Source: Candidatus Gottesmanbacteria bacterium (lineage in GTDB: Bacteria; Patescibacteriota; Microgenomatia; UBA10105; UBA927). From it: 64,000 bases of DNA. The stretch spans positions 13,420-77,419 of the forward strand of contig JACRMP010000015.1 in NCBI GenBank assembly GCA_016214885.1. The letters are read 5' to 3'. The translations under genes were made by a program, and so were the position numbers. The notes below the pieces were generated by a model. That model had not been told where the DNA came from, searched no databases, and saw nothing but the letters and a program-made list of their open reading frames with translations. Positions 1 to 64,000 of this stretch are shown here, piece after piece (the first letter of the stretch is position 1; each line of letters starts with the position of its first letter).

Positions 1-663
1 GTTCTCGACGTAATTCCCGAAGGGGATCGCCGTTGGAAAGTATTATTGGATAAAACGGTTTTTTACCCTATGGGAGGCGGACAACCGACAGATCAGGGCA
101 TACTTTCCGGCTCGGATTGGTCCGGCAAGGTGTATCAGGTGCTGACCCGAGAGGGGGAAATTCTCCATTTTGTCGAAAGTGTTGCTCCTCCTGTAATCGG
201 GAGTGCCGTTCATGGGGTCATCGATTGGGACCGGAGGTATAAGCATATGCGGCTTCATTCAGCCGGACATGTTATTGATTTTGCCATGCATGTGTTGGGG
301 TACTCGCCGAAGCCCTTATATCCCCAGAAGGGAGATCACGGGAAAAAGCCATATATTGTTTATTCAGGTGTTACCGGATCGGATATAACCCGAGAACTAA
401 CCGACAAGAGCAACGAACTGGTGACAAAAGCAATGCCGCTCACCACTGCATTTGTACCGCTTGCCGAGCTTGAGAAAGAAGCAATTTACCTTCAGCCGGG
501 ACTGCCCGCGGATAAACCGCTCCGCAAGCTCACACTGGAAGGAGTGGGATCCGTCGCCGACGGAGGTACACAGGTGAAAAATACCAGTGAAGTGGGGTTA
601 ATTACGATTGCGTCTGTTACCGCGATGGATGATACTACAGTAGTCTCTTACTCACTGGGATAA
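1..663 (+). CDS. AlaX-like alanyl-tRNA editing protein (5' partial)
   Basis: Frame open from base 1; LDKTVFYPxGGGQPxD N-terminal motif and DWDRRYKHMRLHSAGH (HxxxH). The C-terminal motif reads DGGTQ instead of CGGTH. Confidence 0.85.
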   Translation, partial: VLDVIPEGDRRWKVLLDKTVFYPMGGGQPTDQGILSGSDWSGKVYQVLTREGEILHFVESVAPPVIGSAVHGVIDWDRRYKHMRLHSAGHVIDFAMHVLGYSPKPLYPQKGDHGKKPYIVYSGVTGSDITRELTDKSNELVTKAMPLTTAFVPLAELEKEAIYLQPGLPADKPLRKLTLEGVGSVADGGTQVKNTSEVGLITIASVTAMDDTTVVSYSLG

Positions 664-667
664 AAAT

Positions 668-1066
668 ATGTTTGTAAAATTATATTTTCTGACACTTCCT
701 GTTTTTTTCGCCATTGATCTGTTGTGGCTAGGTGTGGTGGCAAAACAATTTTACGGAAAATATCTGGGGTTTCTCATGAGTCCCTCTCCGAACTGGGCGG
801 CCGCGGTTTTATTTTATCTGCTGTTTATCGCGGGGCTTGTTTTTTTTGTTATACAGCCAGCTGTTGAGCGGGGGCAGTGGGGGTATGCGTTGGGAGCAGG
901 CATATTCTTCGGGCTTATTACATATGCTACCTATGATCTGACGAACCTTGCGACAATTAAGCAGTGGCCGTTTATTGTGACTGTCGTGGATCTAATGTGG
1001 GGCATGGTGTTATCGGGAAGTGTTTCGGTTATCGCATTTTTTGCCGCCCGGAGGATAGGGATGTGA
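668..1066 (+). CDS. DUF2177-family membrane protein
   Basis: IDLLWLG and YATYDLTNLAT...W....VDLxWG motifs; about 4 TM helices. Confidence 0.85.
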   Translation: MFVKLYFLTLPVFFAIDLLWLGVVAKQFYGKYLGFLMSPSPNWAAAVLFYLLFIAGLVFFVIQPAVERGQWGYALGAGIFFGLITYATYDLTNLATIKQWPFIVTVVDLMWGMVLSGSVSVIAFFAARRIGM

Positions 1067-1839
1067 ACGGATATTTTTTCCTGTTTGTTGCGGTGTGCGT
1101 TTATATGTCTCTTTGGTTTGTGATTTCCCTTGTGACGAGACGCAATGATGTCGCGGACATTGCCTGGGGATTGGGATTTGTCGGTTTGTCTTGGGTGGGG
1201 TATGCGTTATCTCCCTACCAGACCTTGCCTGCGTTATTTACCACTTTGCTTGTTACTTTGTGGGGTATTCGATTGTCGTGGCATATTTTCCAGCGGAACC
1301 GTAGAAAACCGGAAGATTACCGGTATAAAGCGTGGCGTGATCAATGGGGGTCATGGTTTTATCTCCGTTCATTCCTGCAGGTATATCTTCTGCAGGGAAC
1401 ACTGCTTTACCTTATCGCGCTACCGGTAACGTATCAACATATGGTCAGGGCTTCTGGCGACTTTACGATATGGGACGGCATCGGATTTTTATTATGGGCG
1501 ACAGGGTTTTGTATGGAAGCGGTTGCTGATCAACAGCTGCGCAATTTTATTTCCCACCCCGAGAACAAAGGGAAAATAATGATGTCAGGGTTATGGCAAT
1601 ACAGCAGGCATCCCAATTATTTTGGTGAAGTATTGCAATGGTGGGGTATATATTTGTATGCAGTATCAGTCCCGGGAGGACTTCTTACGGTAATAGGACC
1701 GATTACCATTACGTTTCTTATATTATTTGTTTCGGGTATTCCTCTGTTGGAGAAGAAATATGTGGGGCGCCAGGATTTTGCCCGTTATGCGCGCCAGACC
1801 AGCATATTTATTCCGCTGCCCCCGCGGCGTATTTCATGA
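1063..1839 (+). CDS. DUF1295 / steroid 5-alpha-reductase-like membrane protein
   Basis: GTG start overlapping upstream TGA; VADIAWG, EDYRY, EAVADQQL, GLWQYSRHPNYFGE motifs. Confidence 0.85.
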   Translation: MNGYFFLFVAVCVYMSLWFVISLVTRRNDVADIAWGLGFVGLSWVGYALSPYQTLPALFTTLLVTLWGIRLSWHIFQRNRRKPEDYRYKAWRDQWGSWFYLRSFLQVYLLQGTLLYLIALPVTYQHMVRASGDFTIWDGIGFLLWATGFCMEAVADQQLRNFISHPENKGKIMMSGLWQYSRHPNYFGEVLQWWGIYLYAVSVPGGLLTVIGPITITFLILFVSGIPLLEKKYVGRQDFARYARQTSIFIPLPPRRIS

Positions 1840-2345
1840 AGCCTAAAAAAATCGTTGTAAATGACCGGATGCAGCAAGGATATAGTTACTACCGTACTGC
1901 TCCGGAAGGCAAAGATTTTGATCCGCGTTTTGTACCAGACCTGACACCAAAGCAGATGCTCGAAATGGGAGTATTCGGGGGAAAATATATGACGGATTGC
2001 CGTGATGAATTTCCAAAAAGCTGGTTTACCGGGGCAAAACTTTCTCCCAAGATTTCTGATCCCAAACTTAATTTTTTTGGTATCGGCGCCAGCCAGCCGC
2101 TCCGGGAATGGAGGAGGAAAGACTGGATTCACCCTGACGACCCCCGCGGATGGTTTCAGTGGTATTGCCGTTATTATTCAGGCCGGCGAATGCCGGAAGA
2201 AGATAACCGGCAGATTGCCCGTTGGCTGGCGATCCGGCGGCATATGGCACAGATCCGGCATAATTGTGCTCCCGGGGATTGGTCATGCCGCCCCCGTCAG
2301 CGGCAGGCGCTGCTTCACTGGGCGTATGATGCGAGGCGGATTTAG
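1836..2345 (+). CDS. Conserved hypothetical protein (FxPxLTPxxML..GVFGGKY / DPRGWFQWYCRYY family)
   Basis: ATGA coupling to upstream gene; Trp/Arg-rich conserved-looking motifs ending RQRQALLHWAYD. Confidence 0.75.
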   Translation: MKPKKIVVNDRMQQGYSYYRTAPEGKDFDPRFVPDLTPKQMLEMGVFGGKYMTDCRDEFPKSWFTGAKLSPKISDPKLNFFGIGASQPLREWRRKDWIHPDDPRGWFQWYCRYYSGRRMPEEDNRQIARWLAIRRHMAQIRHNCAPGDWSCRPRQRQALLHWAYDARRI

Positions 2346-2387
2346 CGGTTGTATAATTTGCGTTCAGCGTTTTATAATCAGCGTTAT

Positions 2388-3536
2388 ATGAATAGCGAAA
2401 CAAAACTTTTTGCCGGTATTATCGCAGCAACGTTTGTCATTATTGTAGGGGCAGCATTTTTTTTCAGCAGACCGACTAATGCCCCGAAAGTAGACCCCAA
2501 ATTATTAGTTGCAGAGGACAGCTACAAATTCGGTTCACCGTCGGCGACCGTCACCCTTGTGGAATTCGGCGATTTCCAATGCCCGGCATGCGGTGCATAC
2601 CATCTGGTCGTCAAACAACTGTTGGATAAGTACAAGGATTCACTTAGTTTAGTATTCCGGCATTTCCCCCTCAATATCCATCCAAATGCAATGCCCGCTT
2701 CCATAGCGGTAGAGGCTGCGGGTAAACAGGGTAAGTTCTGGGAAATGTATAACAAAATATACGAAAGCCAAAACGCCTGGTCATCGGAAAAGAATACAGT
2801 AAATATTTTTTCTGAGTACGCCCAGGGCTTAGGACTCAATGTCGAACAATTTAAAAAAGATCTGGAGGATAGTACACTCCGGAAAAAGATTGAACGCGAT
2901 ATGGCAGATGCGGCAAAGCTTGGTATAAATTCGACGCCGTCGTTTTATCTTAACAACGAAAGGATCCAGAATCCGGCAAGCCTGGAGGATTTTGAGACGC
3001 TCATTAAAGCGGCTATTCTCAAAGCCCCGAAACCGGAAATTTCCAGCGAAGGAGCCTATCATGCACATGCGGATATCCGTGTTGTTCTCGAGGGGAAACC
3101 CGTTGATTTTAGCCAGAGCAAATACCAGTCCAAGGAAGGCGCTGAGTTAAATGAATTTATACACTTCCATGATGGGGTAGGGAGTATATTTCATATACAT
3201 AAAAAGGGAATGCTCCTTAAGGATCTGTTCGGATCTTTGGGGATGACGCTTACCAAGGACTGTCTGACCACTGACACGAAGCAAACCTACTGCACAACAG
3301 GAGATAAAACGCTCAAGCTGTATGTCAATAATAAAGTGAGCACGTTAAATGAAATGTTTGAGCCGCAGGATCTGGACCGTATCCTCATAAGTTATGGCAC
3401 TGAAACCGGTCCGGCATTTGTAAGCCAGCTTGAAAGCGTTTCTGATGACGCATGCATCTATTCGGAGAAGTGCCCAGAGCGGGGAACCCCGCCAACTGAA
3501 GAATGTGTCGGCGGATTGGGAACAGACTGCAAATAA
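2388..3536 (+). CDS. Membrane-anchored DsbA/thioredoxin-fold oxidoreductase with His/Cys-rich C-terminal domain
   Basis: N-terminal TM, EFGDFQCPAC, RHFPL..HP, QGKFWEM, INSTPSF cis-Pro loop; ~160-aa extension with HAH, HFH, HIH and 5 Cys. Confidence 0.85.
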   Translation: MNSETKLFAGIIAATFVIIVGAAFFFSRPTNAPKVDPKLLVAEDSYKFGSPSATVTLVEFGDFQCPACGAYHLVVKQLLDKYKDSLSLVFRHFPLNIHPNAMPASIAVEAAGKQGKFWEMYNKIYESQNAWSSEKNTVNIFSEYAQGLGLNVEQFKKDLEDSTLRKKIERDMADAAKLGINSTPSFYLNNERIQNPASLEDFETLIKAAILKAPKPEISSEGAYHAHADIRVVLEGKPVDFSQSKYQSKEGAELNEFIHFHDGVGSIFHIHKKGMLLKDLFGSLGMTLTKDCLTTDTKQTYCTTGDKTLKLYVNNKVSTLNEMFEPQDLDRILISYGTETGPAFVSQLESVSDDACIYSEKCPERGTPPTEECVGGLGTDCK

Positions 3537-3577
3537 AAACTCGTGGCTTTTAAGGAATGAGAGCGGCGGCTGTTTTT

Positions 3578-3628
3578 GTCCGGTTTAGCCGGACGCCACA
3601 TCGAGAGAAAACCCTGGTGTTCTCTCGA
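3578..3628. terminator. Two hairpins between convergent genes (possible terminator or RNA stabiliser)
   Basis: GTCCGG/CCGGAC (3578-3594) and TCGAGAGAA/TTCTCTCGA (3601-3628); no canonical downstream U-tract. Confidence 0.35.
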
Positions 3629-3633
3629 AATGA

Positions 3634-4833
3634 CTATTCGTATCGTAACGCCTCGATGGGATCAAGTCGGGCTGCGCGTATGGCAGGGGCAACTCCGAAT
3701 ATAATACCTATTGCCGCGGAAAACCCGAATGACAGGAGCACCGACCAAGCGGTTACCGAGGTGGAGATAAACTGGCTCATAGCAAGTGACCCCAAAGCGC
3801 CCAGCCCAATGCCGATGCCTCCGCCGAATAACGACAGGATAACCGATTCGATAAGAAACTGCATGAGGATATCTTTGGGGGTTGCCCCCACTGCTTTGCG
3901 GAGACCGATTTCGCGGGTGCGCTCCGTCACCGATACCAGCATGATATTCATAATACCGATTCCTCCGACGAGGAGTGATATGCCGGCTATACCCCCGAGT
4001 GCCGCTGTGATGACACTTAAAAACTGGGTGATGGTGTCCAGAAGCTGGGTGGATTCCAGAACAGTAAACTCATCGTCTTTAAGCCGTTTGGCAAGAATGC
4101 GCTCGGCGTCCTGCTGGGCCTGTGTCACCTCGTCGGCGCTGTTTGCCTCAACAAAAATCATAAACGGCCGGTCCTGATTAAAATGGCGCATGGCAGTAGT
4201 TAACGGTATGGCGGTGAAATCATCCGCACTTCCCATAGCGCCGCCGCCGCCTTTCGATTTGATGACGCCGACTATTTCGAATTGGATTTCGTTGAGGGTA
4301 ATTTTTTTACCGACCGGGTTAACTCCCTCCCCGAACAGATCGGTCGCCGGTTTGTTACCGAGTACTATGACGCGGCGGGTGCGCTCCACGTCGTTCTGGG
4401 TAATGATGCGTCCGTATTCGGGCTCGTATTTGGCAAGGTCAAAATAGTTTTCCCAAAGCCCCCAAACTTCCGTAGATACGGTTTTGCCCCCATAGGAAAA
4501 TGTGCCGAAGCCCTGCACCATGGGGGATGCCTGTTTGATAGCATCGCTGCCGCTTTCCAGATCAGACGCATCAGACAATTCAAATTTGCTTGCCGACATC
4601 ATGGCACCCCGGGGTCCCTGACTTACGTCTACATCTCCCGCCATGACCATAATGGTATTTGAGCCTAAGCTGGCAAACTGTTCGGTGACATAGTTTTGGA
4701 GTCCTGTGCCTATAGAAACCAGTAATATCACTGATGAAACACCGATGATGATGCCGAGCATGGTGAGAAGCGACCTCACCTTGTTGGTGCGTAGGGCATT
4801 GAGCGCTAATTTGATATATTCGGCAAAGTTCAT
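3634..4833 (-). CDS. MacB/FtsX-family ABC transporter permease
   Basis: RSLLTMLGIIIGV, GGIGIMNIMLVSVTERTREIGLRKAVGA, PAIRAARLDPIEALRYE. Confidence 0.93.
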   Translation of the reverse strand: MNFAEYIKLALNALRTNKVRSLLTMLGIIIGVSSVILLVSIGTGLQNYVTEQFASLGSNTIMVMAGDVDVSQGPRGAMMSASKFELSDASDLESGSDAIKQASPMVQGFGTFSYGGKTVSTEVWGLWENYFDLAKYEPEYGRIITQNDVERTRRVIVLGNKPATDLFGEGVNPVGKKITLNEIQFEIVGVIKSKGGGGAMGSADDFTAIPLTTAMRHFNQDRPFMIFVEANSADEVTQAQQDAERILAKRLKDDEFTVLESTQLLDTITQFLSVITAALGGIAGISLLVGGIGIMNIMLVSVTERTREIGLRKAVGATPKDILMQFLIESVILSLFGGGIGIGLGALGSLAMSQFISTSVTAWSVLLSFGFSAAIGIIFGVAPAIRAARLDPIEALRYE

Positions 4834-5522
4834 ATGCGCTTGCTTTTTCCGTCGGAAATTATTTTCCCGTCTGTAATCCGTATAATCCGTTTGGCATGAT
4901 GGGCGACATCTTCGTCATGCGTGACGAGTACAATGGTGCTCCCTTTGCGATAGAGCGACTCAAAAATATCCATAATATCCCGGCCTGATTTACTATCGAG
5001 GTTGCCCGTTGGTTCGTCGGCAAGAATAATACTCGGCCGGGAAACAAGCGCCCGGGCTATTGCGACGCGCTGCTGCTGACCTCCGGATAGCTGGGATGGA
5101 AAGTTGGACATTTTTTCTGCAAGCCCCACTTCTTTGAGCATATCGATTGCCCGCGATTTACGTTCCCGCGGCGCTACTTTGGCGTATACCAGGGGAAGCA
5201 TCACATTATCAAGGGAACTCGTGCGCCGCAGCAGATTAAACTGCTGGAATACAAATCCTATGTGGGTATTCCTGATTTCCGCCAGTTCCGCATCGTTAGC
5301 GGTGAATATGTCATGTTCTTCTATATAGACATTGCCGGAAGTCGGCCGGTCAAGACATCCGATGATATGCATGAGCGTGGATTTACCAGATCCCGAAGGG
5401 CCCATGATGGCAACAAATTCACCCTTTTTTATCGTGAGCGATACGTTATTGAGCGCCTGGAAGACAACTCCATCCATGACATATTGTTTGGAGACGTTTT
5501 TTATCCTGAGAAGGTCAGTCAT
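4830..5522 (-). CDS. MacB/LolD-type ABC transporter ATP-binding protein
   Basis: Walker A GPSGSGKST, LSGGQQQRVAIARAL, ILADEPTGNLD, VTHD. Confidence 0.95.
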   Translation of the reverse strand: MTDLLRIKNVSKQYVMDGVVFQALNNVSLTIKKGEFVAIMGPSGSGKSTLMHIIGCLDRPTSGNVYIEEHDIFTANDAELAEIRNTHIGFVFQQFNLLRRTSSLDNVMLPLVYAKVAPRERKSRAIDMLKEVGLAEKMSNFPSQLSGGQQQRVAIARALVSRPSIILADEPTGNLDSKSGRDIMDIFESLYRKGSTIVLVTHDEDVAHHAKRIIRITDGKIISDGKSKRI

Positions 5523-6565
5523 TTTGGAATGTTAGTAAACCCTTTGGTTACGATGAGGTCACCTTCGGCAATGCCTCCGGTGACGATGATGTCATCTTCG
5601 TTTTTGGCTCCGGTACTGATTGCCGTTTTTTCGTATTTATTGTTTATTTTTTTGTAGACAAACGAAGTACCCTTTTCTTCCCGAATGGCTTCGGTCGGCA
5701 CGGTGAGGACATCGTCCCTGCGGTCGGTGACGATCGTTATATCACCGTTTAATCCGATCCGGAGATTTTCCGGCTGATCAAATGACACCTTGACCGGGAA
5801 TACGGTAGCCCCTCCGCTGGATTGCTGGGATATGTAGGAAATATACGCAATAGTTCCTGAATATGTGGCTTCAGGGAATGCATCAAGCGTAATGGTTGCC
5901 TTTTGGCCAACAACCAGGCTCCCTACGTCTGTTTCATCGACTGTTGCCTCAAAGACCAGGCTCTTGGGGTCAGCAACGGCAAATACCGCGGCGGCCGGGG
6001 TGATATTAACTCCGGCAACCGGGGTATCTATACGAGTGATGATGCCTGCTATCGGTGTAACCAGGGAGGCGAATTCCACCGCCAAGTGTTTAAGTTCTAC
6101 ATCCAGGACGCTGGATTCCAGATCCCATTGGTTTTTTTCGAGGATTCTGCGCACGGTATCATTAAAGGCATCGCTTGGTCTTTTGCCATCATAGGTTACC
6201 CGCCAGGTTTGCTCGTAATCATTACGCTCGCTGCTGTAGGCACGGAGCGCTTTTTCAAGATTTTTTTGGACCTCGCGGCTGTCGAGGGTGGCCAGGGTTT
6301 GATAGGCGGCGACTGTATCACCTTCTTTTACCCCGACCCAAGTGAGTTTGCCTGATGTTTGGAATTTGAGTTCTACCGAGACGTCTGCTTTTGTTTTGCC
6401 GGATGATGACAGTGTTTTTGAGAAGTTTTTTCTCGTCACTTTCGCGGTTGTTATGGCTGCAGCAGCTTTTTGCGCCTGGACGCGTGAATACCAGACGATA
6501 ATCCCCGCAATCAGAACGATGACAACGAGGATAAGTTTCCAATAACGGACAAAAATACCTTTCAT
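5519..6565 (-). CDS. MacA-like membrane fusion (efflux adaptor) protein
   Basis: N-terminal TM, lipoyl halves (VKEGDTV; TPIAGII) around a coiled coil, VDETDV beta-barrel; in an operon with the ABC genes. Confidence 0.9.
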   Translation of the reverse strand: MKGIFVRYWKLILVVIVLIAGIIVWYSRVQAQKAAAAITTAKVTRKNFSKTLSSSGKTKADVSVELKFQTSGKLTWVGVKEGDTVAAYQTLATLDSREVQKNLEKALRAYSSERNDYEQTWRVTYDGKRPSDAFNDTVRRILEKNQWDLESSVLDVELKHLAVEFASLVTPIAGIITRIDTPVAGVNITPAAAVFAVADPKSLVFEATVDETDVGSLVVGQKATITLDAFPEATYSGTIAYISYISQQSSGGATVFPVKVSFDQPENLRIGLNGDITIVTDRRDDVLTVPTEAIREEKGTSFVYKKINNKYEKTAISTGAKNEDDIIVTGGIAEGDLIVTKGFTNIPK

Positions 6566-6612
6566 GAATAAATGATAGCAGTATTACCGATCGTACGCTA
6601 TCGGATACCACA

Positions 6613-6643
6613 CAAAACCCAGCCCCGACGGGGGGGGCTGGGT
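6613..6643 (-). terminator. Intrinsic terminator downstream of hsp20
   Basis: 10-bp GC-rich stem ACCCAGCCCC/GGGGCTGGGT followed by TTTG on the minus strand. Confidence 0.65.
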
Positions 6644-6693
6644 GAAAAACAATCCGGGGATCCGCGAAGCCAAAAAATGTCGGCGTAGGCAGA

Positions 6694-7104
6694 CTATTTC
6701 TCCTCTCTGACAGAGATTTTCTTCGGCTGCGCTTTGGGGGATTTGGTGAATGTCACCGTCATTACCCCATTTTTTACCGTGGCTGCCGGTTCCTGATTGG
6801 GATCGATGTCTCCCGGTACGGCGACGCGGTACGAAAATGAGCCAGCGGCTTTGCGGTAGAATTTTTTGTTCTTTTCTTCCGTTTTGGATTCGCCTTTTAT
6901 CCAGACAACTCCGTGGTCTACCGTTACTTCGATGTCCTGGGGATCGACGCCAGGAACTGCCGCCTGGACATAGATACTTTTCTCATCTTCCGAGAGCGAT
7001 AAGCCGCTCGGCCAGTTGGTTACTGCTCCCCAGTCTTCGTCATCTTCCCATAAGGCGGGCAGTGACGGGAGCCGGAAGTAGGAACGGGGAATTAAGTCAG
7101 TCAT
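6694..7104 (-). CDS. Hsp20/alpha-crystallin small heat-shock protein
   Basis: EDEKSIYVQAAVPGVDPQDIEV, A.VKNGVMTVTF, KKISV; strong SD AAGGAGGT before ATG at 7104. Confidence 0.92.
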   Translation of the reverse strand: MTDLIPRSYFRLPSLPALWEDDEDWGAVTNWPSGLSLSEDEKSIYVQAAVPGVDPQDIEVTVDHGVVWIKGESKTEEKNKKFYRKAAGSFSYRVAVPGDIDPNQEPAATVKNGVMTVTFTKSPKAQPKKISVREEK

Positions 7105-7142
7105 GTGTCTCACCTCCTTTTAATTTGCCCCTCTATTGGGGT

Positions 7143-7180
7143 CTAGCACTCTTATATCACGAGTGCTAAAAAGTTGTCAA
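7143..7180 (-). promoter_or_regulatory. CIRCE (HrcA operator) overlapping a sigma70 promoter of hsp20
   Basis: CTAGCACTC-N9-GAGTGCTAA at 7143-7169 (1 mismatch to consensus); minus-strand TTGACA at 7180-7175 and TGaTATAAG -10 inside the CIRCE spacer. Confidence 0.9.
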
Positions 7181-7249
7181 GATAGATTTTTGGGGTATTG
7201 AAAATTTGTGTATTGCGTTACATTTGGTCATTCCTTACAATGCCTATAT

Positions 7250-8020
7250 ATGAAAGAAACACCAGTTGCCCCGCAGCCAAGATGGATAATGGTCTCACTC
7301 GTCGGTCTTCTTATGGTAGCCTCATTTCTTGTAGGATCACTCTATACAAAAGTGCAGTATCTTGAAGCAGGCGGAGCGCCGGCCGGAGGAGTAGCAGCAA
7401 AATCCAAGTATAAAACATTCGACGAGGCTATGACGGCATTGGCTAAAGATGCCAAACTTGATGCCAAGAAGCTTGTTTCGTGCATGAATAGCGGAGAAAA
7501 GAAAGCTGTTGTTGACGCGGAATCAGCAGAGGCTGCAGCTGTAGATGTAACCGGTACTCCTGCGTTTTTTATAAACGGTAAGCTACTGGGCGGAGCATTC
7601 CCGTTTGAAAGCTTTAAGGAAGTCATCGATAAAGAGCTTGCAGGAACCGGGTCAGAAAAAGTAACCGATTATTCCCAGACACTGCAGGATGCTAATAAAA
7701 GCGGCGCCTTTGATCCTAAGCCAAGAACGCTTACGATCGGTACTTCCAGCAGTAAGGGAGCGGATAAAGCACCCATAACCATTATTGAATTTTCTGATTT
7801 CCAGTGTCCGTTCTGCAGCAGGGCACACCCGACAGTCAAGCAGGTACTTAATGAGTACAAGGATAAAGTAAGATTTGTGTATAAACATATGCCGCTTGTG
7901 AGTATCCACCCGCGCGCGCATATCACCGCCCAGGCGGCTGAATGTGCCAAGGATCAGGGGAAGTTCTGGGAATTTCATGACCAGCTCTTCGAGAAGCAGA
8001 CCGATTGGTCGTCACTCTAA
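7250..8020 (+). CDS. DsbA-family oxidoreductase, circularly permuted domain order
   Basis: TM anchor, then VTGTPAFFING half, then EFSDFQCPFC...QGKFWEFHD half. Promoter TTGCGT-17-TACAAT ends 8 nt before ATG. Confidence 0.85.
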   Translation: MKETPVAPQPRWIMVSLVGLLMVASFLVGSLYTKVQYLEAGGAPAGGVAAKSKYKTFDEAMTALAKDAKLDAKKLVSCMNSGEKKAVVDAESAEAAAVDVTGTPAFFINGKLLGGAFPFESFKEVIDKELAGTGSEKVTDYSQTLQDANKSGAFDPKPRTLTIGTSSSKGADKAPITIIEFSDFQCPFCSRAHPTVKQVLNEYKDKVRFVYKHMPLVSIHPRAHITAQAAECAKDQGKFWEFHDQLFEKQTDWSSL

Positions 8021-8023
8021 AAC

Positions 8024-9058
8024 TTAAAATAGTTCTTCCTGTTGTTTTTTGGTGGGAGTTTTTCCCAGGTGGGCAAATGCTGAAGCGGTGGCAGATCTGC
8101 CACGGGGAGTGCGTTTCAGAAAACCTACCTGCATAAGGTATGGTTCCAGCACATCTTCTACTGTGCCGATGTCTTCAGAAAGTGCTGCAGCAAGTGTTTC
8201 TATTCCCACCGGACCGCCTGAAAATTTATCGATAAGAAGGGTGAGCAGTCTTCTGTCTGAGTTATCGAGTCCTACACTATCTACTTCATAGAGCGTAAGT
8301 GAGTGGGTAAGAATAGGCATATCAATTTTCCCGTTGCCCTCAACTTGTGCCACATCGAGCACCCGCTTGAGGAGCCGTAATGCTATCCGGGGAGTGCCCC
8401 GGCTGCGTTTGGCAAGTTCTTTCCTGGCTGTTGCGTCGAGTTCAATATCCAGTTTTTTGGCGGCTCTGGCGAGTATGTTTTCTATATCCGCGGGTTCATA
8501 AAAAGAAAGCCGGGCAACTACGCCGAAGCGGTCACGCATAGGACTGGAGAGAAGCCCCACCCGGGTGGTAGCGCCAATTATGGTAAACGGGGGAAGATCA
8601 AGGCGCAGTGTTTTGGCAGCAGGTCCTTTGCCCAGCACTATATCGAGTGCATAATCCTCCATGGCAGGATAGAGTGTTTCTTCTACCACCTTATTAAGCC
8701 TATGGATTTCATCGATAAATAAAATATCGTTGGGTTCAAGGTTAGTAAGTATTGCCGCAACATCTCCCGCGCGCTCAATGGCGGGGCCTGAGGTTACCCG
8801 GACATTAACACCAAGCTCTTTGCCGATAAGGTGCGCCATAGTGGTTTTACCAAGCCCCGGAGGTCCGTACAGGAGAATATGTTCAAGCGGCTCTTTGCGC
8901 TTTTTAGCTGCGGCAATAGCTATGTGGAGCGTGCGTTTAACCTGCTCCTGCCCGGCGAATTCCGGCCAACTGGCTGCTCTGAGGGAGACTAATAAGTTCT
9001 GCTCCTCGGGAGTTACCGTGGTTTCCAGAATATGTTCCGAAGGATTTGCTTTTTTCAT
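8024..9058 (-). CDS. ruvB: Holliday junction branch-migration ATPase RuvB
   Basis: HILLYGPPGLGKTT, LFIDEIHRL, GATTR, SRGTPRIA, RTPRGR. Confidence 0.97.
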   Translation of the reverse strand: MKKANPSEHILETTVTPEEQNLLVSLRAASWPEFAGQEQVKRTLHIAIAAAKKRKEPLEHILLYGPPGLGKTTMAHLIGKELGVNVRVTSGPAIERAGDVAAILTNLEPNDILFIDEIHRLNKVVEETLYPAMEDYALDIVLGKGPAAKTLRLDLPPFTIIGATTRVGLLSSPMRDRFGVVARLSFYEPADIENILARAAKKLDIELDATARKELAKRSRGTPRIALRLLKRVLDVAQVEGNGKIDMPILTHSLTLYEVDSVGLDNSDRRLLTLLIDKFSGGPVGIETLAAALSEDIGTVEDVLEPYLMQVGFLKRTPRGRSATASAFAHLGKTPTKKQQEELF

Positions 9059-9071
9059 AAACGTGTTCCGG

Positions 9072-9638
9072 TTAACCCAGCATTTTGAGGGCTGATTTTA
9101 TTTTGTGTTCGAGTGATCCCTCTATGGGTACCTTTTTGGCTGCCTCTTTTGCCTCTTTGCGGTCAAAGCCCATGGACATGAGAGCCGCGATCACTTGGTT
9201 TGTTTCCGGATTTTCTTCGCCGGAAAGGTCGAGGTCGGACGTACTCCCTAATTTGCTTTTGAGTTCTATGATTATTTTTTGCGCGTTCTTTTTTCCCAGG
9301 CGGGGGACAGCGGTAAAAAATTCGACATCAGATGCAATAATCGCCCGTTTGATGGTATCACTTCCCCGATCGAGTACCCCAAGTGCTGTTTTGGGGCCGA
9401 TGCCGGAAACACCCAAAAGCAGTTCAAAAAGACTCAGTTCGTCTTCGGTGGAAAATCCGAAGAGTATCAGCGCATCCTCGCGGACATGGGTGTAGGTAAG
9501 TAAGGAGATTTTTTCCCCAAGAATTGCCGTAGTGAGTAGCCGCTGCGGCACGTAAACCGCATATCCCACATCATGTACATCCAGCACGAGGGGATTATGG
9601 TGCATGCGGACAATGGTTCCGGTAAGTTGAGCGATCAT
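9072..9638 (-). CDS. ruvA: Holliday junction DNA-binding protein RuvA
   Basis: MIAQLTG, HVREDA..LFGF, VSGIGPKTAL, LGKKNAQKIIIELK. Confidence 0.96.
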   Translation of the reverse strand: MIAQLTGTIVRMHHNPLVLDVHDVGYAVYVPQRLLTTAILGEKISLLTYTHVREDALILFGFSTEDELSLFELLLGVSGIGPKTALGVLDRGSDTIKRAIIASDVEFFTAVPRLGKKNAQKIIIELKSKLGSTSDLDLSGEENPETNQVIAALMSMGFDRKEAKEAAKKVPIEGSLEHKIKSALKMLG

Positions 9639-10126
9639 GATGTCTTTGTCTTTAACTTATACGAGAATCCATGGGTAACTGCAATAGCAAGGGCGTCGGC
9701 CGTGTCGTCGGGAGTGGGAACTTCTTTAAGCCGAAGGATGCGTGTTACCATTTTGCCTACCTGGGCTTTTTCTGCCGACCCGCTGCCGCAGATTGTTTTT
9801 TTGACGGTGCCGGGGCTGTATGAAGCAAGCGGAATATGCGCTTGGGCTGCCACCAGGAGGATAACGCCGCGCGCTTGGCCTACCGCAATTGCTGTTTTTG
9901 CATTGGTGGAAAAGTATAGGTCTTCGACCCCTATTTCGTCGGGGTGGTAAGTGTTGAGGAGTTTGGTGAACGAAGCATAAATCTGTGCCAAACGGTCCTG
10001 AGGCAGATCGATTTTATCGGTGGTTATGCATCCGTATGCCTTAGCGCGGATCACTCCCTTATCATCTTCTATAACACCCCACCCGACGCGCGCTGTCCCG
10101 GGATCTACACCTAGTATCGTTTTCAT
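9635..10126 (-). CDS. ruvC: Crossover junction endodeoxyribonuclease RuvC
   Basis: ILGVDPG..GWG, VEDLYF..N, VGQARGV, PDDTADALAIA; start may be 10135. Confidence 0.96.
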   Translation of the reverse strand: MKTILGVDPGTARVGWGVIEDDKGVIRAKAYGCITTDKIDLPQDRLAQIYASFTKLLNTYHPDEIGVEDLYFSTNAKTAIAVGQARGVILLVAAQAHIPLASYSPGTVKKTICGSGSAEKAQVGKMVTRILRLKEVPTPDDTADALAIAVTHGFSYKLKTKTS

Positions 10127-10219
10127 GTGTTCCATTTATAACATGAGGGGTACTGTATTGCCATTGCCGGGGGGACAGGGTGTGTTTATGATATAGTCGA
10201 AGATAAGGAAGAGGTACGT

Positions 10220-12019
10220 GTGATGCCAAAGAAATTATTTATGTGGAAATGGGATATCCTCACCGTGCTGTGGGGTATATGGCTACTCACCATTATTTTA
10301 TTTTGCGTATTCATTATATATGCGTATCTCGTTGGCGCTGCAAAAATACCCCGGTTAGTTACAGACGCCTTCATACAAACAGCAATATTGGTTGATATAA
10401 CCGCAGGAGGAATTGCATTTGGGCTACTCGTATTCGTCGGTCTTTACCGGGTGTTCCTTAAAAGCAATATTGTCCGCGCGGGAAGCCCCGGTGCCATGGG
10501 AGTTATTTCATCTTATGTCCGGTATAGCGGTATACTGCTTATACTCCCGCTGTATCTTTTTTTCCGTCTCCTGAATCTGCCGAAGTTTATAGTACTTATC
10601 AGGACAAATAAACTCAGCTTAATACGGCCGGGATCGGTAATAAAACGGGTCGCCGAAATAATCACCGTCATTCTTATACTTCTTCCTGTTTGGATGGGTG
10701 TTTATTATCTCGCTGGATACGCCGTAGTAAATGCATTGGGATATGTCGCTGAGCCGCAGGCAATTTCAGGAACTGGATCCATGTATCCGACATTTCCCAA
10801 AGGAGAGGGTGATGATAAATTGGCATTATCCAAACAAGTGGTCGGTACTCCGGGAATGTTCCGGTATCCCAATGGATTGGTGGCTTTCGGCAAAAGATAT
10901 TTCGGGTATGAGCTGGGAAGAGGGGATATCGTCGTAGCGGAAAACAATGAGATCAGGGAGCGAACCCGGGAAACCTACGGCGAACCGGGTGGCTGGGTGA
11001 AACGGATTATCGGACTCCCGGGCGACACGCTGGAGCTGCGCAGCGGAACCGTATACCTTAACGGTGAGCCGATGAGGGAGAAATACACTGCCAAGCCCCA
11101 GTCTACCTTCGGCCAGGCATTTTTAGGGGAATGTAAAAAAATAACCGTTCCGGAAAATTCCTTATTCCTTATGGGCGATAATAGAAAAGGAAGCGGTGAT
11201 TCACGGGATATGGGGTTTGTCGGGGTTAATGCCGTTAATCACGTTATCCCCCTCAAAAGCCAGATCGGTGTGCTGGATCACGGATGGCGCGATACGGCTG
11301 CTGACTTTGATGACACAAATAAAATACGGCTGGATGTGGAGGAATATATCAGACTTCTCAACGAGAAACGGAGGGAAGCAGGAGTCAAGCCGGTTTCGTA
11401 TCAGGCAAAACTTGCTATATCAGCTGAGAAGCGCGGGGAAGTAATGCTCAAATACGACGATTTTTCCTTTGAAGCGACCCGCAGCGGCTATACAATGTCC
11501 GACGCCATGCGGGATGCAAATTACTCCAATATTGTTTGGGGCGAAGCGCCAACACTAGGGTATTATGAAGCGGAGGAGCTCATAGAAAATCAGTTTCAGT
11601 TTCCGGAATCCAAAAAGTTTTTGCTTGATGCTACGTTCCAGGATGTGGGGGTAAGTGAAGTTGTTGGTGCCATAAACGGGTGCCCCACCCAGGTTATCGT
11701 GGCGCATTTTGCCGGCTATGTGCCGCCTAATTATACGAAAGAAGTGGTGGACTCATGGAAGCTCGCCCTTACCCGGCTTATGGAGATACAGCCGGGGTGG
11801 AATAGTCTCACTAACGTGTTTTCCGTGTATGATGCCCATAAAGAGGAAGTAAACCGCATGAACGAAATCATCGCCATACGGATAACGAATATCCGCAGTA
11901 TTGTATCCAGGATGGAAGCAAACCAATGGCTTACGGCGGAGCAGAATGCATTTATACGTATTGATGAACAATTAGCCAAAGAGCAGGATTCATTGGCCAC
12001 AAAATTGAACAGTTACTGA
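10220..12019 (+). CDS. lepB: Signal peptidase I (S26) with extended N-terminal membrane region, fused to a C-terminal CAP/SCP-like domain
   Basis: GSMYPT (Ser), VKRIIGLPGD (Lys), MGDNR..S.DSR; then LNEKRREAGV.P....KL..SA..R...M CAP-like segment. Confidence 0.85.
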   Translation: MMPKKLFMWKWDILTVLWGIWLLTIILFCVFIIYAYLVGAAKIPRLVTDAFIQTAILVDITAGGIAFGLLVFVGLYRVFLKSNIVRAGSPGAMGVISSYVRYSGILLILPLYLFFRLLNLPKFIVLIRTNKLSLIRPGSVIKRVAEIITVILILLPVWMGVYYLAGYAVVNALGYVAEPQAISGTGSMYPTFPKGEGDDKLALSKQVVGTPGMFRYPNGLVAFGKRYFGYELGRGDIVVAENNEIRERTRETYGEPGGWVKRIIGLPGDTLELRSGTVYLNGEPMREKYTAKPQSTFGQAFLGECKKITVPENSLFLMGDNRKGSGDSRDMGFVGVNAVNHVIPLKSQIGVLDHGWRDTAADFDDTNKIRLDVEEYIRLLNEKRREAGVKPVSYQAKLAISAEKRGEVMLKYDDFSFEATRSGYTMSDAMRDANYSNIVWGEAPTLGYYEAEELIENQFQFPESKKFLLDATFQDVGVSEVVGAINGCPTQVIVAHFAGYVPPNYTKEVVDSWKLALTRLMEIQPGWNSLTNVFSVYDAHKEEVNRMNEIIAIRITNIRSIVSRMEANQWLTAEQNAFIRIDEQLAKEQDSLATKLNSY

Positions 12020-12042
12020 TTAAAAAACGGTATACTAGTCTT

Positions 12043-12423
12043 ATGCCACTATTTCAGTTTATCGGGGCAGCAATCGGAGGAAGTGTTGTCATCGCTTTTG
12101 CCAGTCTCATATGGCCGAGGATCTCGTCTGACCCGAGGCCTACAGCGCTAACCAAAGTGAGGGATATGGTCATAGAAACACCAGCCGGGGCCAATCTTGC
12201 CAACGTGCTCGGTGTAGCCGATGAATCAGCCGCTGAGCCCATAAATATAAGCGACCTCGTAACCACCGGTACCAATGCGGTTATCAATACGGTGGCAACC
12301 ACGGCGCAACGGACAGTGACTAACCGGATGCTAGAGACGTTAGCGGGCCAGTTTAACGGTCTTCCTGAAGAGGATAAGGCTTCATTCCGCGCGCAGATCT
12401 GTGATCCCGCGCCCCAGCAATAA
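12043..12423 (+). CDS. Hypothetical membrane-anchored protein
   Basis: 126-aa ORF with N-terminal TM; TATACT ends 6 nt before ATG. Confidence 0.7.
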   Translation: MPLFQFIGAAIGGSVVIAFASLIWPRISSDPRPTALTKVRDMVIETPAGANLANVLGVADESAAEPINISDLVTTGTNAVINTVATTAQRTVTNRMLETLAGQFNGLPEEDKASFRAQICDPAPQQ

Positions 12424-12426
12424 TGG

Positions 12427-13530
12427 TCATTTTTTTTTGGTGCTGACAAGGCTCCATGATGCAATAAGTGTGGTAAGGGGAACGGCTATAATAAGTCCGA
12501 AGCTGCCCGACAGTGTGCGTACAATTTCTTCCACAATCAATTCACTATTAAGTATCGACCAAAGAGGGTAATGGTTAGGATTGGTTACCAGAATGATAAA
12601 AATAGGCAGTGATGCTCCCGCATAGGCAAGTACTAATGTATTTACCAGTGACGATACATGTTCCCTTCCTACGCGGAGACCGGCACCCATCAGTTCAATG
12701 AACGTAAGTTTTGCATTTGCCCGGTAGAGTTCAAATACGGCTGCCGTAAGCCCGGTCGTCACATCGTCCAAAACACCAAGCGCACCGATCAGAATACCTC
12801 CCAGCAATAAACCGCGGAAGTTGACGATAGACAGCGCACCTAATTTGAGCGAGTATGCATCCTCACTCCCAAGTCCTGTCAGGTGGAGTGAATGTACAAA
12901 GAATACGGAAAGTATTCCCGTAATGAGAAGTGTCAACGCGGTAGCGGCAAGGGCAACGGTGGTTTGTCGGGAAAACCCGTGAGCCAGATATATGGTTGTG
13001 ATCATGATGGCAAGTGACCCAAGTATGCTGATGGTGAGTGGATCATGACCCGCAAGAATACTGGGGACTATGTATTTGGCGATAACCAACAGGCTTATTC
13101 CCATGCCGATTATTGATCCGATGCCCCGCCATTGGCTGAGCAGGATAACACCCGCCGCAAATGCGACAAGAAATGGAACGAGGAGGTTAAGGCGGTAACG
13201 GTCGATAATCTGAAAAGTTGGAGCACCGTCGGTTCCCGTTGTTTCAAGCACGACTACTGTTTGTCCCGGTGCTACAAATTTGTCCTTATCTATGGAAAAA
13301 AGCGATCCATGATCCACTGTAATTGTTTTGTTCCTCAGATTGCCGTCAAGAAAGGTGACTTCTACAATCTGATAGGGAAGGCTCATGCCGTTATTGGTGC
13401 GCACTCCTTCTTCTGCCACCTTTTCTACACGTGCCCGGTGCTGGGAGTCCTGCAACTGCTGGGCGTATACGGGAGGAACTATAACAGAGAGAAAAATAAC
13501 GACCGCGGAGACGAATAGCAGTATGCGCAT
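12427..13530 (-). CDS. YibE/F-family membrane protein
   Basis: IIDRYR, IGALGVLDDVT, VNTLVLAYAGASLP, EEIVRTL motifs. Confidence 0.9.
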   Translation of the reverse strand: MRILLFVSAVVIFLSVIVPPVYAQQLQDSQHRARVEKVAEEGVRTNNGMSLPYQIVEVTFLDGNLRNKTITVDHGSLFSIDKDKFVAPGQTVVVLETTGTDGAPTFQIIDRYRLNLLVPFLVAFAAGVILLSQWRGIGSIIGMGISLLVIAKYIVPSILAGHDPLTISILGSLAIMITTIYLAHGFSRQTTVALAATALTLLITGILSVFFVHSLHLTGLGSEDAYSLKLGALSIVNFRGLLLGGILIGALGVLDDVTTGLTAAVFELYRANAKLTFIELMGAGLRVGREHVSSLVNTLVLAYAGASLPIFIILVTNPNHYPLWSILNSELIVEEIVRTLSGSFGLIIAVPLTTLIASWSLVSTKKK

Positions 13531-13591
13531 GGTGCTATTTTAGCAGGATAATTACATAGCGTGAACCATGGGGTAAACGGTTTGCCATATA

Positions 13592-13620
13592 TTGACAAAT
13601 GCAAGTTACTTGCATATACT
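13592..13620 (+). promoter_or_regulatory. Sigma70 promoter containing a palindromic Fur/Zur-type operator
   Basis: TTGACA(13592)-17 nt-TATACT(13615); perfect 8-1-8 inverted repeat ATGCAAGT-T-ACTTGCAT at 13599-13615. Confidence 0.8.
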
Positions 13621-13627
13621 GCAGTTA

Positions 13628-14059
13628 ATGAAATCCGTTTCCAATCCACATGATTGTAGGGAAGAGCTTCGTAGGCTTGAAATGCGGGTTACACCTGCGC
13701 GTTTAGGGGTGCTTGATGTTTTGGAACACGCCGAAGTACCGCTCGATGTATCCACCGTTATTGCTTATTTGGACAAGCAACAGATACCGGCCGATGAAGT
13801 AACCGTATTCCGGATACTGAACGCATTCAGCAAAAAGGGTCTCATTCGTCCGGTGCAGTTTAACGAAGGCAAGCTCCGTTATGAATATGCGGATAAACCA
13901 CCGCATCACCATTTTATCTGTGAGCAGTGCGGGAGTGTGTCTGATGTTGAGGGATGTGTTGTGGGGGAATTGGAAAAGCAAATTGAAAAAAAGACAGGTG
14001 CCCGGGTGACCAGGCATTCGTTGGAATTTTTCGGAATCTGCCGGAGGTGCGGGGTATGA
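13628..14059 (+). CDS. Fur-family (probably Zur) transcriptional regulator
   Basis: RVTPAR, TVFRIL, HHHFICEQCG, C-terminal CRRC; coupled to a ZIP transporter. Confidence 0.92.
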   Translation: MKSVSNPHDCREELRRLEMRVTPARLGVLDVLEHAEVPLDVSTVIAYLDKQQIPADEVTVFRILNAFSKKGLIRPVQFNEGKLRYEYADKPPHHHFICEQCGSVSDVEGCVVGELEKQIEKKTGARVTRHSLEFFGICRRCGV

Positions 14060-14802
14060 CAACGTTTTATGTGATGCTGTCCGTTATTATAGTAAGTCTT
14101 TTATCGCTCGTCGGTGCAGGATTTATTATTTTCCGGAGAAAAAGTATCACCTCCATGATTACGTATGCCTTGGCATTTTCGTCCGGCGTCATGTTGGGTT
14201 CTACCTTCTTTGACCTGCTTCCTGAAAGTGTAGAGCTCCTCCCTGATGCAGCATTTACCTATGTCCTTGCCGGATTTGTATCTTTTTTTGCACTGGAAAA
14301 ACTTATTTCATGGCACCACCATGTTGAGGGGCGTCACGTACATGAGGAAAAGCCGGTGGCAATCCTTACACTTATTGGGGACGCCATCCATAATTTTGTT
14401 GATGGTGCTGTTATTGCCGGAGCTTATTTGGTGTCGGTGCCGTTGGGGGTGACGACTACCCTTGCTGTTATTGCACATGAGATTCCGCATGAGCTTAGTG
14501 ATTTTCTGATTCTTATCCACGGGGGATTATCCAACAGAAGGGCGCTTGTATATAACTATATTTCCGCGGCAACGGCCATTTTGGGAGCTATGGTTGTGCT
14601 GTTTGTTTCGGATAGAGTCGGTATTCTGGAACAGTATCTTATCCCGGTGGCTGCGGGTAATTTTCTTTACATCGTGGCGAGCGATCTTATCCCCGAGCTC
14701 TTAACGAAGCGAAAGGGAAGTGAATCAGTGTGGCAGCTCTTGCTTTTGGCTGCAGGTCTTATGGTGGTGCCCCTCGTTTCCCGCCTCTTTGGCGCCGTGT
14801 AA
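14056..14802 (+). CDS. ZIP-family zinc transporter
   Basis: [10 protein letters not shown] and HEIPHE metal motifs; His-rich loop [11 protein letters not shown]. Confidence 0.93.
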
Positions 14803-14824
14803 TCATGCTACAATAAGTAGCAAC

Positions 14825-15832
14825 ATGGACGAAGATCTTAAAAAACGCGCCACGGAACTCCTTATACGCCTTGATATGGACGGAATGCGTAAGCATATCC
14901 GTGAGCTGGAAGCGCAAAGTATGCATGAAAATTTCTGGAAAGATCCGGAAACTGCTGCAGGAATTATGCAGGAGCTTGCAGCTTTGCAAAAAGAACTATC
15001 CGAAGCTGAAGACTTTTCCCTGCTTCTCGAACTCGGGGAGGAAGAAAAGCTGCGGAGTGAAATAACCCGGCTTGAATTTGCTCTCTATTTGTCCGGCGAG
15101 TATGACAAAGGCAACGCGATCATAGCGCTTCATGCCGGCCAGGGAGGCACCGAAGCCATGGATTGGACACAGATGTTATACCGGATGTATACGCGCTATA
15201 TAGAGCGTAAAGGATGGAAGATGGAGGAAATGGATTATACCCCGGGGGACGAGGCGGGAATAAAAAGTGTCACTTTAGAGGTAACGGGGCGGTTTGCCTT
15301 CGGTTTTCTGAAAGCTGAGGCGGGTGTACACCGTTTGGTGCGTCAGTCGCCGTTTAACGCGGATAAGCTTAGACAGACATCGTTTGCCATGGTGGAGGTG
15401 CTCCCTATCGTCAACGAAGTGGGGGTAGAGTTCCGTGAAGAAGATTTGGAATGGGAGTTTTATAGAAGCGGAGGAAAAGGCGGGCAGAATGTAAATAAGG
15501 TTTCTACCGCCGTACGGCTTAAACATAAGCCTACCGGTATTATTGTCGCGAGCCAGGCACAGCGGTATCAGGGGCAAAACCGTGAGTTTGCCATCAAAAT
15601 GCTGAAGGCTAAACTGTGGGAGATGGAAGAAGCGAAACGGAGAAGCCAGGATAAGGCATTCAGAGGTGAGTATAAAACTCCCGGCTGGGGCAATCAAATA
15701 CGTTCGTATGTTCTTCACCCGTATCATATGGTAAAGGATTTGCGCACTGAATACGAAACAAGTGCAACAGACAAAGTGCTCGACGGTGATTTGGAAGATT
15801 TCATCCTGGCATACTTGAAAAAATATTCATAA
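14825..15832 (+). CDS. prfB: Peptide chain release factor 2, continuous ORF without programmed frameshift
   Basis: [11 protein letters not shown] (SPF), [10 protein letters not shown] (GGQ), WGNQIRSYV. Confidence 0.96.
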
Positions 15833-15850
15833 GCCGTGATAATGGATAAT

Positions 15851-16318
15851 ATGAGACAAACACCACAGGAAGTTCCTCAGGATAATGTACTCCGTCCGCT
15901 TGATGCAAAAGGAAATGCCATAGATATGAAGCAGACAAAAAAAGATGCCGTAGTTGTATTGGTGGTATATATCGTGCTTATGCTCTTTGGAGTAGGAACA
16001 GGATACCTTCTGAGTCAAAAGAGTAGTAGCGTACTTACCCCTAAGGGAACGCCGATTACTACCAATAAAGTCGTGGGTGTCCAGGACGCCTCGACGTTTA
16101 AGGACTGTGCGACAGGTAAAATCGAAAAAGAGGGATTTGAAGGAGAGGGAACCCATAAGCTTATCCGTGATGGTGGACCGTCACAGACGGCATATCTTAT
16201 TTCATCCATCGTAGATCTTGATCAGTATGTTAATTTAACCGTGAAAGTATGCGGCCAGACACTGGGTGCCAAAAAAGTTTCGTGGCTCATGGATGTAGGC
16301 CGCCTTGAACTTGAATGA
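15851..16318 (+). CDS. Hypothetical single-TM protein with extracytoplasmic beta-rich domain, coupled to ftsE
   Basis: TM segment followed by EGTHKLIRDGGPSQTAYL; ATGA overlap with ftsE; start could be 15842. Confidence 0.75.
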   Translation: MRQTPQEVPQDNVLRPLDAKGNAIDMKQTKKDAVVVLVVYIVLMLFGVGTGYLLSQKSSSVLTPKGTPITTNKVVGVQDASTFKDCATGKIEKEGFEGEGTHKLIRDGGPSQTAYLISSIVDLDQYVNLTVKVCGQTLGAKKVSWLMDVGRLELE

Positions 16319-17043
16319 TTAACTTCAATAACGTCTCCAAATATTATCCCGGTAAAGTTCCGGGACTCGTTGACGTAACCCTGGAAATACCGGCAGGTGA
16401 TTTTGTATTTTTGATCGGTCCGTCAGGCAGCGGTAAAACAACATTCCTGCGCCTCCTTATCCGGGATCTGGTTGCATCTGCCGGCACGCTTACTATTGAT
16501 GAAACTGACGTAAGCCGTTTAACCAGCAGTAACCTGTATTTACTGCGGAGAAAAGTCGGTATCGTATTCCAGGATTTTAAATTACTTCTCGACCGCACGG
16601 TGTTTGAAAATGTAGCGATGGTTTTGGAGATACTCGGTAAACCGGATAAAGAAATAGAGCAGGGGGTTATGAATGTGCTGCAGCTGGTGGGACTAGCTGA
16701 TAAAAAAAATCTTTTTCCTATGCAGCTTTCGGCGGGTGAAATGCAGCGGACAGCAATAGCCCGAGCAATCGTCGGAGGACCTAAGATTCTTTTAGCTGAC
16801 GAACCGACCGGTAATCTGGATCCAGACACTGCGTGGGGAATTATGGATATTCTGCAGGAGATTCATGGACTGGGGACCACGGTCATTGTTGCCAGCCACA
16901 ACGCCGATATTGTAAACAAAATGAGGAAAAGGACGCTTACCGTCCAGCATGGTAAAGTTGTACGCGACGAGGCCAAGGGGCACTATCATCTCGAAAAACA
17001 TACCAAGTCAGCCAAGGGAGGAAAACACGATGCCGCTCACTAG
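16315..17043 (+). CDS. ftsE: Cell-division ATP-binding protein FtsE
   Basis: GPSGSGKTT, LRRKVGIVFQDFKLL, LSAGEMQR, ADEPTGNLDP; adjacent to ftsX. Confidence 0.93.
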   Translation: MINFNNVSKYYPGKVPGLVDVTLEIPAGDFVFLIGPSGSGKTTFLRLLIRDLVASAGTLTIDETDVSRLTSSNLYLLRRKVGIVFQDFKLLLDRTVFENVAMVLEILGKPDKEIEQGVMNVLQLVGLADKKNLFPMQLSAGEMQRTAIARAIVGGPKILLADEPTGNLDPDTAWGIMDILQEIHGLGTTVIVASHNADIVNKMRKRTLTVQHGKVVRDEAKGHYHLEKHTKSAKGGKHDAAH

Positions 17044-17923
17044 AGAAGTACGCACCCATATACGAAGAAGCCCATACCAGGCGATGGCAGCAACACTTAC
17101 CATGTTTCTGACGTTTTTGGTTGGGGGCGTATTCTTTTTGGCGACGATGGCGTCGGTAAGCATCCTCGGCTATTTTGAGGGTAAACCCCAAGTTACGGTA
17201 TTTTTTACCCCAAAGGCAGGAGTGGTTGAAGCGGATAAGCTGAAAGCAACACTTGAAGCGACGGGTAAGGTATCAGGAACCCATTTTGTTTCAAAGGAGG
17301 ATGCGCTTGCCATATACCGCCAGCAAAACCAGAACGATCCGTTGCTTCTTGAGATGGTAACGGCGGATATTCTTCCCGCTTCACTCGAAATATCGGCAAA
17401 TAACCCGCAGGACTTGTCGGAGCTGGCGCGGGTTATCGAAGGTAGCGAAGGGGTGGATGAAGTGGTGTACCAACGGGATGTTGTGGACTCATTATTATCT
17501 TGGACAAATGCTATACGCCTGGTAGGCGGCATACTTGCCTTACTGTTAGTCCTTGATTCACTGCTTATCATCGGAACGGTTATTGCCATGAAGATAGCCC
17601 TTAAGCGCGACGAAATAGAAATATTAACCCTTGTCGGCGCCTCCCCCTGGACTATACGAGCCCCCTTTATCCTTGAAGGAGGATTCTACGGATTGGTCGG
17701 GGCAGGAAGTGCTTCGCTTTTATTAAGCGCGCTTTTGATTTGGCTCCGGCCGTATTTATATGCGTTTTTAAGTTCCATACCCGCGCTGAAAACGCTTTTA
17801 AGCAGCGCCGTAGCTTCTGAGTTTCTTATTGCTGTGGCCGTATTTTTAGCGGGTAATGTACTTATCGGATTTTGCCTGGGAGCGCTTGGTAGCTCGATCG
17901 CTATCAGGAGATATCTAAAATAG
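17030..17923 (+). CDS. ftsX: Cell-division permease FtsX
   Basis: SD AAGGGAGG; FVSKEDAL, LPASLEI, RDEIEILTLVGA..W.IR.PFILEG. Confidence 0.92.
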   Translation: MPLTREVRTHIRRSPYQAMAATLTMFLTFLVGGVFFLATMASVSILGYFEGKPQVTVFFTPKAGVVEADKLKATLEATGKVSGTHFVSKEDALAIYRQQNQNDPLLLEMVTADILPASLEISANNPQDLSELARVIEGSEGVDEVVYQRDVVDSLLSWTNAIRLVGGILALLLVLDSLLIIGTVIAMKIALKRDEIEILTLVGASPWTIRAPFILEGGFYGLVGAGSASLLLSALLIWLRPYLYAFLSSIPALKTLLSSAVASEFLIAVAVFLAGNVLIGFCLGALGSSIAIRRYLK

Positions 17924-17937
17924 TATCAGTACCCCGC

Positions 17938-19077
17938 ATGAGAACATTACTTCGGACGGTCACCATACTGCTCCTTCTCCTGCTCGTAGTATCACGGGTT
18001 TCTGCCCAGACGGCTGAACAAAATGAAAAGACAATTCAGGAGCTTAAGGATAAAATTTCCAGTCTTCAGACAGAGCAGAATACATTGTCAAAGCAGATAA
18101 CGCTTCTGGATTCCCAGATAAAGCTAACCGAGCTTCAGATCGGTTCCACGGAGAAAAAAATTGACGTCCTGGAAAATGAAATCGGGGAGTTGGCAGGAGA
18201 AATAAGCAGGTTGGAGGATCTTAAAACCAAACGGCTGGAGCTTGTGCTTCACCGGATACCACAGTCATATAAGCGGGCGTCTTCATCCCAATTTGGGTGG
18301 CTGCTTTTTAGCGACAACTTTTCCGAGCTTCTGACGCGCGCTAAGTATCTTGTTCAGGTGCAGGAGGAGGATACGACGCTGTATAAACAGCTTCAGCTGA
18401 CCCAAATGAACTATAACGAGCGGCGCGACGTCCGCGAGGCAAAAAAACTGGAACAGGAAACGCTGCGGAAAACACTTGAAAAACACACGAAAGACCTGGC
18501 TACCCAAAAAAAGCAGAAACAGGGCTTACTGGATCAGACCAAAAGCAGCGAGGTGGTATATCAGCGGTTGCTCGCCCAGGCTTTGGCGGAAAAGCAGGCG
18601 TTGGAGCGTGCTCTTGTAGATTCGGTTAAAGTTGGTCCGGTAAAGAAGGGTGACCCTATTGCCCTTGTGGGTAATACCGGTTTTCCCGGCTGTTCAACAG
18701 GCGCTCACCTCCATTTTGAAGTCCGGCAGGGGAGTAGCTGGGTGGATCCTTCTTCGTATCTTTCTAACAAAACGGTGAAGGATGAGCAGGGGGGCGGCGA
18801 TTGGACCGTGGGGAGCGGCAGCTGGAATTGGCCGTTATCCGATACGATCCGTTTAACCCAGCACTTCGGTAAAACTCCCTGGTCCTGGCGTTACGGCTAT
18901 TCGGGCGGCATCCATACGGGTTTTGACATGATATCGACGGGCAGCGAGGTGATACGCGCCCCCGCTGATGGTGATTTGTATTCTTCTTCTCAGTCATGCG
19001 GAACAAGCAGTGTTATAAAGATTAAATATATAGAACACGGGGGCGGTCTTATTAGTTTTTATCTTCATGTGCAATAA
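17938..19077 (+). CDS. EnvC/CwlO-like coiled-coil protein with M23 peptidase domain in permuted order
   Basis: Signal peptide, long coiled coil, then VGNTG..STGAHLHFEV preceding WPL...HTGFD...APADG...YLH. Confidence 0.88.
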   Translation: MRTLLRTVTILLLLLLVVSRVSAQTAEQNEKTIQELKDKISSLQTEQNTLSKQITLLDSQIKLTELQIGSTEKKIDVLENEIGELAGEISRLEDLKTKRLELVLHRIPQSYKRASSSQFGWLLFSDNFSELLTRAKYLVQVQEEDTTLYKQLQLTQMNYNERRDVREAKKLEQETLRKTLEKHTKDLATQKKQKQGLLDQTKSSEVVYQRLLAQALAEKQALERALVDSVKVGPVKKGDPIALVGNTGFPGCSTGAHLHFEVRQGSSWVDPSSYLSNKTVKDEQGGGDWTVGSGSWNWPLSDTIRLTQHFGKTPWSWRYGYSGGIHTGFDMISTGSEVIRAPADGDLYSSSQSCGTSSVIKIKYIEHGGGLISFYLHVQ

Positions 19078-19122
19078 ATCATACAGAAGCATCGCATCTG
19101 TACTGATACACTTATATTCCGC

Positions 19123-19947
19123 ATGCACCCCATCCTGCGGTACGCGCTTCTCGTAATAGTTTTTGTGCTGTCTCCTGTCAGTGTACAAGCGGCACGCGCC
19201 ATAACTATTTCAGTTTCACCCGACCAACTTACCGGGGATGAGCCGCTTACCATAACTGCATCACCATCGGGATTTACTGAGGGGGAGACGGTATATATAA
19301 AGGGTGCATTTTTTGCACCCGGTTCAACAAATTATTTCGGTTTTTCACGGGTGGGGGATGCTTCCTGGGTAAAAAATATAGAAACAGCACTTACCCAGCC
19401 AAAAGTAATAATGGGACTTTGGAATAATTATCTTTCGGTAAAAAACGACATATCGGATAGCGGGTATTTGGGAGAAGGGGAGTATTCACTGAAGCTGGGG
19501 TTTTATTATGTAACGGGAGGTAACGCTCTGTCGCCGGTGCAGTGGTCAACCAATTCGGTCACGGTGGTGTTGCGTGAGCCTCCACCCACTCCCACGGAAG
19601 TTCCTACAGCAACTCCCACCTGCACGCCGAGTCCAGTACCCACTGCTACTTTGTCGCCAACCAAAACACCGTCACCTACGGTAACGCTCACTCCGTTTCC
19701 CGTTGTCATAAGGCAAAAAATCGGGAGAACGGCCACCCGTTCGTCTGATATACTGGGAATAAGCAATCAGCCGTCATCGGCAGAGGTGGCACGACCAGAA
19801 TTGATTGTTCAGCCAACGGAGCAGAATGCATCGCAAAATATTGTTTTTGCATTACTTGCTATCGGTGTCGGATTGGGGCTGTTAGCCAGTGCAATAGCTC
19901 TGCAGCAAAGTCCGTTATGGAAAAACAAACAAAAAAAGAACGGTTGA
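19123..19947 (+). CDS. Secreted/surface protein with Pro/Thr-rich linker and C-terminal TM anchor
   Basis: Signal peptide, PPPTPTEVPTATPT repeats, hydrophobic C-terminal helix and basic tail. Confidence 0.75.
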   Translation: MHPILRYALLVIVFVLSPVSVQAARAITISVSPDQLTGDEPLTITASPSGFTEGETVYIKGAFFAPGSTNYFGFSRVGDASWVKNIETALTQPKVIMGLWNNYLSVKNDISDSGYLGEGEYSLKLGFYYVTGGNALSPVQWSTNSVTVVLREPPPTPTEVPTATPTCTPSPVPTATLSPTKTPSPTVTLTPFPVVIRQKIGRTATRSSDILGISNQPSSAEVARPELIVQPTEQNASQNIVFALLAIGVGLGLLASAIALQQSPLWKNKQKKNG

Positions 19948-20378
19948 ACATCAATGTGAGCACTCCTGTTTGGGTGTATTGGCTTCCTGTAGTATGTTGG
20001 ATGGCGGTTATTTTTTTTCTGTCGAGCCGACACAGCGTGACGGTTTCCCCTGAATATTTTTGGAACTTCATGTTTTTTAAAACGCTCCACATCATAGAGT
20101 ATGCCGTACTCTTTACTCTGACATTGCGCGCTACACATCGTTCCGGCGGGACATCCATGAAAAAGTCGGCTTATCTGCGGGCATATATTATTACCGTGCT
20201 CTATGCGATGACAGACGAGATACATCAGCAATTCGTGCCGAGTCGGCAGGGGGCTGTCCGCGATGTTATAATTGACGCCATCGGTGCAGGAGTCGTATGG
20301 TATTACCTTTTGACACAATTACCCAAAGCGCAAAAGACACTCAAAAACTGGGCGAATCGTTTGGAAATTCCTTATTGA
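19917..20378 (+). CDS. VanZ-family membrane protein
   Basis: WMAVIFFLSS, HIIEYAVL, YAMTDEIHQQFVPSR.G..RDV.ID. Confidence 0.9.
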   Translation: MEKQTKKERLNINVSTPVWVYWLPVVCWMAVIFFLSSRHSVTVSPEYFWNFMFFKTLHIIEYAVLFTLTLRATHRSGGTSMKKSAYLRAYIITVLYAMTDEIHQQFVPSRQGAVRDVIIDAIGAGVVWYYLLTQLPKAQKTLKNWANRLEIPY

Positions 20379-20761
20379 AGGGGAGTGGGATCCGCGGGGA
20401 ACCTGCAAAGGTTGTATGTCTCCGGGGAGATTTAGGGAGCGGCAAGACCACCTTTGTCCAGGGAGTGGCCAGAGGACTTGGTGTTACCTCGCGTCTCCTC
20501 TCCCCCACATTTATCATTGTGCGACGTTATGCTATTCCACAACAAACAGGAGAGTTATATCATCTGGATTTATACCGGACGGAAAACGAGAAGGATGCCG
20601 AAGCTATCGGATTTTCGGATATGATTAGTTATCCCGGTGCTGTTGTTATCATTGAGTGGCCGGAGCGATTGGAGGGGTTGTTGCCGAAGAAGCGTACTGA
20701 AATTAATTTTTGGGTGTTGCCCGACGGTGCCCACAGAATATCCGGGAGGAATTATGGATAA
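20297..20761 (+). CDS. tsaE: tRNA t6A biosynthesis ATPase TsaE
   Basis: GDLGSGKTTFVQG, SPTF, HLDLYR, IEWPE. Confidence 0.95.
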   Translation: MVLPFDTITQSAKDTQKLGESFGNSLLKGSGIRGEPAKVVCLRGDLGSGKTTFVQGVARGLGVTSRLLSPTFIIVRRYAIPQQTGELYHLDLYRTENEKDAEAIGFSDMISYPGAVVIIEWPERLEGLLPKKRTEINFWVLPDGAHRISGRNYG

Positions 20762-21344
20762 CCAGGTGCGTCGTGCCATTGAGGTATTGTCTCAAGGGGG
20801 AATTATTATTTTTCCTACTGATACGGCGTTCGGCATAGGGTGCCGGCTTGATAAACCCCAAAGCGTAGAACGGCTGTTTACTCTCCGTGAGCGTCCGCTC
20901 ACGCAGGCCATGCCCGTGCTTGTTGATTCTATAGATATGGCACTCGCCTACCTCGATCGTCCATCAGACATTGTGCGACGTATGATGCAAGCCCATTGGC
21001 CGGGTGGGTTGACGATTGTTGCTCCCTGCAAAAAAAAATTAGTGTACTCCCCTATCCGCGGGGGTGGTGAAACTATCGGTGTCCGACAGCCGGATCATGA
21101 AACGACTATCAGTATTATCCGCGGGGCGGGTGTACCCATCCTGGGGTCGTCTGCTAATTTCCACGGGAAAACAACACCCTTTACGTTTGCCGATCTTGAT
21201 CCGGAGCTTACCGCTTTGGTTGACTATGTCGTGCCGGGGGTAGGGAAAACAACTACAGCCTCCACCGTCGTGGATACAACACGCACTCCCGCTGTGGTTA
21301 TCCGTCAGGGGGCGGTTCTCCTGCGGGAGGATGAGCTGCTATGA
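20754..21344 (+). CDS. tsaC: Threonylcarbamoyl-AMP synthase (TsaC/Sua5/YrdC)
   Basis: FPTDTAFGIGC, WPGGLTI, IGVRQP, SSAN.HG, STVVD, RQGA; SD GGGAGG. Confidence 0.92.
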   Translation: MDNQVRRAIEVLSQGGIIIFPTDTAFGIGCRLDKPQSVERLFTLRERPLTQAMPVLVDSIDMALAYLDRPSDIVRRMMQAHWPGGLTIVAPCKKKLVYSPIRGGGETIGVRQPDHETTISIIRGAGVPILGSSANFHGKTTPFTFADLDPELTALVDYVVPGVGKTTTASTVVDTTRTPAVVIRQGAVLLREDELL

Positions 21345-21661
21345 AAAAAAATAAAGTAACCTTATTTATAGACACAACCGGCATTCGTGAGGCGCGCGTA
21401 GCCATAGAGGTTAACGGTAAACGTTATGAGAGGGAATCATCCTCTGCTGCCCTGCGGTCACAGGCTGTGCTGCCGCTTATTGAAGAGCTAACTGGCGATG
21501 CCAGCATACAGCTAAGCGATATAACAGGAATTACTGTAGGAGAAGGGCCTGGTTCATTCACCGGCCTTCGGGTGGGTCTTGCAGTTGCCAATATGCTTGG
21601 CGTTCTTCTGGAGGTGCCGGTAAACGGCAAAAAAGCCCTTGTGACTCCCCGGTATTCGTGA
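21341..21661 (+). CDS. tsaB: TsaB, short form with N-terminal domain only
   Basis: LFIDT and GEGPGSFTGLRVG motifs; 106 aa. Confidence 0.85.
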   Translation: MKKNKVTLFIDTTGIREARVAIEVNGKRYERESSSAALRSQAVLPLIEELTGDASIQLSDITGITVGEGPGSFTGLRVGLAVANMLGVLLEVPVNGKKALVTPRYS

Positions 21662-21724
21662 TACCAATAAAGATACGTAATTATTCCCGCCGTTATTATA
21701 TTTGGCGGGGTAAAGGAGTCATAT

Positions 21725-22306
21725 ATGACCAAAGCAAAAGAAGCCGCAGCACCAGCGAAGAAAACAACAAATCCGTTAGTGTTTGTGGGAGTGGGTTGTC
21801 TTGTTTTATTGGTGCTTCTGGGTGTCGGAAGTGCATTAGCCATGAAATTTTTTGCAAATACGGTAGGAAAGAATCTTGTCGAAAAGGCCATAGAATCCAA
21901 AACAGGGGTGAAAACCAATATTAGTGATCTGGAGAACGGAAAAATGACGTTTACCGACAGCAAAACAGGCGCTAAGGTAAATATCGGTAGCGGCGAGGTT
22001 CCCGATACATTTCCCAAAGATTTCCCTTTGTATCCCGGGGCGAAAGTAACAAGCTCACTATCCGGTGCTGAGTCAGGTGAAGGAAGCGGCTTTTGGCTGA
22101 CGCTTGCGACTCCCGATGCATTGGATAAAGTGACCGCGTATTACAAAAAAGAACTTGCCGCAAGCGGCTGGAATACCGAGTCAACATTTTCGGCAAATGA
22201 TACCACCACCCAGGGGATAAAAAAGGGTGACTGGCAGGGATCTCTTTCCATCGGGAAATCCGATGATGAAACCCAGATAGTTATCATCCTGGGTGAGGAT
22301 AAATGA
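21725..22306 (+). CDS. Hypothetical membrane-anchored exported protein
   Basis: TM helix, then VPDTFPKDFPLYPGAKV...V.AYYK.EL..GW; SD AAGGAG. Confidence 0.75.
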   Translation: MTKAKEAAAPAKKTTNPLVFVGVGCLVLLVLLGVGSALAMKFFANTVGKNLVEKAIESKTGVKTNISDLENGKMTFTDSKTGAKVNIGSGEVPDTFPKDFPLYPGAKVTSSLSGAESGEGSGFWLTLATPDALDKVTAYYKKELAASGWNTESTFSANDTTTQGIKKGDWQGSLSIGKSDDETQIVIILGEDK

Positions 22307-22370
22307 TCCTGCAGTATAGCTAGGTGCCGTGCCTCTTGCAGGAAATTGGGCTATAGTGGAGTATAGATAT

Positions 22371-23342
22371 ATGCGTCTGTTCCGATTGCTCCACCATTGG
22401 CTTGTTCCCCATGAGGCGAATAACCACCGCGCGAAAGCGCTTCATCATGAGGCGCTTTTTGCCTATGTCCTGCTTCTTGCCGTGTTTAACCTCGGTATAC
22501 GTTATTTCCATGGCAAAATGCCTGACGTTTTGGGATATGCCACGGATATCCGGGTTGAACAGCTCGTTGCAGCAACTAATGCCAAACGCGCCGAATATGG
22601 TTTATCACCGGTCTCGCTAAACGGCGCCCTTTCCGCCGCCGCCGCGGCAAAAGCAGCCGATATGTTTGCCAATAATTATTGGGCGCACAACAGCCCGGGA
22701 GGTAAGACTCCGTGGGATTTTATTATCGGGGCAGGCTACCGCTATACACTTGCCGGAGAAAATCTGGCTAAAAATTTCCAAACGAGCGACGGCGTTGTTG
22801 AGGCCTGGATGAATAGCGAAACGCATAGAGCAAATATCGTTAAAGGGGGTTATAAAGAAGTGGGATTTGCGGTAGTAAACGGCGTATTAAACGGAGAAGA
22901 AACAACACTGGTGGTACAGATGTTCGGAACCACCTCAGCGCCTATTGCCCAGATTCCCAAAGCAGAAGCCGCAGGACCCGCGCCTACTGTCGCACCAACT
23001 ACCGCCCCGGTAGTTGAGGAGGTTGTGCCGGAACCTGTCGCCCTGGTGCCGGCAGAGCCTGCCGCGGTGAACACGACGCCGGCTCCGGCGCCTGCTGCCA
23101 ATTTCGGCTCAGGATTTTCTTTCGAACGGGTGGTTTCAGTGCCAAAGATCAATATTTCAACGCTCACAAGCAACGTAGCACTTGTTGTTGTAGGCCTTTT
23201 GATAGGACTACTTGCCGTTGACGCGTTTGTGATTAGAAAGAAGCGCGTGGTCAGATTGGCAGGTCATAACATCGCTCATATATTATTTTTAATAACCATG
23301 GTGATAAGTGGACTTGGCATCGTCCGCGGGAGTCTCTTATGA
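22371..23342 (+). CDS. CAP (SCP) domain membrane protein
   Basis: TNAKRAEYGL, YWAHNSP, AGENLA, AWMNSETHRANI; Pro/Ala linker and C-terminal TMs. Confidence 0.9.
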   Translation: MRLFRLLHHWLVPHEANNHRAKALHHEALFAYVLLLAVFNLGIRYFHGKMPDVLGYATDIRVEQLVAATNAKRAEYGLSPVSLNGALSAAAAAKAADMFANNYWAHNSPGGKTPWDFIIGAGYRYTLAGENLAKNFQTSDGVVEAWMNSETHRANIVKGGYKEVGFAVVNGVLNGEETTLVVQMFGTTSAPIAQIPKAEAAGPAPTVAPTTAPVVEEVVPEPVALVPAEPAAVNTTPAPAPAANFGSGFSFERVVSVPKINISTLTSNVALVVVGLLIGLLAVDAFVIRKKRVVRLAGHNIAHILFLITMVISGLGIVRGSLL

Positions 23343-23587
23343 AACAGCAGGATTTGCTTAACGCAATTATATTAATCTGTATTTTGGGCGGCGGCCTGTT
23401 TACCTTCTGGACAGCATCGGGCAATATCCCCCTCCAGCTGGTGATTGGAGGAATTACCACCGTAGCGTATGTTGTGTGGGGAATTGTCCATCACATCTTA
23501 TCCGGGGATTTCCATCGGAAGGTTGTGATAGAATATGTCCTCGTGGGCCTGATAGCATTAGTGTTATTGGCCACATTAGCAGTATAA
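23339..23587 (+). CDS. Small hypothetical membrane protein (3 TM)
   Basis: ATGA coupling; YVVWGIVHH...VVIEY motif. Confidence 0.7.
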   Translation: MKQQDLLNAIILICILGGGLFTFWTASGNIPLQLVIGGITTVAYVVWGIVHHILSGDFHRKVVIEYVLVGLIALVLLATLAV

Positions 23588-23601
23588 GAAAGGAGTACGT
23601 C

Positions 23602-24351
23602 ATGAAAGGTGTCATACTTGCCGGAGGATTAGCCACGAGACTGCGTCCGCTTACTGCGGTAACCAATAAGCATTTACTGCCGGTATATAACAAGCCGATG
23701 ATTTATTATCCCCTGGAGATGATGAAGCGGATAGGGATGAAAGAAGTGCTTCTTATAACCAGCGGCGGTCATGTGGGTGATTTTGCCAACCTTTTGCTTT
23801 CGGGAGAAGAATTCGGGCTCCGGTTGTATTATGCCATTCAACAGAACCCGACGGGGGGAATTGCCGATGGCCTCAAGCTCGCTGAGGAGTTTGCGCATAA
23901 CGAACCTATCATGGTTATTTTAGGGGACAATATATTTAACTTTGATCTTACTGCTTCAATAAAGCGGTTTAATGACACCATAGAAAAGGATAAAAAAGGC
24001 GCAATGGTGTTTGGTGTGCATCGGGAAAAACTCGCCCAGCAGTATGGGGTTATCGAAATGGATAACGAGGGTAAGGTGATAAGCATCGAGGAAAAGCCGG
24101 AACACCCCAAGTCTGATATCGCCCAAACGGGCATTTATGTTTATGACAACAGGGTGTTTGATTTCACCAGAACGCTTAAACCCTCTGACCGCGGACAACT
24201 CGAAGTGACCGATCTTAACAATATGTATCTGGCTGAACACTCACTCATGTGCGAGCTTATAGATTGGTGGGTAGACGCAGGTACATCTCATGATGAATTA
24301 CTGCAGGCAAATGTGCAGGTTGCTGAATTTGTAAAACAAGGAAAACTCTAA
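23602..24351 (+). CDS. rmlA: Glucose-1-phosphate thymidylyltransferase (RmlA/SpsI-like)
   Basis: MKGVILAGGLATRLRPLT...KHLLPVY.KPMIYYP, EEKP, PS.RGQLEVTD; SD AAAGGAG. Confidence 0.9.
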   Translation: MKGVILAGGLATRLRPLTAVTNKHLLPVYNKPMIYYPLEMMKRIGMKEVLLITSGGHVGDFANLLLSGEEFGLRLYYAIQQNPTGGIADGLKLAEEFAHNEPIMVILGDNIFNFDLTASIKRFNDTIEKDKKGAMVFGVHREKLAQQYGVIEMDNEGKVISIEEKPEHPKSDIAQTGIYVYDNRVFDFTRTLKPSDRGQLEVTDLNNMYLAEHSLMCELIDWWVDAGTSHDELLQANVQVAEFVKQGKL

Positions 24352-25367
24352 TGCGATTACTCGTAACCGGGGGAGCCGGATTCATAGGGGCAAACTTCAT
24401 CCTTTATTGGCTGAAGCATCATCCTGACGATGAGATAGTAAACTTCGATAAATTGACCTACGCCGGGAATTTGGAAAATTTGTCCAGTGTTGAAAAAAAT
24501 CCCCGCTACCGGTTTGTACAGGGGGATATTTGTGTATCAAAGGATGTTGTTGCCGCAATGGATGGCATCGATACGGTTGTTCATTTTGCCGCGGAAAGCC
24601 ACGTGGACCGTTCCATTCTTGAGGCGGCACCGTTTATCACCACAAATGTCACTGGCACTCAAGTGCTATTGGATGCTTCCCTCAAAGCAAAGGTAAAACG
24701 TTTCCATCATGTGTCAACAGATGAAGTGTTTGGCGCGCTGCCGCTTAATACGCCTGATAAGTTTAATGAGGCTACGGCATATGACCCCAGGAGTCCGTAT
24801 TCAGCTAGTAAAGCAGGATCGGACCATTTGGTGCGGGCATACTTCCACACGTTCGGACTCCCAGTCACTATAACCAATTGCTCCAATAATTACGGCCCAT
24901 TCCAGTTTCCGGAAAAACTTATTCCGCTTGCTGTCACAAATCTTCTGGAAGGCAGGAAAGTGCCGGTTTATGGGGATGGCAAATACGTGCGTGACTGGCT
25001 ATATGTCGATGACCATTGCAGGGCAATAGATGCAGTGCTCACCCGCGGACGCGTGGGGGAAACATATTGTGTGGGGGGGCTAACCGAAGATGTAGACAAC
25101 CTCACCATCATCAAAAATATTTTAACGATTATGGGTAAGGATGAGTCACAAATTGAATATGTCACCGATCGGCCGGGCCATGACCGCAGGTATGCAGTGG
25201 ACTGGACAAAAATTAATAAGGAGTTGGGATGGAAGCCGGAAAATGATTTCCAAACATGGCTCAATCTTACGGTTGCCTGGTATCGGGATCATGAGGATTG
25301 GTGGAAACGGGTAAAGAGCGGCGCGTATAAAGAATATTACGCAAAACAATACAAAAGCGCCTTATGA
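24351..25367 (+). CDS. rmlB: dTDP-glucose 4,6-dehydratase
   Basis: TGGAGFIG, DKLTYAGN, AAESHVDRS, STDEV, YSASK, RPGHDRRY. Confidence 0.96.
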   Translation: MRLLVTGGAGFIGANFILYWLKHHPDDEIVNFDKLTYAGNLENLSSVEKNPRYRFVQGDICVSKDVVAAMDGIDTVVHFAAESHVDRSILEAAPFITTNVTGTQVLLDASLKAKVKRFHHVSTDEVFGALPLNTPDKFNEATAYDPRSPYSASKAGSDHLVRAYFHTFGLPVTITNCSNNYGPFQFPEKLIPLAVTNLLEGRKVPVYGDGKYVRDWLYVDDHCRAIDAVLTRGRVGETYCVGGLTEDVDNLTIIKNILTIMGKDESQIEYVTDRPGHDRRYAVDWTKINKELGWKPENDFQTWLNLTVAWYRDHEDWWKRVKSGAYKEYYAKQYKSAL

Positions 25368-25609
25368 CCGGGTAGTGAAACTTCAGATGATTCTGTTCTT
25401 TTCATCCCGTACATAGGCGTTACATGAATAGTGAGGTGCGTGTAAATAGAATAGTGTCATGGGTTGTTAAGGAAAAGAGCAGAATCAGGTAAATTTATGC
25501 AAAATGCCGTATCACGACTGGAATATAGATTGATTATGGAAGCTTCTGAATCGCTGTCGAAGCGAATGTTACTTCGCGCGGCGTTTTGCCTGAAGTTCTA
25601 CTACCCGGT
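25367..25609 (+). ncRNA. Unknown ~243-nt three-helix structured element, copy A
   Basis: P1 25367-25386/25590-25609, P2 25388-25403/25472-25487, P3 25499-25509/25579-25589; second copy at 57954-58197. RNA versus DNA function is not established. Confidence 0.65.
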
Positions 25610-26308
25610 ATGAAACTTCTGGGAACCGGCTTATCAGGGTTGGTTGGGTCGCGTATTGTGGCGCTTCTGTCACAGCATACATTCACCAATTTCAGCCTGG
25701 AAAACGGCGTTGATATAACCGACAGTGCTTCGATTACCCCCCGTATTACCGGTGACACTGATTCCCCTTGGGTATTGCACCTTGCGGCCTACACCAATGT
25801 CCAGCAGGCAGAGGCAGATGCGTTGTTGGGTGAGAATAGTACGGCGTGGAAGGTAAACGTCGCCGCTACCCAAACGCTCGTTGATGCATGCCGCATCACG
25901 GGCAAGCATTTGCTGTATATCGATACCGATTATGCATTTGACGGGGCTAAAGACGTATATTCTGAAGAGGACACACCGCATCCGCTGGGCTGGTACGCCA
26001 AGACTAAATCCGAAGGGGCAATCGCAGCAGCCATAGACGCACTCATGTCCCGCCAAGCCAGCGGTATCTATCATGTGGTGGGGAGTGAAGCCCTTTCTCC
26101 TTATATAGCTGCAGGTATTGTGGCAAAAACATACGGACTCGATGAAGCGCTAGTGAAGCCCACCACCTTTGCTTCTTATTTTGCAGGCAAAGCTCCAATT
26201 CCCCAAAAAGCCGTATTAACAAACGGAAAAATCCGTGCATTGGGGGTTAGCATGCGTGGGTTTGCTGACGGGGTTTCTGAGATGAAACGTCAGGAAGAGA
26301 ATTCCTGA
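25610..26308 (+). CDS. rmlD: dTDP-4-dehydrorhamnose reductase (RmlD-like) with apparent in-frame internal deletion
   Basis: GTGLSGLVG, HLAAYTNV, DTDYAFDG, YAKTK; only 232 aa, jumping from YxxxK directly to the IAAAI helix. Confidence 0.75.
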   Translation: MKLLGTGLSGLVGSRIVALLSQHTFTNFSLENGVDITDSASITPRITGDTDSPWVLHLAAYTNVQQAEADALLGENSTAWKVNVAATQTLVDACRITGKHLLYIDTDYAFDGAKDVYSEEDTPHPLGWYAKTKSEGAIAAAIDALMSRQASGIYHVVGSEALSPYIAAGIVAKTYGLDEALVKPTTFASYFAGKAPIPQKAVLTNGKIRALGVSMRGFADGVSEMKRQEENS

Positions 26309-26362
26309 AGCTGACGGCACAACGCTGTACACAGAACGATTTATTTCGTATACTATTTGCCT

Positions 26363-27658
26363 ATGACGATAGCATTTGTTGGTCACGGATATGTCGGTTT
26401 AGTAACTGCTGCTGTGTTTGCCGATTTAGGCAATACGGTATGGGTAGTCGGGAGAACGAAAGAGAAAATTGAACGGTTGAAAAAAGGCGACCCGCTTATT
26501 TATGAACCGGGACTTGACGAGCTCCTCAAGAGAAATCTTGCCGCAGGAAGGCTTAAATTTACCCTAGATTATAAGGAAGCGGTAGTAGCATCGGCTGTCA
26601 TATTTATCGCGGTAGGGACCCCTTCTAAGCCAAACGGCGAAGCGGATCTGAGTCAGGTATTTGCCGCCGCAGAAGAAATCGGCAAATCACTGGTAGGATA
26701 CAAAGTGGTGGTCACCAAGAGTACCGTACCTCCGGGAACGGGTAAGAAAGTCGCGGCAATTGTTGAGAAAGTGAAGCCGGACGGATCTTCGTTTGCGATC
26801 GCTTCATGTCCGGAGTTTCTCCGTGAGGGAACGGGGTTATCCGATACACTGCATCCTGACCGGGTAGTGATCGGCACCAATTCCGACCGGGCGCGCGATA
26901 TTCTGGTTGAGCTCCATAAATCCATCGACGGAAAAGCGGTACTTAGTAATGTAGAAACAGCCGAGCTTATTAAATACGCCTCAAACTCCATGCTGGCGAC
27001 TAAAATATCGTTTGCCAACGCCATTTCATTTTTGGCGGAGAAAGTGGGCGCTGATGTGGAAAAGGTACTCGAAGGCGTGGGTCTGGATAAACGCATCGGC
27101 AGAAGTTTTCTGTATCCCGGGGTGGGGTACGGCGGAAGCTGTTTTCCTAAAGATGTCAAAGCGCTTATCGCCATTGCGGGAGAATATGAGTATGACTTCA
27201 AGCTTCTGAGGGCTGTCCACGAAGTAAATAACGAAGCGAGGAGTAATTTTGTCGGAAAAATTGTCCAGCATTTTACCTCGCTTAAGGGAAAAACAATAGC
27301 CGTATTGGGATTGGCATTTAAGCCGGATACCGATGATATGCGCGAGGCGCCATCTACGGATATTATCCACTCGCTTATCGAGAAGGGTGCCAAAATTGCC
27401 GTATATGATCCCATCGCCATGAATAAGGCAAAAGAAAAGTTACCGTCAGGAATACGATTTGCCAAGGATCCGTACGATGCAGCCCGCGACGCGGATGCTG
27501 TGGCAATTGTCACCGAATGGAATGAATTCCGCCAGATCGATCTTGTACGTCTAGCCAAAGGCATGAAACATCTGGTATTATTTGATGGAAGAAACATTTA
27601 CGAGCCCGCGAGAGTGCGGGAGCTCGGCTTCATGTATTACGGTGTCGGTAGAATGTAA
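26363..27658 (+). CDS. ugd: UDP-glucose 6-dehydrogenase
   Basis: GHGYVGL, KSTVPPGT, PEFLREG, GYGGSCFPKD, GLAFKPDTDDMRE. Confidence 0.95.
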   Translation: MTIAFVGHGYVGLVTAAVFADLGNTVWVVGRTKEKIERLKKGDPLIYEPGLDELLKRNLAAGRLKFTLDYKEAVVASAVIFIAVGTPSKPNGEADLSQVFAAAEEIGKSLVGYKVVVTKSTVPPGTGKKVAAIVEKVKPDGSSFAIASCPEFLREGTGLSDTLHPDRVVIGTNSDRARDILVELHKSIDGKAVLSNVETAELIKYASNSMLATKISFANAISFLAEKVGADVEKVLEGVGLDKRIGRSFLYPGVGYGGSCFPKDVKALIAIAGEYEYDFKLLRAVHEVNNEARSNFVGKIVQHFTSLKGKTIAVLGLAFKPDTDDMREAPSTDIIHSLIEKGAKIAVYDPIAMNKAKEKLPSGIRFAKDPYDAARDADAVAIVTEWNEFRQIDLVRLAKGMKHLVLFDGRNIYEPARVRELGFMYYGVGRM

Positions 27659-27679
27659 AAATTTTTAAGGAGGAAAGAT

Positions 27680-28636
27680 ATGGCCAAAAAAGCATTGATC
27701 ACCGGTATAGCTGGTTTTGTAGGAAGTCATATGGCAGAACTGCTTCTGTCACAGGGGTATGAGGTTTATGGGTTGAGCCGGCCGCGGAGCAAAATGGATC
27801 ACATTGAATCCATCAAGTCCAAAATCCAGCTTGAGGACGCGGATCTTTTGGATAGCCACAGTCTGTACACGACGATCAACAAAATCAGGCCGGATTATAT
27901 TTTCCATTTAGCCGCTCAGTCATTTGTTCCGACATCATGGGGGTCACCCGCCGTGACACTTGAAGTGAACATCGTGGGGAGTGCAAATGTATTTGAGGCC
28001 GTGCGACAGGTGGGGATTGACCCTGTGATTCAGATTGCCTGTTCTTCTGAAGAATACGGACTGGTACACGCAGACGAAGTACCGATAAAGGAAACCAATC
28101 CATTGCGTCCGCTTTCCCCATATGCGGTAAGCAAGCTTGCGATGGATTACCTGGGATACCAGTATTTTGAGTCATACAAGATGCGCATTATCCGAACCCG
28201 CGGATTTAACCATACTGGCCCGCGCCGCGGAGACACCTTTGCGGAATCCACGTTCGCAAAACAGATTGCCATGATAGAAAAAGGCAAACAGGAGCCGGTG
28301 ATTTATGTCGGCAACCTGGAAGCGGAACGTGATTACACCGATGTCCGTGATATGGTGCGTGCGTACTTATTGGCAGTAGATAAATGTGATGCGGGCGACG
28401 TATATAATATTTCGACCGGTACCGCGATAAAAATAGCTGACGTCTTAAAGCTCATGCTCTCCATGAGTAAGGTGAAAGTGGAGATCAAAGAGGATCCGAA
28501 ACGCATGCGTCCTTCCGATGTCCCGATACTTATCGGTGACAACTCCAAGTTTGTCGCCAAAACCGGATGGAAGCCGGAGATTCCCTTCACTAAAACCGCT
28601 GAGGATCTGCTCAACTATTGGCGCGAACGCGTTTAA
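27680..28636 (+). CDS. GDP-mannose 4,6-dehydratase / GDP-6-deoxy-4-keto-sugar reductase family SDR
   Basis: ITGIAGFVGSH, HLAAQSFV, SSEEYG, SPYAVSK, FNHTGPRR; SD AAGGAGG. Confidence 0.88.
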   Translation: MAKKALITGIAGFVGSHMAELLLSQGYEVYGLSRPRSKMDHIESIKSKIQLEDADLLDSHSLYTTINKIRPDYIFHLAAQSFVPTSWGSPAVTLEVNIVGSANVFEAVRQVGIDPVIQIACSSEEYGLVHADEVPIKETNPLRPLSPYAVSKLAMDYLGYQYFESYKMRIIRTRGFNHTGPRRGDTFAESTFAKQIAMIEKGKQEPVIYVGNLEAERDYTDVRDMVRAYLLAVDKCDAGDVYNISTGTAIKIADVLKLMLSMSKVKVEIKEDPKRMRPSDVPILIGDNSKFVAKTGWKPEIPFTKTAEDLLNYWRERV

Positions 28637-28657
28637 TCCGAAAGGCTCAGCGTTATT

Positions 28658-29770
28658 ATGAAAGCCGTCATTATTCTGCCGACGTTTAACGAGCGGGAAA
28701 ACATTACCAGCATGCTCACTAAGCTGGTTACCGTGATGGCGACGGTGAAAGGATATACATACGCAATCCTTGTCGTTGACGATAATTCTCCTGACGGTAC
28801 TGCTGACGAGGTGCGTGAATTTGCCAAGAAGCACCCCAATATCCACATCCTTACCGGTAAGAAAGAGGGGCTAGGTAAAGCGCTTCTCCGGGGGATGACC
28901 CATGCCATCGATTCGATGCAGGCAGATGTTATTGCACAACTGGATGCCGATTTGTCCCATGACCCGTCGGCGTTGCCGAAGTTTTTTCAAAAAATCAGCA
29001 ATGGGGACGGTTTTGTGGTGGGTAGTAGATATATCCCCGGCGGATCCATTCCGGAAAACTGGGGTATTCACCGGAAAATTTTCAGTATTGTCGGAAACTC
29101 CATCGTGCGGTTCGGTTTGGGATTTCCGTATGTCCATGACTGGACGGGGGGATACCGTGTTTTCAGAAAAGAATATTTTGAGATGGCTAAACCAAAAGTG
29201 GCAAGATACAGCGGGTATGTTTATCAAATCGCATTTCTTCATAATGCGATCCTCGACGGCGCCAAAGTGGGGGAAGTTCCTATTCACTTTACCGACCGGA
29301 AATTCGGCCGAAGCAAAATTGCACCGCTCCAGTATATACGGAATGTTTTTCTTTATGTGGGGCGTGCGAGACTTCACCAGCTTCGTCACGGATCATTTGC
29401 TAAATTTGCCGTAGTGGGAACCGTAGGATTCACTATAAACACCACTATTTTGGAATTACTGGTACGAAGCGGATTCCATCCCGCTGTGGGAAGCGCCCTT
29501 GGCGCCGAGTGCGCAATTATTTCTAATTTTTTCTTTAACAACAGCTGGACATTCAAAGGTAAAAAAATACACGGCCTCCGCCTTATACCCAAGTTTTTGC
29601 AGTTTAATCTGACTTCATTGGGCGCCCTCCTTATCCAGTCGGGTACCGTGGCGTTTGGAACCTTTATGTTTGGGGAAGAAGTATACCGGTGGTTTTATCT
29701 ATTAGGGGTAGGTATCGGGCTTATCTGGAACTACACCATGTATTCGAAAGTAATTTGGAAGAATAAATAA
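28658..29770 (+). CDS. GT2 polyprenol-phosphate mannose synthase-like enzyme fused to a GtrA-like flippase domain
   Basis: LPTFNERENI, VDDNSPDGT, DADLSHDP, F.DR..G.SK; C-terminal KFAVVG...NFFFN..WTF. Confidence 0.9.
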   Translation: MKAVIILPTFNERENITSMLTKLVTVMATVKGYTYAILVVDDNSPDGTADEVREFAKKHPNIHILTGKKEGLGKALLRGMTHAIDSMQADVIAQLDADLSHDPSALPKFFQKISNGDGFVVGSRYIPGGSIPENWGIHRKIFSIVGNSIVRFGLGFPYVHDWTGGYRVFRKEYFEMAKPKVARYSGYVYQIAFLHNAILDGAKVGEVPIHFTDRKFGRSKIAPLQYIRNVFLYVGRARLHQLRHGSFAKFAVVGTVGFTINTTILELLVRSGFHPAVGSALGAECAIISNFFFNNSWTFKGKKIHGLRLIPKFLQFNLTSLGALLIQSGTVAFGTFMFGEEVYRWFYLLGVGIGLIWNYTMYSKVIWKNK

Positions 29771-29772
29771 GC

Positions 29773-31356
29773 ATGACGACATTTATACGGCGTCTCACCC
29801 CATACATCCCCGTAATCATTCTAGTCTGTATTTTGCTGTTAGGGGCATACCTCAGGCTTTATAAAATTTCCGAGTATATGACATTTCTTGGAGATGAAGG
29901 CAGGGATATGCTGGTCATTAAACGGATGATTGTGGATCATAAGTTTACCCTTCTGGGGCCGACAGCCTCGGTAGGCGGATTTTTTCTGGGACCTATTTAT
30001 TATTATTTCATGCTCCCGTTTGTGTGGGTTTCCGGCCTTAATCCGGCGGGGGCGGCGGTCATGGTTGCATTGTTTGGTATAGCCACAATCTATGCCGTAT
30101 ATCGGTTGGGGCGTGACGCCTTTGATGAATGGGTGGGGCTTACAGCAGCATCTTTATACGCGGTGTCACCTGTGGTTATCGCGTATTCCCGTTCATCGTG
30201 GAACCCCAATCTGGTGCCGTTTTTTTCGACCGTACTAATATACCTCTTATGGAGATCGGTTGTCAGAACTGAACCCCGTTTATTGTTTTGGATTGGTATT
30301 TGTCTCGGTATCGGATTACAGCTTCATTATTTGTTTCTTTTCCTGTTTCCTGTTGTGGGGGTATGGTTCCTCTTGTACGGGCGTAAAAAGGGATGGCTCA
30401 TCCATTACGGATACGGTGTGGTAGGATTTCTCGTAGGGTATGGACCGTTTTTGGCATTTGAGCTCCGCCACGGATTCCCCAATACTATTTCTATAATAAA
30501 TTTTTTGCGTGAAGGGGAGGGGACAGGGCTTGTAGTTTCTACTTTTTGGAATAACATAGTTGATGTTTCGTACCGGTTGTTCGGGCGTCTGGTTTTTAGA
30601 CTTCCGCCGCCTGAGCAAATGCGTGATCTTGCCGTTTGGCAGCAAACAGCATGGTCGTATACGGTAACCTCATCTATCGCTGTTTCTATTGGTCTTTTGG
30701 TGGCCTGGGCTTCCCGGTTATTCAGCGCTCCCTGGTTAACTAAGAAAAAAGAAGAGTCTGCCGTGCTTGCTAAAGCCGCGGTATTATTGTTACTTTGGCT
30801 ATTTGTTCCCTTGGTGCTTTTTGGATTTTATAAAAAGGGAATATACGATTATTACTTCGGTTTATTCTTTGTCCTGCCGTTTTTGTCTGTGGCACTTATC
30901 CTTCGGGTTCTTAAAACGAGTAAACTCGGGCAATTGATTGCTTACGTCATACTGCTGGGGCTATTATATTTGAATTGGGAAGGAAGACCTTTTAAATTTA
31001 TCCCGAATAATCAGTTGGCGCAGGCGCGAGCGATAGCAAAAGTGGCTTTCGAAAAAACTGACGGTAAACCGTATAATTTTGCATTAATAACAAGCGGTAA
31101 CTCCGATCATGCATACCGGTACTTTTTTGAGATCTGGGGTAATCCTCCAACACCTATCGAGAATGAAGTTATTGATCCGGAAAGGAAAAGTGTAACTGAC
31201 CAGCTCATTATTATCTGCGAGCAGCCGGAATGTAAACCATTGGGGCATCCGCTATGGGAAATCGCCGGGTTCGGCAGGGCAGAAATCGTCGGCGAGTGGC
31301 CGGCATCTTTTGTGAAGGTCATGAAATTAGTACACTACAAAGAGGGCGGCTTATGA
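29773..31356 (+). CDS. GT-C glycosyltransferase (ArnT/PMT-like)
   Basis: LRLY...FLGDEGRD, LLGP...GPIYYY, SRSSWNPN; multiple TMs. Confidence 0.85.
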   Translation: MTTFIRRLTPYIPVIILVCILLLGAYLRLYKISEYMTFLGDEGRDMLVIKRMIVDHKFTLLGPTASVGGFFLGPIYYYFMLPFVWVSGLNPAGAAVMVALFGIATIYAVYRLGRDAFDEWVGLTAASLYAVSPVVIAYSRSSWNPNLVPFFSTVLIYLLWRSVVRTEPRLLFWIGICLGIGLQLHYLFLFLFPVVGVWFLLYGRKKGWLIHYGYGVVGFLVGYGPFLAFELRHGFPNTISIINFLREGEGTGLVVSTFWNNIVDVSYRLFGRLVFRLPPPEQMRDLAVWQQTAWSYTVTSSIAVSIGLLVAWASRLFSAPWLTKKKEESAVLAKAAVLLLLWLFVPLVLFGFYKKGIYDYYFGLFFVLPFLSVALILRVLKTSKLGQLIAYVILLGLLYLNWEGRPFKFIPNNQLAQARAIAKVAFEKTDGKPYNFALITSGNSDHAYRYFFEIWGNPPTPIENEVIDPERKSVTDQLIIICEQPECKPLGHPLWEIAGFGRAEIVGEWPASFVKVMKLVHYKEGGL

Positions 31357-32105
31357 CAAATCCTTTTCTTTCTGTAGTCATCCCTTCATACAATGAAGAA
31401 ACTAATATCCGTTTAGGAAGCCTGGATAAAGTCTCTCGGTATCTCGAACGGCAGCCATATGCCTGGGAAGCGATCCTTGTGGATGATGGTTCGACCGACG
31501 GCTCACCCGAACTTATGGATGCGTTTGCCAAAGCAAACCCGGGATTCTCCGTCATGCACAATATGCATCGCGGTAAAGCAGAAACCGTCGTTTCCGGCGT
31601 TATCAAAGCTAAAGGTTCCATTGTGCTATTTTCGGATTTGGATCAGGCAACACCCATATCGGAATTGGAAAAAATACTTCCGTGGTTTGATAAAGGATTT
31701 GATGTGGTAATAGGCAGCCGTAACCGGAAACGTGAAGGTGCGCCTTTGTCGCGGATTATTATGGCGCGCGGATTCATGATACTTAGGGGGCTTATATTGG
31801 GTCTTAAGGGGATCACTGATACACAGTGCGGATTTAAGGCGTTTAAGCGTCACGTAGCAAAAGACATCTTTGCCCGGCTGGAACTGTATGCTTCCCATCA
31901 GGAGGTGCATGGACCCATGGTGACCGCGGGGTTTGATATAGAGACGCTATTTTTAGCCAAACAGTTGGGATTTAAAATTAAAGAAGTTCCTGTGGAGTGG
32001 CATTATGTGGAAACCAGAAGGGTAAATCCCATAAAAGATTCGATACAGGGATTTGTAGATATGTTGAGGATCCGTATAAACGCATGGCAGGGCAAATACC
32101 GTTAA
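31353..32105 (+). CDS. GT2 dolichyl/polyprenol-phosphate glucosyltransferase-like
   Basis: VIPSYNEE, VDDGSTD, DLD, DTQCGFK, FDIE.L, EVPVEW. Confidence 0.9.
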   Translation: MTNPFLSVVIPSYNEETNIRLGSLDKVSRYLERQPYAWEAILVDDGSTDGSPELMDAFAKANPGFSVMHNMHRGKAETVVSGVIKAKGSIVLFSDLDQATPISELEKILPWFDKGFDVVIGSRNRKREGAPLSRIIMARGFMILRGLILGLKGITDTQCGFKAFKRHVAKDIFARLELYASHQEVHGPMVTAGFDIETLFLAKQLGFKIKEVPVEWHYVETRRVNPIKDSIQGFVDMLRIRINAWQGKYR

Positions 32106-32133
32106 CATAGGGTGCGGCTCCGCACACATTCGC

Positions 32134-33276
32134 ATGAAGAAATCACAAGGTCTGTTAATGGGATATATAGCAGTCTCCCTGGCGTTATTTTTATTTTCGT
32201 ATACCCAGGTGGACTTAAATCTTACCCTTTCCCGGGTGGGACCAATGCAGGTTATCCAAAAAGCATTCCAGCATATTGGATTTTACCAGCGTCCGCTGTC
32301 GGCCGGCATATATATTGGGATAATTGCGGCACTCTTTTTTCTCTATGGCAGAGTGCTCACACTTACCAGAACCGGTGTTTTAGGGATCCGCGACCTATCA
32401 AAGATCATCGTTTGTGCCGTTGTAATTCTCGTATTCTCATACCCAGCGGCGTTTTCATACGATTTTTTTAACTATCTGTTTACTGCAAAAACGGTACTTG
32501 TGTATCACCAGAATCCTTACACGGTGACTCCGCTTCAGTTTTCTGGCATTGATCCCTGGACAAACTTTATGCGGTGGACGCATTTAACCAGCGCCTATAC
32601 GCCGCTATGGATAGGTTTAAGCCTGGTGCCTTATATTGTAGGATTGGGTTATTTTATAACCGTACTGTTTGCGACAAAAATAATGGTTGCCGGTTTTTAT
32701 GTTCTTGCCGTGTACGCGCTTGCAAAAGCAGTAAATAAAAGCGGAACAATGCATCCGGCATACCCGGTGGCAATGGTTGCCCTTAACCCGCTTATTCTTA
32801 TCGAATCATTAGTCAGCGGGCACAATGATATTGTTCTGGTCTCGCTGGCTATGCTTTCCGTGTGGATGTACATGGATAAAAAAATATACGCCTCCTGGCT
32901 ATATTTGGGGTTATCGGTTGCGGCCAAACTTATGACGATATTTTTAATTCCCGTGTATTTGCTCCGCAAAAATAAAGATTGGATGCTTGCAGCCATGGCA
33001 CTAGGCCTTGTTGCGGTATTACTTCAGCGTGAATTTTTACCGTGGTACGGGGTATGGGTGCTGCCGTTTGTCGCGCTCAATTATGAAATGACGAAAATAG
33101 TGCGATTGTCCATAATTGTTTCGGTGGGTTTGCTCCTAAGCTATGTACCGTATCTGTATTTAGGTGAATACTCGGTAACGGAGTCCCTGTGGAAAACTGG
33201 TTTCGTTTGGGGCGGTATTGTGCTGGGATTGATGTCGCTTATTTTACCGGATAGATCACAAATCAGCGGGAAATAA
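32134..33276 (+). CDS. GT-C alpha-mannosyltransferase-like (MptB/GT87-like)
   Basis: SYDFFNY...NPY...P, AYTPLW, LNPLILIE...GHND, PWY.VW. Confidence 0.75.
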   Translation: MKKSQGLLMGYIAVSLALFLFSYTQVDLNLTLSRVGPMQVIQKAFQHIGFYQRPLSAGIYIGIIAALFFLYGRVLTLTRTGVLGIRDLSKIIVCAVVILVFSYPAAFSYDFFNYLFTAKTVLVYHQNPYTVTPLQFSGIDPWTNFMRWTHLTSAYTPLWIGLSLVPYIVGLGYFITVLFATKIMVAGFYVLAVYALAKAVNKSGTMHPAYPVAMVALNPLILIESLVSGHNDIVLVSLAMLSVWMYMDKKIYASWLYLGLSVAAKLMTIFLIPVYLLRKNKDWMLAAMALGLVAVLLQREFLPWYGVWVLPFVALNYEMTKIVRLSIIVSVGLLLSYVPYLYLGEYSVTESLWKTGFVWGGIVLGLMSLILPDRSQISGK

Positions 33277-33580
33277 TCCCAACAACGATAAGGAATTGTA
33301 CTACGATAAGCATGCCATTGATGGCAATAATGGGTTTTTCCCGGTGAAGTATACCGTAATAAAGCCAAAAACAAGATGCGAGAAGAAATCCTGTCCATGA
33401 TATAAGCGAGACACCCCCGGTGTCGGGAACAGTCCAAACTGAGACAAGCTGGGGGATATTGACGGCAACGGTAAGAGCCCCCATAAGATATGCTGATTTA
33501 TCGATAAAGGTGATAAGATTTTTTTTGCCGCTTTTGCCGTGTTTATGTGTTTTTACAGCGTGATGAAATCCTGTCTGCAT
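33263..33580 (-). CDS. SemiSWEET / PQ-loop small transporter
   Basis: IPQL....GVSLISW, WLYYG, PIIAIN; 3 TM helices. Confidence 0.8.
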   Translation of the reverse strand: MQTGFHHAVKTHKHGKSGKKNLITFIDKSAYLMGALTVAVNIPQLVSVWTVPDTGGVSLISWTGFLLASCFWLYYGILHREKPIIAINGMLIVVQFLIVVGIISR

Positions 33581-33677
33581 ACGTAAAATCAGTGTAGCAC
33601 ACTGCATTCATTTACCGGAGTTCCGCAGTTTCGGAAGAATCTGCTAGTTTTCACGCATTTAGGATATAATCATAAGT

Positions 33678-35201
33678 ATGCGATGGAATGCAAAATGGCT
33701 CCTGTTTGCGTTGGGGGTAATTGCCCTGGCAACAGCGTACGCCGTAACCCGGCTTAGCAATCTTACGGCGCTACCCATATTTACCGATGAAGCCATATAT
33801 ATCCGCTGGTCCCAGATCGGCATGCGGGATGCCGCGTGGCGGTTTATTTCCCTGTCTGACGGCAAACAGCCGATGTTTACCTGGGTGATGATGATCCTCC
33901 TTAAGGTGTTTGAGGGGATGGACCCGTTGTTTATTGGCAGGCTGACCTCTGTTATTGCGGGGGCAGGAACACTTATCGGGTTATGGCTTGTTTCCAATGA
34001 TTTGTTCAGGGATAAGCGGGTAGCCTGGATGACCGGAGTTATTTATGTATTACTGCCGTTTAGCACCTGGTACGACCGGGTAGCGCTGTATGACTCCATG
34101 GTGGGCACGTTTGCGGTATGGAGCCTGCTTCTGGCCATACGATTGGTACGTAAGCCTCAACTGGATACCGCCCTTATTCTCGGTATGGTACTGGGAGCCG
34201 GTATGCTTAATAAAAGCTCGGGATTTTTGTCGCTGTACTTTTTGCCGGTAACACTTTTGCTGTTTGACTGGCAGGCAAAAAATATTCGTCGCAGACTGAT
34301 TACCTGGGCGGGACTGGTACTATTGGCAGCGTTACTATCCCAGGTGTTTTACAGCGTGCTGAGGCTCTCGCCACTCTTCCACATGGTAGGGCAAAAAGAC
34401 AATGTATTTATTTTCTCCATGAGCGAATGGCTTAACCAACCATTCCGGTTTTTGGAAGGGAACCTCCGGGGAATGTTTGACTGGCTCAGGCATTACATGA
34501 CCCTCCCGCTGTTTATTGCTGCATTCGTACCTATTTTTATGCGGTGGCCCAAAACACGGGAAACATGGCTTCTGTATTTTTGGTGGGCGCTGCCGTTTGC
34601 AGCACTTGCTAACTTTGCCAAGATTCTTTATCCGAGATTTATTTTTTTCATGACCCTGCCGCTAGTTATGGCGGCGGCATTTACCGCCATAATGCTGTGG
34701 GATAAGCTCAAGAATCGGTCCATGCGCTACATTATGCTGGCCGCACTTCTCATTCCAAGTATATATACGACCTGGTTTGTGGTCACCCAGCCTAAAGCCG
34801 CTCCCATACCCCTTGCTGAGCGAGGGCAATTTATCGATGACTGGCCTGCGGGAGGCGGGGTAAAAGAAGTGGTTTCCTATCTTGCCGCTGAATCAGCGTA
34901 TCAGAAGATTAACGTGTTTACCGAGGGAACATTCGGTTTGCTGCCCTACGCTCTCGAAATATACCTGGTTGACCGGCCGAACGTGACGATTACCGGCATT
35001 TGGCCGATCCCGCCGGTGATTCCTGATGAGATTGCCCGCGCCGCCAGCAGTTCAGCAACCTATTTTGTCATGAATGAATCACAGGTTGCTCCTGACTGGC
35101 CGATTATATTAATCGGTGAATATGAGAAGGGGAACAGGGCTGACCACAAGAAACTGCGTTTTTACCGGGTAAATACTCCGCCGTTTTCTGACCCGCAGTA
35201 G
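33678..35201 (+). CDS. GT-C glycosyltransferase (PMT/ArnT-like)
   Basis: LPIFTDEAIY, DGKQP.F.W, YDRVALYD, YPRF. Confidence 0.85.
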   Translation: MRWNAKWLLFALGVIALATAYAVTRLSNLTALPIFTDEAIYIRWSQIGMRDAAWRFISLSDGKQPMFTWVMMILLKVFEGMDPLFIGRLTSVIAGAGTLIGLWLVSNDLFRDKRVAWMTGVIYVLLPFSTWYDRVALYDSMVGTFAVWSLLLAIRLVRKPQLDTALILGMVLGAGMLNKSSGFLSLYFLPVTLLLFDWQAKNIRRRLITWAGLVLLAALLSQVFYSVLRLSPLFHMVGQKDNVFIFSMSEWLNQPFRFLEGNLRGMFDWLRHYMTLPLFIAAFVPIFMRWPKTRETWLLYFWWALPFAALANFAKILYPRFIFFMTLPLVMAAAFTAIMLWDKLKNRSMRYIMLAALLIPSIYTTWFVVTQPKAAPIPLAERGQFIDDWPAGGGVKEVVSYLAAESAYQKINVFTEGTFGLLPYALEIYLVDRPNVTITGIWPIPPVIPDEIARAASSSATYFVMNESQVAPDWPIILIGEYEKGNRADHKKLRFYRVNTPPFSDPQ

Positions 35202-35221
35202 CAGACTGAGCCTGATGATAT

Positions 35222-36811
35222 ATGAAAAAAAAGTACCACCCCCACCCCTCTCCGTCAAAAGAAGCAGATAGTAATCCATCCATATCGGGGAGGCGGCGTT
35301 TGCCGGTTATATGGCCGGTACTACTTATTGGTATAGCCCTTTTTGCCGTTTTGTATCCGCTCATGCGTCCGGGATTTTTTGTGTCTGATGACGGCGAGTG
35401 GATGATCATACGGCTATCCGCGTTTTATCAGAGCCTTGCCGACGGACAGTTTCCCGTGCGGTACCTAGGAAGACTCAACAATAGTTATGGGTATCCCGTT
35501 GCCAATTTTTTGTATCCTTGATTTATGTATATCGGTTCATTTATCCGCCTTCTGGGTCCGACATTCACCGACGCAGTGAAAATTATTCTGGCGGGTTCGG
35601 TAATCGCCGGAGCGGGAGCGATTTTTGCCGCACTCCGTGTACGGCGAGGTATCTTGCCGAGTCTCACCGGGGCGCTAAGTTTTATTTTTGCCCCTTACCT
35701 TTTGTATGACCTCTATCACCGCGGATCGGTGGGAGAGGTGCTGGCAATAAGCGCTGCCGCGTTTGCCCTGCTTGCGCTGTCGCGCGGGTGGACCTGGTTG
35801 TTTGCACCCGCGGTAGGACTGCTTATCATTAGCCACAACACGGTTGCAATGCTTATGGGTGTTGTGTTGTTGTCCCTTGTATTGGTTCACTCTGCCCGGG
35901 TCAGGTTTCTCATTTCAGGGATACTCGGGGTAGGGTTCGCCGCGTTTTTTTGGTTACCGGCGCTCGTAGAAAAAAATCTGGTTCGGTTTGATCTGGTAAC
36001 GGTATCGGATCCTTCTGCATACTTCGTAACTCTTGCAAACGCAGGACTTCTCGGAGTTGCGGTAATTGTTTCCTTGGCGGTTATGCTCAGGCTGAAGAAT
36101 ACTCTGACTGCAGAGGATAAGGTAATGACGCTATGGACAACTGTCGGTTTATTGTTGAGCCTGCCCATCAGTATGCCACTGTGGAAGGTAACTGAATTTT
36201 CATCGCTTATCCAGTTTCCTTACCGTCTGCTCGTGCTTCCCGTGCTATTGGGGCCCTGGATGGTGAGTTTTGTGACGGAAAAACTGAAGGGTTGGGCGCA
36301 GCGAGCGTTTGTAGGAGTATTAATTATCATATGGATGATCGGTATTATTCCGCCTCTTAACCGTATTAAGTATGTGGTTCGCTCTGAGGGGTTTTACACC
36401 ACCAATGAGGCAACTACAAATGTGGCTAATGAATATATGCCCCGGTGGGTGACTGACGTGCCTGTTACCCGTCCCGTAGAAACATTGGAAGTAATTGACG
36501 GCGATGTAACACTCTCCGGCCGGACGTTTTCCGGTGAACGAATCCTGTTTACTGCAGATGCAAAAGTGGAAAGTAAAGTGCAGATAAATAAGGTCTATTA
36601 TCCCGGTTGGGGAGTAACCATAGATAATCGTCTTATCCCCATCAATTATCATAACGCCCTGGGTGTAATGCAAATCGAAATTCCTCAGGGAAATCATACT
36701 GTCTCAATACAGTTCCGGGAAACGCCGTTTAGATTTATAGCTGATCTTATCAGTCTGATTTCATTTATCGTTTATTTGATTCTTATAAGAAGGTTGCAAA
36801 AGTCATCATGA
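35222..36811 (+). pseudogene. GT-C membrane protein (PTPS-related/YfhO-like) interrupted by one in-frame TGA
   Basis: ORFs 35222-35521 and 35525-36811 share a frame: GYPVANFLYP*FMYIG; colinear with the intact paralog at 36808. Confidence 0.75.
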
Positions 36812-38460
36812 AGCGGAATGTGGGGGTATTATTTATTTTACTGTTAGGAGTACTGTCGGTTATTCCTCTTTTTTCCCCGGGATATTTTCCTATGCATGAT
36901 GACACCCAGGTCGCCCGTGTAATCGGAATGGGCAACGCACTCCGCGAAGGACAATTTCCGGTGCGTTGGGTGGCGGATTTGGGATACGGATACGGGTATC
37001 CGATATTTAATTTTTATGCTCCTTTACCTTACTATTTCGGGGGGCTCCTTTATGCACTGGGAGTGTCGTCGCTTGTTGCCACAAAAATAATGTTTGCCAT
37101 TGGGGTAATTGCTCCTGCAGTTATCCTGGGGCTGGTTATGGGATTTCCGGCAGGTGTACTCTCCGCAGCGCTGTATCTTCTGGCTCCGTATCATGCAGTA
37201 CAAATTTATGTCCGGGGGGCTGTCGGTGAATACTGGTCGCTTATGTTTTGGCCGCTGATAGCCGCGGCATTTATCGGGAGCGACACCGGGCGGGGGCAAA
37301 AGTTAAATTTGCTGCTGGGGGTTATTGGTATTAGCGGGGTAATACTGTCACATACGTTAATGGGATATGTTTCGGTGTTATTTTTGGCGGCTGTGGTTCT
37401 TATTACCTGGTTTACCCGACTGATACGGGGGAATTTTGTTGCCGCAGATTTTTTTTATCACGTTAAGACTATCGGTCTGGGGGTTGGGGCCGCTGCGTTT
37501 TTCTGGCTTCCGGCAATTGCCGAGATGGGGTATACCAGTGTGGCCGGGCAAGTGAGTGCTACCGCTCATTATGCCGACCATTTTGTGTGCATAAGTCAGT
37601 TATGGAGCTCATTGTGGGGGTTTGCCGGCTCGGCTCCCGGTTGCACCGATGGCATGTCGTTTATGTTGGGTAAAGCCCACCTTCTAGCAGGTGTTCTGGG
37701 TCTGGCAGCGTGGATTATGGTGCGGCCAAAAGAACACCGGGGGTTAGTCATTGCCGGCATCGGGAGTATTATCGTCGGCTTGTTTTTTGCAACAGAATAT
37801 TCCGCTTTTCTTTGGAGAATACTGCCCGGGTTTGCGTATCTGCAGTATCCATGGAGATTTTTGTCACTCGTTTCGTTCGGGTTTTCCATTATCGGAGGGA
37901 TTGCGGTGTATCATGCTCCCCGCGGCTTGATAAGGGCGGCCGTTGCAGCGGCACTAACCCTTTTTATTGTCTTCATGAACCTTAAATGGTTCACTCCGCA
38001 GTATATTGATAGCCGGAAAAGCACCGATTTTGAGGCTGTTTCCGACATGCGTTGGCGGGTATCCAAAATATCGGATGAATATCTTCCCCGCGACCTGGTC
38101 CGTCCGAAAGACGCTTCTGAGGTTGTTTTTGGTACAATAGATGAGTCCGATTCGCTTCTGGTAAGGACACTGAGTAAAACCGCTACCAGAGAGCATCTTT
38201 CAGTGATATCAGTGGTCGAAGACGTTGTGAAGATCAATAAAGCATATTTTCCGGGATGGCGTTATTTTGTAAACGGTAAGGAGGTTAAGCCCATCATAAC
38301 TAACGGACTGCCCGGTATAGCAATCGGCGTAGGGAAGTCGGAAATTGTAATGGTACTGACTGACACACCGGTACGTATTTTGGGTAACATCATATCGCTT
38401 TTATCAGTCATTATGGTGGGGATACCATTATATGGAAAACGAATCAAAACCAAGCGTTAA
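36808..38460 (+). CDS. GT-C membrane protein (6-pyruvoyl-tetrahydropterin synthase-related family)
   Basis: MHDD, GQFPVRW..L.YGYGYPIFNFY, RGAVGE, QYPWRF, YFPGW. Confidence 0.82.
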   Translation: MKRNVGVLFILLLGVLSVIPLFSPGYFPMHDDTQVARVIGMGNALREGQFPVRWVADLGYGYGYPIFNFYAPLPYYFGGLLYALGVSSLVATKIMFAIGVIAPAVILGLVMGFPAGVLSAALYLLAPYHAVQIYVRGAVGEYWSLMFWPLIAAAFIGSDTGRGQKLNLLLGVIGISGVILSHTLMGYVSVLFLAAVVLITWFTRLIRGNFVAADFFYHVKTIGLGVGAAAFFWLPAIAEMGYTSVAGQVSATAHYADHFVCISQLWSSLWGFAGSAPGCTDGMSFMLGKAHLLAGVLGLAAWIMVRPKEHRGLVIAGIGSIIVGLFFATEYSAFLWRILPGFAYLQYPWRFLSLVSFGFSIIGGIAVYHAPRGLIRAAVAAALTLFIVFMNLKWFTPQYIDSRKSTDFEAVSDMRWRVSKISDEYLPRDLVRPKDASEVVFGTIDESDSLLVRTLSKTATREHLSVISVVEDVVKINKAYFPGWRYFVNGKEVKPIITNGLPGIAIGVGKSEIVMVLTDTPVRILGNIISLLSVIMVGIPLYGKRIKTKR

Positions 38461-39181
38461 TATCGTGCTGCCGGTGTATAACGAGTCGGCAGAGTTACGG
38501 GGCAGTGTAACCACTCTCGTAAGGTTTTTAACGAAAAATCTTACGGATTTTTCGTGGCATATCACCATTGCCGATAATGCCAGCACAGACGATACGCTCA
38601 AAATCGGCAGGGATTTAAGCCGCACATACTCAAGGGTTTCCGTCGAGCACTTGTCTCAAAAAGGACGGGGAAGAGCTGTTAAGCATGTATGGAGAAAAGG
38701 CACGTATGACTATTTGGCATACATGGATATCGATCTTTCGACGGACCTTAAGCATTTTCCTCCGCTGCTTCATGCACTTGAGCGTGGCCTGGATATGGCC
38801 ATTGGCAGCAGGAATACCCGGGGATCCCGCGTATCCGGAAGGAGTGCCCTGCGTTCAGTTACTTCAAAGGGGTATATAAGTCTTATAAAGTTGTTTTTCT
38901 GGGTTCATTTTACCGACGCACAATGCGGGTTTAAGGCAGTAACCAGGAAGGTCGTTACCGATCTTATGCCGCACATTAAGGATAACGAGTGGTTTTTTGA
39001 CAGTGAACTTTTGATCGTCGGGGAAAAGAGCGGGTTTAGAATTTACGAGGAGCCGGTAACGTGGATCGATAACCCCGGTTCAACGGTGAGGGTTATGCGG
39101 ACAGCATTGGGAGATCTGAAGGGTCTATGGCGGTTGTTTGTAACCCGACCATGGAGAAAGATCGAGTATGCCAGACATTGA
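38432..39181 (+). CDS. GT2 polyprenol-phosphate glycosyltransferase
   Basis: LPVYNE, ADNASTD, KGRGRAV, YMDIDLSTDL, DAQCGFKA, WFFDSEL. Confidence 0.9.
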   Translation: MENESKPSVNIVLPVYNESAELRGSVTTLVRFLTKNLTDFSWHITIADNASTDDTLKIGRDLSRTYSRVSVEHLSQKGRGRAVKHVWRKGTYDYLAYMDIDLSTDLKHFPPLLHALERGLDMAIGSRNTRGSRVSGRSALRSVTSKGYISLIKLFFWVHFTDAQCGFKAVTRKVVTDLMPHIKDNEWFFDSELLIVGEKSGFRIYEEPVTWIDNPGSTVRVMRTALGDLKGLWRLFVTRPWRKIEYARH

Positions 39182-40619
39182 TATAGAGCTTATCAAGCGC
39201 CGGTCGGTGGTTGGTGTTGTGGCGCTCACCGCAAGAACGTTTTTGCTTCAGATTGTGGCGTTTGCCGCAACCTTCCTCCTTACGTTGTTTTTGTCTCCCG
39301 ATATATTCGGTGTTTTTTACGTAATATCCGCGATTATTTCTTTTTTGGCATACTTTTCCGATATCGGACTGGCCGCCGCATTAGTGCAGAAAAAAGAAGA
39401 AGTAACGCGTGAGGATCTGAGTACTACGTTCATCATCCAGCAGGCGTTGGTGATAACGCTTGTACTTATAAGTCTTATTTTTTCCGGGTATATTGCATCA
39501 TTTTACCGGCTGGATGAAGCTGGTGTGTGGCTTTTCCGGGCGCTCGCAGTGTCGTTTTTCTTTTCAAGCCTTAAGACAATTCCTTCGGTACTTCTGGAGC
39601 GCAGGCTTGCATTTGACCGTCTGGTGATCCCGCATATTGTGGAGACGCTGGGGTTTTATGGTGTTGCGGTATACCTTGCCTGGAAAGGCTTCGGTATCAC
39701 GAGTTTTACGTGGGCCGTGCTCATCCGCGGCATATTGGGGCTTATTACCATGTATATGGTGGAGCCATGGGTGCCGACGTTTGCTTTATCAAGGGAGAGC
39801 GCAAGAAAGCTTATGCGGTTCGGTCTGCCGTTCCAGATGAATTCATTTTTAGCCCTTCTTAAAGATGATCTGCTCACGGTATTTTTAGGCAGGGTGCTGC
39901 CGTTTGCACATGTCGGATATATCGGTTGGGCAAAAAAATGGGCAGAGGTGCCCCTTAGGCTTATCATGGATTCCGTGATCCGGGTGACTTTCCCGGCATA
40001 TTCACGTCTCCAACATGATAAGAAGCTGCTTGAGAAAGCCATAGATAAAACAATGTTCGGATTGTCCGCTGCGATTTTGCCCATATCAACCGGGTTGCTG
40101 TTCTTTGTTCATCCCATGGTGGAGCTTATTCCCAAGTACGCAAAATGGGAGCCCGCGTTGGTCTCGTTTTACCTGTTTGTATTTTCTTCGGCAATCGCTG
40201 CGTTATCAACACCTTTAATGAACGCCTTAAATGCCGTGGGCAATATCCGCACCACGTTAAAATTTATGGTGGGCTGGACAATATTCACCTGGGCATTTAC
40301 GCTGCTGTTCATGCAGTTTTTCGGCTATAACGGGGTAGCCCTTGCCCTCCTTGTCGTATCGCTGTCCATAACGCTGGTTATCAGGGAGGCAAAAAAGATA
40401 ACAGGGTTTTCGTTTATTGATAATACAAAAGGACCGGTTGCAGCAGCGGTAATTCAGGGGATTTTTTACTGGCAGCTGCTTCCTGCAGTCCCGCATACAT
40501 TTCCTGTTCTTTTGGTGAGCGGGATAAGCGGGGTTATACTATACGGGGGGGTTATGGGTATGCTGGAGAAAAACAGAATTAACGCGTTTATCAGCACCAT
40601 AAGAAGGAGTACACAATGA
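39168..40619 (+). CDS. wzx: Wzx-type oligosaccharide flippase
   Basis: About 12-14 TM; LSPDIFG, DIGLAAALVQK, LERRL.F, VTFPAYSRLQ. Confidence 0.88.
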   Translation: MPDIDIELIKRRSVVGVVALTARTFLLQIVAFAATFLLTLFLSPDIFGVFYVISAIISFLAYFSDIGLAAALVQKKEEVTREDLSTTFIIQQALVITLVLISLIFSGYIASFYRLDEAGVWLFRALAVSFFFSSLKTIPSVLLERRLAFDRLVIPHIVETLGFYGVAVYLAWKGFGITSFTWAVLIRGILGLITMYMVEPWVPTFALSRESARKLMRFGLPFQMNSFLALLKDDLLTVFLGRVLPFAHVGYIGWAKKWAEVPLRLIMDSVIRVTFPAYSRLQHDKKLLEKAIDKTMFGLSAAILPISTGLLFFVHPMVELIPKYAKWEPALVSFYLFVFSSAIAALSTPLMNALNAVGNIRTTLKFMVGWTIFTWAFTLLFMQFFGYNGVALALLVVSLSITLVIREAKKITGFSFIDNTKGPVAAAVIQGIFYWQLLPAVPHTFPVLLVSGISGVILYGGVMGMLEKNRINAFISTIRRSTQ

Positions 40620-41521
40620 ATATAAGTGTTGTTATCAGTACCTACAACAGAGCTGACAGTCTGGCAAGAACGCTTGCCTCCCTGCGTCCGCTGGATCCTG
40701 AAATAATTGTTATTGATAACGAGTCTTCTGATGCAACTTCCGAAGTGGCGAAGCGATACCACGCCAAAGTGTTTAAGCGGCCGAATAATCTGATGCTTAA
40801 TGTGAACAAAAACTTCGGTTTTTCCAAAGCTACCGGCGACTGGATTCTTTGTTTGGATGACGACGAAGAACTGACCCCTGAGTTAGCACGCGAGATAAAG
40901 GATGCAATAAAGACCGACAGGGTTGCAGGATTCTGGATTCCGAGGAAAAACATCATCTTCGGCAAGTGGATGAAGTATGGCATTTGGTGGCCGGACCGGC
41001 AGCTTCGGCTTTTCCGTCGCGGGGAAGGCAAGTATGCGGAAAAGCATGTCCATGAGTATGTTGAGGTAGCCGGTATGACCGAAACGCTTACCAGCGCGTA
41101 TACCCACCATAACTACGATTCTATCAGTCAGTATCTCAACAAAATGCAGAACATATACACGGAAAACGAATTAAAGAAATACGAAGCCGCAGGCTATCGG
41201 GTGAGCTGGCGTGATGCGGTACGGTTTCCGGTTTCTGATTTTCTGAAGCTATATTTCGCGCAGAGTGGTTACAAGGATGGTTTGCACGGGTTGGTACTGG
41301 CTATGTTGCAGGCGTTTTATTCGTTCGTAATTTTTGTAAAACTCTGGGAGAAAGAAAAATTCCGCGAGATAGATATCTACCCTGATCACGCAATGGGGGA
41401 ATTCGCTCATTCCGGCAAAGAGATTTCGTATTGGATAACTACAACAAAAATCCGCGAAGCAACAAACCCGCTTGCTAAGTGGTGGTATACGATTATCCGT
41501 AAAGTGCTCAATACACCATGA
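40616..41521 (+). CDS. GT2 glycosyltransferase (beta-1,4-glucosyltransferase-like)
   Basis: IDNESSD, GDWILCLDDDE, WPDRQLRLF, VHE, GYKDG.HG. Confidence 0.88.
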   Translation: MNISVVISTYNRADSLARTLASLRPLDPEIIVIDNESSDATSEVAKRYHAKVFKRPNNLMLNVNKNFGFSKATGDWILCLDDDEELTPELAREIKDAIKTDRVAGFWIPRKNIIFGKWMKYGIWWPDRQLRLFRRGEGKYAEKHVHEYVEVAGMTETLTSAYTHHNYDSISQYLNKMQNIYTENELKKYEAAGYRVSWRDAVRFPVSDFLKLYFAQSGYKDGLHGLVLAMLQAFYSFVIFVKLWEKEKFREIDIYPDHAMGEFAHSGKEISYWITTTKIREATNPLAKWWYTIIRKVLNTP

Positions 41522-42438
41522 CAAACGTCGCGATAGTTATCGTAAATTGGAACGGGTATGCCGATACCTCGGCGAGCCTCGCGTCGCTTCTTAAACTGAA
41601 TAAACGGGGAATGAATGTGGAAACTATCGTTGTTGATAACGGTTCCACCAACGGCTCTGTGGCGATATTATCTAAAGCGCACCCGTGGGTTACTCTCTTG
41701 CGCCTGGATGAAAACTTGGGATTTACGGGAGGAAATAATACAGGGATAACCTATGCGATGAAGCGCGGTGCAGACTACATCTGGCTTATTAATAACGATA
41801 CGATTGTTGATCCCGGCGCGTTAAGTCTCGTAGATGCATTTGAGGATCCTGCCGTCGGTATTGCCGGTTCTAAGATTTATTTTGCACCAGGACATGAATA
41901 TCATAGCGACCGGTATAAAAAAAACGAGCGAGGACGTGTGTTTTGGTTTGCCGGAGGGCTCATTGACTGGGCAAATATATATGCATCACATCGCGGGGTA
42001 GATGAGGTTGACCGGGGGCAATACGATGAGGCGATGGATACCCCATTTGTGACGGGTTGTTCGATGATGATTAAAAGGAGCGTTGTGGAAAAAATCGGCC
42101 TACTGGATAACAAGTTTTATCTGTATCTTGAGGACTTGGATTATTGCCTTAGGGCAAATGCCAAAGGCTTCCGGCTCCGTTATTTCCCCAAGTCGGTGAT
42201 TTGGCATGTAAATGCGGGTTCATCAGGAGGAGCGGGAAGTCCGTTACATGACTATTACATCACCAGGAATAGATTATTGGTCGGGATGCGGTATGCATCG
42301 TTCAGAACTAAAATAGCGCTTCTGCGTGAAGGAATCACATTTTTAAAAAGTGGCAATCGGGAGAAGAAAAAAGCAGTGTCAGATTTTATATGGGGCCGGT
42401 GGGGGAAACAATATGAGTCCAAAAAAACAAACGCTTAG
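41518..42438 (+). CDS. GT2 glycosyltransferase (rhamnosyltransferase-like)
   Basis: IVNWNG, VDNGS, NLGFTGGNN, INNDT, YLEDLDYC, WH. Confidence 0.9.
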   Translation: MTNVAIVIVNWNGYADTSASLASLLKLNKRGMNVETIVVDNGSTNGSVAILSKAHPWVTLLRLDENLGFTGGNNTGITYAMKRGADYIWLINNDTIVDPGALSLVDAFEDPAVGIAGSKIYFAPGHEYHSDRYKKNERGRVFWFAGGLIDWANIYASHRGVDEVDRGQYDEAMDTPFVTGCSMMIKRSVVEKIGLLDNKFYLYLEDLDYCLRANAKGFRLRYFPKSVIWHVNAGSSGGAGSPLHDYYITRNRLLVGMRYASFRTKIALLREGITFLKSGNREKKKAVSDFIWGRWGKQYESKKTNA

Positions 42439-43174
42439 CGCTGTAGTCATCGCAAAGAACGAAGAACCGCGTATTGCCAAGTGCATTGCGGCGCTCACGT
42501 TTGCCGATGAAATAATTGTCGTTGATAACAGCTCGACAGATAAGACCGCAGCTCTTGCCAAAAAAGCAGGCGCGGTCGTGAAGCTATTGAAAGCTGACGG
42601 GTTTGCGAAGATCCGTAATACCGCGGCGGAATATATTTCTACCGATTGGGTGCTCTATGTGGATGCGGACGAGGTGGTGACATCGCGACTTGCTTCAGAA
42701 ATTTCCCGCGTAATAAATATTAAGGGAAGTGAGACGGGATTTGAGATATACAGAAAAAATTACTATCTGGGAGAGCCCTGGCCAGCCGGAGAATGGATGC
42801 TCCGGTTATTCCGTAAAGATGCGCTTGTCGGTTGGCAGGGGGAACTCCATGAAACTGCAGTAATAAAGGGTCCGGTGGGGAGGATAAAGGGTGAACTTCT
42901 CCATGATACCCATAGAACTTTAGCCGGAATGGTGGAGAAAACAAACGAATGGAGCGAAACAGAAGCAGCGCTCCGGTTTGCCGCGCGTCACCCGCCGATT
43001 ACCTGGTGGCGGATAATCCGGGTGACACTCACCGGGTTTTGGAATTCGTATATCGGACAGCAGGGATTCCGGGCAGGAACAGTAGGTTGGATAGAGAGCA
43101 TCTACCAGGGGTTCAGTCTGTTTATTACCTACGCAAAATTGTGGGAATTACAGCAAAGACGACCGCATGAATAA
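42413..43174 (+). CDS. GT2 glycosyltransferase
   Basis: IAKNEE..I..C, VDNSSTD, WVLYVDADE, LRLF, LHE. Confidence 0.88.
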   Translation: MSPKKQTLSAVVIAKNEEPRIAKCIAALTFADEIIVVDNSSTDKTAALAKKAGAVVKLLKADGFAKIRNTAAEYISTDWVLYVDADEVVTSRLASEISRVINIKGSETGFEIYRKNYYLGEPWPAGEWMLRLFRKDALVGWQGELHETAVIKGPVGRIKGELLHDTHRTLAGMVEKTNEWSETEAALRFAARHPPITWWRIIRVTLTGFWNSYIGQQGFRAGTVGWIESIYQGFSLFITYAKLWELQQRRPHE

Positions 43175-45479
43175 ATTATTTTTACGATTTTGGCCGGTTG
43201 GAATCATTCTTGTACTGTGGCTTATGTTCAGTGCTCCGTATGTAATCCGCGGGCATATTCCTTTTCCGTCTACCTATCTTGTTACCTTTTTTACCCCGTG
43301 GGCAGCAACCCATGGCATGCCGGTCAAAAATAACGCAATGCCTGATGTTATCACGCAAATTTATCCCTGGAAGCGCGTGACCATAGATGCATGGAAAAAC
43401 GGTGAAATCCCGTTGTGGAACCCATATAGCTTCTCCGGAACAAGTCATGTCGGCACGTATCAGAGCGCAGTATTTTCTCCAGTTAATGCATTATTTTTGT
43501 GGCTTCCGGAGAAAGATGCATGGAGTATTATGATACTTCTGCAGCCGCTGCTTGCCGGAATATTTATGTACGGATATCTGCGGCTACTTTCTGTTAGCCG
43601 TACCAGCGCAGTTGTAGGATCTACAGCGTTTATGTTCTGCGGGTTTATGACCGTGTGGCTGGCGTACGGCACCCTCTCCTACGCGGTACTGTATTTGCCG
43701 CTTATCCTTTATGGAATCCACCGGTATATGACGGAAGAAGTCCGCATGGGAGGAATAGTTGCCGCGGCAGGGCTGATGCTTTCGTTTGTGTCGGGGCATT
43801 TCCAGATGAGTGCGTACGTCCTGTTGTTTAGCGTAAGTTACGCGTTGTACCTCGGGTTGCGGGCAGGAAATAGCCGCAGGCTTTTGTGGATGCTGCTGCC
43901 GCTCCTCTGCGGAGTAGGTTTGGCAGCTCCCCAGCTTTTCCCCGGCTTTATGGCATACAAAGAAGCAGTGAGGAGTAGCTTGTTCCTCAAGGGTGAGGTG
44001 ATTCCCTGGCAGTATATCGTTACGCTGTTTTCTCCCGATTTTTACGGCAATCCGGTGACAAGAAACGATTGGTTCGGGCATTATGCCGAATGGGCAGGCT
44101 ATGTAGGAGTGGCACCATTGTTACTTGCGGCTTTCGCGCTTATAGGTAAAGGGAAAAAATATCCCGCCGTTTTTTTTGCAGCTGCAGCGGGGGTAATCCT
44201 GCTTTTCGCATTCCAAACTCCTTTAGTTGATCTGTTATTTGCATTAAAGATACCCGTTTTATCGACCAGTTCGGCTTCACGGATTATCGTCCTTTTAAGT
44301 TTTTCGCTTGCTGTACTTTCGGCTATTGGTCTTGATGAGTTGGTAGTCCGGTGGGATAAACGTGAATTCACCTCCGTCCGCCGCTGGTTGATTGGCACTG
44401 GCATTATCCTTGTCGTGATTTGGTCAGTGGTAGTACTGGTGAAGCCTTTGCCTACGGATAAGCTTACCGTGGCAGTAAGAAATACGATACTTCCTACCTT
44501 ATTTGCTGTAGCGAGTTTGGCTGTTGCAGGATTAGGTATGTATCTGCCAAAAAAAATCCGGAGCGTACTCCCTTTTGTGCTTGTGCTGATTACCGGAATA
44601 GATATGTACAGGTTTTCATCAAAATGGATGCCGTTTGATCCTGCTGAATTTGTGTATCCCACTATTCCCGTTATCGGGAAACTGCAGTCGCTTGTTGCCG
44701 TTACCAGGGGAAGGGTTTTCGGAAATATCGGAAACGAACTAGGATCTGCGTTCGGTATTCCGCTTATCGAGGGATATGATGCCGTATATCAATACCGTTA
44801 TGGCAGATTTATGTCTGCGGCAAGCAACGGCACAATCCGGGGGGTAGACCGGTCGGTTGTCGTGTTCGATAAACACGGCCAGTATACCGAGGACATTCTG
44901 CAGCTCTTGGGTGTGCGGTATTATGCCCATAAAAAAAGTGACGGCAGATTCCCTTGGGCATATCCGTTTTGGGAATACCCGCAGTATCAGCGGATTTGGG
45001 AAGATGAACATTTTGAGATATTGGAAAATGCCGAAAGCTTTCCGCGAGCATTTCTTGCTTCCTCCTATGTAGTAAAAACTGAAGAGCAGGAAATACTGAA
45101 TGCATTGTTTGAAGACACGCTGGACAGACGGGAAACACTTGTTCTGGAAAAGAAGCCAAAACTGGAACCGCAGTCAGGGATGGGTACCGCAACCATATCA
45201 TCCTACCGGCCGGCGGAAGTTGTGATAGACGTTGCGACAGAGAAGCCGAAATTATTATTTCTTTCCGACGTATACGATGAAGGATGGAGGGCATCTGTTG
45301 ATGGCAGGGAAACGGAGATTTACAGGGCAGATTTTGATTTTCGCGCCGTCGCAGTACCGGAAGGATCCCATACCGTCCGTATGTGGTATGCCCCGCTCAG
45401 TATTTATTGGGGATATGCAGGTACGGGATTTGCTACACTGGGATTAGTGCTATTCATGGTATGGAAACGAAAAAAATGA
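43167..45479 (+). CDS. YfhO-family GT-C membrane protein
   Basis: D...Q.YPW, PLWNPY.FSG, SGHFQ, IEGYD, FPRAF, Y.EGWRA.VDG, AVPEG.H. Confidence 0.87.
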   Translation: MNKLFLRFWPVGIILVLWLMFSAPYVIRGHIPFPSTYLVTFFTPWAATHGMPVKNNAMPDVITQIYPWKRVTIDAWKNGEIPLWNPYSFSGTSHVGTYQSAVFSPVNALFLWLPEKDAWSIMILLQPLLAGIFMYGYLRLLSVSRTSAVVGSTAFMFCGFMTVWLAYGTLSYAVLYLPLILYGIHRYMTEEVRMGGIVAAAGLMLSFVSGHFQMSAYVLLFSVSYALYLGLRAGNSRRLLWMLLPLLCGVGLAAPQLFPGFMAYKEAVRSSLFLKGEVIPWQYIVTLFSPDFYGNPVTRNDWFGHYAEWAGYVGVAPLLLAAFALIGKGKKYPAVFFAAAAGVILLFAFQTPLVDLLFALKIPVLSTSSASRIIVLLSFSLAVLSAIGLDELVVRWDKREFTSVRRWLIGTGIILVVIWSVVVLVKPLPTDKLTVAVRNTILPTLFAVASLAVAGLGMYLPKKIRSVLPFVLVLITGIDMYRFSSKWMPFDPAEFVYPTIPVIGKLQSLVAVTRGRVFGNIGNELGSAFGIPLIEGYDAVYQYRYGRFMSAASNGTIRGVDRSVVVFDKHGQYTEDILQLLGVRYYAHKKSDGRFPWAYPFWEYPQYQRIWEDEHFEILENAESFPRAFLASSYVVKTEEQEILNALFEDTLDRRETLVLEKKPKLEPQSGMGTATISSYRPAEVVIDVATEKPKLLFLSDVYDEGWRASVDGRETEIYRADFDFRAVAVPEGSHTVRMWYAPLSIYWGYAGTGFATLGLVLFMVWKRKK

Positions 45480-46528
45480 AAATTGGTTTTTATAACCCAT
45501 ATTTTGACGGAATGGGCGGCGGCGAACGGTATACCCTCACACTTGCGGGGCATTGGTCGCAACCCCACGACGTTGTTTTGTTCTGGGACGATCCGAAAAT
45601 TATCAGCAAGTCAGAAAAGCGCTTTGGTCTGGATTTAAGCCGTGTTCGGGTGACGCCGAATATATTTAAGAATGCCAATATTTTTGAGAAGTTGTGGCAG
45701 TCCAGAAAATATGATTTGATTTTTTTTCTGAGTGACGGCAGCATACCTGCGACCATGGCTAAGCATAACATTCTTCATTTCCAGGTGCCGTTTGCATCGG
45801 TGTTAGCCGACCCTTGGAAGTTAAAGCGCTATGATGCAGTGGTTTGTAATTCGGAATTTACGAAAAATGAATTGGATCCTCAGGTAGGTATGAATGCGGT
45901 GGTGATATATCCACCGGTTCAGCGGATTCCCGCCGGAAGGAACGTAGAACGGAATAATCAAATTCTTTCAGTCGGCAGATTTACCGGTCATTTTCAGGCA
46001 AAAAAACAGGAAGTGCTTATTTCGGCATTCCGTGAGGGGTATCAAAGCGGCGCGCTCAGGGACTGGGAATTGGTATTGGCAGGCGGGCTACTTGCTTCCG
46101 ATCAGGAGTATTTCGAAAAACTTTCGCGGCTTGTAACAGGTATTCCTGTCCGCCTTATGGCGAATATTACTAATGATGAGCTGATAGCCCTGTATCAGAC
46201 AAGCAGAGTTTACTGGCACGCTGCCGGGTACGGGGAAACAGATCCTGCCAATATGGAACATTTCGGTATTACGACCGCCGAAGCGATGGGGGCAGGGGTA
46301 GTCCCGGTGGTGTATGGTGCAGGCGGGCAGTTGGAAATCGTTACTGACAATATAAACGGTATGATCTGGCAAACCCCAAATGAACTGATTGAAAAAACAA
46401 AGATACTAGGGGAAGACAAGAAACTCTATGAAAAATTAGTGAGTGGTGGACGGGTGAGATCCGATGACTTCAGTGTCACCGAGTTTACGCGTGCCTTTGA
46501 TGTGTTGATTGCCGGTTGGGGGAAATAG
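45476..46528 (+). CDS. GT4 glycosyltransferase
   Basis: GGGERY, NSEFT, IYPPV, SVGRF, EHFGITTAEAMGAG. Confidence 0.92.
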   Translation: MKIGFYNPYFDGMGGGERYTLTLAGHWSQPHDVVLFWDDPKIISKSEKRFGLDLSRVRVTPNIFKNANIFEKLWQSRKYDLIFFLSDGSIPATMAKHNILHFQVPFASVLADPWKLKRYDAVVCNSEFTKNELDPQVGMNAVVIYPPVQRIPAGRNVERNNQILSVGRFTGHFQAKKQEVLISAFREGYQSGALRDWELVLAGGLLASDQEYFEKLSRLVTGIPVRLMANITNDELIALYQTSRVYWHAAGYGETDPANMEHFGITTAEAMGAGVVPVVYGAGGQLEIVTDNINGMIWQTPNELIEKTKILGEDKKLYEKLVSGGRVRSDDFSVTEFTRAFDVLIAGWGK

Positions 46529-46531
46529 GGT

Positions 46532-48781
46532 ATGAAATACTTACGCGTGTGGTATGTACTAGGAGCGTCTATTGCACTGATTTGTGTATTTTTTTACCAA
46601 ACGCTATTTTACGGCAAGCTCCCTGTCCCATCGGATACGCTTGTCGGGTTGTATCATCCGTGGCGTGATTTGTATGCCAAAGAATACCCCCGCGGGATAC
46701 CGTATAAAAATTTTCTTATCACTGACCCCGTACGTCAGCAGATACCGTGGCGCAAAGTCGTAATGGATGCATGGAAAAACGGCAGCGCTCCCACGATAAA
46801 TGCATTCACATTTGCGGGAGCACCCATAGATGCGAATGTACAGGCTGCTCCGTTTTATCCTTTAAATATTCTGTTCCTTCTGCTGCCATTTTCCGCGGCG
46901 TGGACCCTGCTTATCATGCTTCAGCCCTTTTTAGCCGGGATTTTTCTTTATATGTATCTACGGCGCCATGCACTTTCGGTGGCAGCGGCTTTTACCGGGG
47001 CTATGTCGTGGGCTTTTGGGGGGTTCGCGGTAGCCTGGCTTACCTGGGGCACCATCATGCATACTGCGTTATGGCTTCCCCTTATGCTACTGTCCGTGGA
47101 CAATCTAGTTCTTGCCGATAAAAAGAAGGCATTTTATGCCAAATGGACGATGGTGTTGGCTACCGCAGGTATCATGACAATTCTTGCAGGGCACATCCAG
47201 GTAGCGCTTTATAGCGGCCTTGCAGTGTGTGCGTACATGATATGGAAGCGGAAGGATATCACGGGCAGGCGGCATTATCCATGGATAGTGCTCGCGATCC
47301 TTGCCGTTGTGGTGGTGACGGCTATCCAATGGGTACCCCTCGTTTCATTTTTTTCTGAATCGGGAAGGGCGTCCGCTTCGGCTTCTTATCTTAAAGCCGG
47401 CTGGTTTGTGCCTTGGCAGCATTTGGCACAGTTTGTGGCTCCCGATTTTTTCGGGAATCCGGCGACCCTCAATTACTGGGGCGAGTGGAATTACGGGGAA
47501 TTTGTGGGCTACGTCGGTATAATTCCTTTGGTGTTTGCAATAAGTGCGTTGTTTTCGGGCGGCATACCGGGATTCTTCACCAGTGTCATCATAGTATGTC
47601 TTTTGGGTATACTGCAAAGCCCGCTAAGCCGCTTGCCGTTTGTCTTGGAGCTGCCGGTTCTATCGGTCATGCAGCCTACCCGGCTTATGGTACTCCTGGA
47701 TTTTGCTCTTTCTGTGCTTGCCGCATATGGCCTCGATACATTTCTCAAAGGGGGGCGGCGAAAATTACGTGTTGGCGTCGCGGTAACCGCCGTATTTTTG
47801 GGTATACTTTGGGTGATAGTGCTTGGGGCTAAATATATAGGCGCTGACTCAGCGACCCTTGCCAATCTTACGGTCGCAAAACGGAATCTTGTGATACCGA
47901 CCGGTATATTCGGCTTTTTGGCCATCTTGCTTGTTATATTTTCACGTGTCAGATATGCGTTATGGAAATATCTGGGAATTACCGCTGTATGCATGGTTAT
48001 TGTATTTGACCTGTTCCGGTTCGGGTGGAAGTTTACTCCGTTTACCGATCCCGCGTACTTTTTCCCCAAAACAGGCATTATCAGTTTTTTGGAGCAGCAG
48101 GATCCTCCGTTTAGAGTGATGAGTCTTGATGACAGGATTCTACCACCGAATGTAAGCGCATATTACGGTATCGAATCGGTAGAAGGGTATGATCCGGTAG
48201 CATCGGTGCTGTACGAGAATTTTTTGGCGGCCAGCGAACGGGGAAATGCAAATGTTATGCAAGGATCCGGATTTAATCGGATTTATACTGCTCACAATAT
48301 CGATTCGGTTCTTTTGCCGTATCTTAACGTAAAGTATGTTTTGACACTTACCGATATTTCCCGTCCCTTTTTACGGGAAGTTATGCGTGAAGGGGAAACA
48401 AGGCTATATGAATATACGCAAAGCTATCCACGGGTATATCTTGCTGACGCGGTACAGGTTGCCAAGGGGGCTGATACGCTGGCTAAACTATTTGCATCGG
48501 AAACTAAATATACAGCAGTGTATGACGGATATCCGCATGTGGTAAACATGCCTCTTACCGGCAACGAATCTGCGGAAATACTATCATATAGCGCCGGTAG
48601 CATTGCTGTACGGGTGCACGCAGAAAATGAACGCCTCCTTGTCTTATTAAACCGTTTTGACCGCCGGTGGACCGCCACGGTAGACGGACTAAAGGCACCC
48701 AATCTCACCCGGGTGAACTATCTTTTTATGGGATTAAAAGTATCTCCCGGCAGTCATGATATTATATTGTCGTACCGTTGA
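46532..48781 (+). CDS. YfhO-family GT-C membrane protein
   Basis: DPVRQQIPW, FYPLN, AGHIQ, PDFFGNP, VEGYDP, YPRVY. Confidence 0.85.
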   Translation: MKYLRVWYVLGASIALICVFFYQTLFYGKLPVPSDTLVGLYHPWRDLYAKEYPRGIPYKNFLITDPVRQQIPWRKVVMDAWKNGSAPTINAFTFAGAPIDANVQAAPFYPLNILFLLLPFSAAWTLLIMLQPFLAGIFLYMYLRRHALSVAAAFTGAMSWAFGGFAVAWLTWGTIMHTALWLPLMLLSVDNLVLADKKKAFYAKWTMVLATAGIMTILAGHIQVALYSGLAVCAYMIWKRKDITGRRHYPWIVLAILAVVVVTAIQWVPLVSFFSESGRASASASYLKAGWFVPWQHLAQFVAPDFFGNPATLNYWGEWNYGEFVGYVGIIPLVFAISALFSGGIPGFFTSVIIVCLLGILQSPLSRLPFVLELPVLSVMQPTRLMVLLDFALSVLAAYGLDTFLKGGRRKLRVGVAVTAVFLGILWVIVLGAKYIGADSATLANLTVAKRNLVIPTGIFGFLAILLVIFSRVRYALWKYLGITAVCMVIVFDLFRFGWKFTPFTDPAYFFPKTGIISFLEQQDPPFRVMSLDDRILPPNVSAYYGIESVEGYDPVASVLYENFLAASERGNANVMQGSGFNRIYTAHNIDSVLLPYLNVKYVLTLTDISRPFLREVMREGETRLYEYTQSYPRVYLADAVQVAKGADTLAKLFASETKYTAVYDGYPHVVNMPLTGNESAEILSYSAGSIAVRVHAENERLLVLLNRFDRRWTATVDGLKAPNLTRVNYLFMGLKVSPGSHDIILSYR

Positions 48782-48793
48782 GTTACTTCACCC

Positions 48794-49711
48794 ATGAAAA
48801 AAGCACCATTATCCGTAAGCATTGTTATCCCTAATTGGAACGGGGCGGCATTACTCCGTAAAAATCTTCCTGCGGTTATTGCAGCAGCAAACGGCGCTCA
48901 AATAATAGTTGCCGATGATGCATCAGAGGACGAATCGGTGAAACTTCTTGCGGATTTGTTTCCGGAAGTGTCCGTTGTTGCCAGCTCTACCCGTCAGGGT
49001 TTTTCCGGAAATATAAACAACGGGGTAGCCAATGCAACCGGTGACATTATCATTCTTCTTAACACTGATGTGCGGCCGAATAAGGATTTTATTCCTCCCC
49101 TGATCGCCCGGTTTTCTGATCCGAGAGTGGCGGCAGTGGGGTGTTTAGAAGAAAGCCATGAGCCGGAGGGCGTGGTGAAACGCGGCAGGGGAATCGCACG
49201 GTGGGAAAAAGGGTTCTTTGTGCATTCCCGCGGAGAAGTAAACGCTACTGATACCGCATGGGTTTCCGGAGGAAGCAGCGCTTTCAGAAGAAGTGTCTGG
49301 CAGGAACTGGGAGGCATGGATACCGTGTATAATCCGTTTTATTGGGAAGATATAGATCTATCTTACCAGATACTTAAATCGGGGTATACCATTATGTTTG
49401 AACCAAAAAGTGTCGTAGGGCATTACCATGAGGAAGGAAAAATAAAAACATCGTTTACCCCTTCGGACATTAAGCGTATTGTTTACAGAAACCAGTTTAT
49501 TTTTCTTTGGAAAAACATCTCAGACCCTTCGCTATGGGCAGTTCATTGCCTATGGATGCCGGTACGGCTGGCGCAGGCGCTGCTTCGTGGTGACATGCTT
49601 ATGTTGCAGGGGTATGGTATGGTACTACCCCGCTTAATAGATGTGTATAAAAGCAGAAACAGGGCGTCCGTCCACTGGCGCCGTAAAGACCGCGAAATAT
49701 TCCCATACTAA
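48794..49711 (+). CDS. GT2 glycosyltransferase
   Basis: IPNWNG, DDASED, GF..N.N.G, LLNTD, YWEDIDLS. Confidence 0.9.
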   Translation: MKKAPLSVSIVIPNWNGAALLRKNLPAVIAAANGAQIIVADDASEDESVKLLADLFPEVSVVASSTRQGFSGNINNGVANATGDIIILLNTDVRPNKDFIPPLIARFSDPRVAAVGCLEESHEPEGVVKRGRGIARWEKGFFVHSRGEVNATDTAWVSGGSSAFRRSVWQELGGMDTVYNPFYWEDIDLSYQILKSGYTIMFEPKSVVGHYHEEGKIKTSFTPSDIKRIVYRNQFIFLWKNISDPSLWAVHCLWMPVRLAQALLRGDMLMLQGYGMVLPRLIDVYKSRNRASVHWRRKDREIFPY

Positions 49712-49717
49712 CCCACT

Positions 49718-50581
49718 ATGCAATGCATACTTTGTGATATCCCTTTGGAAAAATACCTATATAAAAACGGGTATTGGATACAGAGGTGTCCATCATGCCA
49801 TCTGGGGGAAACTGATCTTAAGCGCGATTACACCAAATTCGTGAAGGAATTTTATTCGCAGGGATATTATGAAGGAGATCCGACAAGAAGCGCCTATGCC
49901 GATTATGAGTTGGATAAGCCCCTTATTGTCAAAAACATGCAGAAGTTCCTTTCCTTTATCGCCAAAAAGAAACCAACAGGCAAACTGCTGGATGTAGGGT
50001 GTGCGTTCGGATTTGTGGTGGAACTGGCCGTCAAAAGGGGTTACGACGCCTACGGATTTGACCCGTCTACGTTTGCGGCAAAAAAAGCGGGAGAGCTTGT
50101 AGGAAATGACAGGATCCAGGAGGGGACTATCCAACAGGTGCGTTATCCGAAATCAAGCTTTGACATAATCACCATGTTTGACGTATTTGAACATCTGCAG
50201 GATCCTCTTTCGGATATGCGGAAACTCCACTCACTGCTTAAGCCGGATGGTATCATTATCATCGCGACCGGAGACACCCGGAGTTTGGCGGCCAGAATTA
50301 TGAAGCGGCGCTGGACGTTTTTTATTCCTCCCCAGCATATATTCTTTTTCCACCGTAAGAATATTGCAGTGCTTCTTAACAAAGCGGGATTTACGCCGCG
50401 GAAGTGGCATAGGGTAGGTAAATGGCTGAGCCTGGGGTATGTGCTTCATCTTGCACGAACCACAGGGGAGAGCGCGTTTGCGAATATAATTTATGCACTG
50501 GTCCGCTACACTCCCCTCATGCGGTTCCCGCTCTATATCCCGATGAAGGATAATATGGTGATTCTTGCAGAGAAACGGTAA
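49718..50581 (+). CDS. Class I SAM-dependent methyltransferase with N-terminal Zn ribbon (glycan modification)
   Basis: CILC...CPSC, LLDVGCAFG, FDVFEHL.DP, LKPDG, PPQH. Confidence 0.9.
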   Translation: MQCILCDIPLEKYLYKNGYWIQRCPSCHLGETDLKRDYTKFVKEFYSQGYYEGDPTRSAYADYELDKPLIVKNMQKFLSFIAKKKPTGKLLDVGCAFGFVVELAVKRGYDAYGFDPSTFAAKKAGELVGNDRIQEGTIQQVRYPKSSFDIITMFDVFEHLQDPLSDMRKLHSLLKPDGIIIIATGDTRSLAARIMKRRWTFFIPPQHIFFFHRKNIAVLLNKAGFTPRKWHRVGKWLSLGYVLHLARTTGESAFANIIYALVRYTPLMRFPLYIPMKDNMVILAEKR

Positions 50582-50605
50582 TCCGCGATATGATGGGGTG
50601 AACGT

Positions 50606-52318
50606 ATGAATTTATTCCGCAGGCACTGGAAAACCGTTCTTTTTTTTGTACTTCTTCTTGCCATTTTTGTCACCAATGCGTTCCATGAAAAATATCCGGA
50701 TGAATTCGACAGTATCGTTGGCGGCAGATACATAACGGAGGGGCGCCTCCCGTACCGTGACTGGTTCCAGCATCACCAGCCGGGGGCATATGTCATGGCG
50801 GCCACAATCCTTCCGTTTACGGGTTATTCGTTTGTAAAATTCAGGGTTGGTTGGGAGATTGTTCTTTTTGCACTTCTCGTAGGATCGTACTTCCTTATAA
50901 AAAGCAGGCTGCCGAAGCGGGATCTTTCGTTTTATGTTGTTCTTCTTTTTGTGATAGGGCTATCCGGAACATACTTTTGGGGGCATATGCTGCTTGCCGA
51001 TACACTTGCAGGCTACTTTATCCTGCCTTCGTTTGCCCTCCTGTTTCTTAAGGATTATTACCGGGAGAAGTTTGACAGGACTGACCTTATCATCGTCGGA
51101 GGTTTTGCATTTTTAAGCTGGTTTACCTCCATGACCTATATATTTATCGTCGCCGCTATTTCCCTCTATGCGCTGTATCTTTTTATTCTTTCGTCAGGCA
51201 AGGCAACGTTTAAAGGGGTATTGAGCGGTGTTGCCACGCTCGCTTTCCCATATGTGGTATTCGGGCTTTATTTACTCTTCACCGGAAGTATTGCCGATTA
51301 TTACTGGGCAAACATTGTCTATAACACCAATTATTATATTTATAATTACCCGCACGCCCCGGGTGCGCCCATAAACCCCATCCGGTATGCGGCAGTTATT
51401 TTTGATACGTTCATCAACAACTATCTCCTCGCAGTTTGGGGAGCCAAGGATTTTCCGCTCGGGAGCCCGGTTCAGGTAACCTTAGCATTTTCTTCCGCTG
51501 CGGCAATTGTGCTGGTAATACTGCGCAAACGGCTGTTATTCCTTATTCCGCTCCTTACCGTGCTTGTGTTTTCCAATGCCCGGAGCAATCCGCAGTCCAT
51601 CCGCGAAACTGATTATCAGGCATTTGTGTATATTATTACCTCCATGTTTAACGGATTGTTTTCCCTTTGGGCAGTGCGGGAGCTTCTGGACGATAAAGTG
51701 CGGGCGTTTTCTTCTAAAATTGCCCTGTCCGGACTTTTTCTTACACTTCTTTTTTACTGGATAGCAACACCGCTTCACTTTTTTATGAAAATGGAACAGA
51801 AGTTTTTCCCCAAGTATATGGGGACAGCCCCTCTTATCTACAGCAGACCGCAGATAGCGCCTTATGTAAATGCCATCGTGACACCGAACGATTATGTGTA
51901 CATCGGCCCGTTTGAGTTTGAAGAACTGTTCTATCTCACCAGCAAAAAACAACCGAGTAAATACCACTGGTTCCTTGACCATGCGGCAAAAAGCAAAATA
52001 AAGGACGAATTGCTTGCTGATCTTAATAAAAACAAACCCAAGCTTATCGTATTTCAGCGTGACTTTGCCCCATGGGGAGGAGATCCCAAAACATATAACT
52101 GGTGGATGACCGAGTTTCTGGACGATAATTATTTCAGACTATTTACCCTAAACGGCACGCTCACCGACGTGCAGTACAAATGGAAACTCGATAAAACCCA
52201 GAACTTTGATATTGACGGGACGTTTAATTTTGACAAGCGCTACCAGAAGGAGATCATCGATAAACTTCTCTCGTTAGGGTATATAGAAGCACTTCCCAAG
52301 ATACAAAAATCTAACTAA
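50606..52318 (+). CDS. GT-C-like multi-TM glycosyltransferase
   Basis: YPDEFD..VGG..I..G.LPYRDWF.HH.PG luminal-loop motif; many TMs. Confidence 0.7.
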   Translation: MNLFRRHWKTVLFFVLLLAIFVTNAFHEKYPDEFDSIVGGRYITEGRLPYRDWFQHHQPGAYVMAATILPFTGYSFVKFRVGWEIVLFALLVGSYFLIKSRLPKRDLSFYVVLLFVIGLSGTYFWGHMLLADTLAGYFILPSFALLFLKDYYREKFDRTDLIIVGGFAFLSWFTSMTYIFIVAAISLYALYLFILSSGKATFKGVLSGVATLAFPYVVFGLYLLFTGSIADYYWANIVYNTNYYIYNYPHAPGAPINPIRYAAVIFDTFINNYLLAVWGAKDFPLGSPVQVTLAFSSAAAIVLVILRKRLLFLIPLLTVLVFSNARSNPQSIRETDYQAFVYIITSMFNGLFSLWAVRELLDDKVRAFSSKIALSGLFLTLLFYWIATPLHFFMKMEQKFFPKYMGTAPLIYSRPQIAPYVNAIVTPNDYVYIGPFEFEELFYLTSKKQPSKYHWFLDHAAKSKIKDELLADLNKNKPKLIVFQRDFAPWGGDPKTYNWWMTEFLDDNYFRLFTLNGTLTDVQYKWKLDKTQNFDIDGTFNFDKRYQKEIIDKLLSLGYIEALPKIQKSN

Positions 52319-52327
52319 AAATACTTC

Positions 52328-53971
52328 TCAGCGGAGGGTTGCCGCGATAAATACCCCGGGTGTGTATCTGCCTGATATGTCTCCCACCTTTTCAAATGCT
52401 TTCTCGTGGACAGCATATTCCGGTTTAGAAAGGATAAATAATGTTTTCTCTCCCTCAGTAAGTGCCGTCAGGTCAAGTTTGGGATCCATAAGCTTGATGC
52501 CGTTAGTGTCCCAGGTGGCGGCGGTAAATAGATACTTACCGAAGTGCTCCCTCGTCCCTGATTGCTGATAAAAGGTAGGATCGACGGCATTCCAGTAGAG
52601 CATAAAGACGTAGGGGCGCCAATAATAGCCGGATATGACAACCCTGTCATATTCAGTTTCATGCGCCCTGACATATCCCGCCATTTGTTTATAGCCGTCG
52701 CCGAAGGAAAGCGCGTTTTTGGTTGGATTGTCTACAAAGTACGCGTAGTGAAATTTAGGGAAAACGAGCAAAAATGCGATCCCCATGAGTATTGCGGATA
52801 GCGTTGCTGCTTTAACGGAATTTTTTTGTTTTACATACCCATATAGAGAGAGGATGCCCAAGCCTGTTATAAGAGAAAAGACCGGGGCGGCAATAAGGGT
52901 GCGCAGGGTATTGGGCTGGTTTACACTGAACGCACCAGGCAAAAACGCCGTAAATAGCCAGATGCAAATGAAAACTGCCGCAAACGGCGACAACGTTGTG
53001 AGTGAAAGTAATCCCAATGGAATCAGTATTGCCTCAATAGGATAGAGAGTGCCGTAGGTGCCGGTTCCGGTGACAAACAAATTGTGGGGCGATATATTTT
53101 TCGCGTAATTATCTACTATGGTTTGGGCAAGTGCGACCCTGCGGTTATATACAATTTTTTGGATGAGGGTGGGAGTAATTCCCATTTTATTGACATACTC
53201 TTCCCGCAATTTATGATAGTTGGGGTCATTGACGACGCTTACGATGGAAATCCGCTCCATGCCGCCGGGGGAGAGCATTTCCCTTCCCATGGGAAAGAAA
53301 GCCAAAAGACAAATTACTGCGGTAAGCAGTGTAATTTTCCATTCTTTGATAATTACTTTTCTCAGGTAGATGAGATAAAAAAGTCCGACAAACGGGATAA
53401 CCAGGCGTACGGAATAATAAAAATAAAGCGCGGCAACGAAACTAAGACCTGCAGGCAGAATAAAGGAGTATTTTTTAATACTCCGCAACATGAAATAGGT
53501 GCCAAGCATAAACCAGAACACAGCGCCATTGCTTTCAAAAAGCTGGCGCGAAAAATTTATGTGCCACGGGGATACGGCAAATACCAGCATAGGGATAAGC
53601 GCCTGTTTCCGGTTTTTAAGAATTTCTAGGGCTATCCCATACATGAGTACTACGGAAAGCACACCGAAGATGGCCGATGGAAGCCGTGCGGATAGTTCAG
53701 AAAGACCAAACAACGCTACCATAGGGACGGTAGCATATACCATGCCGGGAAGTTTATAGTCATCGAATGACCGGAAAAGGAGGGGGTAGCCAGCCCCGTA
53801 TTCATCTTTGCCCGTTTTCAGAATTGAATAGGCGTTGTACGCAATAGCAGTTTCGTCATGAGACAGCGACGGGGGGATTTGGGTAAGCCGGTCAAACCGC
53901 AGATAGATACCTACGGTTAGTATGACAGTGAATAACAGCCAAACGGCCGGAGATTTTTTAATTTGTTTCAT
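52328..53971 (-). CDS. GT-C glycosyltransferase (PMT/ArnT-like)
   Basis: PPSLSHDETAIAYNAYSILKTGKDEYG, DYKLP, RLPSA, SPWHI.FSR..FE. Confidence 0.87.
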   Translation of the reverse strand: MKQIKKSPAVWLLFTVILTVGIYLRFDRLTQIPPSLSHDETAIAYNAYSILKTGKDEYGAGYPLLFRSFDDYKLPGMVYATVPMVALFGLSELSARLPSAIFGVLSVVLMYGIALEILKNRKQALIPMLVFAVSPWHINFSRQLFESNGAVFWFMLGTYFMLRSIKKYSFILPAGLSFVAALYFYYSVRLVIPFVGLFYLIYLRKVIIKEWKITLLTAVICLLAFFPMGREMLSPGGMERISIVSVVNDPNYHKLREEYVNKMGITPTLIQKIVYNRRVALAQTIVDNYAKNISPHNLFVTGTGTYGTLYPIEAILIPLGLLSLTTLSPFAAVFICIWLFTAFLPGAFSVNQPNTLRTLIAAPVFSLITGLGILSLYGYVKQKNSVKAATLSAILMGIAFLLVFPKFHYAYFVDNPTKNALSFGDGYKQMAGYVRAHETEYDRVVISGYYWRPYVFMLYWNAVDPTFYQQSGTREHFGKYLFTAATWDTNGIKLMDPKLDLTALTEGEKTLFILSKPEYAVHEKAFEKVGDISGRYTPGVFIAATLR

Positions 53972-55602
53972 TTGTCCGTATCGATTATCGTAAAATGCGG
54001 TGTAGCATCGGGTAGTTGTATTTCAGCAACAACTTTTGGCTGGAGTTCACGCGGCACTTCATCGGATTTGGCAATAAGCAGAGTATTGGGGACGGCAAGA
54101 TCCTTTTGCCAGTCTATGGCTCTGAATGAAAATCTTCCGAAGCCTGATACATCGGAGAATCCGTCTCGCGATATCGGGTAACGGGTAGCCTGTTTTTGAT
54201 AGCTCCCCGGGTTGTATCCGCTGTAAAACATGAGATAGATATACGGGGATGTTTCGGGGTGTGTCATGATGACATTTTTATTTTTATTACTGTCAGAAAA
54301 TAAGACGGGGGTGAGTTTTTTGTATGCGTAGCCCCAGTGGGTAGCTTCGTTTTTGGGGAAGTGGACAAAATATCTGTCAAGATAATATCCCATGGAGCCC
54401 ATGTAGCCTGCTATCAGAACGAGTATCGCAATTTTTTTTCCGTGGGCAGAAGTATATTCCATAAAGAGATGAAATCCGGCACCGGCGGCAATGGCAAACG
54501 ACGGTACGACGGCAAGCATGCGGTTGGAATGGGGCGCATCTTTGGTGATAGCGGCGGCAACTGCACCTGTTGCAATCCACCATAAAATGAATTTTGATTC
54601 CTTTTTCCGGAGCTGAGATATAAGCCATGAAATACCCGCGATGAGAAGCGCTGCTTCTATAGGATGGAGATTGCCATAGCCTTGGATATTATGTGCTCTG
54701 TTGCCGCCTCCCTTGATAAACAAAAATTCTGATCCGTATGACTTGAGGTAGTTTTGGGTAACGGTGATGATAGCGTACGTTACCCTATTGTGCATAAGGC
54801 GGGTAGCTATTGAATTTGGATTGTCGTGCAGAAGACGCGGTAACTCAATTTCTTTGTGAATAACCGTTGGGTCTCCGAATATGGATATGCCGCTTATTTT
54901 GGTGTGATCAGCCGAAAACGTAACGGCAAGTATAGTGAGCGTGAGCGTTCCTCCTGCAGCTAGCGCCACCCACCAGCGGGGAACGCGGATAATATCTTTC
55001 CAGTAGATGATAACAATACCCAGTAGGAGGAGGGTAGTGGATATATGGGTGCCGTGATACGTCCAGTAGGTGAGGGCAAAAAGAATTGCAGCCAACGTGA
55101 GGTACAGCACTGATTTATTGCGGAGCGCAGTAAGAAACAGAAGGGAGCCTGTTATGCAAAAAAATACCGCTGTCACCGCTTCAGATTCCACCCGCGAAAT
55201 ATGGATATGCCACGGCATGAGTGCTAAAGATAAGGCCGCCACTAATGCTATTGAAGATGAGGAGAATAGCATTCTCGCCAGGAAAAATAAGAGAGCGACG
55301 GAGGCAGAGCCTGCAAGCGCCGACGGAAGACGGACAGCAAGCTCCGAAAGTCCAAATATCTTCACAAACGGTATGGTCATGTAAATATATAACGGCAATT
55401 TCCAGTCTCCGAATGACTCAAATGATAGAGGAAACGTTCTCCCGTATTCATCTTTACCCGTGGTCATCAGGGAGTATGCAGTTACACCGATGCTTGCTTC
55501 ATCGCGATTGACACCGGGCGGGGTGTTACGTAATCCGTAAAGCCTGAGTATGGCTGCTATTATGATGATGGAAATTAACGAGTATCTGACGAACGGTTTC
55601 AT
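53968..55602 (-). CDS. GT-C glycosyltransferase (PMT/ArnT-like)
   Basis: PPGVNRDEASIG..AYSL..TGKDEYG, FGDWKLP, PWHIHISR. Confidence 0.87.
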   Translation of the reverse strand: MKPFVRYSLISIIIIAAILRLYGLRNTPPGVNRDEASIGVTAYSLMTTGKDEYGRTFPLSFESFGDWKLPLYIYMTIPFVKIFGLSELAVRLPSALAGSASVALLFFLARMLFSSSSIALVAALSLALMPWHIHISRVESEAVTAVFFCITGSLLFLTALRNKSVLYLTLAAILFALTYWTYHGTHISTTLLLLGIVIIYWKDIIRVPRWWVALAAGGTLTLTILAVTFSADHTKISGISIFGDPTVIHKEIELPRLLHDNPNSIATRLMHNRVTYAIITVTQNYLKSYGSEFLFIKGGGNRAHNIQGYGNLHPIEAALLIAGISWLISQLRKKESKFILWWIATGAVAAAITKDAPHSNRMLAVVPSFAIAAGAGFHLFMEYTSAHGKKIAILVLIAGYMGSMGYYLDRYFVHFPKNEATHWGYAYKKLTPVLFSDSNKNKNVIMTHPETSPYIYLMFYSGYNPGSYQKQATRYPISRDGFSDVSGFGRFSFRAIDWQKDLAVPNTLLIAKSDEVPRELQPKVVAEIQLPDATPHFTIIDTDK

Positions 55603-57953
55603 AGTCTCTTTTTTTGTATGATGAGGAGCAATATAATTGTCGCACCTAGGCTAGCGGCACTCAAGAGTATACCCAGGGTGACACTGAAGGGTGCATAGAT
55701 CATGATAACTTCATGTTTGCCTGAAGGAACGTTAATTCCCCGCATGGTCCAATTTACCCGCGCTATAGCGGTGGGTTTGCCGTCTACGGTTGCAATCCAT
55801 CCGGGGTAAAACGTATCCGTCACGACCAGTGTTCCTGACACAGAACTCTCTGTTTTGACCATAACCCTCTCAGGTTCGTAAGAGGTGATGGCAGCGCTTC
55901 CTGTGGCAGGGAAGCCTTTGACTATACTTACCCCCTCAGGGAAAAGGGCGGTGGTAATGGGATTAAATCCATCAGAAAAAAATATGTCGGTGAAATCCCT
56001 GCTATTTTCATATGTTTTTGATTCTCCTGCAACGAATGCGCGGGGAAGAGCCTCGGTATTTTCATATATTGCCCAGTCGTCGAAGCTGTGGATTTTTTTG
56101 ATGACGTGGGGAGGATACGTCTGTTCACTGCTGGCGTTTTCCATCCGATCCAGAATATACCTGACACTGAGGGCGCTTAACACTTTCCGCTTCGTTTCAT
56201 CGGAGAGACCGCCGTCCCCGAACCGGGATGAGATGGCTGCGTCGGAGCGCGATGCGTTGTCAAATATTTCCATGAGCTGGCCGTTTCTGTATGCATACAA
56301 AAACTCACCGTACCACTTGGGATACAGGGGATCATATCCTTCCGGTGAAAAAAGACGGTATTGCGACGCAAAGTTTGCGCTTATATTTGCCGTTCCGTAG
56401 CCCCAGTACCGCCCTAATTGGGCAGAAGACAGGTATGCTATCGTTTTGTGTTCGGGGAACACGAGCTCTTTTGACACAAACGGATTAAACCGGTTGAAAA
56501 ACACAAAAAGATCCATGACATGGATGACTAATAGTACGGTTATGGCTAACGTGCGCATTTTCGGGAGCGCAATAGCAATCCAGAATAAGCCCAATGTGGC
56601 TGCAGACAAAGCCATTCCGTATATGAGAGCCCGTACTGCCACGCCTGCATGGAGCGACAGCTCCGGGGTAAACGGAAGTTTGGTGCCGATAAACAATACG
56701 GCGAAGATTCCCGCCACCTCGATAGTTCTTCTGAATAGTTTTTTAAGCGAGTGCTTATCACGCATCCAGAAGTCTAAGCCTAAACCGCACATCATGGAAA
56801 GTGAGAATGCCAGTAAAAATGACATAAGCGTAGGGCTGCTGGAGGTGAAAAGAGGAATCGGCACCCGATAGAGAATCTGTGTAATCGGATTAGTGGTAAG
56901 GAGTAGTGCGGTGGTCAGCACTGCCAGGATAAACCATTTGGATATCGTATCTTTCCGGCGCAGCGCTGACAGTGAAAAGAATAGCGGAATAAGTCCTATG
57001 GTGGTCACCTTCCCCACAAAGGTATCGCTTGGCCAATAGGTGCGGGTTGCCGGGTTGCCGAATAGATTGGGGAAGGGAAGCGCAAACAACTGACCCGGAT
57101 GGATGAGTATTTTTGCAAATAGATTACCCGGATCATGCGGGCTCCTGGCAGCATGACTGACAAGTTCCATACCGGGGACAACCTGAATGCCCGCAATTCC
57201 GATTCCTAGTGCGGTAAATCCGAGTAAATACGGCCACATAGTTCGGTGCATCCTGAACAATCCGTAGGTGACAGAAAATGCACAGGCATATGCATAGACC
57301 TGGGGGTGTCCAGCAAGAAGCGACATGACGTGGGACAATGTGTATATGCCGAGCCATAGCGGGCTGATTCGTTCCCGTAAGTGTTCTATGGCAAGCAGTA
57401 TGAGTGGGAGCCATAGAACGACGTGGCCTATGGTGTTGTATTCAAGCCAGACTGCCATAAATCCGGAGAATCCGTATGAAGTCGCGGCCAACCAGCTTCC
57501 TAGTGGTCTCATGCCGATTTTTCTGCTAAAGAGATAGGTAAAAAGAACCGCAAGCAGTGGTTGGGTGATCACCAGGATAGTCCATGCGTCAATCTGCGCC
57601 ATGAACAGGTAGAGAATGCCCAGGGGATATACGGCGGCACTTTGGAAGTTTGCAAGGAGCGGGGAGCCGGAAAAATTATACGGATTCCAGAGGGGTAGCC
57701 GTCCTTTCTGAAGCGAATTTATTACTGCCGTTTTCCACGGGTACATTTGACGGATGGTGTCGGGGTATTGCGCCTTGTTGGGTATCCCGCCCGCACCGTA
57801 CCCCAAGTAGGAAGTTGACCGCCACGGCTGGAAGTCGCTTACCAGAATATCCCCGGGGAACGGGACTTTACCACGGAATACAGTCTGATAAAAAAACAGG
57901 GAAATAACGGCAGAAAGTATAACAAGAACCAACATCCATTCGTTTCGTTTCAT
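55599..57953 (-). CDS. YfhO-family GT-C membrane protein
   Basis: PDTIRQMYPW, PLWNPYNFSG, AGHPQ, EGYDP, LPRAF, FYPGW.A.VDG; ATG at 57953 preferred. Confidence 0.87.
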   Translation of the reverse strand: MKRNEWMLVLVILSAVISLFFYQTVFRGKVPFPGDILVSDFQPWRSTSYLGYGAGGIPNKAQYPDTIRQMYPWKTAVINSLQKGRLPLWNPYNFSGSPLLANFQSAAVYPLGILYLFMAQIDAWTILVITQPLLAVLFTYLFSRKIGMRPLGSWLAATSYGFSGFMAVWLEYNTIGHVVLWLPLILLAIEHLRERISPLWLGIYTLSHVMSLLAGHPQVYAYACAFSVTYGLFRMHRTMWPYLLGFTALGIGIAGIQVVPGMELVSHAARSPHDPGNLFAKILIHPGQLFALPFPNLFGNPATRTYWPSDTFVGKVTTIGLIPLFFSLSALRRKDTISKWFILAVLTTALLLTTNPITQILYRVPIPLFTSSSPTLMSFLLAFSLSMMCGLGLDFWMRDKHSLKKLFRRTIEVAGIFAVLFIGTKLPFTPELSLHAGVAVRALIYGMALSAATLGLFWIAIALPKMRTLAITVLLVIHVMDLFVFFNRFNPFVSKELVFPEHKTIAYLSSAQLGRYWGYGTANISANFASQYRLFSPEGYDPLYPKWYGEFLYAYRNGQLMEIFDNASRSDAAISSRFGDGGLSDETKRKVLSALSVRYILDRMENASSEQTYPPHVIKKIHSFDDWAIYENTEALPRAFVAGESKTYENSRDFTDIFFSDGFNPITTALFPEGVSIVKGFPATGSAAITSYEPERVMVKTESSVSGTLVVTDTFYPGWIATVDGKPTAIARVNWTMRGINVPSGKHEVIMIYAPFSVTLGILLSAASLGATIILLLIIQKKRL

Positions 57954-58197
57954 ACCGGGTAGTAGAGCTTCTGGCAAAACGCCTCTCTTAGAGAATATAC
58001 TCTTAATCGGCTTTTGAGAAGTCTCCTTCCTTAATGGTTATTGCGTTAGATTGTCCGGCGTTTTGCATAAATAAATTAAATTATGTTCTTTTCCATTACA
58101 ATCCTATTTCTTTATCTTGTTTATTTTCTTTATGCGCAGACTGCAGTACTGTGACCGGACAGAAAAGAACATAATTTCCGAAGTTTCACTACCCGGC
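57954..58197 (-). ncRNA. Unknown ~244-nt three-helix structured element, copy B
   Basis: P1 58197-58178/57973-57954, P2 58177-58162/58093-58078, P3 58066-58057/57983-57974; homologous to copy A in the stems only. Confidence 0.65.
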
Positions 58198-58200
58198 ATA

Positions 58201-59832
58201 TTACGATTTTTTGCGTATTCCCAATGCATATAACGCCGCGGCGGCTATAAGAGAGAATAATGTTACCGTTTCTGCGATACGCCGCACCGGCGACTCCTCC
58301 CATACTACACGGACATGATGGGTTCCCCCGGGCAAACGGAAAGTGATAAGCCCCCTCCAATTTTGATCCTGGAATTCTACCGGAATTTTTTTGCCCCCCG
58401 CATACACCCGCCAGCCGGGGAAATACTGGGTGCGGTCAACTACCTGGACGTCATTTGCAGCTGTTACCGTGAATGTATGAAGGGTTCCTTTTTTAACGGG
58501 ATTACTGATGGTACCTGTCCCTCCCACAATTTCAAAACGGTTTTCGGGATACGATCCTGCGGGGCCTGCTGACCAGATAACATCCGTTTCCCCGAAGTAT
58601 GTGGTGTTCAGAGGATAATCCCAAAAATACCGTTCATCGATTTTATCCATCCCCAGCGGCGGACGGAAATACACCGCAGTCGAGGCAACGGTCATCGTTA
58701 TCAATATGACAATAAGATACAAAGGCGTCTTTTTGTTGATGTATACTACTCCACCAAGAATAGCCAGGGAAAATGCAGTAATATTAAGAAGCCTCCACGG
58801 AAACTGGAACATCCGCAGGATGGGGATATTAGTCCAGAGAAATTGGGAAACGGGCTGCATGACAAAAAGAGCTAATCCTGTTAAAAAGAGCGCAAACCAT
58901 ACCGTCTTTTTTTCGGTAGCACTGTTTATTTTTTTCCGGAGGATAAGAGTAATCGCATAAAAAAGCGACACTACCTGGGTGAGCCCCAACGAAACGGCTA
59001 TGCCGCCTGTTTGGAGACTTGCGGCATTAGTGAGGTTGGGGATAAAAAAATTAACAAACGGTGCAAAGTGTGATTTATACATGTCCTTCATAAATAAATC
59101 GCCGTAGGTATACCGTCGTTCAATAATTGCGGGTATCCAATAAAAGGCGGACAAAGTGAGTCCGAGGGTAAGACCCATAAACCCCTCGATACGTTTTTGG
59201 TGGTTAGGGCTGAACAGAAGCACAAACAGGGTAATGACCCCGAAAAATACGAGGCTTATGGCATTGTGGGAAGTGATAAGAAGCAGGGTGGAAACTCCGG
59301 TAAACAGTACGTTAAGGTAGCTGTTATTTTGTGTAAATCCACGGGTGACGGCATACAGCACCAATGGAAGGAATGCCAGCGCATAGCCCTCAGCCATGTC
59401 GCCGCGTACTAAAAGGTCGATCAGATGAAATGGGGCAAACTGGTAGAGTATGGTCGCAAGCAGTGCTTTCCCTTCATGTTTGAAAAACCGCAGACTGAAA
59501 AGGTACATGAAAATCCCTGAAAGCAAAAAGCTTACCGTAAGGGAAATTTTGAATGCAAAAACCAATCCGCCACCCAGGGCGACAACCGCAGAGGCGACTA
59601 CATACGGAACATGGTAAATAAAGTTGAATAGCGGCATACCATAGCCGTAATTGAGTTCGCCTGCCCACCGCGGGAGAATCTGTCCTTCGGACAACGCTTT
59701 ATAGTAGGCGGCAATACGGGCGAAATGAACAGGGCTGTCGTGTGTATGGGGGGCCAGATCAGTGATAAAAAGGGATATAAACGGGAGAAGCGAAATTGCA
59801 ATAACAAGGATATAGTGCTTAAATGATTTCAT
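58201..59832 (-). CDS. GT-C membrane protein (PTPS-related family)
   Basis: THD...H..R, GQILPRW...N.GYG.P.FNF.Y, RGDMAE, QFPWR, YFPGW. Confidence 0.83.
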   Translation of the reverse strand: MKSFKHYILVIAISLLPFISLFITDLAPHTHDSPVHFARIAAYYKALSEGQILPRWAGELNYGYGMPLFNFIYHVPYVVASAVVALGGGLVFAFKISLTVSFLLSGIFMYLFSLRFFKHEGKALLATILYQFAPFHLIDLLVRGDMAEGYALAFLPLVLYAVTRGFTQNNSYLNVLFTGVSTLLLITSHNAISLVFFGVITLFVLLFSPNHQKRIEGFMGLTLGLTLSAFYWIPAIIERRYTYGDLFMKDMYKSHFAPFVNFFIPNLTNAASLQTGGIAVSLGLTQVVSLFYAITLILRKKINSATEKKTVWFALFLTGLALFVMQPVSQFLWTNIPILRMFQFPWRLLNITAFSLAILGGVVYINKKTPLYLIVILITMTVASTAVYFRPPLGMDKIDERYFWDYPLNTTYFGETDVIWSAGPAGSYPENRFEIVGGTGTISNPVKKGTLHTFTVTAANDVQVVDRTQYFPGWRVYAGGKKIPVEFQDQNWRGLITFRLPGGTHHVRVVWEESPVRRIAETVTLFSLIAAAALYALGIRKKS

Positions 59833-59877
59833 AGAAAGCTAGGGATTAACCGCATTATAGCAAAGTATAACCAAATA

Positions 59878-61380
59878 ATGAGCAAGGTGCGCGCGATTGA
59901 TTGGGTTAAGGTTGGAATTATTTATATAGCCACACTACTCCGGGTGTACAGGCTTGATTCACTCACCGAATTTTTGGGAGACCAAGGCAGGACGATGCTT
60001 GTTATGCGCCGATTTATAGAAGACGGCGTTGTCCCGCTGTCGGGGCCCACTACCCTGAGCGGACATAATCTTGGTCCCATATTTTATTATCTGCTTGCCC
60101 CCGGTTATCTTATTTCCCATGGCCCGTTTGGTGTATCCATGTGGAGTGCTCTATTAGGAGTTTTGTCGGTTGCTATCCTTTACCGGGCTGTTACCCTGAT
60201 GTTTGGCATATGGCCAGCAAGGGTGGTTTCGCTTCTATGGGCGGTGTCTCCTGTTATTATTTCTGCTGACCGCACTATCTGGGAGCCTAATCTGGTGCCG
60301 CTTTGGTCAGTGCTGTTTATCTTTCTATTATATAGGGCATACCGGAAATGGCACGGTATCCTTTGGGTAGGAGTGGGAGCCTCGGTAGGAGTGCTTATCC
60401 AGCTTCATTATCCGAATATATACTTCTTGGGGCTTACTGCCTTGGCCTTGGCAGGGGCAAAGATATACCGCAAAAAAAGCAATAACGATATATTTCGGAG
60501 TCTAATATGGTGTACGGGGGGATTTGTCGCAGTGTTGCTTCCGTTTCTTTGGTATGAGTTTACGGTGGGATTTAAAGATATCACCGGAATTGCATCTATA
60601 ATAGCCGACGGAGCGGGTGCCACGATGGGCAAGCGCGTCATGCTCTGGCAAAGCCTTGATTACAGCTACCGCGTATTAGGAAGAATGATTCCTGAAATGA
60701 GCAGGATTCCGGCGGCGGTACTCCTTTTGTTGTGGGGAATATTTGTGTTGTTCCGCCCGACGCCCAAAAATATATTTTTTTCGCTTTGGTTTGCCGGAGG
60801 AATTGCCGCAATGGTGCGGTATGCGGGAGTTGTCCACGATCATTATTTGTTTTTCCTTACCCCCGTTCCGTTTTTTATGCTCGCCTCGGTGGTATCGTCG
60901 GTGACCAATCCTGTTTGGAAAAAAGCAGTTTTACTTTGTTTAACCGGGCTTATTCTGTATCAATTTATGCAGACAGACATCGCAGACTACGGGAAAAATG
61001 ACCTTGCACGGGTAAGCATGGCGGTTGCCAGGATGAAAGCGGATGCAGGGCAAGAGCGTTTTTCATTTACCCTCATTAACACCAGATCATTTTCCGATCT
61101 TCATTACCGGTATTATATGCGTGTAATGGGGGTGACTCCCATGCCGGTCGGGGAAGCTAATTACCGGAAGCTATATGTTATGTGCGAGAGTTCCCGCTGT
61201 CCTACTGTTACCCAAATCACCTCTATCACTACGTTGCCGGTGCTTTGTTATGACGAGCACTGTGCTGATACCTACACAGGTATTCCCCTGTGGGATTCCT
61301 GGTCATATATCCGCCATGAGCGTGTAGTGGATAGTGGGCGTATTCTGGGAACGCTGTATGTATTCGAGCGCCGGCAGTGA
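59878..61380 (+). CDS. GT-C glycosyltransferase (ArnT/PMT-like)
   Basis: FLGDQGR, LSGP...LGPIFYY, R.IWEPN, QLHY; paralog of 29773-31356. Confidence 0.83.
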   Translation: MSKVRAIDWVKVGIIYIATLLRVYRLDSLTEFLGDQGRTMLVMRRFIEDGVVPLSGPTTLSGHNLGPIFYYLLAPGYLISHGPFGVSMWSALLGVLSVAILYRAVTLMFGIWPARVVSLLWAVSPVIISADRTIWEPNLVPLWSVLFIFLLYRAYRKWHGILWVGVGASVGVLIQLHYPNIYFLGLTALALAGAKIYRKKSNNDIFRSLIWCTGGFVAVLLPFLWYEFTVGFKDITGIASIIADGAGATMGKRVMLWQSLDYSYRVLGRMIPEMSRIPAAVLLLLWGIFVLFRPTPKNIFFSLWFAGGIAAMVRYAGVVHDHYLFFLTPVPFFMLASVVSSVTNPVWKKAVLLCLTGLILYQFMQTDIADYGKNDLARVSMAVARMKADAGQERFSFTLINTRSFSDLHYRYYMRVMGVTPMPVGEANYRKLYVMCESSRCPTVTQITSITTLPVLCYDEHCADTYTGIPLWDSWSYIRHERVVDSGRILGTLYVFERRQ

Positions 61381-61427
61381 TGACGGAATCAATAGTCAAG
61401 GATAAATGTATCTAGTACAATAACGGT

Positions 61428-62699
61428 ATGTTAAGCAGTGTAATAGACTCGGTGCTTCTTTTTGCGTTTTCGATCCCCGTTGTCATGCAATACCGGATTC
61501 TTCCGGTTGACGGTACTCCATACTGGCTGTTCGGTTTGTTGTTCTTGATGCTGACCCTTCACTGTTTCGTGTCACTTTATCCTGAGGTGCTTGGCCGCTG
61601 GAAGAAACAAGCCGCCAAACTTAAGATGTTTTTTTTGATAACTACGCTCGTAATAACCCTGGGGGGAGCGAGTGTTACCGCTATGTTCGACCGGGCGCGC
61701 ACCGCCCCCGTTTACGGCGTCCACGACATCATTCTTCAGCAGGAGTCCGCTATGCGGTATCTTATCGTAGGGAAAAATCCGTATAAAGAAACATATTTTG
61801 GCACCCAGGTAGAAAGCTTCCGTTATGCGGAGCTGGGGCGCGATGCAGTTAACCCGGCGCTCTACCACTTCGTCATGCCGCCGTGGTATCTGTTGTTTCC
61901 GTATATTTTTTACTACACGTCAATACCGGTGCTGGGATTTTTTGACGGGAGAATGGCGCTTCTTTTCACCATGGTGATGCTGCTTGTTTTTGTCTGGTTT
62001 TGGCTCAAAGACAAAGCGCTTGCCAGGGTAGCAATAGTACTCACTGCATTGTCACCTTCTGTTGTCGATTATTTTGTGGAGGGCAGGAGCGATGTGTTTG
62101 CATTGTCCTGGCTTATGGGGGCAATGGTGCTTCTTGCTAACAGGCGGTATGTACTAAGTGGTGTGGTATTGGCATTAGCACTCCTTAGCAAACAAACCAT
62201 ATGGTTTGTGGTCCCCTTTTACGGTGTGTATCTGTGGCAGGAGACTGCTAATTCCAGAGTTATCTTTTGGAAGACTGCCGCTGCCTGTGCCGCAGTGAGT
62301 GTCATATTGGTTCTCCCGTTTGTGATGTGGGACAGTAACGCTTTCATGAACAGTGTTGTTTTTTACCTTACAGGCAATACTGCAACGAGTTACCCTGTTT
62401 CGGGGTACGGGCTCGGAATGATGCTGTATGATTTTGGAGTAATTCGCGATATCCATGCGTATTATCCGTTTATTTACTGGCAGATAGGGATAGCACTGCC
62501 TGTTTTTATCACCCTTGTTTATTGGTTGTGGCGGAAGCCTTCAGCATCACGGCTTATCATATCGTATGCGGTTTTTCTGATGGTATATTGGTATTTAAGC
62601 CGGTATTTCAATAACAGCCATTTGGGATATCTATCCATGCTGTTTGCCCTGGGAGTACTTAAAGCAGTGGATGAAAAAAATCTCCATGAAACAAATTAA
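61428..62699 (+). CDS. GT-C glycosyltransferase (GT87/DUF2029-like)
   Basis: VHD...Q.E.A..YL..GKNPY, PP, EGRSD, SKQT.W. Confidence 0.72.
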   Translation: MLSSVIDSVLLFAFSIPVVMQYRILPVDGTPYWLFGLLFLMLTLHCFVSLYPEVLGRWKKQAAKLKMFFLITTLVITLGGASVTAMFDRARTAPVYGVHDIILQQESAMRYLIVGKNPYKETYFGTQVESFRYAELGRDAVNPALYHFVMPPWYLLFPYIFYYTSIPVLGFFDGRMALLFTMVMLLVFVWFWLKDKALARVAIVLTALSPSVVDYFVEGRSDVFALSWLMGAMVLLANRRYVLSGVVLALALLSKQTIWFVVPFYGVYLWQETANSRVIFWKTAAACAAVSVILVLPFVMWDSNAFMNSVVFYLTGNTATSYPVSGYGLGMMLYDFGVIRDIHAYYPFIYWQIGIALPVFITLVYWLWRKPSASRLIISYAVFLMVYWYLSRYFNNSHLGYLSMLFALGVLKAVDEKNLHETN

Positions 62700-64000
62700 C
62701 CGCACCGCCATACTGCTTTTTATAGTGCTGTTGGCTGCATTTTTTTTGCGTACATACCGGATTACCGTAAATCCGCCGGCCATATCATGGGATGAAGCGT
62801 CTATAGGGTATAACGCATACACGATTCTCACCACAGGCCGGGATGAACACGGTAAATTTTTGCCGCTTGATACCTTTGCTGCTTTCGGTGACTACAAGCC
62901 GCCGGTGCCGATATACCTCACCGTTCCGTTTGTAGCAATTTTCGGATTGGGAGAACTTGCCGTGCGGTTGCCATCGGCGCTGGCAGGAGTGCTCACCGTT
63001 TGGGTGTTATTTTTGCTGACCGCCGAATTATTCCGTGAATCCAAGTACGCTAAAACGATAGGTCTGACGAGTTCTCTGCTTCTGACGCTCACACCCTGGC
63101 ACATTATGCTTTCCCGGGCAGGATTTGAGGCAAATATCGCCTTATTGTTTCTGGTTACCGGTATTCTTTTTGTGCTGAAAGGGAGGAGTAGTCCTCATTA
63201 TTTTTATATCGCATGGCTGCCGTTTGTCATGGGTATATATACCTTTAACAGTACGCGTTATGCAGGCCCTCTTATTGCCGTGTCTCTTCTTATTTTGATC
63301 AGAAAACACCTCATTCCCGCTAAAAAACAGGTACTTATGGGATTTGTTATAGCACTCATTGCCCTTATTCCCATAGCTCCGCATCTCGTCTCTAAACAGG
63401 CACGTCTCCGGTTTGAGGAAGTCAGTATATTCACCGATTTACGTACGGTGTTAACGTCCAACGAGCGGCGTAAAGCCGATGCATTTGCCCCATGGGCTGA
63501 TATTCTTCATAACAGAAGAGTGGGGTATGCACGCGAATATTTTGTCCACTTTTTTGACAATTTGGAACCGAGATTTCTGTTTATGACCGGGGACGGCAAT
63601 CCGAAGTTCTCCATCCAGGACACAGGACAATTGTTACTTGTGACAGCACCGTTTGTGCTTCTTGGGTGGCTTATGGTGTTTAAGGATTTTCCGGTTGCCG
63701 GATGGTTTCTTCTGTGGTGGCTTGTGGCAGCTATTGCGCCATCTGCGGTTGCCCGTGAAACGCCTCATGCGCTCCGTATTGAAAACGGTTTACCCGTTTA
63801 TATGATGGTGACGGCATACGGCTTGGTGATGGGAGTTCTCGGTGTAGCACAAAGGAAACGGATTATTGGAATGCTTTTTCTTGCTGCTTTGATCTTGGGG
63901 AATTTTTCCTATTTCTGGCATAACCTGATGGCGCATTACCCGAAAGAATATTCCGGAGAATGGCAGTACGGGTATAAAAATGCCATAGAAGTTGCCCGCA
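62686..64000 (+). CDS. GT-C glycosyltransferase (PMT/ArnT-like), 3' partial
   Basis: Not in the ORF track because it runs off the end; reads MKQINR...PPAISWDEASIGYNAYTILTTGRDEHG...FGDYKPP...PWHIMLSRAGFE. Confidence 0.85.
   Translation, partial: MKQINRTAILLFIVLLAAFFLRTYRITVNPPAISWDEASIGYNAYTILTTGRDEHGKFLPLDTFAAFGDYKPPVPIYLTVPFVAIFGLGELAVRLPSALAGVLTVWVLFLLTAELFRESKYAKTIGLTSSLLLTLTPWHIMLSRAGFEANIALLFLVTGILFVLKGRSSPHYFYIAWLPFVMGIYTFNSTRYAGPLIAVSLLILIRKHLIPAKKQVLMGFVIALIALIPIAPHLVSKQARLRFEEVSIFTDLRTVLTSNERRKADAFAPWADILHNRRVGYAREYFVHFFDNLEPRFLFMTGDGNPKFSIQDTGQLLLVTAPFVLLGWLMVFKDFPVAGWFLLWWLVAAIAPSAVARETPHALRIENGLPVYMMVTAYGLVMGVLGVAQRKRIIGMLFLAALILGNFSYFWHNLMAHYPKEYSGEWQYGYKNAIEVAR

Follow-up and report, generated by a model that had tools for sequence, protein, structure and literature searches.

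Bacterial MITEs such as Correia, ERIC and RUP are short, gene-less, multi-copy elements with inverted ends and a target duplication; they derive from an internally deleted coding parent and give rise to a co-transcribed hairpin, and the parents known so far encode DDE transposases. Transposition chemistry in general falls into DDE, HUH, tyrosine and serine classes, and guide RNAs of the bridge-RNA kind carry loops complementary to target or donor DNA. REPINs and TIRtrons form dispersed families with variable spacers in which a small nuclease-type gene is bracketed by inverted repeats, and their enzymes, RAYT and TIRYT, are HUH tyrosine transposases, according to the available sections of the source (PMC3733652). 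Slx1 cuts one strand at branched DNA, and the available part of a survey of its relatives presents the stand-alone prokaryotic members as repair proteins with mostly vertical descent (PMC1564403). The closest described system is Ssn/NTS, in which a single-domain GIY-YIG gene of ~90 aa is flanked by repeats that are also scattered genome-wide; in the portion of their text available, Chenal et al. (2025; PMC11893778) state that the architecture of NTS-ssnA-NTS is the same as that of an IS and report that folded ssDNA is cut.

Here, we analyze two folded, gene-less repeats, copies A and B, in a window of 64,000 nucleotides from a Candidatus Gottesmanbacteria genome (G000; 1.12 Mb, 98% complete). 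We propose that they are, with good confidence, MITE-like non-autonomous copies of a mobile element of ~310 bp, resident in ultra-small groundwater bacteria, whose only gene encodes a Slx1/UPF0213-like GIY-YIG nuclease of ~89 aa. A literature search covering mostly open-access papers, as main texts without supplements, returned no description of the family, and the parent is apparently an unpublished, very small GIY-YIG mobile element.

Although the small single-domain GIY-YIG protein and the general layout resemble those of Ssn, each NTS repeat forms its own hairpin of 20–50 nt, whereas the two ends of the present elements pair across the whole gene, and the sections of the Ssn report available describe no target duplications, empty sites, start-codon targeting or in-gene hairpins (PMC11893778). 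The SRM pattern of the Ssn system is absent from all 96 elements searched with 30-nt flanks, with five matches in the whole genome. The nuclease encoded by the 310-bp copy on contig C9 of G000 is 38% identical over 64 aa (34.7 bits) to L403, an NTS-adjacent Ssn-like stand-in that is not SsnA itself, and none of 68 nuclease proteins matches this same stand-in at E<1e-10, the best value being 2e-10. In contrast to REPINs and TIRtrons, the G000 open reading frame is of the GIY-YIG type, the genome gives no match to Y1_Tnp (PF01797), and target duplications are the rule. The elements differ from classical DDE insertion sequences in that the sole open reading frame is GIY-YIG and that PF01609, the only DDE family searched, is absent from G000, and from Slx1/UPF0213 proteins in that the nuclease is here the cargo of a patchily distributed, repeat-bounded element. 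A and B share with MITEs their small size, lack of genes, multiple copies, co-transcribed hairpin, terminal inverted repeats, target duplications with dispersed copies and empty sites, and origin by internal deletion from a coding element with the same ends; unlike the MITEs above, their parent is a ~310-bp element with only a GIY-YIG nuclease gene, and insertion is oriented on start codons.

Copy A (25368..25608, plus strand) is located between a gene for an rmlB-like dehydratase (24351..25367, plus strand; Pfam GDP_Man_Dehyd/Epimerase) and rmlD (25610..26308, plus strand; Pfam RmlD_sub_bind), and copy B (57955..58196, minus strand), of the same subtype, between genes for a PTPS_related membrane protein (58201..59832, minus strand) and a YfhO-like membrane glycosyltransferase of 784 aa counted from the ATG (55599..57953, minus strand). 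Each copy occupies the start codon of the gene 3' to it. The left TATGA duplication of A (25363..25367, plus strand) includes the rmlB stop codon, and the right one (25609..25613, plus strand) restores the rmlD start codon (ATG 25610). Correspondingly, the left TATG duplication of B (58197..58200, minus strand) lies immediately 3' of the stop codon of the upstream gene, and the right one (57951..57954, minus strand) restores the start codon of the YfhO-like gene. A preliminary description had given the repeats extents of 243 and 244 nt. The architecture it proposed stands, but the element proper runs from CC to GG and measures 241 bp in A and 242 bp in B; the outer A/G and T count as part of the target duplication at its flanks.

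The three helices are found where they had been placed. In A (all plus strand), P1 pairs 25368..25386 with 25590..25608, P2 pairs 25388..25403 with 25472..25487, and P3 pairs 25499..25510 with 25578..25589; in B (all minus strand), the corresponding arms are 58196-58180 and 57971-57955 (P1), 58177-58162 and 58093-58078 (P2), and 58066-58057 and 57983-57974 (P3). The P2 and P3 loops measure 68 and 69 nt in A, and 68 and 73 nt in B. Folded as RNA, A reaches −91.8 kcal/mol (z −6.27) and B −68.8 kcal/mol (z −5.39), and in neither case was any of 200 shuffled sequences equally stable. Two stem positions of A, 25505 and 25510 in the 5' arm of P3, are T/C polymorphisms opposite G; at 25505, which forms a G-U pair in A, contigs of two of the four runs carry the C that gives a Watson-Crick pair.

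Both copies lie in sense orientation within a surface-glycan locus of ~39 kb (window positions 23476-62699) that contains many GT2, GT4 and PMT_2/GT87 genes and three YfhO-like genes, and this context had raised the possibility of a host-derived cis antiterminator or a guide-bearing scaffold RNA of glycan operons. We regard such a role as extremely improbable. No Rfam family, EAR and other structured RNAs included, matches at gathering score across the window, and at copy A the only Rfam matches are two to snoRNAs at chance level, far under the cut-off. Promoter and terminator scans gave only weak consensus matches. The feature is also not confined to two copies, as had been thought: G000 holds 12 copies with common imperfect inverted ends, comprising nine of 136–139 bp, A, B and one of 310 bp, after two more end pairings (one cross-pairing and one chance match) had been dropped. 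Host genes in G000 include dnaG, an EPSP-synthase/MurA-family gene, and genes for a PBP, PilN, a class II tRNA synthetase and mreB. In genome G019, the A/B subtype itself is found at atpD, rplF, a D-Ala ligase-family gene and an aldehyde dehydrogenase gene, and in genome G042 the host gene is rnc. With hosts such as these, the glycan context of A and B is incidental, and relatives run the same operons without the element. As for guide function, the loops give no non-self match in the genome below E 0.05 (best 0.054) and none in phages, in contrast to what guide RNAs of the bridge-RNA kind would require, and loop 3 is a remnant of coding sequence. The loops of A and B are decayed filler, not guides.

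The parent form is represented by the 310-bp copy (G000:C9:36479-36788), which is inserted at the start codon of mreB and encodes a GIY-YIG nuclease (Pfam E 1.7e-16) as its sole gene. The solved structures nearest to this protein are those of Slx1 and UPF0213 proteins (PDB 1zg2, 1ywl and 4xlg), and residues Y4, Y6, Y17, G19, R27, H31 and E63 are invariant among 29 aligned homologues. NCBIfam returned only a sub-cut-off match to a group I intron endonuclease, the ESM Atlas only generic GIY-YIG clusters, and plasmid and phage collections no match. Over their whole lengths, A and B can be aligned with 18 full-length elements, and each helix finds its counterpart in the alignment. P1 corresponds to the terminal inverted repeats, and its 3' arm in A contains the former stop codon of the nuclease. 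The P2 arms are relics of the Met-Phe-Phe start region, whose ATG is mutated in A, and of the Lys-Glu-His-Asn codons, so that in the intact gene P2 pairs the start codon with the gene's own Glu-His-Asn codons; the P3 arms are relics of the Ala-Lys-Arg codons and of the last codons, Arg-Phe-Ala. In A and B, ~60 nt between P2 and P3 have been lost, and the 11-nt linker is what remains. A copy in G042 shows the same short linker and spacer deletion while both loops can still be read as nuclease codons, and represents either an ancestor or a parallel deletion.

The loops had been described as largely unrelated but conserved in length. Their lengths are indeed conserved, and loop 2 is close to the spacing in the gene itself (69 versus 72 nt). 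The P3 loops, however, are recognizably related to each other and to the nuclease gene (z 4.0 in A, 7.7 in B and 5.7–10.2 in the other five copies), while loop 2 of all seven decayed copies resembles the gene no better than shuffled sequence does (z −0.2 to 1.4).

Related elements occur in other genomes of the surrounding taxa. Of 41 related genomes, 18 match the end motif, with anything between a single hit and over 20 pairs each, against 0–1 hits per genome for the reversed motif, and a covariance model built from seven three-helix copies, a search of the kind proposed at the outset, gives matches in 30 of 87 genomes in the order. In its exact form, the A/B subtype is rare and was found in two of 401 genomes of the class, with two copies in G000 and five in G019; likewise, the exact three-helix pattern occurs at five loci among genome contigs, all in one record, and at none in metagenome contigs. 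Viral contigs contain nine matches to one end but no paired element. The nine short copies in G000 are only 60–90% alike and thus show no sign of a recent burst; either the insertions are old, or the loops change fast.

That A and B have moved is shown, on the genomic record, by their ends, their duplications and the empty state of the orthologous sites. None of the 29 other rmlD loci compared, taken from the best-scoring among 75 genomes that gave a match, carries the element at the rmlB-rmlD junction, and judged by eye the rmlB stop codon overlaps the rmlD start codon in 28 of them, in 27 as ATGA; in G000, a copy of this junction, TATGA, stands at either end of A. The YfhO-like locus is empty in 19 of 19 others (best of 79 genomes), with the same upstream gene adjoining in 18, and TATG stands on either side of B. 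Among the candidate roles first listed, that of a structured non-autonomous mobile element is supported by the inverted ends, the duplicated targets, the orthologous sites that are empty and the intact nuclease-encoding parent. A is present in contigs of three of four runs, from three studies, run X16 having no coverage of it, and among the joints listed for the four runs there is none that corresponds to an empty site. Across the family, in counts that include kin and orthologous insertions, a duplication of at least 3 bp flanks 71 of 88 members (96 pairings minus eight nested or duplicate rows), compared with 2.8% of random junctions. It is exactly 4 bp at 54 members, ranges overall from 3 to 5 bp, and is absent at that threshold from 17; its sequence is TATG in 33 and ATGA in 14 of the 96 pairings.

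Insertion is oriented with respect to host start codons, and the ATG is rebuilt in the process. Among 43 long elements that could be oriented by their own gene or by P3, 37 have an ATG within the first four flanking bases at the right end and none has the reverse arrangement, and 35 open an ORF of at least 60 codons; in G000, 11 of the 12 copies open an ORF of at least 98 aa. A crude ORF model that combines sequence preference with loss of intragenic hits predicts start-codon landing in about one third of cases, and the p-values for this comparison are inflated by kinship. In 28 of 68 cases, a same-strand upstream gene stops at most 8 nt from the element. At rpsH-rplF, atpG-atpD and rmlB-rmlD, a folded insert of 200–240 nt is placed directly 5' of the AUG, and no Shine-Dalgarno-like 4-mer is found in the last 16 nt of 55 elements. 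Two simple ways of reading across the insert were considered and found wanting. Bridging of a Shine-Dalgarno sequence is unsupported, with such 4-mers preceding 9 of 55 left flanks versus 114 of 748 genome-wide, and in-frame protein splicing is at odds with element plus duplication being a multiple of three in only 13 of 58 cases.

The stems of these elements are conserved to a degree that their loops are not. Between the seven gene-less copies, arms are 82–100% identical and loops 45–58%. In an alignment of 25 sequences, 97.7% of the cells are paired, and two-sided changes are found at 11 of 35 pairs (P1 3/9, P2 8/17, P3 0/9), exceeding all 500 shuffles and all slid registers. P2 beats synonymous-codon shuffles (p<=0.05) in 30 of 55 repeat-bounded genes and in two of seven repeat-less genes, the 62 of 80 loci that were analysable. 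The best covarying pair (Fisher 2e-9) joins the third base of Phe3 to the opening base of the Lys/Glu codon, which lies two codons ahead of His, and is C-G in 14, T-A in 26 and otherwise composed in 4 of 44 sequences. Since the C-G state requires eight changes on the tree but supported branches hold only four independent contrasts (3.8:0, p 0.125), covariation at this pair is suggestive rather than proven.

One reading of the gene-less copies is that their stems are neutral relics, complementary through replication template switching alone. Template switching does yield multi-base compensatory changes, as stated in the part of the source available (bioRxiv 2021.04.15.439925), and in some copies the inverted repeat has the opposite polarity with respect to the gene, which is what an inversion of the spacer would produce. 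Arm-to-arm copying does not, however, predict the excess of arm over loop identity between copies, and in intact genes the changes in P2 accompany amino-acid changes (Lys/Glu). We consider this neutral reading improbable; template-switch correction would instead be a likely helper in stem upkeep.

Covariation had also been put forward as a sign of selection on single-stranded structure. The covariation is real but compatible with RNA as well as with single-stranded DNA. G-U outnumbers A-C by 2:0 in decayed copies and 6:4 in intact ones, counts too few to tell the two kinds of selection apart, and the two T/C polymorphisms in the stem of A do not distinguish them either. If RNA were the selected form, the element might be removed from the transcript at the foot of P1, by splicing or cleavage, leaving the original stop-start junction or a leaderless downstream mRNA. 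Such removal would agree with the strict co-orientation (37:0), the lack of Shine-Dalgarno-like 4-mers at the element's end, the tolerance of inserts at rpsH-rplF, atpG-atpD and dnaG, and the fact that the non-Watson-Crick pairs in the P2 and P3 stems of A are all G-U. It is countered by the absence of catalytic RNA features and of an Rfam match, by the G-U and A-C counts, and by a replacement of hairpins at the base of P2 that points to action at the DNA level; we give removal as RNA little credence. Such replacements are seen at L249, at L223, at L219 and in an orthologous trio (L213/L256/L263). Here P2 has given way to a sibling element, 138, 136 or 32–33 nt long, with only the basal one or two pairs left per side and no duplication. 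The occurrence of at least three kinds of event at this position suggests that folded DNA stems are cut there.

We infer that the nuclease drives mobility and that A and B were moved in trans by the enzyme of the parent. The tight bracketing of nuclease genes argues for this: inverted repeats ~275–370 bp apart enclose 71 of 80 nuclease loci (best 80 of 87), compared with 18 of 244 control region pairs, and the sequence of the ends differs among nuclease subgroups. The invariant catalytic residues point the same way, as does the absence from G000 of a larger element with these ends within pairings of up to 3.5 kb. The opposing view, which assigns the nuclease the part of a passenger or homing-type helper and has another host or transposase activity move the hairpin elements, draws on gene-less copies with the same ends that occur down to 33 nt and on the enzyme itself, as we know of no strand-joining activity for a lone nuclease of ~90 aa. 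The mobility search, which covered the three families Y1 (PF01797), DDE_Tnp_1 (PF01609) and reverse transcriptase, gave no match in the 98%-complete genome. Weighing these points, we find a separate mover doubtful, though worth keeping in mind.

With the nuclease as mobiliser, we somewhat favor a route in which the element folds as single-stranded or cruciform DNA and the nuclease, acting in trans, would cut at the base of the folded stem, with a staggered cut at (T)ATG(A), after which host repair would join the ends and fill in the duplication. The putative source of nuclease in G000 is the intact-looking copy at mreB. This copy has lost the usual stop codon and its reading frame runs eight codons further, so the C9 nuclease may be inactive. 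In the transcript, P2 would rather probably hide the AUG of the nuclease, which would remain silent except when a ribosome arrives by reading through from the host gene; a ribosome starting from the duplicated left ATG could also melt P2. For the host gene, we envisage, with confidence evenly balanced for and against, that the insert is looped out of the mRNA by P1, which would hold the upstream stop codon or leader beside the rebuilt AUG, so that essential, translationally coupled genes tolerate the insert and the stems are selected while the loops drift. This model is in keeping with inserts being tolerated in essential coupled operons and with stems persisting in dead copies.

There is about an even chance that the parent represents a categorically new class of very small prokaryotic transposon, A and B themselves being of the MITE kind. 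In this class, a Slx1-like nuclease of ~89 aa would be the mobiliser and would read folded ssDNA junctions as ends and targets, insertion would be oriented on start codons, a hairpin between the gene's own start codon and catalytic-motif codons would gate translation, and the insert would be invisible to translational coupling. If the nuclease is the mobiliser, its transposition chemistry lies outside the DDE, HUH, tyrosine and serine classes, in an element about one third the size of a typical IS. If true, the proposal would also assign a function to the many Slx1-like genes that stand alone in Patescibacteria. It would open the suggested IS-like origin of Ssn nucleases to direct testing and would provide an insertion tool of very small size that targets start codons. 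Furthermore, the folded inserts directly before the AUG of essential coupled genes pose a question of translation initiation, and the strong covariation, which here comes from a mobile element and not from a host regulatory RNA, is a caution for RNA-motif searches.

Several smaller observations concern the host locus and the wider family. Among the rml genes scanned in the glycan locus, rmlC is absent. The rmlD gene of the window lacks an in-frame segment of 174 nt (58 codons) that is found in orthologues, at site 26021; a contig of run X2 has ~174 extra bases there and contigs of X5 and X7 also break at this point, and the gap is either a strain deletion or an assembly error. At L083:743-919, a 33-nt element consisting of the two ends only is nested within a short copy with a 3-base duplication, and 33 nt may be the minimal mobile unit. 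In L075 and L211, the asymmetric bulge of the terminal repeat is flipped relative to the nuclease gene when compared with other full-length elements, a pattern that inversion of the interior would produce. L008, a member of 121 bp between TATG duplications, is found in a record labelled Bdellovibrionales, which reflects either a host range beyond Patescibacteria or a binning error.

G000 also contains other small GIY-YIG genes. Two, at G000:C3:31872-32078 (minus strand) and G000:C32:18045-18254 (plus strand), lie directly 5' of tRNA-like sequences identified by eye; upstream, the 5' end of the tRNA recurs as a short copy, and inverted ends are absent. These two constitute a different type of cassette. 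Another, at G000:C29:52173-52397 (plus strand), has no flanking inverted repeats and is presumably a housekeeping gene of the UPF0213/YhbQ type.

With regard to target sites, two genomes carry different family members at the start codon of dnaG (G000:C3:112437-112575 and L219:1370-1611), which suggests that one site has been used repeatedly. Finally, members of 68–69 nt in L020, L031 and L067 are inserted in Shine-Dalgarno-like GGAG/GAGG sequences just 5' of a start codon and duplicate them.
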